A stretch of DNA of 64,000 nucleotides from Clostridium sp. (lineage in GTDB: Bacteria > Bacillota > Clostridia > TANB77 > CAG-508): positions 17,999-81,998 of the forward strand of contig JBQMXM010000002.1 of assembly GCA_052174015.1 (NCBI GenBank), written 5' to 3'. This document shows positions 1-64,000 of this stretch, piece by piece (positions within the stretch are counted from its first letter, which is position 1; each line of letters starts with the position of its first letter). The notes beneath the pieces were generated by a model. It searched no databases and was not told the origin of the DNA. It was given only the letters and a program-made list of their open reading frames with translations. The position numbers and the translations under genes were made by a program.

Positions 1-8939: not shown

Positions 8940-10559
8940 TTAATATAATGCTAACTTATTATTTAATTCTTCAAGTGTTGTTTTTTGTTCTAATATCTTT
9001 TGTATTCCATCTATTACTAATGGCTTATAATTTCCATTTAAAGCTATTTTTTTGATTTCAATTGTTGATTTATCTTCCATTATAGCTTGTTTTATTTCTT
9101 CATCTATATTTAATACTTCATAACATGCAATTCTATCTAAATATCCTGTATAATTACATAGTTTACATCCTACTTTTTCAAATGTTTCTTTTCCTTTAAA
9201 ATCTAATGTTACACCATATTTTTCTGCAATTTGTGTCATTATTTCTTTTTCTTCTTTTGTAAATTCTCTTTTTTTAGCACAATGTGGACATATTTGTCTT
9301 ACTAAACGTTGTGAAACTGAAGTTGCAAGTGTACTTGCAATATCATAATTAGATATTCCCATTTTTCTAAGTCTTGTTATAACTTCTATTGCATCAATTG
9401 TGTGAATTGTTGATAATACATAATGTCCTGTTTGTCCTGATTGCATAGCAATTTCAGCTGTTTCTAAATCCCTAATTTCTCCTACTAGAATAATATCAGG
9501 GTCTTGTCTTAATACGGTTCTTAAAGAATCAGCAAATGATGTGTTTTCATCTATTTCAATTTGGTTTATTCCATCTACTCTAATTTCAACTGGATCTTCA
9601 ATTGTAGTTATATTTATTTCAGGTCTATTTAAATAATCTAAAATTGAATATAGTGTTGTTGTTTTACCTTCTCCTGTTGGTGCTGCAATTACTGTAATAC
9701 TATTTCTTTTATTAAAACTCTTTTTAAGTATTTTTTCATCACGTGGAAATCCTAAATCAAATATATCTCTTATTCCTTTATCTTTTTTAAGCAACCTTAA
9801 AACTATTTTTTCTCCGTGTACATTTTTTTGTGAAGATACACGAATATTATAATCTGGATATATTATAATTCTTCCATCTTGAGAAGTTTTCTTTTCTTGA
9901 TACATATTAGAAATTGCTTTAATTCTTCCAATTATATTCCCTTGTTTTTTATTACTAATACTTGAAACTGTAATTAATTCTCCATCAATTCTATATCTTA
10001 TTCTAACTTCTTTTTCTAATGGCTCAATATGTATATCTGAAGCTCTTTTCTTCATTCCAGTTTTGATTATAGTGTCAATTAATGTAGTTACATCACTATT
10101 TTCTGTAATATTTACATTATCTGAATGTTCTAACCCATCAATTATTTTAAGTATATTTCTTCCAAATGTATAATATACTTCTATATTATATCCTTTTGAA
10201 AGTGCAAGTAGCTCTACTTTTTTAACTAATTTACTATCTTGTGGGTCTGCAAACGCAACCTTTAACTTATTACCTACAATATCAAATGGTAATACTTTGT
10301 CTTGTTTTATTAAATCTACTGAATAAAATTCTTTTATATCTATATTAACATCATTCATTGTAATATCTATACCTGGAAATCCAAAAATATCTGAAGTTAC
10401 TTCTAATAATGTTCTTCTATCTGTTAAATCTAATATTTCTAATATCTCTACTAACTTATATTCTGGATGTTGTTTTTGATAATCTAATGCTTTTCTTATC
10501 TCAACATCTGTTATTATTCCTTTTTTTATCAGTTCTAAACCTATTGGTACATTTGCCAT
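8940..10559 (-). CDS. pilB: Type IV pilus assembly ATPase (PilB/GspE family).
   Basis: Walker A motif APTGEGKTTTLYS, a GspE-type N-terminal domain, and a C-terminal tetracysteine CPHC...CKLC zinc motif. Confidence 0.85.
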   Translation of the reverse strand: MANVPIGLELIKKGIITDVEIRKALDYQKQHPEYKLVEILEILDLTDRRTLLEVTSDIFGFPGIDITMNDVNIDIKEFYSVDLIKQDKVLPFDIVGNKLKVAFADPQDSKLVKKVELLALSKGYNIEVYYTFGRNILKIIDGLEHSDNVNITENSDVTTLIDTIIKTGMKKRASDIHIEPLEKEVRIRYRIDGELITVSSISNKKQGNIIGRIKAISNMYQEKKTSQDGRIIIYPDYNIRVSSQKNVHGEKIVLRLLKKDKGIRDIFDLGFPRDEKILKKSFNKRNSITVIAAPTGEGKTTTLYSILDYLNRPEINITTIEDPVEIRVDGINQIEIDENTSFADSLRTVLRQDPDIILVGEIRDLETAEIAMQSGQTGHYVLSTIHTIDAIEVITRLRKMGISNYDIASTLATSVSQRLVRQICPHCAKKREFTKEEKEIMTQIAEKYGVTLDFKGKETFEKVGCKLCNYTGYLDRIACYEVLNIDEEIKQAIMEDKSTIEIKKIALNGNYKPLVIDGIQKILEQKTTLEELNNKLALY

Positions 10560-10575
10560 ATCATTCTCCCTCTTT

Positions 10576-11787
10576 TTATTTATTTATATAATAATATACT
10601 AATCCTTTTGAAATATATGCTGCACCTGCTGGATCTCCATATTGAATATCTCTATACATTCTATATTTACTTGCAAGCATATATAATCCTATCATTTCTT
10701 TTGCCATATCTTTTTTTATCCAAGCACCTTTTTTTTCATTATCATATATTTCTGCAATCCTTTTATAATACAAAAACTTTGTTTGATCATTTTCTGATAA
10801 TGTTTGATAATCACTATTATTAGTCATTATATTTCTATCTTGTGCATCTTTATCTTTTTTAGGTATTAAATAATTATTACTATCAAATTCTACATCTCCT
10901 GAATTGTATACACCTCTAATTTTAGTTGGTTTATCATTTTCATCTAATGTACATATTCTAATTTTAGTATGTGGTGTTTTACCTAAATATTGTGTTGTTA
11001 AGATATTTTTAAAAGTTTGTATATATGAATCACCATATATGTGTTCCATAATATCTTTTATAATACCTGTCAATTCTTTTACATTATTAATATTATTTGG
11101 ATATGTTATTCTTGGTACATATACATAAGTTTCTTTTTTATCATTCAAATCTCCATTATATGCATCTCTTTTATTCATCATTAAGAATGTTGGAAAACTA
11201 CTTCCGTAATATATATTTTTTTCTAATTCTTCTCTTTCATTTGAATTTACTCTTCTAACTTTATAAGTATAACCATATCCTGTTTCTTTAACTACTTTAC
11301 AAAAGTCCATATATTCATTATTAGCTACTTCCCAAATTGAATGATAATTACTCTTATCAAGTCCTACCATTTTATAGTATCTTTGTATAATTAAATTTTT
11401 TCTTCTATCTCCTGTAGCTACTACTCGTTTTCCACTTTTTTTTATAGGAATATAATAATCTTGTTCATCTATTACAACTTTTAATATATTATCTTCTTGT
11501 TTTTCTGCAGATTTTATAGTTATTGATACATTTGTATTTTTTTCTTCATATTTATATGGATATGTTGCTGTTGGAACTACTTTTTCTATACCTTTTTCTT
11601 CTATTTCTCCAAGTAATACTTGTTTTAATTCATTTTTTCTATTATTATGATACATTTGTATATTCAATTCATTAATATGTTTTAACATGTTAAATGCTAC
11701 AAATATTGTTATTGCTAAAATTATAACCGTCATAGTTATATCTATACCTGTTACACCTTTTTTTCCTCTAATCTTTTCTTTTAACAT
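10576..11787 (-). CDS. Large (403 aa) prepilin-type protein with a canonical class III signal (KKG|VTGIDITMTVIILAI, Asp at +5).
   Basis: Short basic leader ending in Gly, then a hydrophobic helix with acidic +5. It lies between the prepilin peptidase and PilB genes. Confidence 0.7.
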   Translation of the reverse strand: MLKEKIRGKKGVTGIDITMTVIILAITIFVAFNMLKHINELNIQMYHNNRKNELKQVLLGEIEEKGIEKVVPTATYPYKYEEKNTNVSITIKSAEKQEDNILKVVIDEQDYYIPIKKSGKRVVATGDRRKNLIIQRYYKMVGLDKSNYHSIWEVANNEYMDFCKVVKETGYGYTYKVRRVNSNEREELEKNIYYGSSFPTFLMMNKRDAYNGDLNDKKETYVYVPRITYPNNINNVKELTGIIKDIMEHIYGDSYIQTFKNILTTQYLGKTPHTKIRICTLDENDKPTKIRGVYNSGDVEFDSNNYLIPKKDKDAQDRNIMTNNSDYQTLSENDQTKFLYYKRIAEIYDNEKKGAWIKKDMAKEMIGLYMLASKYRMYRDIQYGDPAGAAYISKGLVYYYINK

Positions 11788-11798
11788 GTTTTCCCCTT

Positions 11799-12743
11799 CT
11801 ATATATTTAAAAAGTTTGATAAAATCATTATAAATATTGTTATATACATTAATATTAATACAAATGATGTCATTGTTTTTCTTTGTTCTAATTCTGAATA
11901 TTTTAATCCTGTTAATTTTGGTAATAATACATCTTTAAGTTTTGTTTCTTTAGCTTTTTCTTTTTTATATGTTTTTAATTTAGGGTCTACTTCAAATTTT
12001 TTATCTAATTTTTCTTTTAAATCTATAATTTGTAAAATAGAAAGTATTTCATACATAATATATATAATTAATGTTATACCTATTATTCCTGCCATTATTG
12101 TTGGCTCTAAATATATTGTTAATATTAATATTGTTGATAATAGGTCTATTAAATATATTGTTTGTTTATTTTTATTTCTCACATTATATACTTGAATTAT
12201 TGTTAAAATCATTAATATAAATAAATATATTATTGATAAATATACACTAAATGTTTCTCCATTTTGTAAGTAAACATATTTTATAAATACATTTATACCT
12301 GCAAACATTGTTCCAAACACCATTAATCCTTTATCAATTACTCCTGTATCTTGATCTATCTTTGCTGTTAAATATATATATGTAAATATAAATGGGAATG
12401 AAATTAAACTAATCACCTTATATATCAATAACCCTTCTATTTTAAATATGTTTAATGAGTTAAAGAATAATAAGAATATTATTCCTGTAAATATCTCTGT
12501 CAAAAAATATTTACTTGATATTTTTTCTTTACAGTGTCTACATTTTCCTCCTAAAAATATGTATGATAATATTGGAAACAAATCTTTTGCTCCTAATTTT
12601 CCATTACATACTGGACAAAATGATCTTTCTTTTACAATATCTAAATTTCTTGGAATTCTATGTCTTGCTAATGTGTAAAAACTTCCAAAAAATGTTCCCA
12701 TTATGAAAACTAAAAAATTAATTATTATTATATATACTTCCAT
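11799..12743 (-). CDS. pilD: Prepilin peptidase (PilD/ComC, A24 family) with a long Lys-rich C-terminal extension.
   Basis: N-terminal zinc-binding domain (CPVCNGKL...GGKCRHC) after the first TM segment, then multi-TM regions with an IDQDTGVIDKG aspartate motif. The second catalytic-Asp motif is not obvious. Confidence 0.7.
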   Translation of the reverse strand: MEVYIIIINFLVFIMGTFFGSFYTLARHRIPRNLDIVKERSFCPVCNGKLGAKDLFPILSYIFLGGKCRHCKEKISSKYFLTEIFTGIIFLLFFNSLNIFKIEGLLIYKVISLISFPFIFTYIYLTAKIDQDTGVIDKGLMVFGTMFAGINVFIKYVYLQNGETFSVYLSIIYLFILMILTIIQVYNVRNKNKQTIYLIDLLSTILILTIYLEPTIMAGIIGITLIIYIMYEILSILQIIDLKEKLDKKFEVDPKLKTYKKEKAKETKLKDVLLPKLTGLKYSELEQRKTMTSFVLILMYITIFIMILSNFLNI

Positions 12744-12792
12744 TTTTACCCCTTTATTAAATATATTCTCATAAATTTTATAACATAAAAAA

Positions 12793-12827
12793 ACAAAAAA
12801 GTATATTTATTTTACACAACTATACTT
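12793..12827 (-). terminator. Rho-independent terminator: 11-bp perfect stem AAAAAAGTATA/TATACTTTTTT followed by a U-run on the minus strand. It separates the HAD/UbiA operon from the pilus operon.
   Basis: Inverted repeat and T-run read from the sequence. Confidence 0.55.
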
Positions 12828-12878
12828 TTTTGTAATATTAATTTTAAATATCTATATACTTTTAATAAGAATATAAAT

Positions 12879-13463
12879 TTATTTGATATATTCTATTAAT
12901 TTATTTCCTTTTACTAAATATCCTTTTTTAGCTATATTTAATAATGGCTTATCACTTAAAGAATCTGTATATGCATTTTCTATTATTACATTTTCAGATA
13001 TATTATTTATTTTAAAATATTCTTTTAACCTATTTATTTTTTCTTCTCCATAACAATTTTTACCAGTATATTTACCTGTTTTTTTATCTACAATTGAAGA
13101 CAATAAATTTTTTTCTTTAATTCCTAATCTAGTTATTATTGGTTTTAATATAAATTCTGGTGATGCAGATATTATAATATCTGTATCTTGTATTTGATTT
13201 AAATACCATTTTTTTATTTTTTTATCATTAATATCCCAAAATTCTATTATTTCTTTATCAATGTCTGGTATATCTTTTAAAAATTCATAAAAACATTCTT
13301 TTGCTTTTTCTTTTTCTATAATATTCAGTTTATATTTTACCATATATATTATTGCTTTAATTATTCTAAATAATATATATGGTCTTTTTTTTATTGAATA
13401 TTTATAGAAGTCTAAAGTTGAATCTCCATCATATATTGTTTTATCAAAATCATATATATTCAT
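12879..13463 (-). CDS. HAD-superfamily hydrolase (subfamily IB-like phosphatase).
   Basis: DxDxT motif (YDFDKTIYDGDST) at the N-terminus and a HAD-like C-terminal region. Confidence 0.6.
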   Translation of the reverse strand: MNIYDFDKTIYDGDSTLDFYKYSIKKRPYILFRIIKAIIYMVKYKLNIIEKEKAKECFYEFLKDIPDIDKEIIEFWDINDKKIKKWYLNQIQDTDIIISASPEFILKPIITRLGIKEKNLLSSIVDKKTGKYTGKNCYGEEKINRLKEYFKINNISENVIIENAYTDSLSDKPLLNIAKKGYLVKGNKLIEYIK

Positions 13464-13509
13464 TATTACTCCTAATATATTACTATTATACTATTATACT
13501 ATTATACTA

Positions 13510-14376
13510 TTATATTATATAAATTAATCCTATCATCATTAGCATAAAAAATGTAATTAATAGTAATATTATTTTATCTTTAAATACTACTTCTACAGGG
13601 TCTCCTAACCCTTTTTCATTTTTTTCTAAGTTTAATGTATATCTCATACATATTATTATTACAAATGGTATTGTCCAAATAAGTTTATCACCAATATTTT
13701 TAACTGTTATACTATCAATTGTCCATAATGAATAAAATACAATTGATAATGTTAAAAACATATACATATTTTTATCTAAAAAATCATATGGATATTTTTT
13801 TAATACCTCACGTGTTTTATTACCTTGTGATAAAAATTCTCCTCTTCTTTTTCCAATTCCTAAATAGAATGACATTGAGATTACTGTTAAATACAACCAA
13901 TTAGAAATACTTATATCTACTACTCCTGCTCCATATAATACTCTAAATAAGAATCCTAGCATTAATATTGTTATATCTATTATCGGTTCATTTTTAAGCC
14001 CCTTACTATATAATATATTTAAAACTAAATACATAATTAATATAATTCCAGGTATTTTAAATCCTATTAAATAATAGTTTATAAAAAGTGATATAATTAA
14101 AAGTATCACAGAGAATATGTATGCTTGTGATATTTTTACTTCTCCTGATGCTATTGGTCTTTTGCATTTTTCTATATGCTGTTTATCTTTTTCTACATCA
14201 CTAATATCATTTATGATATATACTACAGAAGCAATTAAACTAAATGCTACAAATCCTAATAAAACTTTTAAAAACATAGTTGGATTTAATAATTGCTTAC
14301 TAAATATTAATGGTACAAAAAGTAATCCATTTTTTATATAGTGTTTTATTCTCATTAATTTTAAATATTTTTTCAT
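13510..14376 (-). CDS. UbiA-family prenyltransferase resembling decaprenyl-phosphate phosphoribosyltransferase (DPPR synthase).
   Basis: NDxxDxxxD motif (NDISDVEKD) followed by KRPIASGEV, the hallmark arrangement of DPPR-synthase-type UbiA enzymes, on a multi-TM protein. Confidence 0.65.
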   Translation of the reverse strand: MKKYLKLMRIKHYIKNGLLFVPLIFSKQLLNPTMFLKVLLGFVAFSLIASVVYIINDISDVEKDKQHIEKCKRPIASGEVKISQAYIFSVILLIISLFINYYLIGFKIPGIILIMYLVLNILYSKGLKNEPIIDITILMLGFLFRVLYGAGVVDISISNWLYLTVISMSFYLGIGKRRGEFLSQGNKTREVLKKYPYDFLDKNMYMFLTLSIVFYSLWTIDSITVKNIGDKLIWTIPFVIIICMRYTLNLEKNEKGLGDPVEVVFKDKIILLLITFFMLMMIGLIYII

Positions 14377-14383
14377 TTTTCAC

Positions 14384-16144
14384 CTATTCTGTTACATTAA
14401 TCAATTCTTTAATAGAATCTAAAAAGTTATATATTGTATATACTTCTTTAAAATTAGCTATTAATATTGCGACTATAATTACTGTATATATTAATATATT
14501 TAATATTTTTTCTACTTTATCTTTTTCTACTTTATTGTATATATTATTAATAACTATACTCAACTTATTAATAATTGTATCTATTCCTGCAACTAACAAT
14601 ACTATTATTGCCCATGAGAAATATATATTAAATAATGGCGTTTCATCTGGACTCCATTTTAATAGTACAAATAATACATATGCAAAAATTAACCAGGCCA
14701 TTGATATTTTATATATTAATTTTTTACTATTTGATACAAATCCAATTATTGAAAGTATTATAACTGAAATTGATAAAATACTTGATTTTTTACTTAAATT
14801 CTCCCAAAGATATTTATTTTCTATTGTTATATTAGCTTTAAATGGTGTTATACTACTATGAAACATATTATTTGTTGCATTAATTCTTTCTTCTGTAGAA
14901 ATTACTGCTGTAAATTGTTTTCTCATTTTAATAACATCTCTTTTTCCATTTATAAATACAGACATTCTTCCAAATATTATTAAAAACGCAACTAATACAA
15001 CTAATACTTTTACACCTTTTATAATTAATTTTTTAATATCTTCTTTTAATGTTTCTTTATGTATATCTAAAACTTCTGCAATTGATATCACTGCCGTTGT
15101 AGGCATTACTAAAATTGATGATACTAAAGCTTTTATATTTTGTTTTTTAAAACATGTTAAAAATACATAATTAACTAATAAAAATGTTATTAATTGATAT
15201 TTTTCAAAAAATAATGTATATGTTAATGTAGCAAATGATACCATATATAATATAAATACTTTACGATTTCCAGTTAATATTTTTAGTTTTAATGCTATTA
15301 ATATTAATAATTGTGCATTAACTATTTGTAGTATTACAGCTTCTACATATCTAAATGTATCTTCTCCTAAATGTAAAATTGTAGAATTCAAAGTATCTAA
15401 TACTGTATTAACAATTGCCCATACAGGAAACACAAATATATTTAATATTGGATGTCTTACATCATAATAATGACTTTCACGAATTATATCTTTAAATATC
15501 CATTTAGAATCTATTGAATATACACTATCATATGTATAATACCAACCTACAGATAATGAATATATTCCGATTATTAAAACTATACTTAATATTGTTGCAA
15601 CTATATATGCTCTTTTATCCCACACATCTAATTTATTAAGCATAAATTTAATATCATCTCTTATCCTATTTAATACATATACAAAAAGCATAATAATTAT
15701 AAATGATGATATTGCAAAAAATTTCAAATTAAATCTATTAAAAAATTGCTTTGATTGTAGTTTATTTACATATGTAGTGCTATGTTGAAACATATACATT
15801 TTTTTGATAACTATTATTGCAAATATCCCTATAATGATATTAAAAATTATAGCTATTTTAAAATCTTTAATATTAGACTTTAATAATTTTTCTCCATACA
15901 TCATAGTAATTACAAATGAAAATAAAAAAGTAGCTATTGTTCCTATCACTTTTTCTTTTCCGAATATATCTCCATTTATTAATTGAACAGAAAAAACTCC
16001 TGCAGATAAAGATAAAATAAGTATAATAATATTATATATTATTTTTTTACTTATTTTATTTTCATTAAATATTCTTAAATCAAATAAATCTTTAACAGAA
16101 GGTTTAATCTGAGTATTAATAACTTTGTTTATTATACTTAACAT
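14384..16144 (-). CDS. Large polytopic membrane protein (at least 12 TM helices). Possible GT-C type lipid-linked glycosyltransferase.
   Basis: Hydrophobicity pattern only. The call rests on genomic context with the UbiA/DPPR-synthase-like and HAD genes. No catalytic motif recognised. Confidence 0.35.
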   Translation of the reverse strand: MLSIINKVINTQIKPSVKDLFDLRIFNENKISKKIIYNIIILILSLSAGVFSVQLINGDIFGKEKVIGTIATFLFSFVITMMYGEKLLKSNIKDFKIAIIFNIIIGIFAIIVIKKMYMFQHSTTYVNKLQSKQFFNRFNLKFFAISSFIIIMLFVYVLNRIRDDIKFMLNKLDVWDKRAYIVATILSIVLIIGIYSLSVGWYYTYDSVYSIDSKWIFKDIIRESHYYDVRHPILNIFVFPVWAIVNTVLDTLNSTILHLGEDTFRYVEAVILQIVNAQLLILIALKLKILTGNRKVFILYMVSFATLTYTLFFEKYQLITFLLVNYVFLTCFKKQNIKALVSSILVMPTTAVISIAEVLDIHKETLKEDIKKLIIKGVKVLVVLVAFLIIFGRMSVFINGKRDVIKMRKQFTAVISTEERINATNNMFHSSITPFKANITIENKYLWENLSKKSSILSISVIILSIIGFVSNSKKLIYKISMAWLIFAYVLFVLLKWSPDETPLFNIYFSWAIIVLLVAGIDTIINKLSIVINNIYNKVEKDKVEKILNILIYTVIIVAILIANFKEVYTIYNFLDSIKELINVTE

Positions 16145-16173
16145 TATTACTCAACCCCTTATTTTACATTAAT

Positions 16174-16202
16174 ATAATATAATTTATACATACTTTTGTC
16201 AA
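16174..16202 (-). promoter_or_regulatory. Sigma-70-type promoter (TTGACA, 17 bp spacer, TATTAT) upstream of the 14384..16144 operon.
   Basis: Minus strand reads TTGACAaaagtatgtataaattaTATTAT, about 30 bp upstream of the start codon at 16144. Confidence 0.5.
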
Positions 16203-16248
16203 ATATCTAGAATATTATAACATATAACTATATTATCTACTTAATAAA

Positions 16249-16854
16249 TTATTTCTTTTCTTTAAGCTTATCTATAATCTTAAAATAACATTCTGCACAA
16301 ATTGCTTCATATTCTACCTTAGATGAATCATCTATTACTACTTGTTCTCCACTTAAACAAATCTTTCCATCTTGTTTACGAATATTTATTGTTGCTTTTT
16401 TACCACATGAGCAAATATGTTTTAATTCCTCTATATCTTGTGCTACCATCATAAGTTTTGAACTTCCTGGAAAAGGATTTAAAAGAAAGTCGCTTTTTAA
16501 GCCATAACATATTACAGCTATATTATATTTAGTAGCTATCTCTAGTAATTGCATAACTTGCTCTTCTGTTAAAAATTGTGATTCATCTACTACAAGTGCA
16601 TCTATTGTACTTTCTTTTAATTTTTCTTTAATATATTCTAATATATTCATTTCATTAGATATTAATACATCTACTTTTCTTGAAATTCCTAACCTACTTA
16701 CAATACTATCATTTCCTTTTGTATCAATTATAGGTTTACAAACTAAAACTTTCATATTTCTAATCTCATAATTATACACTACTTGTAATAAATGTGTTGT
16801 CTTACCACTGCCCATTACTCCATGTCTAAAATATAATTTCATATTTTCCTCCAA
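16249..16854 (-). CDS. tdk: Thymidine kinase.
   Basis: P-loop GVMGSGKTT and a C-terminal zinc motif CSCGKKA...CAECY. Confidence 0.9.
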   Translation of the reverse strand: MEENMKLYFRHGVMGSGKTTHLLQVVYNYEIRNMKVLVCKPIIDTKGNDSIVSRLGISRKVDVLISNEMNILEYIKEKLKESTIDALVVDESQFLTEEQVMQLLEIATKYNIAVICYGLKSDFLLNPFPGSSKLMMVAQDIEELKHICSCGKKATINIRKQDGKICLSGEQVVIDDSSKVEYEAICAECYFKIIDKLKEKK

Positions 16855-16874
16855 TCTTATTATATATTATTATA

Positions 16875-17720
16875 TTATCTTATTATCTCATTATTAAAAT
16901 TAAATTTATCTATAAATAATTTTAAACCTATTATCTTAGGTGATATATTAAATATTAACACTTCATCTTTAGTTGGATGTTTAAATTCTAAATAGTATGA
17001 ATAAAGTCCTAATTCTTTACTATTATATTTTTTATCATATTTACTATCATGTAATACTGGATATCCCCTATGTGAAAATTGCACTCTAATTTGATGATGT
17101 CTTCCAGTTATAAGTTCTACTTCTAAAAGTGTTAGATTTTTTTCATAATTATATTCTAATATCTTATATTTTAATTCAGCTATTTTAGATTTTTCTAAAT
17201 CTTTTGTATTTTCATTTACTACATAACTTTTTTTAAGTTTACTATTTTTTATTAATCTATCTTTTAATATATTACTTGATATTTCATCATCATTTTTATT
17301 ATCATTTAGTTTAACTATATTTTTTACAATTACTAAATATTTTTTAATTATATTTCTTTTTTGAATTTCTTTACTTAACCTACTTGCCGCTTTACTAGTT
17401 TTTGCAAACACCATAATTCCTGTAGTTGGAACATCTAATCTATGTACAAGTCCTAAATATACATTTCCTTTTTTATCATACTTTTCTCGTATATATTCTT
17501 TTAATATTTCTATTAAACTTATTTCTGTATTTTCATCTTTTTGACTTGCAATTCCTGATGGTTTTATTACAACAATTATATGATTATCTTCATATAATAC
17601 ATATATATATGGTATATTTAATTCTAAATTTGATATATTAATATATTTAGACAAACTTATTTTAGAAACATATTCTCTGCATAATATATTTTGCATAACT
17701 TTCCTCCTAATAAATACCAT
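16875..17720 (-). CDS. RluA-family pseudouridine synthase.
   Basis: HRLDVPTTG catalytic motif and C-terminal GRHHQIRVQFS. Confidence 0.8.
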   Translation of the reverse strand: MVFIRRKVMQNILCREYVSKISLSKYINISNLELNIPYIYVLYEDNHIIVVIKPSGIASQKDENTEISLIEILKEYIREKYDKKGNVYLGLVHRLDVPTTGIMVFAKTSKAASRLSKEIQKRNIIKKYLVIVKNIVKLNDNKNDDEISSNILKDRLIKNSKLKKSYVVNENTKDLEKSKIAELKYKILEYNYEKNLTLLEVELITGRHHQIRVQFSHRGYPVLHDSKYDKKYNSKELGLYSYYLEFKHPTKDEVLIFNISPKIIGLKLFIDKFNFNNEIIR

Positions 17721-18192
17721 ATTTATCTTCTAATACATTAATATCTAGTTTTTTTAATATCTCTGTATTTTCTTTAATATATGAATCTATATCTTCTCTT
17801 TTTATTATAATTTTTTTATCATTTATTCCATATAGTTTTTCTTTTATTTTAATATTATCAACAACTTTTGATATAATTGTTTTTTCTTTTAATATTTCTT
17901 CTTCTGTTTTTTTACCTACTATACTACATGTACAATTAGGACTATTACAAGTACAAGTATCTGTTAAACCTTCTGTTTTAATTGTTTGTAATATATTTGT
18001 ATATATTTTTTTAGTAAATGCTATACCTGCCATTGCTCCAATATATACATTATTAATATCTGTTTGTTTATCTATAATTATTTTTTCGTTTTCTAATATT
18101 TTTTCTAATATCTCTATTATATTTTCATTAACAGATTTTTCTTTGTTAATTTCTTTATTTTTTACTTGTAATATTTCATCCCAATTTTCCAT
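17707..18192 (-). CDS. Hypothetical protein (161 aa, Lys/Ile-rich, CTCNSPNCTC cysteine cluster).
   Basis: ORF only. It overlaps the downstream rluA-family gene by 14 bp, which suggests translational coupling. Confidence 0.35.
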   Translation of the reverse strand: MENWDEILQVKNKEINKEKSVNENIIEILEKILENEKIIIDKQTDINNVYIGAMAGIAFTKKIYTNILQTIKTEGLTDTCTCNSPNCTCSIVGKKTEEEILKEKTIISKVVDNIKIKEKLYGINDKKIIIKREDIDSYIKENTEILKKLDINVLEDKYGIY

Positions 18193-18201
18193 ATCTTCTC
18201 C

Positions 18202-20070
18202 TTAATTTAATTTTTTTAATATTTCTATAGCTATTCCTTCTGTTATTCCTGGAACTTCTATTAATTCTTCTATACTTGCATTTCGTATATTTTCTATTGT
18301 CTTAAATTTTAAATATAGTCTTTTAGTTTTTTCTTTTCCAATATTTGGTATTTCTTCTAATATTGATTTTGTTAATTTTTGATCTCTAATTTTCCTATGA
18401 TAATTAATTGCATAATTATGTGCCTCTATTTGTATATTTGATAATAATTGTTTTAATTCTCTAGAAACTTCTACTCTATCATAATATATATTATTTGATT
18501 CATCTCTTTTACATACAACTAATGATTCTGTTTGATGTTTGTCATTTTTTACTACTCCTGCAATAGTTATCATATCCTGTAATTTTAATTCTTTCATTAC
18601 TTCAAGTGCTGTACTCATTTGTCCTTTACCACCATCAACCAATATTACTTGTGGTAATTCTCCAAGACCTGTCTTACCTTCTAATGTATGTTTTAATCTT
18701 TTAATTAATGCTTCTTTCATATTTAAATAATCATCATTTGTATCTATCATTTTAAATTTTCTAAATAGTCTTTTGTCTATCTTCCCGTCTTTTAATACTG
18801 CCATTCCAGCTACTGTATTTTCTCCACTAATATGTGATATATCATACATTTCTATTCTATGTGGTAATTCTAATATATTTAATATATCTTTTAATTCTTT
18901 TAAAACATCTAATTCTTTAGTTGCATTTTTTAATGTTTCTTTAGAATTAAGACTTATCATTTCTAATAATCTTAATTTTAATCCTTTTTGTGGTATCATA
19001 ATTTTTGTCTTAACATTATTTTTTTCATATATTAATTTTTCAAGTAATGACACATTTTTAAGTGGTTTAGCTATTAATATGATTTTTGGTATATCATCTA
19101 AATCTGTTACATTATCTATATATTTTTGATATATATATGTTTCAATCATTTCTTCTTCTGTATACATACCTAAATTATCTAATAATATATTTTCTCTTTC
19201 TTGTATATCCTTACTACGTATTTTAAAAACATCTACAGATATTTTTAATTCATTAATATTTATTGAAATTGCATCTATTGTTTCATCCGAGTAATTTGAT
19301 ATTTTCTGTTTTTGTTGTATTTTTTGTATATTAAATATCTCATCTCGTATTTTAGCTGCAACTGTGAAATTCATATTTTTACTTTCAATTTTCATACTAT
19401 TTTGTAATTCTTCTATAATTTCTTTAAAGTCACCTTTTAATATTCTTAAAACTTCAGATATATTTTGCATATATTCTTCTACATATTTCTCATCATTATA
19501 TTTTACACATGGAGCAGAACATTTTCCTATTTCATAATACATACATGGTTTATCTAATATTTTAAAATTATTACATCTTCTTAATTTAAATTTATCTTCT
19601 AAATATTTAATAACTGCTTTTGCTCCTAATACATTTGGATATGGACCAAAATATTTAATATTACCTGTTTTTTTTCTTCTAGTTAATTGTATTTTAGGAA
19701 ACTTATCTTCTAAATTTATTGCAATATATGGATAAGTTTTATCATCTTTTAACAACACATTAAATTTAGGCATATATTTTTTAATTAAATTACATTCTAA
19801 AATTAATGCTTCTTGTTCTGTATCTGTAATAATATATTCAAAATCGTATATATGTTTAACCATATATTCTATTCTACTGCTTTTAGTATTCTTTCTAAAA
19901 TACTGTCTAACCCTATTTTTCAATACTACTGCTTTACCTACATATATTATTTTTGAATCTTTATCCTTCATTAAGTATACTCCACTACTATTAGGTAGTG
20001 TTTTTAGTTTTGATTCAATCCTATTTATTCTTTCTATCTCTTCTTGATTATTTAAACTTTCCATAAGCAT
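18202..20070 (-). CDS. uvrC: Excinuclease ABC subunit C.
   Basis: N-terminal GIY-YIG motif (GVYLMKDKDSKIIYVGKA), UvrBC interaction and RNase H-like endonuclease regions, and a C-terminal HhH. Confidence 0.9.
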   Translation of the reverse strand: MLMESLNNQEEIERINRIESKLKTLPNSSGVYLMKDKDSKIIYVGKAVVLKNRVRQYFRKNTKSSRIEYMVKHIYDFEYIITDTEQEALILECNLIKKYMPKFNVLLKDDKTYPYIAINLEDKFPKIQLTRRKKTGNIKYFGPYPNVLGAKAVIKYLEDKFKLRRCNNFKILDKPCMYYEIGKCSAPCVKYNDEKYVEEYMQNISEVLRILKGDFKEIIEELQNSMKIESKNMNFTVAAKIRDEIFNIQKIQQKQKISNYSDETIDAISININELKISVDVFKIRSKDIQERENILLDNLGMYTEEEMIETYIYQKYIDNVTDLDDIPKIILIAKPLKNVSLLEKLIYEKNNVKTKIMIPQKGLKLRLLEMISLNSKETLKNATKELDVLKELKDILNILELPHRIEMYDISHISGENTVAGMAVLKDGKIDKRLFRKFKMIDTNDDYLNMKEALIKRLKHTLEGKTGLGELPQVILVDGGKGQMSTALEVMKELKLQDMITIAGVVKNDKHQTESLVVCKRDESNNIYYDRVEVSRELKQLLSNIQIEAHNYAINYHRKIRDQKLTKSILEEIPNIGKEKTKRLYLKFKTIENIRNASIEELIEVPGITEGIAIEILKKLN

Positions 20071-20080
20071 ATTATATCAT

Positions 20081-20125
20081 AAAAAAATAAGCATTGATAT
20101 ATTTTATCATTGCTTATTCTTTTTT
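20081..20125. terminator. Rho-independent terminator after rplQ (13-bp stem AATAAGCATTGAT/ATCATTGCTTATT, one mismatch, flanked by A/T runs).
   Basis: Inverted repeat read from the sequence, between the uvrC start and the rplQ stop. Confidence 0.6.
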
Positions 20126-20137
20126 GTATTAATATTA

Positions 20138-20638
20138 TTATAATACTTCTAAAATAGCCATTTTAGCATTATCTCCTCTTCTAGGATTTAATTTAACTAT
20201 TCTAGTATGTCCTCCAACTCTATTTTCTTGAGCTGGTGCTATTTCATCAAATATCTTATTAATTAAGTCTACATTTTTAACTTTATTAACTTTTTTCATC
20301 ATTTGTCTTCTAGCATGTAATCTTGATGGTAAATCTTTTTTTCTTTTTTCCATTGTTTCTTCTTTTACTACTTTGTTATATTCTTTACCATTTTTACTTG
20401 TAACTTTTTCAGTTACTTTATGACCTTTTTCATCTAATTTTGCTTTGATTACTTTTTGGTCTACAATTTCAAAATTATCTTTTTCTTTAACTGCTAAAGA
20501 AATTATACTATCAGCTATTTTTTTAACTTCTTTTGCTCTATCTTCAGTAGTAGTAATTCTACCATGTAAGAATAAGTCTGTAGTTAAAGTTCTTAACATA
20601 GCCATTCTTTGATCTGTAGGTCTTCCTAATTTTCTCAT
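20138..20638 (-). CDS. rplQ: 50S ribosomal protein L17 with a roughly 45-aa Lys/Glu-rich internal insertion.
   Basis: Conserved N-terminus (RKLGRPTDQRMAMLR) and C-terminus (GGHTRIVKLNPRRGDNAKMAILEVL). The 166-aa length exceeds the usual 115-130 aa. Confidence 0.9.
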   Translation of the reverse strand: MRKLGRPTDQRMAMLRTLTTDLFLHGRITTTEDRAKEVKKIADSIISLAVKEKDNFEIVDQKVIKAKLDEKGHKVTEKVTSKNGKEYNKVVKEETMEKRKKDLPSRLHARRQMMKKVNKVKNVDLINKIFDEIAPAQENRVGGHTRIVKLNPRRGDNAKMAILEVL

Positions 20639-20666
20639 TACATTTCCTTTCTTTAAATATTATTTA

Positions 20667-21611
20667 TTATTCTTCTTCTTTTTTAAATTCTAATCCTAAT
20701 TCTGCTACTTTATCTACTATTTCTTGTAGAGATTTAGAACCTAAATTCTTAAACTTACTCACCTCATCACGTGTATATGATAATAGGTCTCCAAGTGTAA
20801 TTATCTCTTTAATTTTTAAACAATTTAATGGTCTCTTACTTAATCCTAATTCTTCTACTTTAGTGTTATACATTTTAGTTTCTAATTCTTCTTTAGGTTC
20901 TACCATTACTTGCATACCTTTTGCCACATCAGTAAGTCCTATAAATAATTCTAAATGTGAATTCATTACTTTTGCTGCTAAACTTAAAGCTTCTTCTGGA
21001 TTTAAACTTCCATCTGTCCATATTTCTAATACTAATTTATCATAATCTACTCTATCACCAACTCTAGTATTTTCAATACTATAGTTTACTTTTTTAACTG
21101 GTGTAAAAATTGAGTCTATTGGTAAATAATTTATTTCTTTACCTTCTTTAGTATTTTGTTCTGCAGACTTATATCCTCTACCTTTTTCTATTGTTAATTC
21201 CATATTGAAATTTGCTCCTTTTGAAGCTGTAGCAATATGTAATTCTGGATTTAGTACTTCTACTTCTGCATCTGCTTTTATACTAGCTCCTGTAATTTCT
21301 CCTGCATCTTTATGTTTTAAAACTAAAACTTTTTTATCTACTGAAGATTTAAATCTTAAAGATTTTAAATTTAAAATTATTTCCATAAAATCTTCTACAA
21401 TATTTGGTATACTTGTAAATTCATGTTGAATTCCTTCTAATTTAACACCTGTTATTGCAACACCTGGTAATGATGATAATAATACTCTTCTTAAAGCGTT
21501 TCCAAGAGTAATACCATATCCTCTTTCTAATGGTTCACATACAAATTTGGCATATCTATTATTTATGTCATATTCAACACATTCTATATTTGGTTTTTCA
21601 AATTCTATCAT
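20667..21611 (-). CDS. rpoA: DNA-directed RNA polymerase subunit alpha.
   Basis: RpoA N-terminal domain (GYGITLGNALRRVLLSSLPG) and the C-terminal alpha-CTD. Confidence 0.95.
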   Translation of the reverse strand: MIEFEKPNIECVEYDINNRYAKFVCEPLERGYGITLGNALRRVLLSSLPGVAITGVKLEGIQHEFTSIPNIVEDFMEIILNLKSLRFKSSVDKKVLVLKHKDAGEITGASIKADAEVEVLNPELHIATASKGANFNMELTIEKGRGYKSAEQNTKEGKEINYLPIDSIFTPVKKVNYSIENTRVGDRVDYDKLVLEIWTDGSLNPEEALSLAAKVMNSHLELFIGLTDVAKGMQVMVEPKEELETKMYNTKVEELGLSKRPLNCLKIKEIITLGDLLSYTRDEVSKFKNLGSKSLQEIVDKVAELGLEFKKEEE

Positions 21612-21653
21612 TTAGTCCCCCTGTAGGTTATTAAAAACCTAAAAATTATATTA

Positions 21654-22247
21654 TTATTTAGAATAAAGCTCAACTATTAAGTGTTCTTCTATTGGAAGAT
21701 CTATTTCTTCTCTTTCTGGTGTTCTTAATACTTTTATGCTTAATTCTTCTTTAGTAACTTCTAACCATTCTACTACTCTTGCAATTGTTCCATCAGCTAT
21801 ATTTCCTAATATTACTGGATGTTCTTTTTTGTTTTCTCTAACTTTAATTATATCTCCTTGTTTTACTAAGTATGAAGCTATATCTGTTTTTACTCCATTT
21901 ACTTCAATTGAACCATGAGATATTAATTGTCTAGCTTGTGGTCTTGTTTTTGCAAATCCTGCTCTAAATAATACATTATCTAGTCTTGTTTCAAGAATTT
22001 GTAATAAAATTTCACCTGTTTTTCCTTTTTTTCTTGAAGCTTTTTCAAAATAATTTTTAAATTGTTTTTCACTAACATCATAAATGAATTTAGCTTTTTG
22101 TTTTTCTTTTAATTGAATTGCATAGTCTGTTGCTTTTTTTACTGTTCTTTTTGGTTTCCTTTCAGATGTCTTATTAATCCCAATATATGCTGGACTAATT
22201 CCTAAAGCTCTACATCTTTTTAAAACTGGAACATTAAATCTTGCCAT
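21654..22247 (-). CDS. rpsD: 30S ribosomal protein S4.
   Basis: Conserved S4 N-terminus and S4 RNA-binding domain. Position is between rpsK and rpoA. Confidence 0.9.
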   Translation of the reverse strand: MARFNVPVLKRCRALGISPAYIGINKTSERKPKRTVKKATDYAIQLKEKQKAKFIYDVSEKQFKNYFEKASRKKGKTGEILLQILETRLDNVLFRAGFAKTRPQARQLISHGSIEVNGVKTDIASYLVKQGDIIKVRENKKEHPVILGNIADGTIARVVEWLEVTKEELSIKVLRTPEREEIDLPIEEHLIVELYSK

Positions 22248-22273
22248 ATCTTTCTCCTTTATATATTTTTTTA

Positions 22274-22666
22274 TTATACTCTTCTTCTTTTTGGTGGTCT
22301 ACATCCATTATGTGGAATTGGAGTTACATCTTTTATACTAGTTATTTCTAATCCTGCTGTTGCAAGTGATCTAATAGCTGTTTCTCTTCCTGAACCTGGT
22401 CCTTTAATATAAACTGCTACTGATTTTAATCCCATATCTACTGCTTTTTTAGCTGCTGATTCTGCTACTTCTCCTGCAGCAAATGGTGTGCTTTTTCTTG
22501 AACCTTTGAATCCTAAGTCTCCTGCACTTGCCCATGCTATTGCATTTCCTTGTTTATCTGTAATTGTTACAATAGTATTATTAAAGCTTGCATGAATGTG
22601 AGCTGCTCCTGCATCAAAAGTTATCTTTTTCTTTCTAGTTACTTTCTTCTTTCCAGCCTTAGCCAT
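22274..22666 (-). CDS. rpsK: 30S ribosomal protein S11.
   Basis: C-terminal [13 protein letters not shown] signature. Confidence 0.95.
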
Positions 22667-22694
22667 TTTTTCCTCCTCTGCTAATTTCTAATGC

Positions 22695-23057
22695 TTATTT
22701 TTTTCTACTTACTACCTTTTTTGGTCCTTTTCTTGTACGTGCATTATTTTTTGTATTTTGTCCTCTAACAGGTAGATTTTTTCTGTGTCTTAATCCTCTG
22801 TAACATCCGATTTCTCTTAATCTTTTAATATCTAATGCTACTTCTCTTCTTAAATCTCCCTCTACTGTATAGTTAGCTATTTCTTTTCTTATTTCGTTAA
22901 CTTGGTCATCTGTTAAATCTTTTACTCTAGTATCTGGGTTTATTTTTACTTTTTTTAATATTTCGTTTGATAATTTTCTACCAATCCCATAAATATATGT
23001 AAGTGATATTTCAACCCTTTTATCTCTAGGTATATCAACTCCTGCTATACGAGCCAT
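22695..23057 (-). CDS. rpsM: 30S ribosomal protein S13.
   Basis: [27 protein letters not shown]-terminus. Confidence 0.95.
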
Positions 23058-23319
23058 ATTTTATTCCTCCAAATTTTATATTTTATATATTTATTATTTA
23101 TATTCTTATATTCTATATTTCTAATTTTATTTTATTTAAACTTTATTTATTTTACTTTTATTTTATACTTTACTTAATTATTTTTTTGATTATATTTTAA
23201 TTATTTAAATTAATATAAGTTGAAATGTAATTTAAATGTGTTCATATAACAAAGGATGAGGTTGCTTTCTTATTTAAACATCTTTAAATTAGCCCTATAT
23301 TAATTATTATTTACTAAGA

Positions 23320-23448
<129 letters not shown>

Positions 23449-23679
23449 CTATTTTTTTCTCCATGTAATTCTTGCTTTATTTAAGTCATATGGAGACATT
23501 TCTAATGTTACTACATCTCCTGGTAAAATCTTTATATTATTCATTCTTAATTTTCCAGATATATGAGCAATCACTTCATGTCCATTATCTAATTTAACTT
23601 TAAAAGTTGTATTTGGTAATGTTTCTACAACTGTTCCTTCAATTTCAATAAGTCCTTCTTTTGACAATTTGCCCTCCAA
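23449..23679 (-). CDS. infA: Translation initiation factor IF-1.
   Basis: S1-like OB fold with [33 protein letters not shown]. Confidence 0.95.
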
Positions 23680-23780
23680 ATTTTTACTTATTTGTATATT
23701 TTCATATAATATTTTAGTGTATAAAATATATAGTATATAAATACATAAACATACACTATAATTTTAACACTTTTTATCAT

Positions 23781-24548
23781 TTATGTCAATAATTCTGCAC
23801 CATTAGAAGTAATTAAAATTGTATTTTCATAATGTGCTGATAATTTACCATCTTTAGTTACAACAGTCCATCCATCTGGATCACAATCTAATATCTGTCT
23901 ACTTCCTTCAACTACCATTGGTTCAACTGCAATTGTCATACCTTCTATTAATCGTGGTCCACTTCCTTTTTTACCATAATTAGGTACGGCTGGGTCTTCA
24001 TGCATTTCTTTTCCAATACCATGCCCTTGATATTCATGTATAACATCAAATCCATGTTTTTGTACATAATTACAAATAGCATAAGAAATATCCCCAATCC
24101 TATTACCTGGTTTAGCTTGTTTTATTCCTTCAAAAAATGCTTTACGTGTTACATCTATTAGTTTTTGTGCATTTTTAGAAATATTACCTACTGCATATGT
24201 TCTTGCACAATCTGCATGATAACCATTTTTAGCTATAACTAAATCTACAGATACAATATCTCCATCTTTTAAAATTAGTTTTTTAGATGGAACTCCATGT
24301 ATTATTTGGTCATTTACTGAAATACACGCATGTCCTGGAAATGGTGGATTACCTGGTATATGATTAGGATATAAATATTCTGCAGATGTTGCTCCTGCTT
24401 CTTCTATTATTTTTTTAATAACTAAATTCAAATCCCATGTTGAAATTCCTGGTCTAATACTTTTTTCTACTTCTTTATGAATTTTTTTCATAATTTTACC
24501 AGCTTCTCTCATAAGTTCTATTTCTCTTGGTGATTTTATTTCTATCAT
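23781..24548 (-). CDS. map: Methionine aminopeptidase type I.
   Basis: Metal-binding residues in the conserved DIVSVD, HGIGKEMHE and VEPM contexts. Confidence 0.9.
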   Translation of the reverse strand: MIEIKSPREIELMREAGKIMKKIHKEVEKSIRPGISTWDLNLVIKKIIEEAGATSAEYLYPNHIPGNPPFPGHACISVNDQIIHGVPSKKLILKDGDIVSVDLVIAKNGYHADCARTYAVGNISKNAQKLIDVTRKAFFEGIKQAKPGNRIGDISYAICNYVQKHGFDVIHEYQGHGIGKEMHEDPAVPNYGKKGSGPRLIEGMTIAVEPMVVEGSRQILDCDPDGWTVVTKDGKLSAHYENTILITSNGAELLT

Positions 24549-24573
24549 TTTTCCCTCTTATCTAATAATATCT

Positions 24574-25236
24574 CTACTTGTTTTTAGATATATTCCAATC
24601 TATTTCTTTTAATATATCTTTTTCACTTTTATTTAATTTAATACTTGTTTCTATTGTAAACAATTTACCTGTTTTCTTATAGTATTCTATTAAATCATAT
24701 GTTTTTTTATAATATTCTTCCAATCTTGTGACTACTTTTTCTTCTGTATCATCTGGTCTGCGAACTAATTTACTATCACATTTATCACACATCCATTCAG
24801 TTAATGGTTTTTTAGTTTTCAGATTATATATTGACTTACATTTAGGACATACAAGTCTATTAACAATTCTCTCTATAATTTCTTCTTTTGGAACTTCTAA
24901 ATTAATTACTGCATCTAATTGAAATTTATTCTTTTTTAGCATTTGATATAATTCATCTGCTTGCACTATATTTCTTGGAAATCCGTCAAGAATAAATCCA
25001 TCCCTACAATCAATTTTTTTAATCCTGTCTTCTACCATTTTTAAAATATATTCATCTGGAACTAATTCTCCTTTTTCCATAAATTCTTTAATTTGTGCTG
25101 AGTTCTTACCATTATTATTAATTTCATCTCTAAATAAGTCTCCTGTTGATATATGTGGAATTTCATAATATTTAGATATATATGTACTCATTGTACCTTT
25201 TCCTGTTCCTGGTGCTCCTAGCATTACAATTATCAT
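24574..25236 (-). CDS. adk: Adenylate kinase (zinc-lid type).
   Basis: P-loop GAPGTGKGT and a lid domain CPKC...CDKC. Confidence 0.95.
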   Translation of the reverse strand: MIIVMLGAPGTGKGTMSTYISKYYEIPHISTGDLFRDEINNNGKNSAQIKEFMEKGELVPDEYILKMVEDRIKKIDCRDGFILDGFPRNIVQADELYQMLKKNKFQLDAVINLEVPKEEIIERIVNRLVCPKCKSIYNLKTKKPLTEWMCDKCDSKLVRRPDDTEEKVVTRLEEYYKKTYDLIEYYKKTGKLFTIETSIKLNKSEKDILKEIDWNISKNK

Positions 25237-25510
25237 ATTATTTTCTCCTTTTACTAATAAATATAAAAAATTATATATTTAATCCTCTATAATTATTATA
25301 TATCAATTAACTTTTTTGTAAAGAAAATTAATTCCTTTTTAATATATTTAATACATCTAGTATATATACTAGATATACTACATCTATTTAGTATGTTTAT
25401 CTAATATGTCTTCATGTCTATTCTAAACTTAAATGCAATAAGTAGCATAATTAGTGTTTATGCTACTTATATATTCTCATCTTTTGAAGTATTTATGTAT
25501 TATTATTTTA

Positions 25511-26845
25511 CTATTCTAAAAATCCTTTTGTTTTTCTAACCATTAATTGAGATTCTAGTTGTTGAACAGTTTCTATAGCAACACCAACGATAATTAATAT
25601 TGATGTTCCTCCAAAACCTAAATTTTGATGTAGAAATACATTTACTAACATTGGTATTATTGCTATTACACATAGGAATAATGAACCAAATGCTGTTAAT
25701 TTAACTACTACTTGTGATAAAAATTCATTTGTTGGTTTTCCTGCTCTAACTCCTGGTATGTATCCTCCATTTTGACGAATATTTGTTGCTATTTCATCTG
25801 GATTAAATACTGCTAATGTATAGAAAAATGTGAATGCTATTATTAATATCATATATACTAATGCATGTCCTAGTATATACCAAATTGATGCATTATTTAT
25901 TGTTGTTGCAACAGATAATGTATATAACCAATTTGCAAAACCTGATTTTCCTATTTGATTTGCAAAGAAAATTTGTATAATCATTGCTGGAAAAGTTATA
26001 AATGATGATGCAAATATAACTGGCATAACTCCTGCCATAACAGGTTTAATTGGTATAAATGTATTTTGTCCTCCATACATTTTTCTACCAACTATTTTTC
26101 TTGAATATTGTATTGGTATTTTTCTTTCTGCTATATGTACATATACTACAGAAGTTATTAATAATAATATTCCAATAAATAGTCCTAACACTGATATTAA
26201 TTTAATAACATTTATTGTTCCATTTTGTACAGTTTGAGAAATCATAGTAAATAATAAGTTTGGAACTGATGAAACAATACCTGCAAATATTAGCATTGAT
26301 ATTCCATTTCCGATTCCTTTCTTAGTTATTTTTTCTCCTACCCAAACTAAGAATGTTGTACCTGCAAGTAGTGATAATACTATTGCAATACCTGGTATAA
26401 CATATGAACCATTATATGGTGTGAATATTCTTGAATGTCTATATGCAATAAATAATCCTAATGATTGTACTAATGCTAGTACAAATGTAATAATTTTAGT
26501 ATATTTATTAATTTGTTTTTTACCTTGTTCTCCACCTTCTTTCATCATCATTTCTAATGAAGGAATTAACATTCCTAACAATTGGACAATGATTGAAGCT
26601 GAGATATATGGACTAATGCTCATTGCAAATATTGATAATCTAGCAAAAGCTCCCCCTGTTATAAGGTTTACTAATCCTAAAATACCATTTTGATTGTTAT
26701 TCATAACATTATTTAAGACATTAAAGTCTACAAATGGTACACTTATATGTGATCCAAATCTAAATACTATTAATAATAATAGTGTAAATAATAATCTTCT
26801 TTTTACTTCTGGAACTTTTATTGCATCTTGAATAGTTTTAAACAA
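25511..26845 (-). CDS. secY: Preprotein translocase subunit SecY.
   Basis: 10-TM SecY architecture with a conserved N-terminus. Position is between rplO and adk. Confidence 0.95.
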   Translation of the reverse strand: MFKTIQDAIKVPEVKRRLLFTLLLLIVFRFGSHISVPFVDFNVLNNVMNNNQNGILGLVNLITGGAFARLSIFAMSISPYISASIIVQLLGMLIPSLEMMMKEGGEQGKKQINKYTKIITFVLALVQSLGLFIAYRHSRIFTPYNGSYVIPGIAIVLSLLAGTTFLVWVGEKITKKGIGNGISMLIFAGIVSSVPNLLFTMISQTVQNGTINVIKLISVLGLFIGILLLITSVVYVHIAERKIPIQYSRKIVGRKMYGGQNTFIPIKPVMAGVMPVIFASSFITFPAMIIQIFFANQIGKSGFANWLYTLSVATTINNASIWYILGHALVYMILIIAFTFFYTLAVFNPDEIATNIRQNGGYIPGVRAGKPTNEFLSQVVVKLTAFGSLFLCVIAIIPMLVNVFLHQNLGFGGTSILIIVGVAIETVQQLESQLMVRKTKGFLE

Positions 26846-27283
26846 TTAAATCACCTCTATCTTTCCTCCAGCTGCAACAATTGCTTCTGCAGCTTTCTTT
26901 GTGAATCTTTTGGCTTTTACATTTAATTTTTTATCTAATTTTCCAGTTGCAAGTATTACAATTCCATCTTTTGCTTTAGAAATGATACCATCTCTAATTA
27001 AAGATTCTGCACTTACTTCTTCAGTTGTAGATAAATTTAACATGTTTAAAGTTACTTCTTGGTAATCTTTTTTAAACATTGCGTTTTTAAATCCTCTTTT
27101 TGGTAATCTTCTGAATAATGGTGTTTGACCTCCTTCAAATCCACGTCTTACACCTCCACCAGATCTTGCATTTTGACCTTTATGTCCTTTTCCTGAAGTC
27201 TTACCTAAACCTGAACCTGCTCCACGACCTACTCTTTTTCTAGTCACTTTTTTAAATGCTGGTTTTAGATTCCCTAATTCCAT
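26846..27283 (-). CDS. rplO: 50S ribosomal protein L15.
   Basis: [21 protein letters not shown] motif. Confidence 0.95.
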
Positions 27284-27295
27284 CTTGACCTCCTA

Positions 27296-27781
27296 TTATA
27301 TTATTTCATTAACTTCTTTATCTCTTAATTTCGCTACTTCTTCTACTGTTCTCATATTTAATAATGCATCTAAAGTTGCTTTAACTACATTTCTTGGATT
27401 ATTTGTTCCAATTATTTTAGCTTTAGCATCTTTATATCCTGCTATTTCTAATACTGATCTTGCAGCTCCTCCTGCGATTACACCAGTACCTTCTTGTCCA
27501 GGTTTTACAACTACTTTAGCAGCTCCAAATTTACCTGTGAATTCATGAGGTACAGTTGTTCCAACTATTGGTACTTTTACAATATTATTTTTTGCATTAC
27601 TAACTGCTTTTACAATAGCGTCTGGAACTTCTGCTGATTTACCACTACCTATACCAACGTGACCTTCTCTGTCACCAATTACTACAAGAGCAGAAAATCT
27701 TAACGTGTTTCCACCTTTTGTAACTTTTGTAACTCTTGAGATATGAATTACTTTTTCTTCATATTTTTTTTCTTTTTCCAT
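27296..27781 (-). CDS. rpsE: 30S ribosomal protein S5.
   Basis: S5 dsRBD and C-terminal domain ([15 protein letters not shown]...). Confidence 0.95.
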
Positions 27782-27806
27782 TATGAGTTGTTTCCTTTCT
27801 TATTTT

Positions 27807-28166
27807 TTAGAATTTTAACCCTACTTCGCGAGCAGATGAAGCAACTGCTTTTATAACTCCGTGATATAGGTATCCTGATCTATCAAAAACTACTTCTTCT
27901 ATTTTTGCATCTTTAGCTCTTTTTGCTATTAATTTTCCAATTTCTTTTCCTGCTTCTATGTTATTTGATTTAATTTTAAAATCTTTTTCCATAGTTGAAG
28001 CAGATACTAAAGTTTTTCCATTTTCATCATCTATTAATTGAACGAAAATATTTTTATTACTTTTAGATACACACATTCTTGGTCTACTAGCTGTTCCTGC
28101 AATCTTGTTACGTAATCTTTGATGTCTACGTTTTCTTGCCTTTTTTTTATCAAATGCGTTAATCAT
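27807..28166 (-). CDS. rplR: 50S ribosomal protein L18.
   Basis: L18 family conservation (RPRMCVSKSNKNIFVQLIDD). Confidence 0.9.
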   Translation of the reverse strand: MINAFDKKKARKRRHQRLRNKIAGTASRPRMCVSKSNKNIFVQLIDDENGKTLVSASTMEKDFKIKSNNIEAGKEIGKLIAKRAKDAKIEEVVFDRSGYLYHGVIKAVASSAREVGLKF

Positions 28167-28199
28167 TTTATTCTCCTTCCATTACTGTTTGAATTATTC

Positions 28200-28261
28200 A
28201 AGGTATATATCTCCTTTTAAATCCTATAAATTCATATCCTTTAAAAGGGATATACACCCTT
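28200..28261 (-). other. Roughly 19-bp imperfect hairpin (AAGGTATATATCTCCTTTTAAA ... TTTAAAAGGGATATACACCCTT) in an expanded 111-bp rplF-rplR spacer. It has no downstream U-run, so it is an intra-operon stem-loop rather than a terminator.
   Basis: Inverted repeat read from the sequence. It lies just upstream of the rplR RBS GGAAGGAG. Confidence 0.45.
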
Positions 28262-28277
28262 TTAAAATCAACAATAA

Positions 28278-28814
28278 CTATTTACCTGTTTTTCCTTCTT
28301 TACGTCTGATTACTTCATAATCATACTTAATTCCTTTACCTCTATATACTTCTGGTGGTCTTTTTTCTCTAATATTTGCAGCAATTTGTCCAACTAATTG
28401 TTTGTCAATTCCTCTAACAGTTATTTTGTTATTTCCTTCAACATCAAAAGTTATTCCTGCTGGTGCTTCAACTTCTACTGGATGTGAATATCCTAAAGCT
28501 AAAACTAATTTTGTTCCTTGTTTTTGCACTTTATATCCTACACCATTAATTTCTAGTTTTTTTGTAAATTCGTTTACAACACCTTCCACCATATTATTTA
28601 TAAGGGTTCTTGTTAACCCGTGTAATCCATCTAATTGTTTGATGTCTTTTGATTTAGTTACATTAATAACTCCATCTTTTAATTCCACATTAATTTCTTT
28701 TACAAAAGTTCTTTCTAATTCTCCTTTTGGTCCTTTTACTTTAATTGTGTTTCCTTCTATTTTAACATCAACATTTTCTGGAACTACTATAGGTTTTTTC
28801 CCTATTCTTGACAT
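28278..28814 (-). CDS. rplF: 50S ribosomal protein L6.
   Basis: MSRIGKKPIVVPENVDVKIEGN N-terminus. Confidence 0.95.
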   Translation of the reverse strand: MSRIGKKPIVVPENVDVKIEGNTIKVKGPKGELERTFVKEINVELKDGVINVTKSKDIKQLDGLHGLTRTLINNMVEGVVNEFTKKLEINGVGYKVQKQGTKLVLALGYSHPVEVEAPAGITFDVEGNNKITVRGIDKQLVGQIAANIREKRPPEVYRGKGIKYDYEVIRRKEGKTGK

Positions 28815-28839
28815 AGCTTCCTCCTATTATTTTCTTTTT

Positions 28840-29232
28840 TTACCAAATATATGCTAAAATTTCTCCACCTACTCCAAGTTCTCTTGCTTTTCTATCTGTA
28901 AGAATTCCTTGAGATGTAGATATTACTGCTGTTCCAAGTCCATTTAATACTTTAGGTACTTCATCTTTTTTTGCATATATTCTTAATCCAGGTTTACTTA
29001 TTCTTTTAAGTCCTTTGATTACTGTATTACCCTTTACGTCATATTTTAATTCAATATTTAAAACTGGTTGTACTTCATTTTCTATTAACTTAAATGATTT
29101 AATGTATCCTTCTTCTAATAATAATTCTGCTATTGATTTTTTTAGATTAGAAGATGGTACTTCTACAGTTTTAAATTTTGCTTTATTTGCATTTCTTATT
29201 CTTGTTAGCATATCTGCAACTGGGTCTGTCAT
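28840..29232 (-). CDS. rpsH: 30S ribosomal protein S8. The start is taken at the internal MTDPVADML rather than the ORF-track start at 29262.
   Basis: [15 protein letters not shown] is the canonical S8 N-terminus. The upstream in-frame extension would overlap rpsZ. Confidence 0.9.
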
Positions 29233-29255
29233 TTTGGCCTCCTTCTTAAATTTTT

Positions 29256-29441
29256 TTACCAACTTGATTTTTTTACACCTGGGATTTCCCCTTTATGTGC
29301 TAGTTCTCTAAAGCATATACGACAAATACCATATTTTCTGATGTATGCATGTGGTCTTCCACATATTTGACATCTATTATATTCTCTTGTTTTATATTTT
29401 TGTGGTTTTGCTTGTTTTACTTTTAAAGATTTTTTTGCCAT
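29256..29441 (-). CDS. rpsZ: 30S ribosomal protein S14 type Z (zinc-binding, 61 aa).
   Basis: [22 protein letters not shown] zinc ribbon. Confidence 0.95.
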
Positions 29442-29458
29442 TATATCCTCCTTTGATA

Positions 29459-29998
29459 TTACGCTTGAAATGGCATTCCTAATAAAGTAAGTAATTCTTT
29501 AGCTTCTTCATTAGTTTTTGCTGTTGTTACAAAAGTTATATCCATTCCTCTTAATTTATCTACTTTATCATATTCTATTTCTGGGAATATTAATTGTTCT
29601 TTAATTCCTAATGAATAATTTCCTCTACCATCAAATGATTTTTTTGAAACTCCTCTGAAGTCTCTAACTCTAGGTAATGCTAGATTGAAAAACTTATATG
29701 CAAATTCATACATTTTTTCACCTCTTAATGTTACTGCACAACCTATTTTAGCTCCTTCTCTTAACTTAAAGTTTGCTACTGATTTTTTAGCTTTAGTTAC
29801 TATAGGTTTTTGACCTGTTATTTGTTCTAATTCTGAAAGTGCATTATCTAATGCTTTAGGATTATCTTTAACATCTCCAAGTCCTATATTTATAACTATT
29901 TTATTAAGTTTTGGAGCTTCCATAATTGATGAATAATTGAATTTTTTCATTAATTCTGGAATTGCTTCTTCTTTATATTTTTTTCTTAAAGCTTCCAT
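29459..29998 (-). CDS. rplE: 50S ribosomal protein L5.
   Basis: L5 family conservation. Confidence 0.95.
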
Positions 29999-30020
29999 AA
30001 ATTCTCCTTATACTTATAAT

Positions 30021-30347
30021 TTATTTTTTTGTGTTTTCATCTTTTAATTTTGCATTACATTTTTTACAAACACGAACCTTAGTTCCTTTTACTATTTCAT
30101 ATCCAATTCTTGTAGCTTTTCCACATTTTGGACACACTACCATTGCTTTTGAAGCATTGATTGGAAATTCTTTTTCTATTATCCCACCTTCTGCACCTTG
30201 GCTTCTAGGTTTTACGTGTTTTTTTCTAACATTAATACCTTTGATTAGTATTTTAGAAGTTTTTGGAAAAACTTTTAATACTTCACCTGTTTTGTTAGAT
30301 TCTACACCTGATAATATTTTTACAGTATCTCCTTTTTTTATTTTCAT
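30021..30347 (-). CDS. rplX: 50S ribosomal protein L24.
   Basis: KOW motif (MKIKKGDTVKILSG). Confidence 0.9.
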   Translation of the reverse strand: MKIKKGDTVKILSGVESNKTGEVLKVFPKTSKILIKGINVRKKHVKPRSQGAEGGIIEKEFPINASKAMVVCPKCGKATRIGYEIVKGTKVRVCKKCNAKLKDENTKK

Positions 30348-30375
30348 TTTTCACCTCTTTTTTTTGAAATTCATA

Positions 30376-30744
30376 TTATAGTACTTCTGGTGCTAATGAT
30401 AAAATCTTTGTATAATTATTATCTCTTAGCTCTCTTGCTACTGGTCCAAATATACGAGTTCCTCTAGGATTTCCGTCTTCTTTTATAATTACTGCTGCAT
30501 TTTCATCAAATTTAAGGTAAGAACCATCTGCTCTTCTAACACCTTTTTTACTTCTAACTACTACTGCTTTTACAACGTCTCCTTTTTTTACAACTCCACC
30601 TGGTATAGCACTTTTAACAGAAGCTACTATTACATCACCGATATTTGCATATCTTCTATATGATCCACCAACACATCTTATACAAAGTAGTTCTCTTGCA
30701 CCTGTGTTGTCTGCAACTTTTAATCTGCTTTCTTGTTGAACCAT
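30376..30744 (-). CDS. rplN: 50S ribosomal protein L14.
   Basis: [17 protein letters not shown]-terminus. Confidence 0.95.
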
Positions 30745-30774
30745 TTTAGTCCTCCTTTTGCTTTTAGTTATCTA

Positions 30775-31032
30775 TTAGATTTTTGCCTTTTCTATTATTT
30801 CAACTACTCTCCATCTTTTATCTTTAGAAAGTGGTCTAGTTTCCATTACTTTTACTTTATCTCCAATGTTGCATTCGTTGTTTTCATCATGTGCTTTTAA
30901 TTTATATGTTCTTTTAATAAATTTACCATATAATTTATGTTTTACACTTGTTTCAACTGCAACTACAACTGTTTTATCCATTTTATTAGATATTACTTTT
31001 CCAGCCATTGTTCTGCGAAGTTTTCTTTCCAT
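30775..31032 (-). CDS. rpsQ: 30S ribosomal protein S17.
   Basis: S17 OB fold ([16 protein letters not shown]). Confidence 0.9.
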
Positions 31033-31086
31033 TAACAGGATCTCCTTTCTTCAATTTATTAAATATTATTAATAATTTAGTAAGTA

Positions 31087-31284
31087 TTATTTTTCTAATA
31101 ATTCTCTTTGTCTTAAAATTGTTTTTACTCTTGCGATGTCTTTTTTAACCTCTTTTATTTTCTTTGGATTTTCTAATCCATTTGTTGCTAAACTAAAATT
31201 TAATTTAAATAATTGTTTTTTTAATTCTAAAACTTCTTTTTCTAATTCTGGTGTTGACATCTCTCTTATATTATTTATTTTCAT
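31087..31284 (-). CDS. rpmC: 50S ribosomal protein L29. The start is taken at the internal [17 protein letters not shown].
   Basis: L29 helical hairpin ([10 protein letters not shown]). Position is between rplP and rpsQ. Confidence 0.85.
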
Positions 31285-31717
31285 TTGCTTCACCACCTAT
31301 TCCTGTTAAGTCACGCTTAACGATTTTAGTTTTTACTGGTAATTTATATGAAGCTAGTTCTAACGCTCTTCTTGCGATTGGTTCTTGCACACCTGACATT
31401 TCAAATAATACTCTTCCAGGTTTAATTGGTGCTACCCAGCATTCAACTGCTCCTTTACCTTTACCCATACGAGTTTCTGCAGGTTTTTTAGTGATTGGTT
31501 TATCTGGAAAGATTTTAATCCAAACTTTACCACCTCTCTTAACATGTCTTGTCATTGCAATACGTGCTGCTTCAATTTGGTTTGAGGTAATCATTCCTGC
31601 TTCTAGTGCTTGTATACCTATTTCTCCATAAGTTACTTTATTTCCTCTAGTTGCTTTACCTCTATTTCTACCTTTTTGAACTTTTCTAAATTTAGTTCTT
31701 TTTGGCATTAATGGCAT
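31271..31717 (-). CDS. rplP: 50S ribosomal protein L16.
   Basis: [18 protein letters not shown]-terminus. Confidence 0.95.
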
Positions 31718-32462
31718 TTTCAGATACCTCCTTTTCTCCTTTATTTACTCTTTTTTTAAATTCTTTTTTATTTCTTTTATTTGAATTTAATTTTTGTCTT
31801 CTTTCAGTATTCCCATATAATCTTTCTTTTTTATTTCCTAAAATTTCTCCATGATATATGAAAACTTTGATTCCTATTTTTCCATAGATTGTGTCTGCTT
31901 CTGCAAATCCATAATCTATATCTGCTCTTATTGTTTGTAGTGGAACTGTTCCTTCACTGTAAAATACAGTTCTAGCCATTTCTGCTCCATCTAATCTTCC
32001 AGATACAATAACTTTAATTCCTTTTGCACCTGCTTTTCTTGATCTTTCAATTGCTTGGTTAAGTGCTCTTTTAAATTTTGATCTTCTTTCTAATTGTAAT
32101 GCTATATTTTCAGCTACAACTTGTGAATTTAAATCCATTTTTTTGATTTCTATAACACTAATTGAAACATCTTTGTTTATTTGTTTTTTTAATTTTTTCT
32201 TAGTTTCTTCTAATTGAGTTCCATTTTTTCCTATTATTAATCCTGGTTTTGCTGCATGAAGAATAACTTTTATATCATTTGTTGTTCTTTCAATTATAAT
32301 ATCAGAAACTCTTGCTTGATATAATTCTTTTTTTAAGATTTTACGTATTTTATTATCTTCTACTAAATTTTTAGCAAAATCTCTTTTATTTGCATACCAT
32401 TTAGAATTCCAATCTCTAATTATACCAACTCTTAAACCATTTGGATGAACTTTTTGTCCCAT
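31692..32462 (-). CDS. rpsC: 30S ribosomal protein S3 with a Lys-rich C-terminal extension.
   Basis: [19 protein letters not shown]-terminus with KH domain. The 256-aa length exceeds the typical 220-235 aa. Confidence 0.95.
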
Positions 32463-32474
32463 TGTTACTCCCTT

Positions 32475-32843
32475 CTAACCTCTTTCTTTTAATACTATAG
32501 TTATATGACTTGTTCTTTTTAATATACCTGCAGCTCTACCTTGTGCTCTTGGTCTAACTCTTTTCATAGTAGGACCTTCATTGGCATATATTTTAGCAAT
32601 ATATAACTTTTCTTTTTTCATTTTGTGATTATTTTCTGCATTTGCTATTGCTGAATTAAGTAGTTTTATTAATATTTTTGAAGCTGCTTTTGGTGCAAAT
32701 TCTAAAATATTTAATGCTTGTTCTACATCTTTATTTCTAATTAAGTCGGCAACTATTTTAACTTTACGATTAGATATTCTAACGTTTCTTAAGTGTGCAA
32801 CTGCTTGTAATTCTGTTTTTTCTATAGTTTTTGCCTTACTCAC
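32475..32843 (-). CDS. rplV: 50S ribosomal protein L22.
   Basis: L22 family conservation. Confidence 0.9.
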   Translation of the reverse strand: MSKAKTIEKTELQAVAHLRNVRISNRKVKIVADLIRNKDVEQALNILEFAPKAASKILIKLLNSAIANAENNHKMKKEKLYIAKIYANEGPTMKRVRPRAQGRAAGILKRTSHITIVLKERG

Positions 32844-32897
32844 TTGCTCCTCCTTATTTATTTTTAAATAATTTGATATCTTTAAATATTATTTTGA

Positions 32898-33179
32898 TTA
32901 TTTTTTCTTTCCTAATTTTTTATCTCCGGCATGTCCTTTGAATGTTCTTGTAGGAGCAAATTCTCCTAATTTATGTCCAATCATTTCTTCTGATACATAT
33001 ACTGGTATATGTTTTCTTCCATCATGAACTCCGATTGTATGCCCTACCATATCTGGATAGATAGTAGAAGATCTTGACCAAGTTTTTAAAACTTCTTTTT
33101 TATTTTCTTCATTTAGTTTTAAAACTCTCTTCATTAATTCAGGTGCAACAAAAGGTTTTTTCTTACTTGATTTTGACAT
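32898..33179 (-). CDS. rpsS: 30S ribosomal protein S19.
   Basis: [17 protein letters not shown] motif. Confidence 0.95.
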
Positions 33180-33232
33180 TCTTTCCTCCTTGTTTATTTT
33201 TGTTAATTAATCATCTAATTATAATTTTATAA

Positions 33233-34063
33233 TTATTTTTTTCTTCTACTTGTAATATATTTATTTGATGCTTTATGTTTATCTCTTGTTTTATATCCTA
33301 AAGCTGGTTTACCCCAAGGTGTAACTGGTCCTGGTCTTCCGATAGGTGCTTTACCATTACCTCCTCCGTGTGGGTGGTCTACAGGGTTCATTACAGAACC
33401 TCTAACTGTTGGTCTGATTCCCATATGTCTTTTTCTTCCTGCTTTACCTATTTTAACATTTTCGTGATCAGTATTACCTAATCTTCCGATTGTAGCTCTA
33501 CATACTGCAAGTACTAATCTTCTTTCTCCTGATGGTAATTTAATATGTGCATATTTTCCTTCTTTAGCCATAAGTTGAGCAGAATTTCCTGCTGCTTTTG
33601 CCATTTTTCCACCTTGTCCTGGATTTAATTCAATATTATGAATTAATGTACCTACAGGTATATCTGAAATTGGCATACAATTTCCTATTTTAATATCTTT
33701 ATTATTACCAGATACTACTTTATCTCCATCTGTTAATCCTTTTGGTGCTAAGATATAAGCACGTGTTCCATCTGTATATTCTATTAATGCTATATTTGCA
33801 GTTCTATTTGGATCATATTCTATACCAATTACTACTGCTTCCATATCATCTTTTCTTCTTTTAAAATCTATTATTCTATATTTTTGTCTATTTCCACCAC
33901 CTCTATGACGAACTGTTATTCTACCATATGAGTTTCTTCCTGAATGTTTTGATTTTTTAGCTAATAATCTTTTTTCAGGTGTCTTTTTTGTAATTTCAGA
34001 AAAATCTAATGTAGTCATTTTTCTTCTTGATGGTGTTGTTGCTTTATATTTTTTAATTCCCAT
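33233..34063 (-). CDS. rplB: 50S ribosomal protein L2.
   Basis: L2 family, including the C-terminal [11 protein letters not shown]. Confidence 0.95.
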
Positions 34064-34147
34064 TTTTTCCTCACCTTTTCTTTTATTTTCCTAGTTTATT
34101 CTAGCTACTTGTATATTTCTTATATATTATTTAATAAGCGTTATATA

Positions 34148-34495
34148 CTATGCTCCTAAAAGTCCTTCTATTTCAGTATTATATTTTTTAAGAGTTTTCT
34201 TTGTTTTTCCACCTTTTTGTTTGAATTCTACTTCTTGTGGATTTAAATCTATAGTTATTATTGCTTTTTTGAATTTTGAAGTTTTCCCTTTAATTCCTCT
34301 AGTTCTTTTAGTTTTTCCATCATAATTTAATGTATTAACTTTTAAAACTTTTACATTAAAGATTTCTTCTATTGCTTTAGCAATTTGAACTTTAGTCGCT
34401 TTTGTATTTACTTTGAAAGTATACTTTCCTTCTTGAAGGTCTTTTGTACTTTTTTCAGTTATTATTGGTTTTAAAATTATTTCTTCTGCTAACAT
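34148..34495 (-). CDS. rplW: 50S ribosomal protein L23 with a Lys-rich C-terminal tail.
   Basis: LKPIITEKSTKD motif. Confidence 0.9.
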   Translation of the reverse strand: MLAEEIILKPIITEKSTKDLQEGKYTFKVNTKATKVQIAKAIEEIFNVKVLKVNTLNYDGKTKRTRGIKGKTSKFKKAIITIDLNPQEVEFKQKGGKTKKTLKKYNTEIEGLLGA

Positions 34496-35118
34496 TATAC
34501 ATATACCTCCTCAATTTTTTTGATTGTATCAACTGTAACTACTAATGTATTACAATTTAATACTTCATAAGTATTTGTGATTCCCATATATGATACAAAA
34601 GTTTTTTCTAAGTTTCTTCCTGCTCTAAAAATTGTTTCATTTTGTTCTGGAAGTAATACTAATGTTTTTCCTTCTGCTTTAATATTTGTTAATACTTCTT
34701 TCATATTTTTTGTTTTTGCTTCTTTTAAATCTAATTTATCTACAACTATTAACTTACCTTCTGCAAGTTTTGAAGATAATACCATTTTAAAAGCATTTTG
34801 TTTTTCTTTTTTATTTATTCTATATTTATATGATCTTGGTTTAGGTCCTAATGCTATTCCACCTTTAATCCAAATAGGCGATCTCATACTTCCATGTCTT
34901 GCACGTCCTGTACCTTTTTGTTTCCAAGGTTTCTTACCTCCACCCCTAACTTCTGATCTAGTTTTTGTACTTTGTGTTCCTTGTCTTTGATTAGCTAAAT
35001 AGTTAACAATTACTGTATGTACTAATACTTCGTTTAATTCAACTGCAAATATACTATCTGCTAAATCTAAAGTACTTACTTTTTTTCCTTTAATGTCTAC
35101 TACATCTATACTAGGCAT
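34495..35118 (-). CDS. rplD: 50S ribosomal protein L4.
   Basis: GGGKKPWKQKGTGRARHGS motif. Confidence 0.95.
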   Translation of the reverse strand: MPSIDVVDIKGKKVSTLDLADSIFAVELNEVLVHTVIVNYLANQRQGTQSTKTRSEVRGGGKKPWKQKGTGRARHGSMRSPIWIKGGIALGPKPRSYKYRINKKEKQNAFKMVLSSKLAEGKLIVVDKLDLKEAKTKNMKEVLTNIKAEGKTLVLLPEQNETIFRAGRNLEKTFVSYMGITNTYEVLNCNTLVVTVDTIKKIEEVYV

Positions 35119-35142
35119 GTTTTTCCTCCTTATTTATTTCTA

Positions 35143-35760
35143 TTATCCTTTTATTTTTAATATTGTTCCTTTAGGTCCAGGTACACTACCTTTTACTAAA
35201 ATTACATTTTTATCAGTATCTACTTTAACTACCTTTAAATTTTCTACAGTAACAGTAACATGTCCCATATGTCCAGGTAATTTTTTACCTTTTACAACTC
35301 TTGCTGGTGTTGCACATGCTCCCATTGAACCTGGTCTTCTGTGATATCTTGAACCGTGTGACATTGGCCCTCTAGCTTGTCCGTGTCTTTTAATAGCTCC
35401 TTGGAATCCTTTTCCTTTTGTAATTCCTTGAACATCTACGATATCCCCTACTTCAAATACATCTGCATTTAATACTTGTCCTACTTTGTATTCATTTGAA
35501 TTTTCTAATCTAAATTCTCTTAAGTATTTTGCATATTCTAATTTATATTTATTAAAGTGTCCCATTTTAGGTTTTGTTAAATGTTTTTCTTTAACTTCTC
35601 CATATCCTAATTGAACTGCTTCATATCCGTCTAATTCATTTGTTTTTACTTGTACAACTCTATTATTTGCAACTTCAATAACTGTTACTGGAATAGTTAC
35701 TCCGTTTTCATCAAATATTTGTGTCATACCAATCTTTTTCCCGATTAATCCTTTTTTCAT
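35143..35760 (-). CDS. rplC: 50S ribosomal protein L3.
   Basis: L3 family conservation ([20 protein letters not shown]). Confidence 0.95.
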
Positions 35761-36005
35761 TATATTGTTTCCTCCTAACTATTGGCTTAAATGAATGAAA
35801 ACATCTAAGCTTGGTCGTTTTATATTATTTATAATTTATAACTTGTTATAATCTATTGTTTCTATTGTTACATTTTAATATTAAATATTTTAATACTATA
35901 TAATATATTACTATATATAATAGAAGATAAAATTCATTCAATATTAATTATGTTATTTATCATTTGTTTTATAAACTGTTATTAAACACTATATATTAAA
36001 GTATA

Positions 36006-36329
36006 TTAAAGTTTAATTTCTATTTCTACACCTGCTGGCATATCTAATTTTTCTAAACTGTTTATTGTTGTTTGAGTTGGATATAATATATCTATAACTC
36101 TTTTATGTGTTCTAATTTCAAATTGTTCTCTTGAATCTTTGTGTTTATGTGGAGAACGAATTACAGTTATAACTTCTCTACGTGTTGGAAGTGGAATAGG
36201 ACCTGAAACTTGTGCTCCTGTTTTTTTAGCTGTTTCTACTATTCTTTCAGCAGACTGATCTAAAATAACATTGTCATAAGCTTTTAATCTAATTCTTACT
36301 CTTTTACTTCCTTTATTATTTGTTGCCAT
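36006..36329 (-). CDS. rpsJ: 30S ribosomal protein S10.
   Basis: [39 protein letters not shown]. Confidence 0.95.
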
Positions 36330-36509
36330 GTTTCCTCCTTAAATATTTTTTGTCTAGCAACGTATGTACTCGGGTGTTCTATTATTAGTTTTTAAAAATA
36401 AGCTAACAATAGCTTTTACATATTCGCTATGGTCTATGCCACAACTTCTCCATAAGAGTTCCCTACATCTAGGTGTAGCCACATCTTACTTCATCGCTTG
36501 ACTTAAATA

Positions 36510-36538
36510 AGTATACCATGCTTTAATATATGTGTCAA
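36510..36538 (-). promoter_or_regulatory. Near-consensus sigma-70 promoter of the S10 operon (TTGACA, 17 nt spacer, TATACT), followed by a roughly 170-nt relatively GC-rich structured leader at 36330..36505.
   Basis: Minus strand reads TTGACAcatatattaaagcatggTATACT. The leader contains the hairpin CTACAcctagaTGTAG and is the only GC-enriched non-coding block near rpsJ. Confidence 0.7.
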
Positions 36539-36661
36539 TATAAAAAGCAAAAGAATTTTAAAACTTTTTAAAACTTTTTTTAGTTATTAATTTAGTTATT
36601 AAAATATAAATTCTTTTGCTCATATTTATTATATTTTTTATATATTTTTCATTATATTTTT

Positions 36662-37060
36662 TTATTGTAATTGCCTTGTTAATATTTCATTATATTCTTG
36701 AACTGTTAATTCTAATTTTTTTTCATAATCATTATATTTCCTTTTAACTTCATTTTTAGCACTATCTACTTCATATATCTTATTTAATTCTTTTTTTACA
36801 TATTCTTCTTTAGTATCTTGTAAATCATCACCTTTTGCTTTTTGTTCTAATGTATATGCATAAATATAATATTGTATAGTTTCTTTTAATTCTTCTTTTT
36901 CTGCTGATTGAGATATATTATTTCCTTCTTGTATTAACTTTGTATTGTATGTATATGTTATAGTAATTGTTGCTAATATAAATAGTATTACAATTGTTAT
37001 TACAAGTGATATAAGTGTAACTCCTTTTTTATTTGTTTTTATTTTTTCATTTATTTTCAT
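36662..37060 (-). CDS. Small (132 aa) prepilin-like protein, KKG|VTLISLVITIVILFILA, with a non-acidic +5 (Ser). It is a candidate pilin.
   Basis: Short basic leader ending in Gly followed by a 20-residue hydrophobic helix. Size fits a pilin subunit. Confidence 0.5.
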   Translation of the reverse strand: MKINEKIKTNKKGVTLISLVITIVILFILATITITYTYNTKLIQEGNNISQSAEKEELKETIQYYIYAYTLEQKAKGDDLQDTKEEYVKKELNKIYEVDSAKNEVKRKYNDYEKKLELTVQEYNEILTRQLQ

Positions 37061-37068
37061 ATTTACCC

Positions 37069-38226
37069 CTATTTTTTATATAATACTGTTCTAAATCCCC
37101 AATATTCACTTTTTTGATTATCTGGATGTACTGTTGCTTTTGACGGACTTTGTGGAATTGTTGCATTACCACCTCTTAATACTCTCATATATTTAGGTAC
37201 ATTTTGTTCTTCATTTTCATTTCTGTTTCCTTGTTGTGTTTGTGTATGTATTTCAGTTGTCCATTCTTTAACATTACCTTTAATATCTGCAATACCATTA
37301 AATATATCTGTAGAATCAGCTCCTGTTTTTCCTAATGCATTTGTTTGATTTGCATTTTCTTGCGATACTTTTCTCTTATTTGTTGTATCTATCCAATTTA
37401 ACATTGTAAACCATCCATAACTTGTCATTATAGAAGTCTCCATATCAGTATATTTTAATAATTTTGCTGTATTTACTGCTACATTTTGTGCATCATTATA
37501 TGAAATATTAACCCATGGATATACTCCTTTTTTAGATGAGGCTACAAAATATTTTTTTCCATCTAATTCTGCAAGACCTTGTGAACTTTCATATCTTGAA
37601 ACATAAAACCCTTTATATCTTCCAACACTATTTGTTAATGTATTTGATGATTGATTTGTATCTGAAAACTTATTATCATTTGTTGGATTTCCATACATTT
37701 GTCCATTTTCTACAGGTATCCATACATATTGATTTCCATTTTTATCTTCAATTACAAATCCTGTTTCTATTTTAGTATTTTCTACATGCTTAAATCCTAC
37801 AGGAATATATGGTTCATTTGCTTTTGCAACTTTTATATTATTTACTTCTATTGTTTTTTCTGCATATTTTCCATTTTTTCCATATGTAGCAAACTTATAT
37901 TTATCATTTACATTTACTTGATATGTTACTTGATTTCCATTTACCTTTGTTCCATTTGGTAATAATATATAGTTAATTCCTTCAGGGTCAGCTGTTTTAG
38001 CATTTACTGTTAAAACTACTTTTTCTACATTTGGACTTTCTGTATCTTTTGTTATTTCTAATACAGGCTCAGCTTTTTGCTCTGCATCTACTTGTACTTT
38101 TTCTTTGCTTTTACCTAAATTATTTACAATAACTGTCCCTAATATTATAAATATTATTAAAACTAATATTCCACTAACTATCATTATTGTTTTTTTGTTT
38201 AAAAATTTCTTCTTTTTATAATACAT
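37069..38226 (-). CDS. Membrane-anchored protein with a C-terminal FGE-sulfatase (SUMF1-like, formylglycine-generating-enzyme fold) domain.
   Basis: N-terminal signal anchor. The C-terminal segments YPWVNISYNDAQNVA, IKGNVKEWTTE, RVLRGGNA and WGFRTV match the conserved blocks of the FGE/SUMF1 domain family. Confidence 0.6.
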   Translation of the reverse strand: MYYKKKKFLNKKTIMIVSGILVLIIFIILGTVIVNNLGKSKEKVQVDAEQKAEPVLEITKDTESPNVEKVVLTVNAKTADPEGINYILLPNGTKVNGNQVTYQVNVNDKYKFATYGKNGKYAEKTIEVNNIKVAKANEPYIPVGFKHVENTKIETGFVIEDKNGNQYVWIPVENGQMYGNPTNDNKFSDTNQSSNTLTNSVGRYKGFYVSRYESSQGLAELDGKKYFVASSKKGVYPWVNISYNDAQNVAVNTAKLLKYTDMETSIMTSYGWFTMLNWIDTTNKRKVSQENANQTNALGKTGADSTDIFNGIADIKGNVKEWTTEIHTQTQQGNRNENEEQNVPKYMRVLRGGNATIPQSPSKATVHPDNQKSEYWGFRTVLYKK

Positions 38227-38262
38227 TTCTTCTCCTTATATTCAATCTAAGAAAACTTATTA

Positions 38263-38988
38263 TTAAATTATCTGTTTAACTGTTTTAAAAACTATATCTA
38301 CCATAACATCTAAATCTTGCTCTCGTTCTATACTTGTTAATGCTTCATCTGTATAATTTGCATCTACAACAGTAAGTATACATGCTGCTTTCCTATTTAA
38401 GAATTCAGCTGTTTTAAATAGTGCAAAACTCTCCATTTCGCACCCTAACACATTATGTTTTTTAGGTATCCTATTATAATATAATTTTTTATCTATTGTA
38501 TATTTATCAAAACATTCACTACAAGCAATATTGCCTTTTTTTACAATACTATCATATTCTTTTTTACCTATTTCATATATTTTTTGCGTTAATTTATAAT
38601 CAGGATATGATATATATGAACTTACCCCTGTTAAATTTTTAGCAAATTCACTTTCTGTATAACTACTTGCTACTACTAATATATCTCTTAATTTTAATAT
38701 TTCTTGATTGCTTCCCATAGAACCAACTCTGATTATTATTTCAACATCATATTCATTATATAATTCATAAGAATATATTCCCATACTTGGAATTCCCATT
38801 CCTGAGCCCATAACTGTTACTTCTTTTCCAACATATTCACCTGTATATGCAAGCATTCCTCTTACATCACTTACAAGTCTAGCATTTTGTAAATATTTTT
38901 TAGCTATCAATTCTGCTCTTTTAGGATCTCCAGGCATTATAACTATTTTAGCTATATCTTCTTTTTTAGCATTTATATGTATTGACAT
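38263..38988 (-). CDS. deoD: Purine nucleoside phosphorylase, DeoD type.
   Basis: IVIMPGDPKRAELIA, RGMLAYTG, GMGIPS and IIRVGSMGS are PNP/UDP family-1 motifs. Confidence 0.85.
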   Translation of the reverse strand: MSIHINAKKEDIAKIVIMPGDPKRAELIAKKYLQNARLVSDVRGMLAYTGEYVGKEVTVMGSGMGIPSMGIYSYELYNEYDVEIIIRVGSMGSNQEILKLRDILVVASSYTESEFAKNLTGVSSYISYPDYKLTQKIYEIGKKEYDSIVKKGNIACSECFDKYTIDKKLYYNRIPKKHNVLGCEMESFALFKTAEFLNRKAACILTVVDANYTDEALTSIEREQDLDVMVDIVFKTVKQII

Positions 38989-39221
38989 ACATTTATCCTT
39001 TCACATATATTTTAATATATTTATATCATTATATACAAACATAAATAATTTTTAAACATCTTTTATATATTTTTATCATATTTGTAAAATATATATTAAA
39101 AGGTATATCAATTATTTAATTAATACACCTTTATCATTCTATTATTTATTGTTTATTATTTATTGTTATTTTAGATTATTAATTTAATTACTAATAATTA
39201 TACTTATACAGTTATATATAA

Positions 39222-39755
39222 TTATATACCATAATTCATGTCCCATAACTCTATATCATTATTTTTTAATGATTTTTTTACGTCTATTATTCTTTGATTC
39301 GAAGAACCTCTAAATCTTAATCTTTTATCTGCTAAATCTATAACAAATTTTCCATCTACTAATACATCTATATTATCTATTATATCTTTAGTTGTTGATA
39401 ATTCTTTATACATTCCATCTAATATTTCTTTATCAAAAACATATCCTGTATAACACCAGATATCTTTTTGTGGTAATTCTTTTCTTACTCTTTTTACAAG
39501 TGAAGCTACTTGTTTTTGATTATCTGGATGTAATGGTTCTCCACCAAGTAAACTTAAACCTTTTATATATGAACTAGATAATAATTTAATTATATGGTCT
39601 TCTGTTTCTTTTGTATATTCTTTTCCAAAATTGAAATCCCATGCTTCATAATTAAAGCATCCTTTACAGTAATGAGTACAACCTGAAACAAATAATGATA
39701 CTCTTATTCCTTCTCCGTTTGCTACATCACAGTTTTTTATATTTGCATAGTTCAT
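39222..39755 (-). CDS. nrdG: Anaerobic ribonucleoside-triphosphate reductase activating protein (radical SAM).
   Basis: CDVANGEGIRVSLFVSGCTHYCKGC motif. It lies immediately downstream of nrdD. Confidence 0.9.
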   Translation of the reverse strand: MNYANIKNCDVANGEGIRVSLFVSGCTHYCKGCFNYEAWDFNFGKEYTKETEDHIIKLLSSSYIKGLSLLGGEPLHPDNQKQVASLVKRVRKELPQKDIWCYTGYVFDKEILDGMYKELSTTKDIIDNIDVLVDGKFVIDLADKRLRFRGSSNQRIIDVKKSLKNNDIELWDMNYGI

Positions 39756-39789
39756 ATACTCCTCTTTTCTAATTAATATCTATTTAATA

Positions 39790-41931
39790 TTATAAGTGCA
39801 TTACTCTTAATTTAATTTCTTTTGTTTTTCCTTCATTCCAGAAATTTTCTCCAAGATATCCACAAGTTCTTCTTGTAACATTCATTTTTGCATGGTCTTT
39901 ATTATGACAGTTTGGACATTCCCATTCTAAATCATCATTTATTATAATTTCTCCTGAATATCCACATTCATGACAGTAGTCTGATTTTGTATTAAATTCT
40001 GCATATTGTATATTTTCATAAATATATTTAACTACTTCCTCTAATGCTTCTAGATTATTTTCCATATTAGGAATTTCTATATATGAAATACATCCTCCTG
40101 TTGATAATGTTTGGAAAGAATTTTCAAATTTTAATTTGTCAAAAGCATTTATTTTTTCACGTACATCTACATGGTAACTATTTGTATAATATCCTTTATC
40201 TGTAACATCTTTAATATTTCCAAATTTTTCTTTATCTACTCTTGCAAATCTATAGCATAGACTTTCTGCTGGTGTTCCATAAAGTGCAAACCCTATATTT
40301 GTTTCTTCAGCCCATCTTTTTACAGTCTTACTTAAATATTCTATAACTTCATGTGCAAATTCACTTCCATCTGATTCTGTATGACTTTTTCCTGTCATTA
40401 GTTTTGTCATTTCATATACTCCGATATATCCAAGTGATATTGTTGAATATTTATTATATAAGTATTCATCTATTTTTTCACCTTTTTTAAGTCTTGCTAT
40501 TGCTCCATATTGCCAATGAATTGGTGAATAATCTGAAGTTACTCCTTTTAAGGCATTATGTCTGCACATTAATGCATCAAAACACAATTCTAATCTTTCA
40601 TCTAATAATTTATAGAATTTTTCTTTATTTTGGTCTGCTATTATTGCTATTTGTGGTAAATTTAAACTTACAACCCCTTGATTAAATCTTCCTTCAAATT
40701 TATAGTTTCCATCTTTATCTTTATATGGTGATAAGAATGACCTACATCCCATTGGTCCAAATACATTTCCTTCATAGTTTTCACGCATTTTTTTAGCTGA
40801 AATATAGTCAGGATATAGTCTTTTTGATGAACATTTTATAGCAAGTTTTGTTAAGTAATCATATTTTCCACCTGTTAAATTATTACATTCATCAAGTACA
40901 TATACTAATTTAGGAAATGCTGGTGTTACATAGATTCCTTTTTCATTTTGTATCCCTTTATATCTTTGAATTAAAACTTCTTCTATAATTTTAGCTATTT
41001 CTTTTTCATACTCATGTCCTTCTTCTATATACATAAACATTGTAACGAACGGACTTTGACCATTTGTTGTCATTAAAGTATTAATTTGATATTGAATTGT
41101 TTGTACACCTGAAGATAAGTCTTCATCTGTACGTATTTGAGCAAATTTTTCTGCTTGCTCTACAGCATCTTTTGCTCCTTGTTCTTCAAAATGTTTTAAA
41201 TATTTCTTATAATATTTATCATATGTTTTTCTTAAATATTTACCTAAGTGTGCAATATTTACAGTTTGACCACCATATTGATTACTAGCAACTGCTGCAA
41301 TGATTTGAGTCATAACAGTACATGCAACTTGAAAACTTTTAGGACTTTCTATCATTTTTCCATTCATAACTGTTCCATTATCTAACATATCTTCTATATT
41401 AATTAAACAACAGTTAAACATTGGTTGTATAAAATAGTCTCTATCATGGAAATGTAATATTCCTTCTTTATGTGCATTTACAATTCTTTCTGGTAAAAGT
41501 ATTCTATCAACTATATCTTTTGATACTTCTCCTGCTATTAAATCTCTTTGTGTAGATAATAGCACTGAATTCTTATTACTATTTTCTTCTGATACATCCT
41601 TATTTGAATTTCTTACTAAACTCATAATACTTTCATCTGTTGTATTAACTTGTCTTACTATAGATCTTTTTTCTCTATATAACATATATTTTTTTGCTAA
41701 TTGATATCTTTTTAATTCCATTAATTTTGTTTCAACAAAATCTTGTATTTCTTCTATAGTTATTTTATCTTTATTTAATTTTGTTATTTCTTCTATTATC
41801 TTTTTTATTTCTTTCATTGTAGCCTTGTCTTGTTCTTCTACTTCTCTATTTGCTTTACTAATTGCTACAACAATTCTATTTGTATCATATTCTACGATAT
41901 CCCCATTTCTTTTAACTACCTTCATTTCCAT
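39790..41931 (-). CDS. nrdD: Anaerobic ribonucleoside-triphosphate reductase (glycyl-radical enzyme).
   Basis: N-terminal ATP-cone, the C-terminal glycyl-radical motif RTCGYLG, and a zinc ribbon CHECG...CPNC. Confidence 0.9.
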   Translation of the reverse strand: MEMKVVKRNGDIVEYDTNRIVVAISKANREVEEQDKATMKEIKKIIEEITKLNKDKITIEEIQDFVETKLMELKRYQLAKKYMLYREKRSIVRQVNTTDESIMSLVRNSNKDVSEENSNKNSVLLSTQRDLIAGEVSKDIVDRILLPERIVNAHKEGILHFHDRDYFIQPMFNCCLINIEDMLDNGTVMNGKMIESPKSFQVACTVMTQIIAAVASNQYGGQTVNIAHLGKYLRKTYDKYYKKYLKHFEEQGAKDAVEQAEKFAQIRTDEDLSSGVQTIQYQINTLMTTNGQSPFVTMFMYIEEGHEYEKEIAKIIEEVLIQRYKGIQNEKGIYVTPAFPKLVYVLDECNNLTGGKYDYLTKLAIKCSSKRLYPDYISAKKMRENYEGNVFGPMGCRSFLSPYKDKDGNYKFEGRFNQGVVSLNLPQIAIIADQNKEKFYKLLDERLELCFDALMCRHNALKGVTSDYSPIHWQYGAIARLKKGEKIDEYLYNKYSTISLGYIGVYEMTKLMTGKSHTESDGSEFAHEVIEYLSKTVKRWAEETNIGFALYGTPAESLCYRFARVDKEKFGNIKDVTDKGYYTNSYHVDVREKINAFDKLKFENSFQTLSTGGCISYIEIPNMENNLEALEEVVKYIYENIQYAEFNTKSDYCHECGYSGEIIINDDLEWECPNCHNKDHAKMNVTRRTCGYLGENFWNEGKTKEIKLRVMHL

Positions 41932-42480
41932 TTTATCCTTTCATTTTACTATTTTATTTTAAATTTGATTTTCAGCCTTTATATTTTTAAAATTTTATTT
42001 TAAAATCATATTTTTATAAAAAAACATTTTTTTATTTTTACTTAAAAAAATATTTTTTATCTCTTTAGCTCATGGTTATAATATATACTTTTTAATATTA
42101 AAAGTCAAAATGTTTTTAACAAAATGTAATATATCTCTAATATACTTATTTTTAAACGAATAACTAGATTTGCAACTACTATACATAAAAAGTAATTAAA
42201 TGGTATTGCTTGATATACAAGGGTTTCAGGAAAATTAAAAATAATGCTAAAAATATATTTTTTTAACATATTTTTAACATTTCTCTAGATTTTCATTATA
42301 AATTTAATTATATTTACTATAATCAAGTTACATAATGACTGTAATATACTTTTTATTCCAAAAATTAAATTTTTTAAAAAAAGATTTTTTTACATTTAAA
42401 TCATTTTTATATTTTTTATTTGTATGTTTTATTAAATTATCATAACTTTTTATGTCTTCCTATTATTGAAAAATTCATAT

Positions 42481-42508
42481 AAAAAAGATGTATACTAAAG
42501 TATACATC
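42481..42508 (-). terminator. Rho-independent terminator for rnpB: perfect 9-bp stem GATGTATAC/GTATACATC, then a T6 run on the minus strand.
   Basis: Inverted repeat and A6 run (plus strand) read from the sequence. Confidence 0.65.
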
Positions 42509-42856
42509 TAGGCAAACAATAAGCCGGGTTCTGTCATGTAGTCATTTATCTCGAATTAATATTACTATTAATCTCTAGCCGCTCAGGACGGAGGAACGTT
42601 AGAGCTCTTATTTACTCCGAATTACAAGGCGTTGCTCCAGATAGGGTTTACACAAAAATTATATCACTATAACTTTTAGTGAGCTCTTACCTCACTTTTT
42701 CACCATTGCTTATTTAAGCTGTTTTTTTCTGTTGCACTTTCCCTAAGATTACTCTCGCTGGACGTTATCCAGTATCATGCTCTAATGGAGCCCGGACTTT
42801 CCTCATATACTTAGCTTTCGCATGTTATACGCGACTACTGGTCTACCTATTGTTAT
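42508..42856 (-). ncRNA. rnpB: RNase P RNA, bacterial type A.
   Basis: Minus strand contains GAGGAAAGUCCGGGCUCC (5' strand of P4), GGUGAAA..GUGAGGUAAGAGCUCAC (P10-P12 region) and the 3' ACAGAACCCGGCUUAU (3' strand of P4, identical to the E. coli-type sequence). It is the only large GC-enriched non-coding island in the window. Confidence 0.85.
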
Positions 42857-42882
42857 TATATCATATTTATATATTTTTTCAA

Positions 42883-43614
42883 TTAGATTTCTGCATTATG
42901 GAATACATTTTGCACATCATCTAAATCTTCTAATGAATTTATTAGTTTTTCTAATTTTTCTTGTTGTACTTCATCTAAATTTACAGTGTTTTGTGGTACT
43001 TGTTCTATATTTGCTTCTAATATTTCTATATTTAAGCTTTCTAATATGTTTAATATTTTAGAAAATTCTTTTACATCTGTTAAAACTTCATATATTTCTT
43101 CAAAACTCTTTATATCTTCAATATCTCCATCATTTTCTAATATTTTTTCAAATAATTCTTCTTCCTCTAAATTAGTACTTTCTTTTGATAATACTATCAC
43201 TCCTTTTTTATCAAACATGTATGAAACACAACCTGTAACTCCTAAATTACCACCATGTTTACTAAATAAGTGACGAACTTCTGATGCTGTTCTATTTTTA
43301 TTATCTGTCATAGCTTCAACTATTATAGCTGTTCCAGAAATTCCATATCCTTCATAAGTAATTTGTTCAAAGTTTTCTGTATTATTTGCTCCACTTGCTT
43401 TTTTTATTGCATTTTTAATTGTATCATTAGGCATATTATTTGCTTTTGCTTTAGCAATAACTGCTTGTAATGTTGAATTTGATTGTGGATCTGCTCCACC
43501 TTGTTTTACTGCAACATATATTTCTCTACCTAATTTTGTAAAAATTTTTCCACGTTGTGCATCTTGTTTACCTTTTCTTGCTTGTATGTTATGCCATTTA
43601 CTATGTCCTGCCAT
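42883..43614 (-). CDS. yebC: YebC/PmpR-family transcriptional regulator.
   Basis: MAGHSKWHNIQARKGKQDAQRGKIFTKLGREI N-terminus. Confidence 0.9.
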   Translation of the reverse strand: MAGHSKWHNIQARKGKQDAQRGKIFTKLGREIYVAVKQGGADPQSNSTLQAVIAKAKANNMPNDTIKNAIKKASGANNTENFEQITYEGYGISGTAIIVEAMTDNKNRTASEVRHLFSKHGGNLGVTGCVSYMFDKKGVIVLSKESTNLEEEELFEKILENDGDIEDIKSFEEIYEVLTDVKEFSKILNILESLNIEILEANIEQVPQNTVNLDEVQQEKLEKLINSLEDLDDVQNVFHNAEI

Positions 43615-43655
43615 CTTTGCCTCTCTTTCTCCTTAAATATTCTATCATAATTTAC

Positions 43656-45515
43656 TTATTTTTTAAAGTGTTTTAAGTTTAAAGATGCAACTATAACTTC
43701 TGATATTTCTTCTATATTTTCTATATTTTTTATCTTTCCCTTATTATATCCAAAAAATGTTTTAAATATTGCATTTTCTTTTGATATTTCTTTTGGTTGT
43801 ATCCATTTTATATATTGTTCATATCTTAATAAATTTTTCTTAATATTAATTCCTTTTAATGTGAATCCATATTCATTTATCTTTTTAGCTATTTTAGCTA
43901 ATATATATGTTAATATAAATACTAAGATTGATATTTTAATATCAATATATTTAAATAATGTAAACAATGTTAATGGTAAAATTAATATCAATATTATTGA
44001 AAAGTCAGTCCTATGTCTTCTTCTACTATATATTCCTTTTTTAGTTAACATTACATTTTCATAGTCTATCTGTTTATGTATTTCATCTATTATTTTTGAA
44101 GAATATTTTCTAAACATTTTTTCTAAGTCTGAATATTCTACAAAATTAACATTATTTACATCTGCTCTATATATTTTTTCTAATATATATTTATCTATAT
44201 AGTCTAATTGTTGTAATTCTTTTTCTGTTTTATCTAATATATATACACCTTTCTTTTCAAATTGTATATAGTTATATTCATTTAATTTTACGAGTATTGC
44301 AGTTACTAAATTTTTTATATCTAATATGTTATTATACAATGTGCTTGTATTTAATATATATACTAATAATAGGTTGTTTCCTAATTTATTATTTTTTGTT
44401 TTCCTTAAATCTTTTTCAAAATTTATTCTCTTCTTATTTTTAAGCCCATTTATAATATCTAAAATATAGTATAAGTATTGTAATATAATTAATACATAAA
44501 GTGCATATGTTAAATATTTCCTATAAACATATTCATTATAGTTTCTAGCTTTTTTATGCTCTAAGAATTTTTTGAATGTTTCTTTTTCTACTTTTTCAAT
44601 CTCTAAAACATTACCCATTACTATTTTTTCAAAATCTTTTCCATATTTTTCATTAATTTGATTTTTTTCAAAAATTAAGTACATTTTACCATTATTATTT
44701 GGTGGAAAATTATATACTTGTAAGTTAAATTGATTATCTTTTAATTTTAATGTATTACTTGGTAATGACATAAAGAAATTAGCAAATTTCCTATTTTCAA
44801 TACTATTTTTAAATTTAACTTTAAGATTATACCTATTTATCCATTTAGGACTTTCTACTATAAGGTTTTGATTAGAGTTTTGCCACATCTTTGTTGAAAT
44901 TGGCATTTTTAAAGCATAATAGTTATCTGAATATACTCCAACTAGTCTTTTAGTTGTATATGTAATTTCATAACTTAAATATTTTGGATTTTTTTCAAAT
45001 TGAATCTTATCTCCACCTTCAATTACTTTTAATTCTTCTTTTTTAAATAATGTATTTCCAAAAACTTTAATATTTATTGGTGAAAGCTCCTTATCATTTA
45101 TCTCCTTATATACATCTACTATTTTAGTTAAATTCTTCTCAAATACTATTTTTTCTTTTACATCTATTCTTCCATCTTCTAATATTTCAAGTGTAGTTTC
45201 TTGATAATCTATTCCATCAATGTATTTTTGTTTTGGTAATATTATTAATAATATTGTTAATATAATTATTAATACAATATACATCCTTTTAAAAATCTTG
45301 TTTGAATTTAATACTACTTTAATATTATCTAAAATTTTATTTATTTTTTTCTTTTTAGCTATTTCTTTGCGAATCTTTTTTCTCTCTAAAATATCACTTT
45401 TAGTTTCTCTAGTTTTTTTAACTTTTTCTTCTTTTTCTTTTGCTTGTATTTTAGTAGTTTTTAATTCTTTATTTTTTTCTTTGTTCTTTTCTTTTTTTCT
45501 ATTCCATTTTATCAT
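43656..45515 (-). CDS. Large Lys-rich membrane protein of unknown function (DUF2207-like architecture: N-terminal TM, extracytoplasmic domain, C-terminal TM pair).
   Basis: Hydrophobicity pattern only, with low-confidence family resemblance. Its start overlaps the stop of the upstream Fic gene by 4 bp (ATGA). Confidence 0.35.
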   Translation of the reverse strand: MIKWNRKKEKNKEKNKELKTTKIQAKEKEEKVKKTRETKSDILERKKIRKEIAKKKKINKILDNIKVVLNSNKIFKRMYIVLIIILTILLIILPKQKYIDGIDYQETTLEILEDGRIDVKEKIVFEKNLTKIVDVYKEINDKELSPINIKVFGNTLFKKEELKVIEGGDKIQFEKNPKYLSYEITYTTKRLVGVYSDNYYALKMPISTKMWQNSNQNLIVESPKWINRYNLKVKFKNSIENRKFANFFMSLPSNTLKLKDNQFNLQVYNFPPNNNGKMYLIFEKNQINEKYGKDFEKIVMGNVLEIEKVEKETFKKFLEHKKARNYNEYVYRKYLTYALYVLIILQYLYYILDIINGLKNKKRINFEKDLRKTKNNKLGNNLLLVYILNTSTLYNNILDIKNLVTAILVKLNEYNYIQFEKKGVYILDKTEKELQQLDYIDKYILEKIYRADVNNVNFVEYSDLEKMFRKYSSKIIDEIHKQIDYENVMLTKKGIYSRRRHRTDFSIILILILPLTLFTLFKYIDIKISILVFILTYILAKIAKKINEYGFTLKGINIKKNLLRYEQYIKWIQPKEISKENAIFKTFFGYNKGKIKNIENIEEISEVIVASLNLKHFKK

Positions 45516-46453
45516 CTTTCGTATAAACTCCTATAAACTATTTCATTTAATGTACTATTATCATATACAGATTTTTTCATTGCATTCATAAATTCTTCTG
45601 TAGGTATATTTTTAAGTGTAAATAAATATCCAAAAATATATGCTATTTCTCTAAAAACTTCTCTAGTTGCTCTACCATTTCCTTCTCTAAATGGATGTAA
45701 TACATTTAAGTCTGCTAAATATTTGGTAAGTAATCTTGCTAATTCTTGTTTTAGTTGTTTCTTTTTAATATTTATTTCTTTTTTCTTAAAATTAATCTTA
45801 TTCCTACTTAATATATTTTCATTTGCTACTAATAACTTAATAAATTCTGTATTCATTTCTTTAAATATATTTTCTGCTTGTTCTTGTATAAACATATGCC
45901 CTGCAAATACAAATGTATCTTTAGACATATTTACTGTTCTAAATTCTCCTGCAAATGAATATAGCTCATCAAACATTTTTTTATGTATTAACATATATCT
46001 TTCTACAGTTAATATACTTTCTAAGGTATCTTTTTTAAACTTAAATATTTTTTTACAATCATCACTATAGTCATACTCTAAAAATTCATTACGCATTTTT
46101 TCTCTTAAAATATACATCTTAAGCATAACTACTCTTTTTTCTACTTGTATTAAATGTTCTCTATCTTTTATGCCTAATTCATTTTTTAAGATGTTTGTAT
46201 TAGTATAACAATAATAGTCTTGTTCATTATCTATACTATCACTATTAAGTACATATACTTTATCTAAATCTATATCTATTTCTTTGCGTATATCTTCAAT
46301 TATTTTTTTAGTTCTTTTATGTCTTGCAATCTTCTTTTTTTTAATTAACTTTTTTGCACTTATTTTCCTTGTTTTTTTCTTATCCATAAACAACCAACCC
46401 AATTTATCAATTATATTATTATAATAATACAATAATATAATCAAAATATACAT
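45512..46453 (-). CDS. Fic-family protein (AMPylase-type Fido domain). The probable true start is the internal MDKKKTRK at about 46387.
   Basis: Canonical Fic motif HPFREGNGRATR near the C-terminus. No obvious [ST]xxxE[GN] auto-inhibitory motif was found. Confidence 0.75.
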   Translation of the reverse strand: MYILIILLYYYNNIIDKLGWLFMDKKKTRKISAKKLIKKKKIARHKRTKKIIEDIRKEIDIDLDKVYVLNSDSIDNEQDYYCYTNTNILKNELGIKDREHLIQVEKRVVMLKMYILREKMRNEFLEYDYSDDCKKIFKFKKDTLESILTVERYMLIHKKMFDELYSFAGEFRTVNMSKDTFVFAGHMFIQEQAENIFKEMNTEFIKLLVANENILSRNKINFKKKEINIKKKQLKQELARLLTKYLADLNVLHPFREGNGRATREVFREIAYIFGYLFTLKNIPTEEFMNAMKKSVYDNSTLNEIVYRSLYER

Positions 46454-46562
46454 ATACTATACAATATTTTAATATTCATTTAACAAAACAATAAATAAAG
46501 AAAAAGAAAGAATAAAAAACAAAAATAAGTTAAACATTTAATTTAACTTATTTCTTTTTCCA

Positions 46563-48237
46563 TTAGTCTTTTATCTTCCATACACCTTGAGTTTGTTCTT
46601 CAATCATACTTGCATCTAAGTATACTACTGGTCTTAAATAACTCATTTCTGTAGCAATATTTATATAATCTAAATGTGCATCAAAAAGATAAGTTCCACT
46701 AATAAAATTTTCTCTTATAAGACGAACATAAGAATATATATAATTTGAATCTGCACTTATATAACGAGTAGAAAGCCAATAAGATCTTCCTTTAAAAATA
46801 TGATACTTCAATTTCATTTTATTTTCTTTTACTTTTGGATCTGTTACTAAATCTGCATCATAATTTTCTAAATTATACCTATCATTATTAAAGTACTGCT
46901 TATCTGAACTACTTCCATTATCGTTATAACTACTTAATGTTGGATAATATGATAAAGTTCTAAAAGCTGGATTCATATAATTAGAATTAAATTTTTTCTT
47001 TTCTTGTTCTGTAAAATCTGTATAATCTTCACCTTTCATTATTTTAACAATGTCTTCCATTGTCATGCTTCTTGCACCAGTCCCTATTATTGTTTTTATT
47101 TGTGTTTCAGTTTCTCCTGTATACTTATTACCTGTTTGGTATGTAGTAACAACTTGTTTAGCACCTTTTCCATATCCATATACGCTACACATTGAATGTA
47201 ATTCTTCTTCTGCATATAACCATCCTATTCCACCTTTTAATGTAAATAGACCCAAATATGTACCTGATACACCGATTAATAAGTCCTTTAGACATTACCT
47301 TTATTTGGTTGTTTGAATTAGAAATAACTATCCATTCATTGTGATTAGATTTAGCAGTTATTGTTTGTGTACCATATCCATTACCACCATTTCTTGCAGT
47401 ACCCTTATATGATGTATATGTAAGTTTTGATGTATTTGTTACACCTTTGGTTGGGTCATAAATTACAGTATCTCCTACTTGTGGTCTGTTTATAATAGAG
47501 TCTACAAATTTACCACTATATGCTATATATGTATAATCATATCTATTGTTTCTTTTTTCTTCTAAGAGGTTTAAACTTATTTTTTTAGAACTAGTATTAA
47601 TTTCTCTTACTCCAAATTCAAATTTTAATGTGTTTTCTAATAGGTTTGTATCTGAACCTATAAATGCTTCTGGTATATCTGAATTTTCCATTTCAGGATA
47701 TCTATATTTTAATCTATATACTTCATTTAATCTATTATATGTTTCTAAATATGTTTTAAATTTTTGATCTGTTATTCCACTTGTACTTATACTACTAGAA
47801 TCTAATTTTTTTTCTATTATAGCTAAGCTTTTTCCTATATTCTTTTTTTCTGTCTTATTTATTATTCTTAATTTTTTACCAACATTGTTTTCTACATTAT
47901 TATATGTATATTTTATATTATAGTCATATTCCATTATTACATTTGAATTATCATTATATTTTAATTCTGAAATGGTTAATGTTGCATCTTTTACTCCTTC
48001 AACTTTTTTTATTAATTCTAATTCTTGAAAAGGTTTATTAAAAAATTGATTTAGATTTGCATTTACTTTGTCTGCTTGTCCTAATTCTCTTTTTAATACA
48101 TCTTCTTTTTGTACTCCATTTAATATTAATGTTGTTACTAATGTAAGTACAGTTATTATTATAGTGAATGCTAAAATATATGATATTAATGTTGTTAGTG
48201 TTATACCTTTTCTATCTTTTAATCTTATGTTTTTCAT
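46563..48237 (-). pseudogene. Frameshifted paralog of the 212..1618 large prepilin-like protein. Two overlapping ORFs (47185..48237 and 46563..47255) need a -1 correction near 47274..47280 to give one protein of about 555 aa.
   Basis: N-terminal part has a prepilin-type leader (MKNIRLKDRKG|ITLTTL) and ...VGDTVIYDPTKGVTNTSKLTYTS...NQIKVMSKGLI. The second frame continues ...FTLKGGIGWLYAEEELH... and ends WKIKD. Both halves align colinearly with ORF 212..1618. Manual translation places the frame break in ttattaatcgg. Confidence 0.6.
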
Positions 48238-49109
48238 TTGTTCCTCTTTATATACATATTACAAATATTTGCATAATCAATATTTGTTAATTTTTCTGGC
48301 CTTATTCTTTCATCTATTTCTAATTCTGTTAATATTTCTTTTAAAACTTCTATATTGAATTGTCCTGTTAGTTTTAATGAGTTTAAAAATGTTTTTCTTC
48401 TATGCAAAAATGCTGATTTTACTATTCTAAAATACATTTTTTCGTTATCTACTTTTGGATATGGTTCTTTTCTAATCTCAAACCCTATTATCTGACTATC
48501 TACTTTTGGTATTGGTAAAAAGTTACTCTTATTAACTTCTATCTCTCCTAAATATTCTGTAAAATATTGTGTATAATATGTTAATGATGATATTTCTTTA
48601 CCTTTTGAAGTTGGTTTTAATCTTTCTGCTACTTCTTTTTGTACCATAATATATATTTGTGATATATATTTTTGTTCTGCTAATAGTTTTAAAATTATTG
48701 GAGTTGTAATATAGTATGGTATATTTGCAACTACTTTTAATTTAGTTTTTGATATATCTATATTTTTATTAAATAATATCTTATTTAATTGTTTAGTTAA
48801 ATCTATCTCCATTATATCTGCTGAAATTAAAGTAAAGTTTTTGTATAAGAAAAATCTATCTTCTAATGGTTTTAATAGCTCTTTGTCTATTTCTATTGAT
48901 ATTACTTCTCCTGCTTTTTCTAATAGTTTTGAAGTTAGTGTACCTATTCCAGGACCTATTTCTAATACTATATCTTCTTTACTAATATTTGCAAATTCTA
49001 TCATTTCATCTAAAATTTTTTCATTTATTAAAAAGTTTTGACCAAATTTCTTTTTAAAATTTAAGCCATACTTATTCATTATCATTTTTGTTTCTTCATA
49101 TATATTCAT
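48234..49109 (-). CDS. rsmA: 16S rRNA (adenine1518/1519-N6)-dimethyltransferase.
   Basis: FGQNFLINEKILDEM and the SAM-binding EIGPGIGTLT motif. Confidence 0.9.
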   Translation of the reverse strand: MNIYEETKMIMNKYGLNFKKKFGQNFLINEKILDEMIEFANISKEDIVLEIGPGIGTLTSKLLEKAGEVISIEIDKELLKPLEDRFFLYKNFTLISADIMEIDLTKQLNKILFNKNIDISKTKLKVVANIPYYITTPIILKLLAEQKYISQIYIMVQKEVAERLKPTSKGKEISSLTYYTQYFTEYLGEIEVNKSNFLPIPKVDSQIIGFEIRKEPYPKVDNEKMYFRIVKSAFLHRRKTFLNSLKLTGQFNIEVLKEILTELEIDERIRPEKLTNIDYANICNMYIKRNK

Positions 49110-49177
49110 ATTTTCAGTATATATAATTTTATTGAACTTTTCAAATATTTTTAAAAAAATTTATATAAATATAATAA

Positions 49178-49588
49178 TTATTTATATAAATTTTTACATA
49201 TACTTCCTATTGTTTTTTTAGATAATTCTTTTAACATTTTTTCGTTTAATTCATTATATAATTTTTCCATTATATCTGACATTCCTGATGAAATTAAACA
49301 TGCTTGATTTACATCTCCTGACTTCCATGATTGATTTATTAACTCAATATCTATTACTTCACATATTGTTTTTAAATCTATACTTAATATATCTTCAAGT
49401 AGGTAGTATCCTCCTTCTGGACCACCTTTTGAACCTATTATTTCTGCCTTTCTTAGTTTTGCAAGTACTTTTCTTACTCTTGCTGAGTTTGTACAAATAT
49501 TTTGCGCTAATTGTTCACTTGAAACTATTTCTTTTGTTTTATCTAAATATACTAATGCATGTATTGCTATATTAAATTCGCTAGTCAT
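49178..49588 (-). CDS. Rrf2-family transcriptional regulator.
   Basis: Winged helix (NIAIHALVYLDKTKEIVSSEQLAQNICTNSARVRKVLAKL). No clear Cys triad, so probably not an FeS-liganding type. Confidence 0.75.
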   Translation of the reverse strand: MTSEFNIAIHALVYLDKTKEIVSSEQLAQNICTNSARVRKVLAKLRKAEIIGSKGGPEGGYYLLEDILSIDLKTICEVIDIELINQSWKSGDVNQACLISSGMSDIMEKLYNELNEKMLKELSKKTIGSICKNLYK

Positions 49589-49602
49589 TTTTACCCCTTT
49601 TT

Positions 49603-50349
49603 CTAAAATATTCCAATTATTCCTATACTAATAATATTTACTAGTTCCATTAATGGTTTTAAAAATATAGTTATTATATGTTCACTACCTGGCATTAATA
49701 TTATTAAAAAGAATAGTATTTGTATATATTGTATATTTTCATCTACAAATTCTTTTAATATTTTTGGTAGTATTGGTTTTAATATACCATATCCGTCTAA
49801 TGGTGGTATAGGTATTAAGTTAAATGCTGCAAGCCCTATATTAATATATACTGCATATATTAATATATTTGAAACTTGTGATATTTGTATAATGCTTCCG
49901 ACTTTTAAATATATTATTGATAATATTATAGCTAATATTATATTAAATGCTGGTCCTGCTAATGAGATTATGCTTTCTATTGCTTCAAAAGATAATTTTG
50001 ATTTTCTAAAATTACTTCTTCTAACTTCCACAGGTTTACCCCATCCTATTCCTAAAAATAGTAATGTCATCATACCTATAGGGTCTATATGTTTAATTGG
50101 ATTTAAAGTTATTCTCCCTTTATTTTCTTTATCTCCAAATATATATGCCATTAAGGCATGTCCTGTTTCATGTATTGATAATGCAAGCAATAATCCTGGT
50201 ATTGAATATAGTATCATTTCAAGTCTTTCTATTCTTAATAATAATGGGAAAAACAATAATATTATAACTAATAACATCCATTTTTTATCTATATCCCTAT
50301 AATCCATATTATTCTCCTTCTTGTTTTCTACTAATTGTAATTGGTGCAA
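49603..50349 (-). CDS. M50-family (site-2 protease-like) membrane zinc metalloprotease.
   Basis: HETGH (HExxH) in a TM segment plus the NLIPIPPLDG motif. Confidence 0.75.
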   Translation of the reverse strand: MHQLQLVENKKENNMDYRDIDKKWMLLVIILLFFPLLLRIERLEMILYSIPGLLLALSIHETGHALMAYIFGDKENKGRITLNPIKHIDPIGMMTLLFLGIGWGKPVEVRRSNFRKSKLSFEAIESIISLAGPAFNIILAIILSIIYLKVGSIIQISQVSNILIYAVYINIGLAAFNLIPIPPLDGYGILKPILPKILKEFVDENIQYIQILFFLIILMPGSEHIITIFLKPLMELVNIISIGIIGIF

Positions 50350-51097
50350 ATAATTCTTCTTGTAATATATTCACTTTATTCTTATTTGACATTTCAAGCA
50401 CTCCTAAAAATGCCGCTATAATCTCTTGTTTACTTCTTTCTTTTTTAGAAAATACATTATTAAACACAAAACTTTTTGTTTTTTTAAATATATTAAAAAT
50501 TTCTCTTAATTTACTTTTTACTGTAACTTTTTCTTTAATAATTAATTTTTCTATATTTTGTTTATTAATATTATCTTTTTCTTTATATCTAGTAATTACA
50601 TCCATATATATGTTAAACAATTCTTGTTTATCGTATTTTCCTTCAAATTCTTTTTTTGGTAATAATATTTGTTCTGTTTTTTTAGTAATCCTATAATTAT
50701 ATTTTGAATATTGTTCATTTAACTTTTCTGATATTTCTTTATATTTTTTATATTCTTCTAATTTAGCTATCAACTCTTCTTCTGTATATTCTTCTTCGTC
50801 TTCTAATACTGGTTTTGTTAATATTTTTTTAGATTTTAAATATATTAATTTAGAAGCCATTACTGTAAATTCACTTGCTATTTCTAAATTTAATTTTTGC
50901 ATTTCTTCTAGATATTCTAAATATTGTTTAATTATTTCTAGAATATTCATTGTTTCTATTTCCATCTTATTTTTTGAAACTAAATAGCATAATAGGTCTA
51001 ATGGCCCTTCAAATTCTTCTATCTTTATATTATATTCGTTACTATTATATTTTTTGCCTATATAATTATATTTAGTATTACTAATTGTATTACTCAT
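50309..51097 (-). CDS. scpA: Segregation and condensation protein A.
   Basis: EEFEGPLDLLCYLVSKNKMEIETMNILEIIKQYLEYL ScpA N-terminal signature. Confidence 0.8.
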   Translation of the reverse strand: MSNTISNTKYNYIGKKYNSNEYNIKIEEFEGPLDLLCYLVSKNKMEIETMNILEIIKQYLEYLEEMQKLNLEIASEFTVMASKLIYLKSKKILTKPVLEDEEEYTEEELIAKLEEYKKYKEISEKLNEQYSKYNYRITKKTEQILLPKKEFEGKYDKQELFNIYMDVITRYKEKDNINKQNIEKLIIKEKVTVKSKLREIFNIFKKTKSFVFNNVFSKKERSKQEIIAAFLGVLEMSNKNKVNILQEELFAPITISRKQEGE

Positions 51098-51605
51098 TTT
51101 TTTCCTCTTCTGCGTAGTCTAATTCTTCTTTTGCTATCTTGTATTTTGAATAACTATATCCTTTTTGTAATATATATCTAATATTTTTATCTAATTCTTT
51201 ATGTTTTCTCATTTTTAATATTGAGATTATATTTCTAATCTCTGCTTGTTCTAATTTTTCTTTTTGTTTATCAAGTTCTTCTTCTATTATTGTTTTTTGT
51301 ATTCCTTTTTGTATAAGTTTAAAATACATTTCTTTTTTAGAAATTCTTTTTAAATTAATACAATCTTCTATATATAGTTTAGTATAATTTCTATCGTCTA
51401 TATATTTTAATTCTTTTAAATAGTCTATTGTTAAATCTAAATATTTTTCTGCAAGTTCATGTTTTTTAAACTTTTTTATTACTTCTGATTCTGTTCTCAT
51501 CTTATACGAAATATATCTAAATACAATATTTTTAAATTTATCAAATTCTATTTCTTCTTCAAATGTTAATCTAATCTCATTACCTAAACTATCTGTTCTA
51601 TACAT
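51090..51605 (-). CDS. RecX-like regulatory protein (three-helix repeats).
   Basis: Repeated helical modules with RecX-like spacing (...ISYKMRTESEVIKKFKK...LDLTIDYLKELKYIDDRNY...). Family assignment is tentative. Confidence 0.4.
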   Translation of the reverse strand: MYRTDSLGNEIRLTFEEEIEFDKFKNIVFRYISYKMRTESEVIKKFKKHELAEKYLDLTIDYLKELKYIDDRNYTKLYIEDCINLKRISKKEMYFKLIQKGIQKTIIEEELDKQKEKLEQAEIRNIISILKMRKHKELDKNIRYILQKGYSYSKYKIAKEELDYAEEEKNE

Positions 51606-51742
51606 TTATCCTCTTTTATTCTATTTTATTTTCTTTCTAAATTCATATATTAATTTTATCATAATTAATTTGAAAATACTATATATTACACAACAAGATT
51701 AATAACTATATGTAGAAAACACAAACATATTTTACAATAACA

Positions 51743-52651
51743 CTACAATGTTAAATTATCCCTGTTAATTATATTATCAAGTTCTTCGTCTGTGTAATTT
51801 TTTAATATATTTAAACTATTTGAGATTTGATTTAACATCATCATTTTATCATTTGGTAATATTCCTTTTAATTGTAATATATTTGAATTATGATACATTG
51901 ATACTAATACTGTTTTCTTACATTCTAGATTATATATAATTTCATATAATTCTAAAATTTTATCATATTCTGATGCTTCTTTAAATTCTCCTTTTTGTCT
52001 CATAGTATATAATGGTGTGTTTGGAACTATTGTAAGGGTCATTGGAAATATTGCTCTTGGAGAAACTTTAGATAACATTTTTCCTGTAAGTCTTCCATTT
52101 TCTTTTGCAACATCAACACCTTTTCCCATTAATCCTAATAATATCATTGCATAATAATTATATCCAAATTTATCTAATCTCTGCATTTGAATTACTGCTT
52201 CTTCTGCTGTATTTGGTTTATCTATAAATTTTAATGCCTCTTCATTTCCTGATTCTATTCCTAAATATAAGTCATTATATCCATTTTCTTTTAATTTTTT
52301 TAATTCTTCATCTGTTTTTAATGATATATCTTTTATTGATGCATATGAAGCAATAACTTCTACTTGTGGTAAGTGTTTGTGTATTAATTCTGCTATTTTC
52401 AATAATTTTTCAGTACTCAGTACAAAAGCATTTCCGTTTAATAAGAATACTCTTTTAACTCCCCTATAATATCTACTTTTGCTTGCTTCTATTATATCTT
52501 TTTCTATTTGAGATATATTTTCTATTTTAAATTGAGTATATCTATACATTCCACAAAATTTACACCTATTATGTGTACATCCACTTGTTACTTGTAATAG
52601 TATTGAATTGTATTCTTTTGGTGGTCTATATATATATTTATCATACTTCAT
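51743..52651 (-). CDS. Radical SAM superfamily protein with a non-canonical Cx4Cx2C cluster motif.
   Basis: SGCTHNRCKFCGMY near the N-terminus and TIM-barrel-like glycine motifs. The specific family is unresolved. Confidence 0.55.
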   Translation of the reverse strand: MKYDKYIYRPPKEYNSILLQVTSGCTHNRCKFCGMYRYTQFKIENISQIEKDIIEASKSRYYRGVKRVFLLNGNAFVLSTEKLLKIAELIHKHLPQVEVIASYASIKDISLKTDEELKKLKENGYNDLYLGIESGNEEALKFIDKPNTAEEAVIQMQRLDKFGYNYYAMILLGLMGKGVDVAKENGRLTGKMLSKVSPRAIFPMTLTIVPNTPLYTMRQKGEFKEASEYDKILELYEIIYNLECKKTVLVSMYHNSNILQLKGILPNDKMMMLNQISNSLNILKNYTDEELDNIINRDNLTL

Positions 52652-52785
52652 ATTTTCTCCTATTTAATAAAACAACGGCTACTATCATATATTATAGTAT
52701 ATACCTTTATATATTAATAGTTACCGTCATTTATATTTGTGCTAATTTTAATTTTAAATTTAATTTCAAATTCAAATCTTATTAA

Positions 52786-55599
52786 TTAATCATTTAATCT
52801 AATTTTACGATTTTTATCTTTAGTTTCTTTTTCTTTAAATTTTTCTAATTCACCTGATTGTTTTAATTTTTCTATCTCATCAAATTTCTTTTTAATATTT
52901 TCTTTTTCTGTTTTTTGTAATGCACTATTTTCTTCTAATTGGTCTATTAATTTTGTAATCCTATTTAAATCTTTACCTACTTGTTCAAAGTCATTTGATG
53001 ATAATGATTTTTTAAGTTCCTTATTTCTTTCAATTATATTATTTAATAACATCTCATTATTTTGTGGATCTATTAAATCTATATTAATTGCACTATCTAT
53101 TAACATATTTCTTAAAGCTGATAATAGGTTGTCTCCCATTCCTACTTTACCTTCAGAAGATACAATTACTTTTTTAAGTACAGGTATTGGTTCTTCATTT
53201 ACAAATACTTGATAGATTGATTCTACATAAAGTAATGTGTTTTCAAATGGTATTACCATACTTTCTGTTCTAAGTTCTGTACCTATCTGTGCTAATTTTT
53301 CTAATTCTTTTTGAATTGTTGGATCTTTTTTTATTTCTTTAGATACATATTTTAGTGCTAAGTTTGTATTATTCTTATAATTATATAATTTTAACTGATT
53401 TTTACCATTAATACATTCTCCTACTAAATATCCAGATATACTTTTACGATTTTTAGGTGTGTATATTCCTAGTAATGATATTTTAGAATTTTCATTTTTT
53501 GTTTTAATTACTGTTTGTTCAGTCTTAGATTCTTCCTTATTGTTTTCTTGTAATCTACTTGGAGTTAATTCCCAAAGGTCATCTCCACGATATATCTTAT
53601 CTAAAGTTGTATCATGATATGTTTCCATTACTTTTGCTTGTATATCATAAAGATATTTTGGATAAACTAATTGTTCTTGTATTTCTTGTGGCATTTGATT
53701 AATATCTTTTAACATATTTGGATATGTTTTTAATATTGTAGCTGTAAATGGTTCATTTTTCTCAGTATAATATATATCTACTTTTCCTGTATATGCATTA
53801 ACTAATACTTTTACAGAGTTTCTAACATAGTTAATTCTTTCTTTTCCACCTGTTTTAGCTTCTATTGCTGTTTTTTGTGCATATGGATATCTATTTGTAA
53901 GTGAATATCCATCAATTAACCAGAATAATTGTCCTTCATTATTTACTACCATATATGGATTTTTATCATATCTAAAATGTGGTAATATTTTATTTACTCT
54001 TTCTATTACTTGTCTATTTAGAAGTACTTTTGTATTTGATTCTTTATTTGAATTAAATAATAGTTGTGCATTTGCTGTTTTCATAGACATAATTAATTTA
54101 TCTAATGTATTTAATTTTATACCACCATTTCCATCATATCTATTTTTAATATATTCTTGGTCACTTGTTGTATTTGTAGGATAATCAAATTCTGATTTTC
54201 CATTATTTACTATTGCATGTGGTAATTTTTCTGTTCCATAATATATTCTTGGTTCAGTTACTTTTTTACCATTTAACTCTTGATTTTTAAATCTTTTTTC
54301 TTCATAGTTTATATATCCCTTTTTGTTAGTTGTAGACATAGATGTTACAACTCCAAAGTTACCATGTGTATATTTAAATATTTTATCTGATTCTGTTTTT
54401 TCTTTTTTACCATCTATTTCTCTTGGTGATAAGTATGAATATTTATCATTATTTTTTACAATTTGTGCTGAATTATATCTATATAATCCTACATTTTCTT
54501 TATTATTTTTTAATGTATCTAAAACTGCACTTTTACTTATAATTGGTAGTTTTGATAATTCATCTGCTTGTTTACTTACAATTGAAGTTGTCATATTTTC
54601 ATTTTCTATTTCATTACTTTGAACACCTATATCATAAGCTGCTCTTGTTGCTTCAATATTATTATGAATATATCCTTTTTCTAAATCTAATTCATGTCTT
54701 TTAACAAATCCAAAATCTACAACTGCAAGTACAATATACATTACTACAATTGATATTGGAATAATCGCAACAGATATCATTATTTGTTTTGAGTCTAATT
54801 TTTTTATCCCTTTTATAAATTTAAGTGCTGCAAAGATTATTAGTATTGATATTATCCTATATCCCCATAATTTAATATTTACATCTAAAAATCCTGCTCC
54901 TGTTAAATATGAACCTCCTAATGGTTCTCTTTTTAACATATCTCCAACTAATATATCTTGTTGTGACATAAAATTATATATTACTATAATTATTGCTCCA
55001 ATCATTACCAAAGAGCTTAATTGTTTAATAAGTCTACTTTTTTTAAAGTCTTCAAACTCTATACCATCTAAATACTTATTTATAACTATAATATAATATC
55101 CAGTTATATATATACTTACTAAAACTAAAAATATTAAAATCATTTTTAATATATTTTTAATTATTGGCATAGCAATTATATAAATACTATAATCCATATT
55201 AAATATTGGATCTTTTTTACCAAATAATCCAAAATTTAATAATGTTAAAATTTGACCTGCTAAAAAATGTTGAAATATAAATCCTGTTATTGTCGCTAAA
55301 ATTATAGCCGCCCCATTATTTATTAATTGTGGCATTTGTTTTTTTTCTTTTTCAAAATATTGTTTTAACCCTTTTTTAGTACTTCCATTTACTAACATTA
55401 TAAATATATATGTTAATATAAAAGTAACTATAAATATTATTATTCTTTCATTTACATTTGTATTTAAAATATTTAAATATTCTTTTCCTATTTCTAAATA
55501 TTGTATATAATCTGCTCTATATGATATATAGGAAACTATTCCTGTTATTAATAATACTAACATTGCTAAAATGGTATGTATTAATCTTCTCTTTTTCAT
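52786..55599 (-). CDS. Very large (937 aa) membrane protein. It has about 7 N-terminal TM helices and a large extracytoplasmic domain, and is UPF0182-like.
   Basis: Architecture and size. Family assignment is tentative (UPF0182 proteins share this organisation). Confidence 0.4.
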   Translation of the reverse strand: MKKRRLIHTILAMLVLLITGIVSYISYRADYIQYLEIGKEYLNILNTNVNERIIIFIVTFILTYIFIMLVNGSTKKGLKQYFEKEKKQMPQLINNGAAIILATITGFIFQHFLAGQILTLLNFGLFGKKDPIFNMDYSIYIIAMPIIKNILKMILIFLVLVSIYITGYYIIVINKYLDGIEFEDFKKSRLIKQLSSLVMIGAIIIVIYNFMSQQDILVGDMLKREPLGGSYLTGAGFLDVNIKLWGYRIISILIIFAALKFIKGIKKLDSKQIMISVAIIPISIVVMYIVLAVVDFGFVKRHELDLEKGYIHNNIEATRAAYDIGVQSNEIENENMTTSIVSKQADELSKLPIISKSAVLDTLKNNKENVGLYRYNSAQIVKNNDKYSYLSPREIDGKKEKTESDKIFKYTHGNFGVVTSMSTTNKKGYINYEEKRFKNQELNGKKVTEPRIYYGTEKLPHAIVNNGKSEFDYPTNTTSDQEYIKNRYDGNGGIKLNTLDKLIMSMKTANAQLLFNSNKESNTKVLLNRQVIERVNKILPHFRYDKNPYMVVNNEGQLFWLIDGYSLTNRYPYAQKTAIEAKTGGKERINYVRNSVKVLVNAYTGKVDIYYTEKNEPFTATILKTYPNMLKDINQMPQEIQEQLVYPKYLYDIQAKVMETYHDTTLDKIYRGDDLWELTPSRLQENNKEESKTEQTVIKTKNENSKISLLGIYTPKNRKSISGYLVGECINGKNQLKLYNYKNNTNLALKYVSKEIKKDPTIQKELEKLAQIGTELRTESMVIPFENTLLYVESIYQVFVNEEPIPVLKKVIVSSEGKVGMGDNLLSALRNMLIDSAINIDLIDPQNNEMLLNNIIERNKELKKSLSSNDFEQVGKDLNRITKLIDQLEENSALQKTEKENIKKKFDEIEKLKQSGELEKFKEKETKDKNRKIRLND

Positions 55600-55607
55600 T
55601 TTTCCCC

Positions 55608-56513
55608 CTAGTCTAATATTGCATTAGTATATTCAACTGCATCAAATTTTTGTAAATCTTCTATTCCTTCTCCAACTCCAATATATTTTATAGGTATTTT
55701 AGTTTCATTTACTATACCAATTATAACTCCTCCTTTAGAAGTTCCATCTAATTTTGTTAAAATATATCCAGTTATTTTAGATACATTACCAAAAGATTTG
55801 GCTTGTTCAATAGTATTTTGTCCAACACTTGCATCTAGAACTAAATAGTTTTCTCTTTGTGCTTCAGGCATTATCTTAGTAATACTATTACTTATTTTTG
55901 CAAGCTCATCCATTAAATTTTTCTTATTTTGTAATCTTCCTGCAGTATCTATTAATATTATATCATATTTTTCTCTTTTTGCATATTCTAAAGACCTATA
56001 TACTGTTGATGCTGGGTCTTCTTTTTCTATTATCTCTGTAATATCTACATCTGCTCTTTTAGCCCATACTTGTAATTGTTCTCCAGCTGCTGCTCTAAAT
56101 GTGTCTGCAGGTACTATCAATACTTTTTTTCCTGCCTTTTTGTATATAGCTGCTAATTTTCCTATTGATGTTGTTTTACCTGCTCCATTTACGCCAATTA
56201 CTAATATACATTTAGGTGTTTTTTCTTCATTAACATCTAATGTTACATCTAACATATTAATAATTATTCTTTTTAATTCTTCCTTTATTTCTTGTGCTTC
56301 TTGTATATTTTTTAATTTAACATTTTCTCTTAATTCTTCAATTATTTTTAAAGAAGCGTTAACTCCTAAATCTGACATTATTAATATTTCTTCTAATTCT
56401 TCTAATAATTCTTCATCTACTTTTCTAAAATTTGAAAATACCCTATTCATTTGATTATCAAAATTACTTTTTGTTTTTGATAACCCTTCTTTTATTTTAT
56501 CAAAAAATCCCAT
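55608..56513 (-). CDS. ftsY: Signal recognition particle receptor FtsY (short form, NG domain only).
   Basis: GVNGAGKTTSIGKLA, DTAGR and TKLDGTSKGG motifs. Confidence 0.9.
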   Translation of the reverse strand: MGFFDKIKEGLSKTKSNFDNQMNRVFSNFRKVDEELLEELEEILIMSDLGVNASLKIIEELRENVKLKNIQEAQEIKEELKRIIINMLDVTLDVNEEKTPKCILVIGVNGAGKTTSIGKLAAIYKKAGKKVLIVPADTFRAAAGEQLQVWAKRADVDITEIIEKEDPASTVYRSLEYAKREKYDIILIDTAGRLQNKKNLMDELAKISNSITKIMPEAQRENYLVLDASVGQNTIEQAKSFGNVSKITGYILTKLDGTSKGGVIIGIVNETKIPIKYIGVGEGIEDLQKFDAVEYTNAILD

Positions 56514-56702
56514 ATCTTCTCCATTCTCTATTATTTGTAACTATTATATCATTGTATCATTTTAATTTCTATACTTAATTAGGAAATTATATCATAGATA
56601 TTCCATAGGTATTATCCTTAAAATATACTATTCTTATAAAAAATATAAATAATCATAAAAAAATATATATATGAATGAATATGAATAAATATATAAATAT
56701 AA

Positions 56703-56730
56703 AAAAGATAGCATTAACTATCTTTTTTTA
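56703..56730. terminator. Bidirectional rho-independent terminator (AAAAAAGATAG cattaa CTATCTTTTTTT).
   Basis: Perfect 11-bp inverted repeat flanked by A- and T-runs. It lies downstream of the 56874..57593 gene. Confidence 0.65.
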
Positions 56731-56873
56731 TTTTTGTTTTTTCCATTTTTGTTTTTTTGTTCTATTTTTTATATTCTTATTTTTTTCTTTATAATTTATT
56801 ATATATCTTATTATATATCTTATATATTGTGTATATTACATTAATTTAATTTATATTAATTTGAATAATTAAA

Positions 56874-57593
56874 TTATGATTTTTTTGCTCTTAATGATAA
56901 TATAAGTGTTATTACTGCTGTTCCACCCATTGCAAGTATTAATAATACTGGTGCATCTTCAACTCCAGCTTTAGGAATTGATGTATCTTCTTTTGGTGTG
57001 CTTGGTTGTGTTGGCACTTGTGGTTGTGAAGGTACTTGTGGTGTATTTGGAGTTAATGGTGTTTGTGGTGTAACTCCTGAATTACCGATTGTAACTGATG
57101 TTGATATATCATTAATTTGAAATTTTTCTATACCATTTGAAGCACTTATACTTTTAAGTTCTATTTTAGCTGCTTGATTTTGATTTCCTGAACCTGAAGC
57201 TCCTTTTGTTTTAGCTTTAAATGATATTTGGAATATTTCTCCATCGTTTTTAATTATTTGTTGATGTGTTGCTGTTATTTTTTTATCAAAAGCATCATAA
57301 TTTACTTTCCAATCATTTTTACCTTCAATACTTGTATCTTGAATAACTTCAAATGCAGTTTCATCATATGCTAATGTTCCTGTTATTTGTGTAATTCCAC
57401 CTTGTGCTGCATCTATATTAGATAACTTAAATTGAACTGTAAATTCTCCACCTTCTTTTACACTTTGTGCACTTGGTGTTAATGTTGCAGTTGCTGTTGC
57501 TGCCTTAGCATTTATTGGTGCTAATACTAAAGCTAATAATGTTGTTATAAAAAATACTAGTTTAATTTTATTTGTAATATACTTTGTTTTCAT
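56874..57593 (-). CDS. Secreted surface protein. It has an N-terminal signal peptide, a beta-rich (cohesin/Ig-like?) domain, a Pro/Thr-rich linker, and a C-terminal hydrophobic anchor with a basic tail.
   Basis: MKTKYITNKIKLVFFITTLLALVLAPINAKA signal, a TPQTPLTPNTPQVPSQPQVPTQPSTP linker, and ...IPKAGVEDAPVLLILAMGGTAVITLILSLRAKKS, which is a cell-wall sorting-signal-like end without a canonical LPXTG. Confidence 0.55.
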   Translation of the reverse strand: MKTKYITNKIKLVFFITTLLALVLAPINAKAATATATLTPSAQSVKEGGEFTVQFKLSNIDAAQGGITQITGTLAYDETAFEVIQDTSIEGKNDWKVNYDAFDKKITATHQQIIKNDGEIFQISFKAKTKGASGSGNQNQAAKIELKSISASNGIEKFQINDISTSVTIGNSGVTPQTPLTPNTPQVPSQPQVPTQPSTPKEDTSIPKAGVEDAPVLLILAMGGTAVITLILSLRAKKS

Positions 57594-57670
57594 TTGTTAT
57601 CTCCTTATTTTTAATATATTTATTATAATACCATATTTTTATATTTTTTTCAATACAAATTTACATAATT

Positions 57671-58816
57671 CTAATAATATAATTCCTCTTTACTTGTTCT
57701 TTTTAATTTGAATCTCATTTCCATTAATATCTTAACTTTATTAAGCATAATTTTAAATATATTAATATTATTTACTTTAGGTAAATTTATGATTTCTTGT
57801 TTTACTTTAAGTCCTAAAGCAAAGTTTCCATAAGCATGTAAATATTTTGCTTTTCTATTTAACTCTTTATTTATAATTTCTTTAAATTCTAAATATGCTG
57901 TATTTCCTTCAAATTGTATTATATAATTCTGAAAATTTTCAAGTGAATTTTTTAAATTTTCTATATCTGTTAAATCATGAATATTTTCTAAGCTATTTGA
58001 AAAAGCATTTACATATATTATTTTTTGAATATCTAAAGTCTTTTCCCTCACTACATCTTTTATTTTTTTGATATTATTTAAGCAATTGACTTTTTCATTT
58101 TCTTTTATATCTTTATCATATAATTTTAAATATATTTTAGATACATTTTCTTGTAATCTTATTAATTTTTTTAATTGTTTATCTATTTCATTATATGCTT
58201 CTTGTGTTGCAATACATGAAAATGTTTTTTCAAAAATATCATTACTAAAAAGTGTACTATATATTAAAGGATATGTACCTGTAAAATACATCATTTGCCT
58301 TATAATTGCTGTTTCAATAGGATAATAGTTTGAACTTGGAGTAGTAAATTCAAGATTAAAATATTTAATATTTTTAGGCTTAGTTTTTGCAATCATACTT
58401 GCAATATATTGAACTGCACCTTCATTTAAAGCTTCTCCTTTTTTTATTTTAAATATATTTGAAAATTTTAATAATCCCATTCGTAGCACATCATTATTCT
58501 TACCAAATTCTGTTTGTAAATAATGTATAATTTCATGATATATACTACTATCTCTATTATTTAAATTAAAGTTACTATTTAAATATATTGAATTAGTTTG
58601 AGCATAATATTGACCACAAACATCATTTTTAAATTGTACTCTAAACATATTAACTTTAGTTATAGCTTCATATAGTTCTTCTTTAGATATATTATATTCT
58701 TGTAATTCTACAAATATATCTTCAGAGATTGCTTTAGCTATTTCATTTACTTCAAATCTATCTATTTCTTCTATTGTATCTAAATTTACATTATCTAAAA
58801 AAGATATATTACTCAT
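57671..58816 (-). CDS. Hypothetical protein with an HExxH motif (possible zinc metallopeptidase-like protein).
   Basis: YHEIIHYLQ, with no other recognisable family features. Confidence 0.35.
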   Translation of the reverse strand: MSNISFLDNVNLDTIEEIDRFEVNEIAKAISEDIFVELQEYNISKEELYEAITKVNMFRVQFKNDVCGQYYAQTNSIYLNSNFNLNNRDSSIYHEIIHYLQTEFGKNNDVLRMGLLKFSNIFKIKKGEALNEGAVQYIASMIAKTKPKNIKYFNLEFTTPSSNYYPIETAIIRQMMYFTGTYPLIYSTLFSNDIFEKTFSCIATQEAYNEIDKQLKKLIRLQENVSKIYLKLYDKDIKENEKVNCLNNIKKIKDVVREKTLDIQKIIYVNAFSNSLENIHDLTDIENLKNSLENFQNYIIQFEGNTAYLEFKEIINKELNRKAKYLHAYGNFALGLKVKQEIINLPKVNNINIFKIMLNKVKILMEMRFKLKRTSKEELYY

Positions 58817-59072
58817 TCTACTCCACCTTTTTTATATCTTAATCTCTTGTACTATATTCAATATACAATATATAAAGTTTTTTTTTAATATATTATATAT
58901 AAAAGTAACATTAATAACATATTACTAAGATTAAATCTTAAAATATAATCATTATTTCCATTATTAATATTTAAAATTTGACTTTTTTGTAGTATATGGT
59001 ATAATTGAAATGTGTTTTATGTAAACAAAATAAATATATTAATTTAGACTATATTTTAGTCAGGAGGAAATT

Positions 59073-59738
59073 ATGGACAGAACAGATTTAGCACAGATGG
59101 TAAAGGAAAAACCAAGAGTATTTTCAATTGAAAATCAAAATAACAAGCTTAATGATTATTTTAAGCATATATTTGGTATGAGGTATGTTGAATTCAAACA
59201 CTATAAAGGTGTTACTGACAGAGATTTGGTTATATATGATACACTCTTGTTTAAAATAGGAGTGGTATTACAGAAAAAGTATCCCGTTTTAAACAGTATT
59301 GAATCAAAGATAATAGAAAAACAGGACCTAGATTCTAAAACTGCAAAAGAAGTTGGTTACATCTTTGGTGAATTTATAACTACTCTCATATTACAAAATA
59401 AGTATGACCACTTATTTCAAAATAGAAAGGTAATATTAAATAAAGCATTGCAAAAACATCTTTGTAGAGAATTAATAGTATTTTTAGAAGAACTCTTAAT
59501 AACATCTATGGCTATTAAAAGGTTTCTTATACTATCAAAAAATCCTGCTTTTTTAGGATGTTTTAATACAGTTATTAGTTCTTTTGATACTGTAATTGCT
59601 GAAATTATAGAGATATTAGAAGAATTAAATTTTTGCAACTGTACTGCAATTTATTTAAAAAACAACTCTTTAAACGCAAAACTTGAAGAGTTATTTGGAA
59701 TAATACCTGGTATTTATTCTGAAATAATTGAAAAATAG
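59073..59738 (+). CDS. Hypothetical protein. It is the only plus-strand gene in the window.
   Basis: Strong RBS (AGGAGG 6 nt before ATG) and a clean 221-aa ORF. It is flanked by a terminator hairpin convergent with porB. Confidence 0.5.
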   Translation: MDRTDLAQMVKEKPRVFSIENQNNKLNDYFKHIFGMRYVEFKHYKGVTDRDLVIYDTLLFKIGVVLQKKYPVLNSIESKIIEKQDLDSKTAKEVGYIFGEFITTLILQNKYDHLFQNRKVILNKALQKHLCRELIVFLEELLITSMAIKRFLILSKNPAFLGCFNTVISSFDTVIAEIIEILEELNFCNCTAIYLKNNSLNAKLEELFGIIPGIYSEIIEK

Positions 59739-59744
59739 TAAAAG

Positions 59745-59780
59745 AAAAACATATGGAATTATTTATTTCATATGTTTTTT
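59745..59780. terminator. Bidirectional terminator between convergent genes (AAAAACATATG ... CATATGTTTTTTT).
   Basis: 11-bp inverted repeat with flanking A- and T-runs. Confidence 0.6.
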
Positions 59781-59829
59781 TATTTTTTATTCTATTAAAA
59801 CAAATATATCATTAATCTGATTTTTCATT

Positions 59830-60804
59830 TTATATTTCTGTATTTGTTTCTAAATTAGTCATTTTTTCTAATAATAATAATTGATTCCAACGTCTATCAA
59901 CTTCTTCTTGCATCATTTGTATAAGATGTTGATTTTCTGGTTTAAATAAATGTTTAAATCTTTTTTGTGGTCTTAAAAATTCTTCTATAGGTAATTTTCT
60001 AGCAGGCTTATATGTTATCTTATATACTCCATTTACTACTTCATATAATGGCCAATAACATGTTTCTACTGCGAGTGCATTTATTTTCATTAATAATTCT
60101 TCACTATATCCCCAACCTCTTGGACATGGTGCAAACACATTTATAAATTTGGCTCCTTCTGTATATATTGCCTTTTCTGATTTTTCATACAAATCTTTAA
60201 AATTTTTATATGCTGCAGTTTGTGCTACATATGGAATATTATGTGCTACCATTATACTTGTTAAATCTTTTCTACTCTCCATTTTACCTAATTTTTTTGT
60301 ACCTATAGGTGATGTTGTTGTACTTGCAAATAATGGGGTTGCTGATGACCTTTGAATACCTGTATTCATATATCCACCATTATCATAACAAACATATGTT
60401 AAATCATGTCCTCTTTCAAGTGCTGCTGATAAACTTTGAATACCAATATCATATGTTCCACCATCTCCACCAAATGCTATCAATTTAATATCTTGCATTT
60501 CTTGATTATTTTTTCTAATTTCTTCTTTTCTTTTTTTAAGAGCTGCTTCTACTCCACTTAATGTTGCAGATGCTGAAGCAAATGCTGTATGTATATAAGA
60601 TGTTTCCCATGATGTATATGGATAAATTGTAGATGATACTTCTAAACAGCCTGTAGCATTTGCAACTACAACATGGTCTTCTGGATTTACTGCTCTTAGT
60701 ATCATTTGTACTACAACAGGTACACCACAGCCTGCACACATTCTATGTCCTTGACTAAATTTTGCCTCTCTTTCTACCATAATTTTCTTTAAATTATATG
60801 CCAC
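59830..60804 (-). CDS. porB: 2-oxoacid (pyruvate-type):ferredoxin oxidoreductase, beta (TPP-binding) subunit.
   Basis: GCGVPVVVQ and the TPP motif GDGGTYDIG...YDNGGYMNTG. Confidence 0.85.
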   Translation of the reverse strand: MAYNLKKIMVEREAKFSQGHRMCAGCGVPVVVQMILRAVNPEDHVVVANATGCLEVSSTIYPYTSWETSYIHTAFASASATLSGVEAALKKRKEEIRKNNQEMQDIKLIAFGGDGGTYDIGIQSLSAALERGHDLTYVCYDNGGYMNTGIQRSSATPLFASTTTSPIGTKKLGKMESRKDLTSIMVAHNIPYVAQTAAYKNFKDLYEKSEKAIYTEGAKFINVFAPCPRGWGYSEELLMKINALAVETCYWPLYEVVNGVYKITYKPARKLPIEEFLRPQKRFKHLFKPENQHLIQMMQEEVDRRWNQLLLLEKMTNLETNTEI

Positions 60805-61996
60805 TTTTGCCTCCCTTTAATCCTAAATATCTAAATACTTCTCCTTCTTGTTCTAAAGTTTCATATACTTCTAATATATTTTCTATTGAAACATCTCTTC
60901 CACCAATTCCATATATATAGTTATATATTTTTTGGTCTGTATTTTGAGATTTATTCATTTCATTTATTTTTAATGCAGTTATAATATTTTGAAATACTAT
61001 CCCTCCATTTAAATTGTATGTAAATACTTTTTCAAGTACTGCTATTTTCTTTACATTTTTTAAAGCTTCTACTGTTTCATATGCAGGAAATGGATTTAAT
61101 AATCTAATTCCAAGTACCCCTACTTTTTCTCCTTTTTTTCTTAATTTATCTACAACTTCTTGTGCTGTTTCAAAAGTTGAACCTAATACCACTATAACTT
61201 TTTCTGCGTCTGTTACCATATATTGTTCTATCATATCTATTTTAACATTAGATATTGCTTCATATTCTTTTGATATTTCATTAAATGATTTATATGCATT
61301 TTTTATCGCTTGTTCTTGATTATATTTATGTTCAAATAGATATGGTGGTAAATCTAATGGTCCTGCAGTTATTTTTTGTGTTAATAAATTTCTATTTAAA
61401 TCATATTTACCTATAAATTTTTGTACTTTTTCGTCTTCAATTACATTAATATTTTCTATTGAATGTGATGTGATAAATCCATCTTGACAAATCATAATAG
61501 GTAATTGAACATCTAACTTTTCTGCTAATCTTATTGCAAAAACATTATTATTATAGACTTCTTGATTATTTTTAGCAAACAAGATTATCCAACCTGTATT
61601 TATTGCAGCTATTGCGTCTGAATGGTCATTATGTATATTAAGTGGACCTGATATAGCTCTTGTTGCCACATTCATAATAACTGGTGCTCTCATACTTGCA
61701 GCAATATGTAACATTTCAAACATATATGCAAGTCCGTTTGATGATGTTGCAGTCATTGTTCTTGCTCCACTTAATGCTGAACCAATACATGCAGACATAG
61801 CTGAATGTTCACTTTCTACTGTAATAAATTGTGTATCCACTTCTCCATTTGCAACATATTTTGAAAAAATTTCTGGTATTTCTGTTGAAGGAGTTATAGG
61901 GAATGCCGCTACTACATCTGGATTTATTTGTTTCATTGCAAACGCTGCTGCTTGATTTCCACTTAATTTAGTTTGCATCATTATACTCCTTTTCAT
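60794..61996 (-). CDS. porA: 2-oxoacid:ferredoxin oxidoreductase, alpha subunit.
   Basis: LSGNQAAAFAMKQINPDVVAAFPITPSTEI N-terminus typical of PorA/VorA. Confidence 0.85.
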   Translation of the reverse strand: MKRSIMMQTKLSGNQAAAFAMKQINPDVVAAFPITPSTEIPEIFSKYVANGEVDTQFITVESEHSAMSACIGSALSGARTMTATSSNGLAYMFEMLHIAASMRAPVIMNVATRAISGPLNIHNDHSDAIAAINTGWIILFAKNNQEVYNNNVFAIRLAEKLDVQLPIMICQDGFITSHSIENINVIEDEKVQKFIGKYDLNRNLLTQKITAGPLDLPPYLFEHKYNQEQAIKNAYKSFNEISKEYEAISNVKIDMIEQYMVTDAEKVIVVLGSTFETAQEVVDKLRKKGEKVGVLGIRLLNPFPAYETVEALKNVKKIAVLEKVFTYNLNGGIVFQNIITALKINEMNKSQNTDQKIYNYIYGIGGRDVSIENILEVYETLEQEGEVFRYLGLKGGKSGI

Positions 61997-62270
61997 CTTC
62001 CATTATAATTGCTTCAAATGGACATACATTTGCACATATACCACATCCTTTACAATATTCATAATTAAAATCTCCTCTTTGTATTTGTTCTTTATCTAAT
62101 AATATACAATTATCTGGACAAACAGCCCAACATAATCCACATTGTACACATTTTTCTTGAATCCATACTGGGCGTTTTACTCTCCAATTCCCAGTTTTAA
62201 ATTCTTTTGAATTTCCTGGTTGTGTTATTTCACAATCAATATTTGTTTCTTTATTTTCTTCTTTTTGCAT
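61968..62270 (-). CDS. porD: 2-oxoacid:ferredoxin oxidoreductase, delta subunit (2x[4Fe-4S] ferredoxin).
   Basis: CVQCGLCWAVCP and CKGCGICANVCP motifs. Confidence 0.85.
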   Translation of the reverse strand: MQKEENKETNIDCEITQPGNSKEFKTGNWRVKRPVWIQEKCVQCGLCWAVCPDNCILLDKEQIQRGDFNYEYCKGCGICANVCPFEAIIMEDEKEYNDAN

Positions 62271-62332
62271 CTTTCTTTCACTTTCTATTTTCTTTATATA
62301 TATTTTTTTATTAAATATTATCTAATTAAATA

Positions 62333-62941
62333 TTATCTATTATTAAATATTTCTATTACTTTTTTCACACAAAGCATATTTTTTTCTATTAACTCTGTAT
62401 TATCACTAAATTTAATTGATATTTCTTGATGTAATATATCTATAATTTTTTGTCTATTTTTTTGTCCTACTATTTCTTCTTTGTTTTCAATATATTCTTG
62501 TTTTTGTAATATCATTAAGATTGCTGTTAACATTGGAATATTAGGAAATACTTTATCTAATATTTCTTTTGATATATTTGTTGCATCTAATGTATATACT
62601 TTTTGTGTTTGTAATAGTTTTATTTTTTTTCTAATTTCTGTTTCTGTTAATCCTGTATTTACAACTAAAGTACCATTTTCTTTTAATCCCTTAATAGTAT
62701 CATTGTTTATTTGTGTTTCATCAACAATAACTACATAATCAGGATTATATATATTACTATGCACCCTTATTTTTTTATCGTCAAATCTATTAAATGCTGT
62801 TAAAGGTGCTCCTGTTCTTTCAGGACCATATTCTGGAAAACCTTGTACATATTTTCCAAGTACAAATAATATATCTGCAAGCATTAATGATGCTGTCTTT
62901 GTACCTTGTCCTCCTCTACCATGCCATCTTATTTCTATCAT
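62333..62941 (-). CDS. porC: 2-oxoacid:ferredoxin oxidoreductase, gamma subunit.
   Basis: IRWHGRGGQGTKTASLMLA motif. Confidence 0.85.
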   Translation of the reverse strand: MIEIRWHGRGGQGTKTASLMLADILFVLGKYVQGFPEYGPERTGAPLTAFNRFDDKKIRVHSNIYNPDYVVIVDETQINNDTIKGLKENGTLVVNTGLTETEIRKKIKLLQTQKVYTLDATNISKEILDKVFPNIPMLTAILMILQKQEYIENKEEIVGQKNRQKIIDILHQEISIKFSDNTELIEKNMLCVKKVIEIFNNR

Positions 62942-63348
62942 TTTAATCCTTTCATTTCATCTATAATTTCTAAGATTCTATCCATTATTTTTTTAAGTTC
63001 TTGTTTTTCTTCATTAATATACAAATATCCTATTACTGCTTCAAGTGCAGTTGATTTAGCATATTCTTCATGTGTTGTATTTTTTGGTAAATGATAATTT
63101 TTCTGATTTCTCGCTCTTCTTGCAATATCTTTCAATTCTTCTGATAATTCTTCATATATCTTATCATAAATTTGAGATTGCTTTTTAGCATTTACCAATT
63201 TAATTGTTCTTAAATGTAATGTATGTGGTTTAGCTAATGTGTTTTCTATTATCTTATTCCTTATATGTATTTCATATATTGCATCTCCAATATATGCCCA
63301 AACTAATGGTGATAAATAGTCTGCTTTTTTATATTCTATTTCTTTCAT
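62938..63348 (-). CDS. mrnC: Mini-ribonuclease III.
   Basis: LSPLVWAYIGDAIYEIHIR catalytic-helix motif. Confidence 0.8.
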   Translation of the reverse strand: MKEIEYKKADYLSPLVWAYIGDAIYEIHIRNKIIENTLAKPHTLHLRTIKLVNAKKQSQIYDKIYEELSEELKDIARRARNQKNYHLPKNTTHEEYAKSTALEAVIGYLYINEEKQELKKIMDRILEIIDEMKGLK

Positions 63349-64000
63349 GCTTTTTCTAAAGTTATTCTCCCTATTTTCCCTGATTTATATTGTGTTAATA
63401 TTAATTTTGAAGTTTTAGATATATCTAAATCTCCACCTTGCATAAGAATATTTTTCTTTAATGCTACCATTTTTAAAAATGTATAAGGAATATTTTTAGT
63501 TTGTTTAATTTTTTCTAATTCTTCTGATGATATATCATATTTTTTACATACTAATTCTATATCTCTTGGACTATCTAAACACATCTTTATGAATGAATAT
63601 GCGAGTTCTACTTCATCTAGTATTTCTTCTTTAATTGCTCCTGTTATTCCTAATTTTTCTCCAACTGACTCATCTTCAAATTTAGGCCATAACATCCCTG
63701 GAGTATCTAACATAGATATATCTTTATCTACTCTAAGCCACTTTAATTTTTTAGTTACACCTGCCTTATTTTTAACTTCTAATGTTTTTTTACCACTCAT
63801 CATATTAATTAATGTTGATTTCCCAATATTTGGAATACCTAATATTAATATTTTTACTGTTGTAATTCCTTTTTTTTCTTTTAGTAATTTTTGTTTTAAT
63901 TGTTCTACCAGAGAATTATTAACTGCAACAAATGGTATAACATCTAAAACATCTTCTTCTTTTTTTAATCTTTGTATCCATTTTTCTGTTTCTTCTGGAT
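63345..64000 (-). CDS. rbgA: Ribosome biogenesis GTPase A (RbgA/YlqF). It is 5'-truncated by the window edge, and the reading frame is open to position 64000.
   Basis: Manual translation upstream of the ORF-track start gives the G1 motif ILILGIPNIGKSTLINMMSGKK. Downstream are LDTPGMLWPKF (G3) and the RbgA C-terminal domain. Confidence 0.8.
   Translation of the reverse strand, partial: PEETEKWIQRLKKEEDVLDVIPFVAVNNSLVEQLKQKLLKEKKGITTVKILILGIPNIGKSTLINMMSGKKTLEVKNKAGVTKKLKWLRVDKDISMLDTPGMLWPKFEDESVGEKLGITGAIKEEILDEVELAYSFIKMCLDSPRDIELVCKKYDISSEELEKIKQTKNIPYTFLKMVALKKNILMQGGDLDISKTSKLILTQYKSGKIGRITLEKA

Follow-up and report, generated by a model that had tools for sequence, protein, structure and literature searches.

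Two neighbouring genes on the minus strand of the window (the whole 64-kb stretch of DNA analysed, from the low-GC genome of an uncultured member of the gut Clostridia) encode a 385-aa membrane-anchored protein with a formylglycine-generating enzyme (FGE)/C-type-lectin fold and a 132-aa pilin-like protein (Table 1). Both open reading frames were confirmed as real. An earlier note on this DNA had placed the 132-aa gene first, with the 385-aa gene 8 bp behind it. The spacing was correct, with 8 nt between the ORFs (37061-37068), but the order was not: on the minus strand the 385-aa gene comes first, followed by the 132-aa gene, a gap of ~330 nt and rpsJ (36329..36006). Inside this gap there is an S10 promoter-like site (TTGACA-17-TATACT with a TG). 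The deoD-type gene found 5' of the FGE-like gene occupies the same position at L026, one of the related loci. Co-transcription of the deoD-type and FGE-like genes is probable, and the 385-aa and 132-aa genes, lying so close together, are probably co-transcribed as well. Between deoD and rpsJ no site resembling an intrinsic terminator was seen, so we infer the boundaries of the operon.

An Rfam scan of the 36-39 kb region (35900-39300, E ≤ 0.1) returned nothing. In PHROGs the 385-aa protein had no match and the 132-aa protein had only weak matches of unknown function; a phage origin of the pair was rejected on this outcome and on the housekeeping-gene context. dN/dS was 0.21-0.38 for the 385-aa gene and 0.30 for the 132-aa gene, and values of 0.2-0.56 indicate that both genes are maintained.

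Table 1. Features of the window discussed in the text, with the basis for each.
Feature	Position	Strand	Basis
Gene for 385-aa membrane-anchored FGE/C-type-lectin-fold protein, no Cys	37069..38226	-	ORF, PF03781, homologs, AF2, dN/dS
N-terminal signal anchor, residues 11-37	38116..38196	-	AF2 helix 11-37; hydrophobic stretch kept in orthologs
Ig-like/PKD-like beta-sandwich stalk, residues 55-128	37843..38064	-	AF2 seven strands, pLDDT >90; Foldseek
FGE/C-type-lectin-fold head, residues 130-385	37072..37839	-	PF03781, family profile, Foldseek
DGR-VR equivalent, residues 347-383	37078..37188	-	BLASTP to L054 DGR target; not variable here
Gene for 132-aa pilin-like protein, carrier module only	36662..37060	-	ORF, N_methyl, ComGC model, relatives, AF2
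Class-III-like signal: 13-residue basic leader to Gly13, then hydrophobic helix	36953..37060	-	Sequence; PF07963 residues 9-33
S10-operon promoter-like site, 3' of the pair	36510..36538	-	11/12 match plus extended TG
deoD-type purine nucleoside phosphorylase, 36 nt 5' of FGE-like gene	38263..38988	-	L012/L013 equivalents match PF01048
Minimal type IV filament operon	7596..12743	-	Pfam: A24_N_bact E 3e-27, T2SSE 2.4e-99, T2SSF 1.6e-27
A24_N_bact prepilin-peptidase-like gene	11799..12743	-	Pfam E 3e-27
403-aa pilin-like gene inside filament operon	10576..11787	-	N-terminus KKG/VTGID
T2SSE ATPase gene	8940..10559	-	Pfam E 2.4e-99
T2SSF platform gene	7596..8924	-	Pfam E 1.6e-27
468-aa full-length modular pilin-like paralog, KG/ITLIALV..., C-terminal domain not assigned to a family	212..1618	-	Sequence
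Frameshift-split paralog of 468-aa modular pilin-like gene	46563..48237	-	DNA repeats and BLASTP colinearity

Architecture and cysteine content of the 385-aa protein

A Pfam search with the 385-aa protein gave a PF03781 match of 31.7 bits, above the gathering score of 23.3 (E = 1.6e-7), in which residues 220-381 align with positions 69-254 of the 255-position profile. All four motifs from which the earlier note had recognised an FGE/SUMF1-fold domain were present: YPWVNISYNDA (residues 236-246), GNVKEWT (317-323), RVLRGG (348-353) and WGFRTV (376-381). The AF2 model (pLDDT 89.2) also gave this fold and divides the protein into three parts, with a membrane helix at the N-terminus, then an Ig-like domain and last the FGE/C-type-lectin head. 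By the model and the family alignment the head spans residues ~130-385 (~255 aa), and so exceeds the C-terminal ~200 aa first assigned to it. A Lys-rich cytoplasmic tail (MYYKKKKFLNKK) precedes the signal anchor, and from the positive-inside rule an N-in/C-out topology is predicted. Foldseek matched the stalk to PKD, Ig and macroglobulin domains. Around the gene lie deoD, the pilin-like gene and rpsJ, and the other window genes that were scanned are of housekeeping or type IV filament kinds. The proposal of a signal-anchored protein carrying an FGE/SUMF1-fold domain outside a sulfatase setting was supported.

Searching the PDB with the head domain as a single sequence returned nothing significant, and the fold relatives of the head in the PDB are visible because a profile search was used. 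The family profile matched PorK/GldK (~3e-5) and the putative lipoprotein 9myj_B (2.5e-5) best, and also CalU17, TvpA (2y3c) and SUMF2, which are mostly non-catalytic members of the fold. Foldseek matched the head to CarF (5aoh, E 1e-5) and ToxD (7spq), and phage SUMF-like proteins matched it in BFVD.

One homolog (P0084) bears the NCBI name 'SUMF1/EgtB/PvdO family nonheme iron enzyme' and, with the PF03781 match, this would suit an active enzyme of the FGE, SUMF1, EgtB or PvdO type, a reading that we consider highly improbable. In FGE the catalytic Cu(I)-binding Cys pair follows an RGGS motif (C336/C341 in the human enzyme). Inspection for this pair showed that it is absent: the protein has no cysteine at all (0/385) and therefore cannot be a formylglycine-generating enzyme, and across the aligned orthologs no Cys is conserved in the segment concerned. 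No DinB-like iron-binding domain, such as stands before the FGE-like domain in EgtB/OvoA-type sulfoxide synthases, was found in Pfam or NCBIfam at E ≤ 1, and the N-terminal part of the 385-aa protein is the membrane helix and Ig-like domain instead. Further points against catalysis are the deoD and rpsJ flanks in place of sulfatases, the mainly scaffold or binding roles of the nearest PDB relatives by profile, and the position of the domain, which the model and the positive-inside rule would put outside the cell behind its anchor.

Loss of the catalytic cysteines from an FGE fold is also seen in pFGE/SUMF2 and in PorK/GldK/GldJ, which have structural or binding roles, although the alignment of the window protein to these non-catalytic proteins covers only ~70 residues. 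They belong to the eukaryotic ER or to the Bacteroidota T9SS, whereas the window is from monoderm Clostridia and has no T9SS context. By analogy with such Cys-less FGE/CLec-fold proteins, the 385-aa protein is to be read as a cell-surface binding protein, not an enzyme. The Lys-rich N-terminus and a single uncleaved membrane helix would anchor it N-in/C-out, and the Ig-like stalk would project a head in which the scaffold motifs GNVxEWT, RVxRGG and WGFR are kept, without the Cu-binding Cys pair. In the gut it is likely to bind a surface ligand, glycan or protein, on the host, food particles or other microbes.

The pilin-like protein and the type IV filament genes

The leader and mature start of the 132-aa protein can be read directly from the sequence (MKINEKIKTNKKG/VTLISLVITIVILFILATITI, where the slash marks the boundary). 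Its signal motif, KKG/VTLISLVITIVILF (KKG/VTLISLV), has Ser in place of the canonical Glu at +5. The N_methyl model PF07963 scored 20.7 bits, just under its cut-off of 21.2 (E = 2.9e-4, residues 9-33). The prepilin-type N-terminus claimed earlier was supported, though the HMM call is marginal. The best NCBIfam match was ComGC (E = 0.005, model positions 1-81 of 84, 17 bits against a 75-bit cut-off), with prepilin-dependent pilin models also among the best. AF2 (pLDDT 88.5) predicted a helix at residues 11-79, a second at 84-95, three short strands and a last helix at 120-131. A Foldseek search of this model against the PDB gave no match at E ≤ 0.001 and no pilin. The small helical ComGC-type pilins of monoderms resemble the protein in size (119 aa mature), in the succession of leader, Gly and helix, and in a largely helical head; the differences are the low ComGC score, the Ser for Glu, the lack of a comG operon context and its homology, from end to end, to the N-terminal module of modular proteins that are much longer.

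Three full-length homologs were detectable, all at least 83% identical. Residues ~2-117 are matched by 596 relatives, at the N-terminal end of proteins 74-791 aa long, with the carrier consensus KGITLIALVITIIVLLILAGV, in which G13, T15, L19 and T22 are nearly invariant. Their C-terminal modules are of adhesin type (Glug, LRR_5, Big_2, FGE-sulfatase and dockerin). Aligned from end to end, the 132-aa protein shares 49% identity with the first 153 aa of a longer protein, the neighbour of the FGE-like gene at locus L013; that neighbour runs on into the domain found in the window's 468-aa paralog. In the window lineage the C-terminal domain appears to have been lost, whereas a 70%-identity relative still has the longer form. 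As it stands the protein would be a carrier module only: a class-III-type leader leading into a long helix, hydrophobic and amphipathic, and then a small head.

The claim that the pair has no other partners did not hold, as the same window contains type IV filament genes and at least three further pilin-like genes. The cognate machinery for pilin-like proteins (A24-type peptidase-like protein, ATPase and platform) lies ~24 kb from the pair, and the 132-aa protein is probably processed and handled by it. On the peptidase-like protein only the N-terminal A24 domain matched, with no match to the catalytic Peptidase_A24 model. The paralog at 46563..48237 shares DNA repeats of 76-80% identity with 212..1618, and both of its ORFs are colinear with the 468-aa protein by BLASTP. 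Among the homologs of the 468-aa protein are some that NCBI calls 'type II secretion system protein' or 'pilus assembly FimT family protein'. The idea that its family's C-terminal domain is an FGE/CLec variant was unsupported (hhalign probability 5.8%).

The assignment as a pilin is weak, and some of these data would also fit the view that the 132-aa protein, and the whole KGITLIALV-type family with it, are bitopic or Sec-anchored proteins whose N-terminus merely resembles a class III signal, and not type IV pilins. Glu+5 is missing from the window copies and from all 30 of the fused relatives described below, N_methyl stays under its cut-off and is matched by 35/150 relatives (E ≤ 0.001), Foldseek finds no pilin and the peptidase-like gene has no recognisable catalytic domain. 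We nevertheless find this view doubtful. The basic leader ending in Gly, with ~20 hydrophobic residues behind it, is nearly invariant; N_methyl is the commonest Pfam match among the relatives, the best NCBIfam matches are pilin models and NCBI names the paralogs after type II secretion or FimT. The predicted N-terminal helix of ~70 residues, the ATPase, platform and A24-type genes and the pilin-like gene inside their operon also speak for a pilin. Some tip-located minor pilins, of the GspK and PilX type, are without Glu5.

Fusions and DGR relatives of the FGE-like head

The same FGE-like head is fused directly to a KGITLIALV-type pilin-like N-terminus in 30/58 distant relatives. Their +5 residue is A, V, S, L or T and never E; TIGR02532 did not match them and other NCBIfam pilin models stayed below threshold. 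The architecture is a known one: IPR012902-IPR005532 stands in the catalogue of modular pilins, represented by 8 proteins (Dataset S1, PMC8179133). The link between a pilin-like module and this FGE-like head is real, but as a fusion in other Clostridia. In these relatives, as in the modular type IV pilins PilB and PilC of S. sanguinis, a pilin-type carrier is grafted to a binding module. In the window the modules of the pair are on two polypeptides, and the head protein has a plain, non-pilin anchor of its own; the 468-aa paralog does have a carrier and a second module on one polypeptide. The carrier family also differs from modular pilins in having no Glu5 and in N_methyl scores that do not rise above the threshold.

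Among DGR variable proteins, the largest class known is the one with FGE-sulfatase-type C-type-lectin heads (PMC5758913). At least two of the pilin-like/FGE fusions are DGR targets (L054 and L093, with TRs found by blastn within each fetched locus). L054 is a complete DGR with bAvd, RT and a TR/VR pair in which 23 of the 24 mismatches fall at TR adenines, and L093 shows a second TR/VR pair. The 385-aa protein likewise has the C-type-lectin/FGE fold with a VR-equivalent at its C-terminus. A sensitive blastn search for a template repeat with the 3' 360 nt of its gene against the 64 kb gave only short matches at chance level, and tblastn with the L054 RT and Avd found neither in the window (E ≤ 1). 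A DGR acting on the gene in cis was rejected, as no TR, RT or Avd lies within 64 kb.

Diversification in trans, with the retroelement lying in another part of the genome, would agree with the homologous C-terminal position of the VR in L054 and L093, and with a gap of 59 Ns exactly in the VR-equivalent of the L012 scaffold, which might reflect population heterogeneity. The negative searches of the 64 kb weigh against it, and so does the conservation of the segment. The 111-nt VR-equivalent differs from that of the 93% homolog by a single synonymous change, while each of the two 90-nt bins before it has 12-14. The segment is the most conserved part of the window gene, is well kept in the 70% homolog and is moderately conserved across orthologs. 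We accordingly give targeting in trans hardly any credence; the 385-aa protein is a fixed, non-hypermutated relative of FGE-type DGR variable proteins.

TvpA of Treponema denticola (PDB 2Y3C, of the CLec1/FGE-sulfatase DGR class) is a cell-surface protein, as the 385-aa protein is predicted to be, and its C-terminal ...RGG...GFR segment, which has a counterpart in the 385-aa protein, forms the ligand-binding face. The occurrence of DGR targets among the homologs (L054, L093) is a further point in common. The sequence relationship is weak (profile E 0.019). The window gene differs in having no TR, RT or Avd nearby and a VR-equivalent that is conserved and not hypervariable, and its product is anchored by a transmembrane helix and Ig-like stalk where TvpA-type proteins use a lipid.

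Conservation of the pair and its interpretation

The 385-aa protein has ~100 full-length homologs with 35-93% identity, nearly all with a precomputed PF03781 match. Orthologs (~100, 35-42% identity) with a plain membrane anchor come from MAGs of uncultured gut and rumen Clostridia; most of them stand alone beside rpmA or addA, without a pilin-like neighbour. Loci were inspected for the best 80 of at least 484 related ones. A pilin-like N-terminus on the FGE-like gene itself was found in 0/22 orthologous loci. Co-conservation of the two genes in relatives, on which the pairing had been made to depend, mostly fails, with a pilin-like ORF within 6 kb of the FGE-like gene at 1/22 orthologous loci. 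A neighbour from this family of surface proteins is absent in 20/22 orthologs and at all loci in the rpmA or addA context, and is kept in the deoD-context subclade alone (the window, L007, L012, L013/L014 and L026). In the deoD-context relatives the neighbour is a modular surface protein of greater length, and the 132-aa protein of the window is its N-terminal module in truncated form; at L026 the neighbour has an ordinary anchor and not a pilin-like one. A dedicated pilin plus FGE-domain pair was thus not borne out, given the three full-length homologs of the small protein and a pairing confined to one subclade. As a neighbour of the same surface-protein family is kept at L013 and L026, a functional link within that subclade is possible.

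Such a link could take the form of a split modular pilin or tip adhesin, in which the 132-aa protein, within a type IV filament, recruits or presents the separately anchored head and the pair is a functional unit, on the model of minor pilins that present PilY1, or of PilA-PilC in S. sanguinis. The 8-nt spacing, probable co-transcription and neighbour retention at the deoD-context loci favour this reading, as do the type IV filament genes in the same window and, by a Rosetta-stone argument, the fusion of the two modules in distant relatives. The fusion is a weak argument for this particular pair, since the carrier is fused to many unrelated modules. The order of the genes, head then pilin, is the reverse of that of the domains in the fusions, the FGE-like protein is anchored in the membrane by itself (and the L026 neighbour has an ordinary anchor), and most orthologs lack the neighbour altogether. 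A split pilin is in our view unlikely. Its bolder form, in which a minimal type IV filament that does not depend on Glu5 takes up the carrier-only pilin and the lectin head is docked or presented by that pilin, as a non-covalent version of the pilin-FGE fusions hypermutated by DGRs in sister Clostridia, we hold to be slightly less likely still.

On balance we favour, with some reserve, an ordinary surface-binding protein beside a truncated pilin-like gene, that is, two known kinds of surface proteins and not a new two-gene system. Their adjacency would then be that of two surface-display genes in one transcription unit behind deoD, in one subclade, and not of an obligate two-component system.

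The value of this result is mainly corrective, in that a gene labelled by annotation pipelines as a SUMF1/EgtB/PvdO family enzyme encodes a Cys-free surface lectin-fold protein. If the split-pilin reading were true, the pair would represent a new means by which uncultured gut Clostridia arm their type IV filaments. More broadly, uncultured low-GC gut and rumen Clostridia have a very large repertoire of Glu5-less pilin-like carriers, with hundreds to thousands of relatives, fused to adhesin-type heads that include the FGE-like head, and some of the fusions are DGR-diversified. In the literature searched, DGRs had not been linked to type IV pilin-like carriers, and DGR-diversified carrier fusions could be a route for varying surface binding specificity.

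Gene order upstream of the S10 operon

The window has a G+C content of about 25%, and its minus strand carries nearly all of the genes. Both open reading frames (ORFs) claimed by the earlier note are real; they are separated by 8 nt, with a Shine-Dalgarno-like AGGGG sequence ahead of the 132-aa start codon. Their order, in which the 132-aa gene was followed by the 385-aa gene, is reversed, because the genes were listed in plus-strand order yet lie on the minus strand. Transcription passes from deoD through the 385-aa (FGE-like) gene and the 132-aa (pilin-like) gene, then over about 330 nt to rpsJ and the remaining S10 operon, and the pair was correctly placed upstream of the S10 promoter. The S10 operon 5' leader is significantly more stably folded than shuffled sequences, with a minimum free energy of -38.8 kcal/mol (z = -2.9). 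Its G+C content is above that of its surroundings, and it matched no Rfam family at E<=0.1.

Coordinates of features in the window, in the 385-aa protein and in loci of relatives (L numbers) from other genomes
Feature	Position	Strand	Remarks
deoD-type nucleoside phosphorylase	38988..38263	minus	first in transcription order; 36-nt gap before 385-aa gene
385-aa ORF	38226..37069	minus	
Membrane helix, 385-aa protein	residues 11-37		AlphaFold2; preceded by Lys-rich N-terminus
Ig/PKD-like seven-stranded domain (stalk), 385-aa protein	residues 55-128		AlphaFold2
Globular head, 385-aa protein	residues ~130-385		AlphaFold2
132-aa ORF	37060..36662	minus	
Strong sigma-70-like site	36538..36510	minus	TTGACA-17-TATACT with TG; in ~330 nt before rpsJ
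S10 operon 5' leader	36330-36505	minus	
468-aa modular pilin-like paralog	212..1618	minus	KG|ITLIALV... N-terminus
Minimal type IV filament operon	7596..12743	minus	four genes
619-aa membrane protein	43656-45515	minus	
Fic/DOC-domain protein	45512-46453	minus	E 1.5e-11
Paralog of 468-aa gene	46563..48237	minus	frameshift-split into two overlapping ORFs; KG|ITLIALV... N-terminus
239-aa secreted protein	56874-57593	minus	
L054 complete DGR cassette	5530-9119		target (5530-6780), bAvd (E 2e-17), RT (RVT_1, E 1e-17), TR
L093 second TR/VR pair	5725-7312		only an RT remnant, adjoining
L057 Avd and RT genes	2537-4573		beside anchor-less FGE-like gene
L012 scaffold gap	5892-5950		59 N

Domains and fold of the 385-aa protein

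The proposed FGE fold was upheld: PF03781 (FGE-sulfatase) matched residues 220-381 at 31.7 bits, above the gathering score of 23.3 (E 1.6e-7). Among 5.8 billion proteins searched, full-length homologs (366-392 aa) numbered about 100: two are close (93% and 70% identical), and the others are 35-42% identical. Nearly all carried PF03781, and their alignment (A1) showed a single conserved architecture. An AlphaFold2 model built from A1 was confident (pLDDT 89.2) and comprised three parts: helix, stalk and head. Against the PDB, the family profile matched the putative lipoprotein 9myj_B (E 2.5e-5), PorK/GldK (E about 3e-5), the Treponema variable protein TvpA of a diversity-generating retroelement (DGR; 2Y3C, E 0.019), and also CalU17, ToxD and SUMF2, all FGE-fold members. 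Foldseek with the model returned CarF at the top (5AOH, E 1e-5) and also ToxD, with PKD and Ig domains matching the stalk; in a viral library the best matches were phage 'sulfatase-modifying factor enzyme-like' proteins.

The earlier note had also raised the catalytic cysteine pair of true FGEs. The 385-aa protein has no cysteine, and therefore this pair, which defines formylglycine-generating enzymes, is absent; no EgtB/OvoA-type DinB or iron domain was found in it. That this PF03781-bearing protein is an active FGE- or EgtB-type enzyme is very improbable. Invariant across A1 are the scaffold motifs GN-x-x-EWT-x-E, R-G-G and W-G-F-R, as well as a block reading ...GNQYVWIPV... / ...GFY-x-x-RYE. 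From the domain, model, cysteine and motif results, we conclude that the protein is a non-catalytic extracellular FGE/C-type-lectin-fold head on a membrane-anchored stalk. By analogy with other cysteine-less members of the fold, we infer that the head may have a ligand-binding role.

Relatives of the FGE-like gene and retroelement diversification

Scanning one genome per GTDB species identified at least 484 encoded relatives of the FGE-like gene, of which the best 80 loci were kept; all 80 came from uncultured gut or rumen Clostridia/Bacillota MAGs, e.g. Candidatus Scatovivens. The 22 best loci are FGE-like orthologs with a plain hydrophobic anchor. The upstream gene is rpmA in 13 of these, an addA-like helicase in about six and, as in the window, deoD in one (L026). 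Orthologs on long contigs have housekeeping surroundings, e.g. rpmA - FGE-like - pdp/aspS - NlpC/P60 - comEC. A pilin-like N-terminus was found on none of the 22 FGE-like genes, and the co-occurrence expected of a dedicated pair was for the most part not borne out, a pilin-like ORF lying within 6 kb at only one of them (L018). The other 58 kept loci are more distant relatives that have only the head in common with the window protein; in 30 of them it is fused to an N-terminus of type KGITLIALVITIIVLLILAGV or KGISLIVLVITIIVIIILAG.

Some fusions of a pilin-like N-terminus with an FGE-like head are DGR targets in uncultured Clostridia. In L054, the template repeat (TR) differed from the last 137 nt of the target gene at 24 positions, 23 of them template adenines; in L093, 20 of 23 mismatches were at adenines. 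FGE-sulfatase-type lectin heads are the largest known class of DGR targets (PMC5758913), and no paper linking DGRs to type IV pilin-like carriers was found in the literature searched.

Residues 347-383 of the window protein align with the variable region (VR) of L054. The 64-kb window holds no TR, reverse transcriptase (RT) or Avd, and the VR-equivalent 111 nt differed from the 93% homolog by one synonymous change, against 12-14 changes per bin in the two 90-nt bins before it. The segment is kept in the 70% homolog too. The FGE-like gene of the window is not diversified, and a trans-acting DGR, which would need no cassette in the window, is scarcely credible as an explanation of this gene. The gap in L012 falls exactly inside the VR-equivalent (window gene nt 1072-1116); this may be coincidence, or heterogeneity in the population may have hampered assembly. 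The other close relatives showed no variation in this segment.

The 132-aa protein and pilin-like genes

The 132-aa protein begins MKINEKIKTNKKG|VTLISLVITIVILFILATITI, a basic leader ending in Gly and then a hydrophobic helix, as in class III (prepilin) signals. Evidence for a pilin is mixed. PF07963 (N_methyl) narrowly missed its cut-off (20.7 against 21.2 bits), position +5 is Ser instead of Glu, and the best NCBIfam match, ComGC, was far below threshold. The AF2 model (pLDDT 88.5) consists of an N-terminal helix of ~70 residues plus a small head of helix and three strands; the pilin fold is unconfirmed, because Foldseek gave no significant PDB match. With phmmer run exhaustively against 1.84 billion representatives, 596 relatives were found, matching over about residues 2-117 and always N-terminally in proteins of 74-791 aa. 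Among the best 150, N_methyl was the commonest Pfam family (35 members), and the C-terminal modules were adhesin-like (Glug, DUF6273, LRR_5, FGE-sulfatase, Big_2, dockerin). That the carrier family is not pilins at all is doubtful, and would bear only on the nature of the small protein.

Just three homologs came out of a word-indexed search; each is at least 83% identical and sits in the same deoD - FGE-like - pilin-like - S10 context. In L013, whose FGE-like gene shares 70% identity with that of the window, the downstream gene shows 49% identity over the whole 132-aa length and then runs on into a 'VGDTIIYDPTKG...KLTYTS' domain, also present in the 468-aa paralog; the neighbour in L026 is a >960-aa protein that has an ordinary anchor and shares this domain. 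Because these neighbours are longer, domain-bearing proteins, the 132-aa gene amounts to no more than the carrier module of a modular surface protein. A dN/dS of 0.30 points to its continued maintenance.

The pair had been said to have no other partners, yet the window also holds a type IV filament operon and further pilin-like genes. The operon encodes an ATPase (T2SSE, E 2e-99), a platform protein (T2SSF, E 2e-27), a prepilin-peptidase-like protein matching A24_N_bact (E 3e-27) and a 403-aa pilin-like protein whose N-terminus, KKG|VTGID, has Asp at +5. With E values up to 1 allowed, the peptidase-like protein still gave no hit to Peptidase_A24, the catalytic model. The 468-aa family has >4,700 detectable members, with at least 13 paralogs in one related NCBI Clostridium sp. 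MAG, some annotated as 'type II secretion system protein' or 'pilus assembly FimT family protein'. The C-terminal domain of this family had no Pfam match, and its profile did not resemble that of the FGE-like head. Immediately downstream of the frameshifted paralog in transcription order are the Fic/DOC gene and the 619-aa gene, the latter without a family match. Elsewhere, the 239-aa protein (signal peptide, Pro/Thr/Gln-rich linker, C-terminal hydrophobic anchor after IPKAG) looks by eye like a surface protein anchored to the cell wall by sortase or in a similar way.

Taken jointly, we moderately favor a reading in which the 385-aa protein would be a surface binder with a lectin fold, fixed and non-enzymatic, the 132-aa protein a truncated pilin-like carrier that the minimal type IV filament machinery probably serves, and their adjacency an arrangement of two surface-display genes that is restricted to their lineage. 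A functional 'split modular pilin' is unlikely. Three known kinds come closest. Modular type IV pilins are one (architecture IPR012902-IPR005532, 8 proteins, Dataset S1 of PMC8179133), but here the modules are on separate polypeptides. TvpA-type DGR variable proteins share fold and surface exposure with the 385-aa protein, whose gene lacks a DGR in the window. The third kind comprises FGE-fold proteins without catalysis, among them pFGE/SUMF2 and PorK/GldK. With these kinds already described, the undescribed system of the earlier note falls away: the pair is two uncharacterised proteins of known kinds and no new system. Follow-up may be merited outside its coordinates, on two subjects that no paper in the literature searched was found to join: the abundance of Glu5-less pilin-like carriers in uncultured gut Clostridia, and the DGR diversification of some fusions of such carriers with FGE heads.
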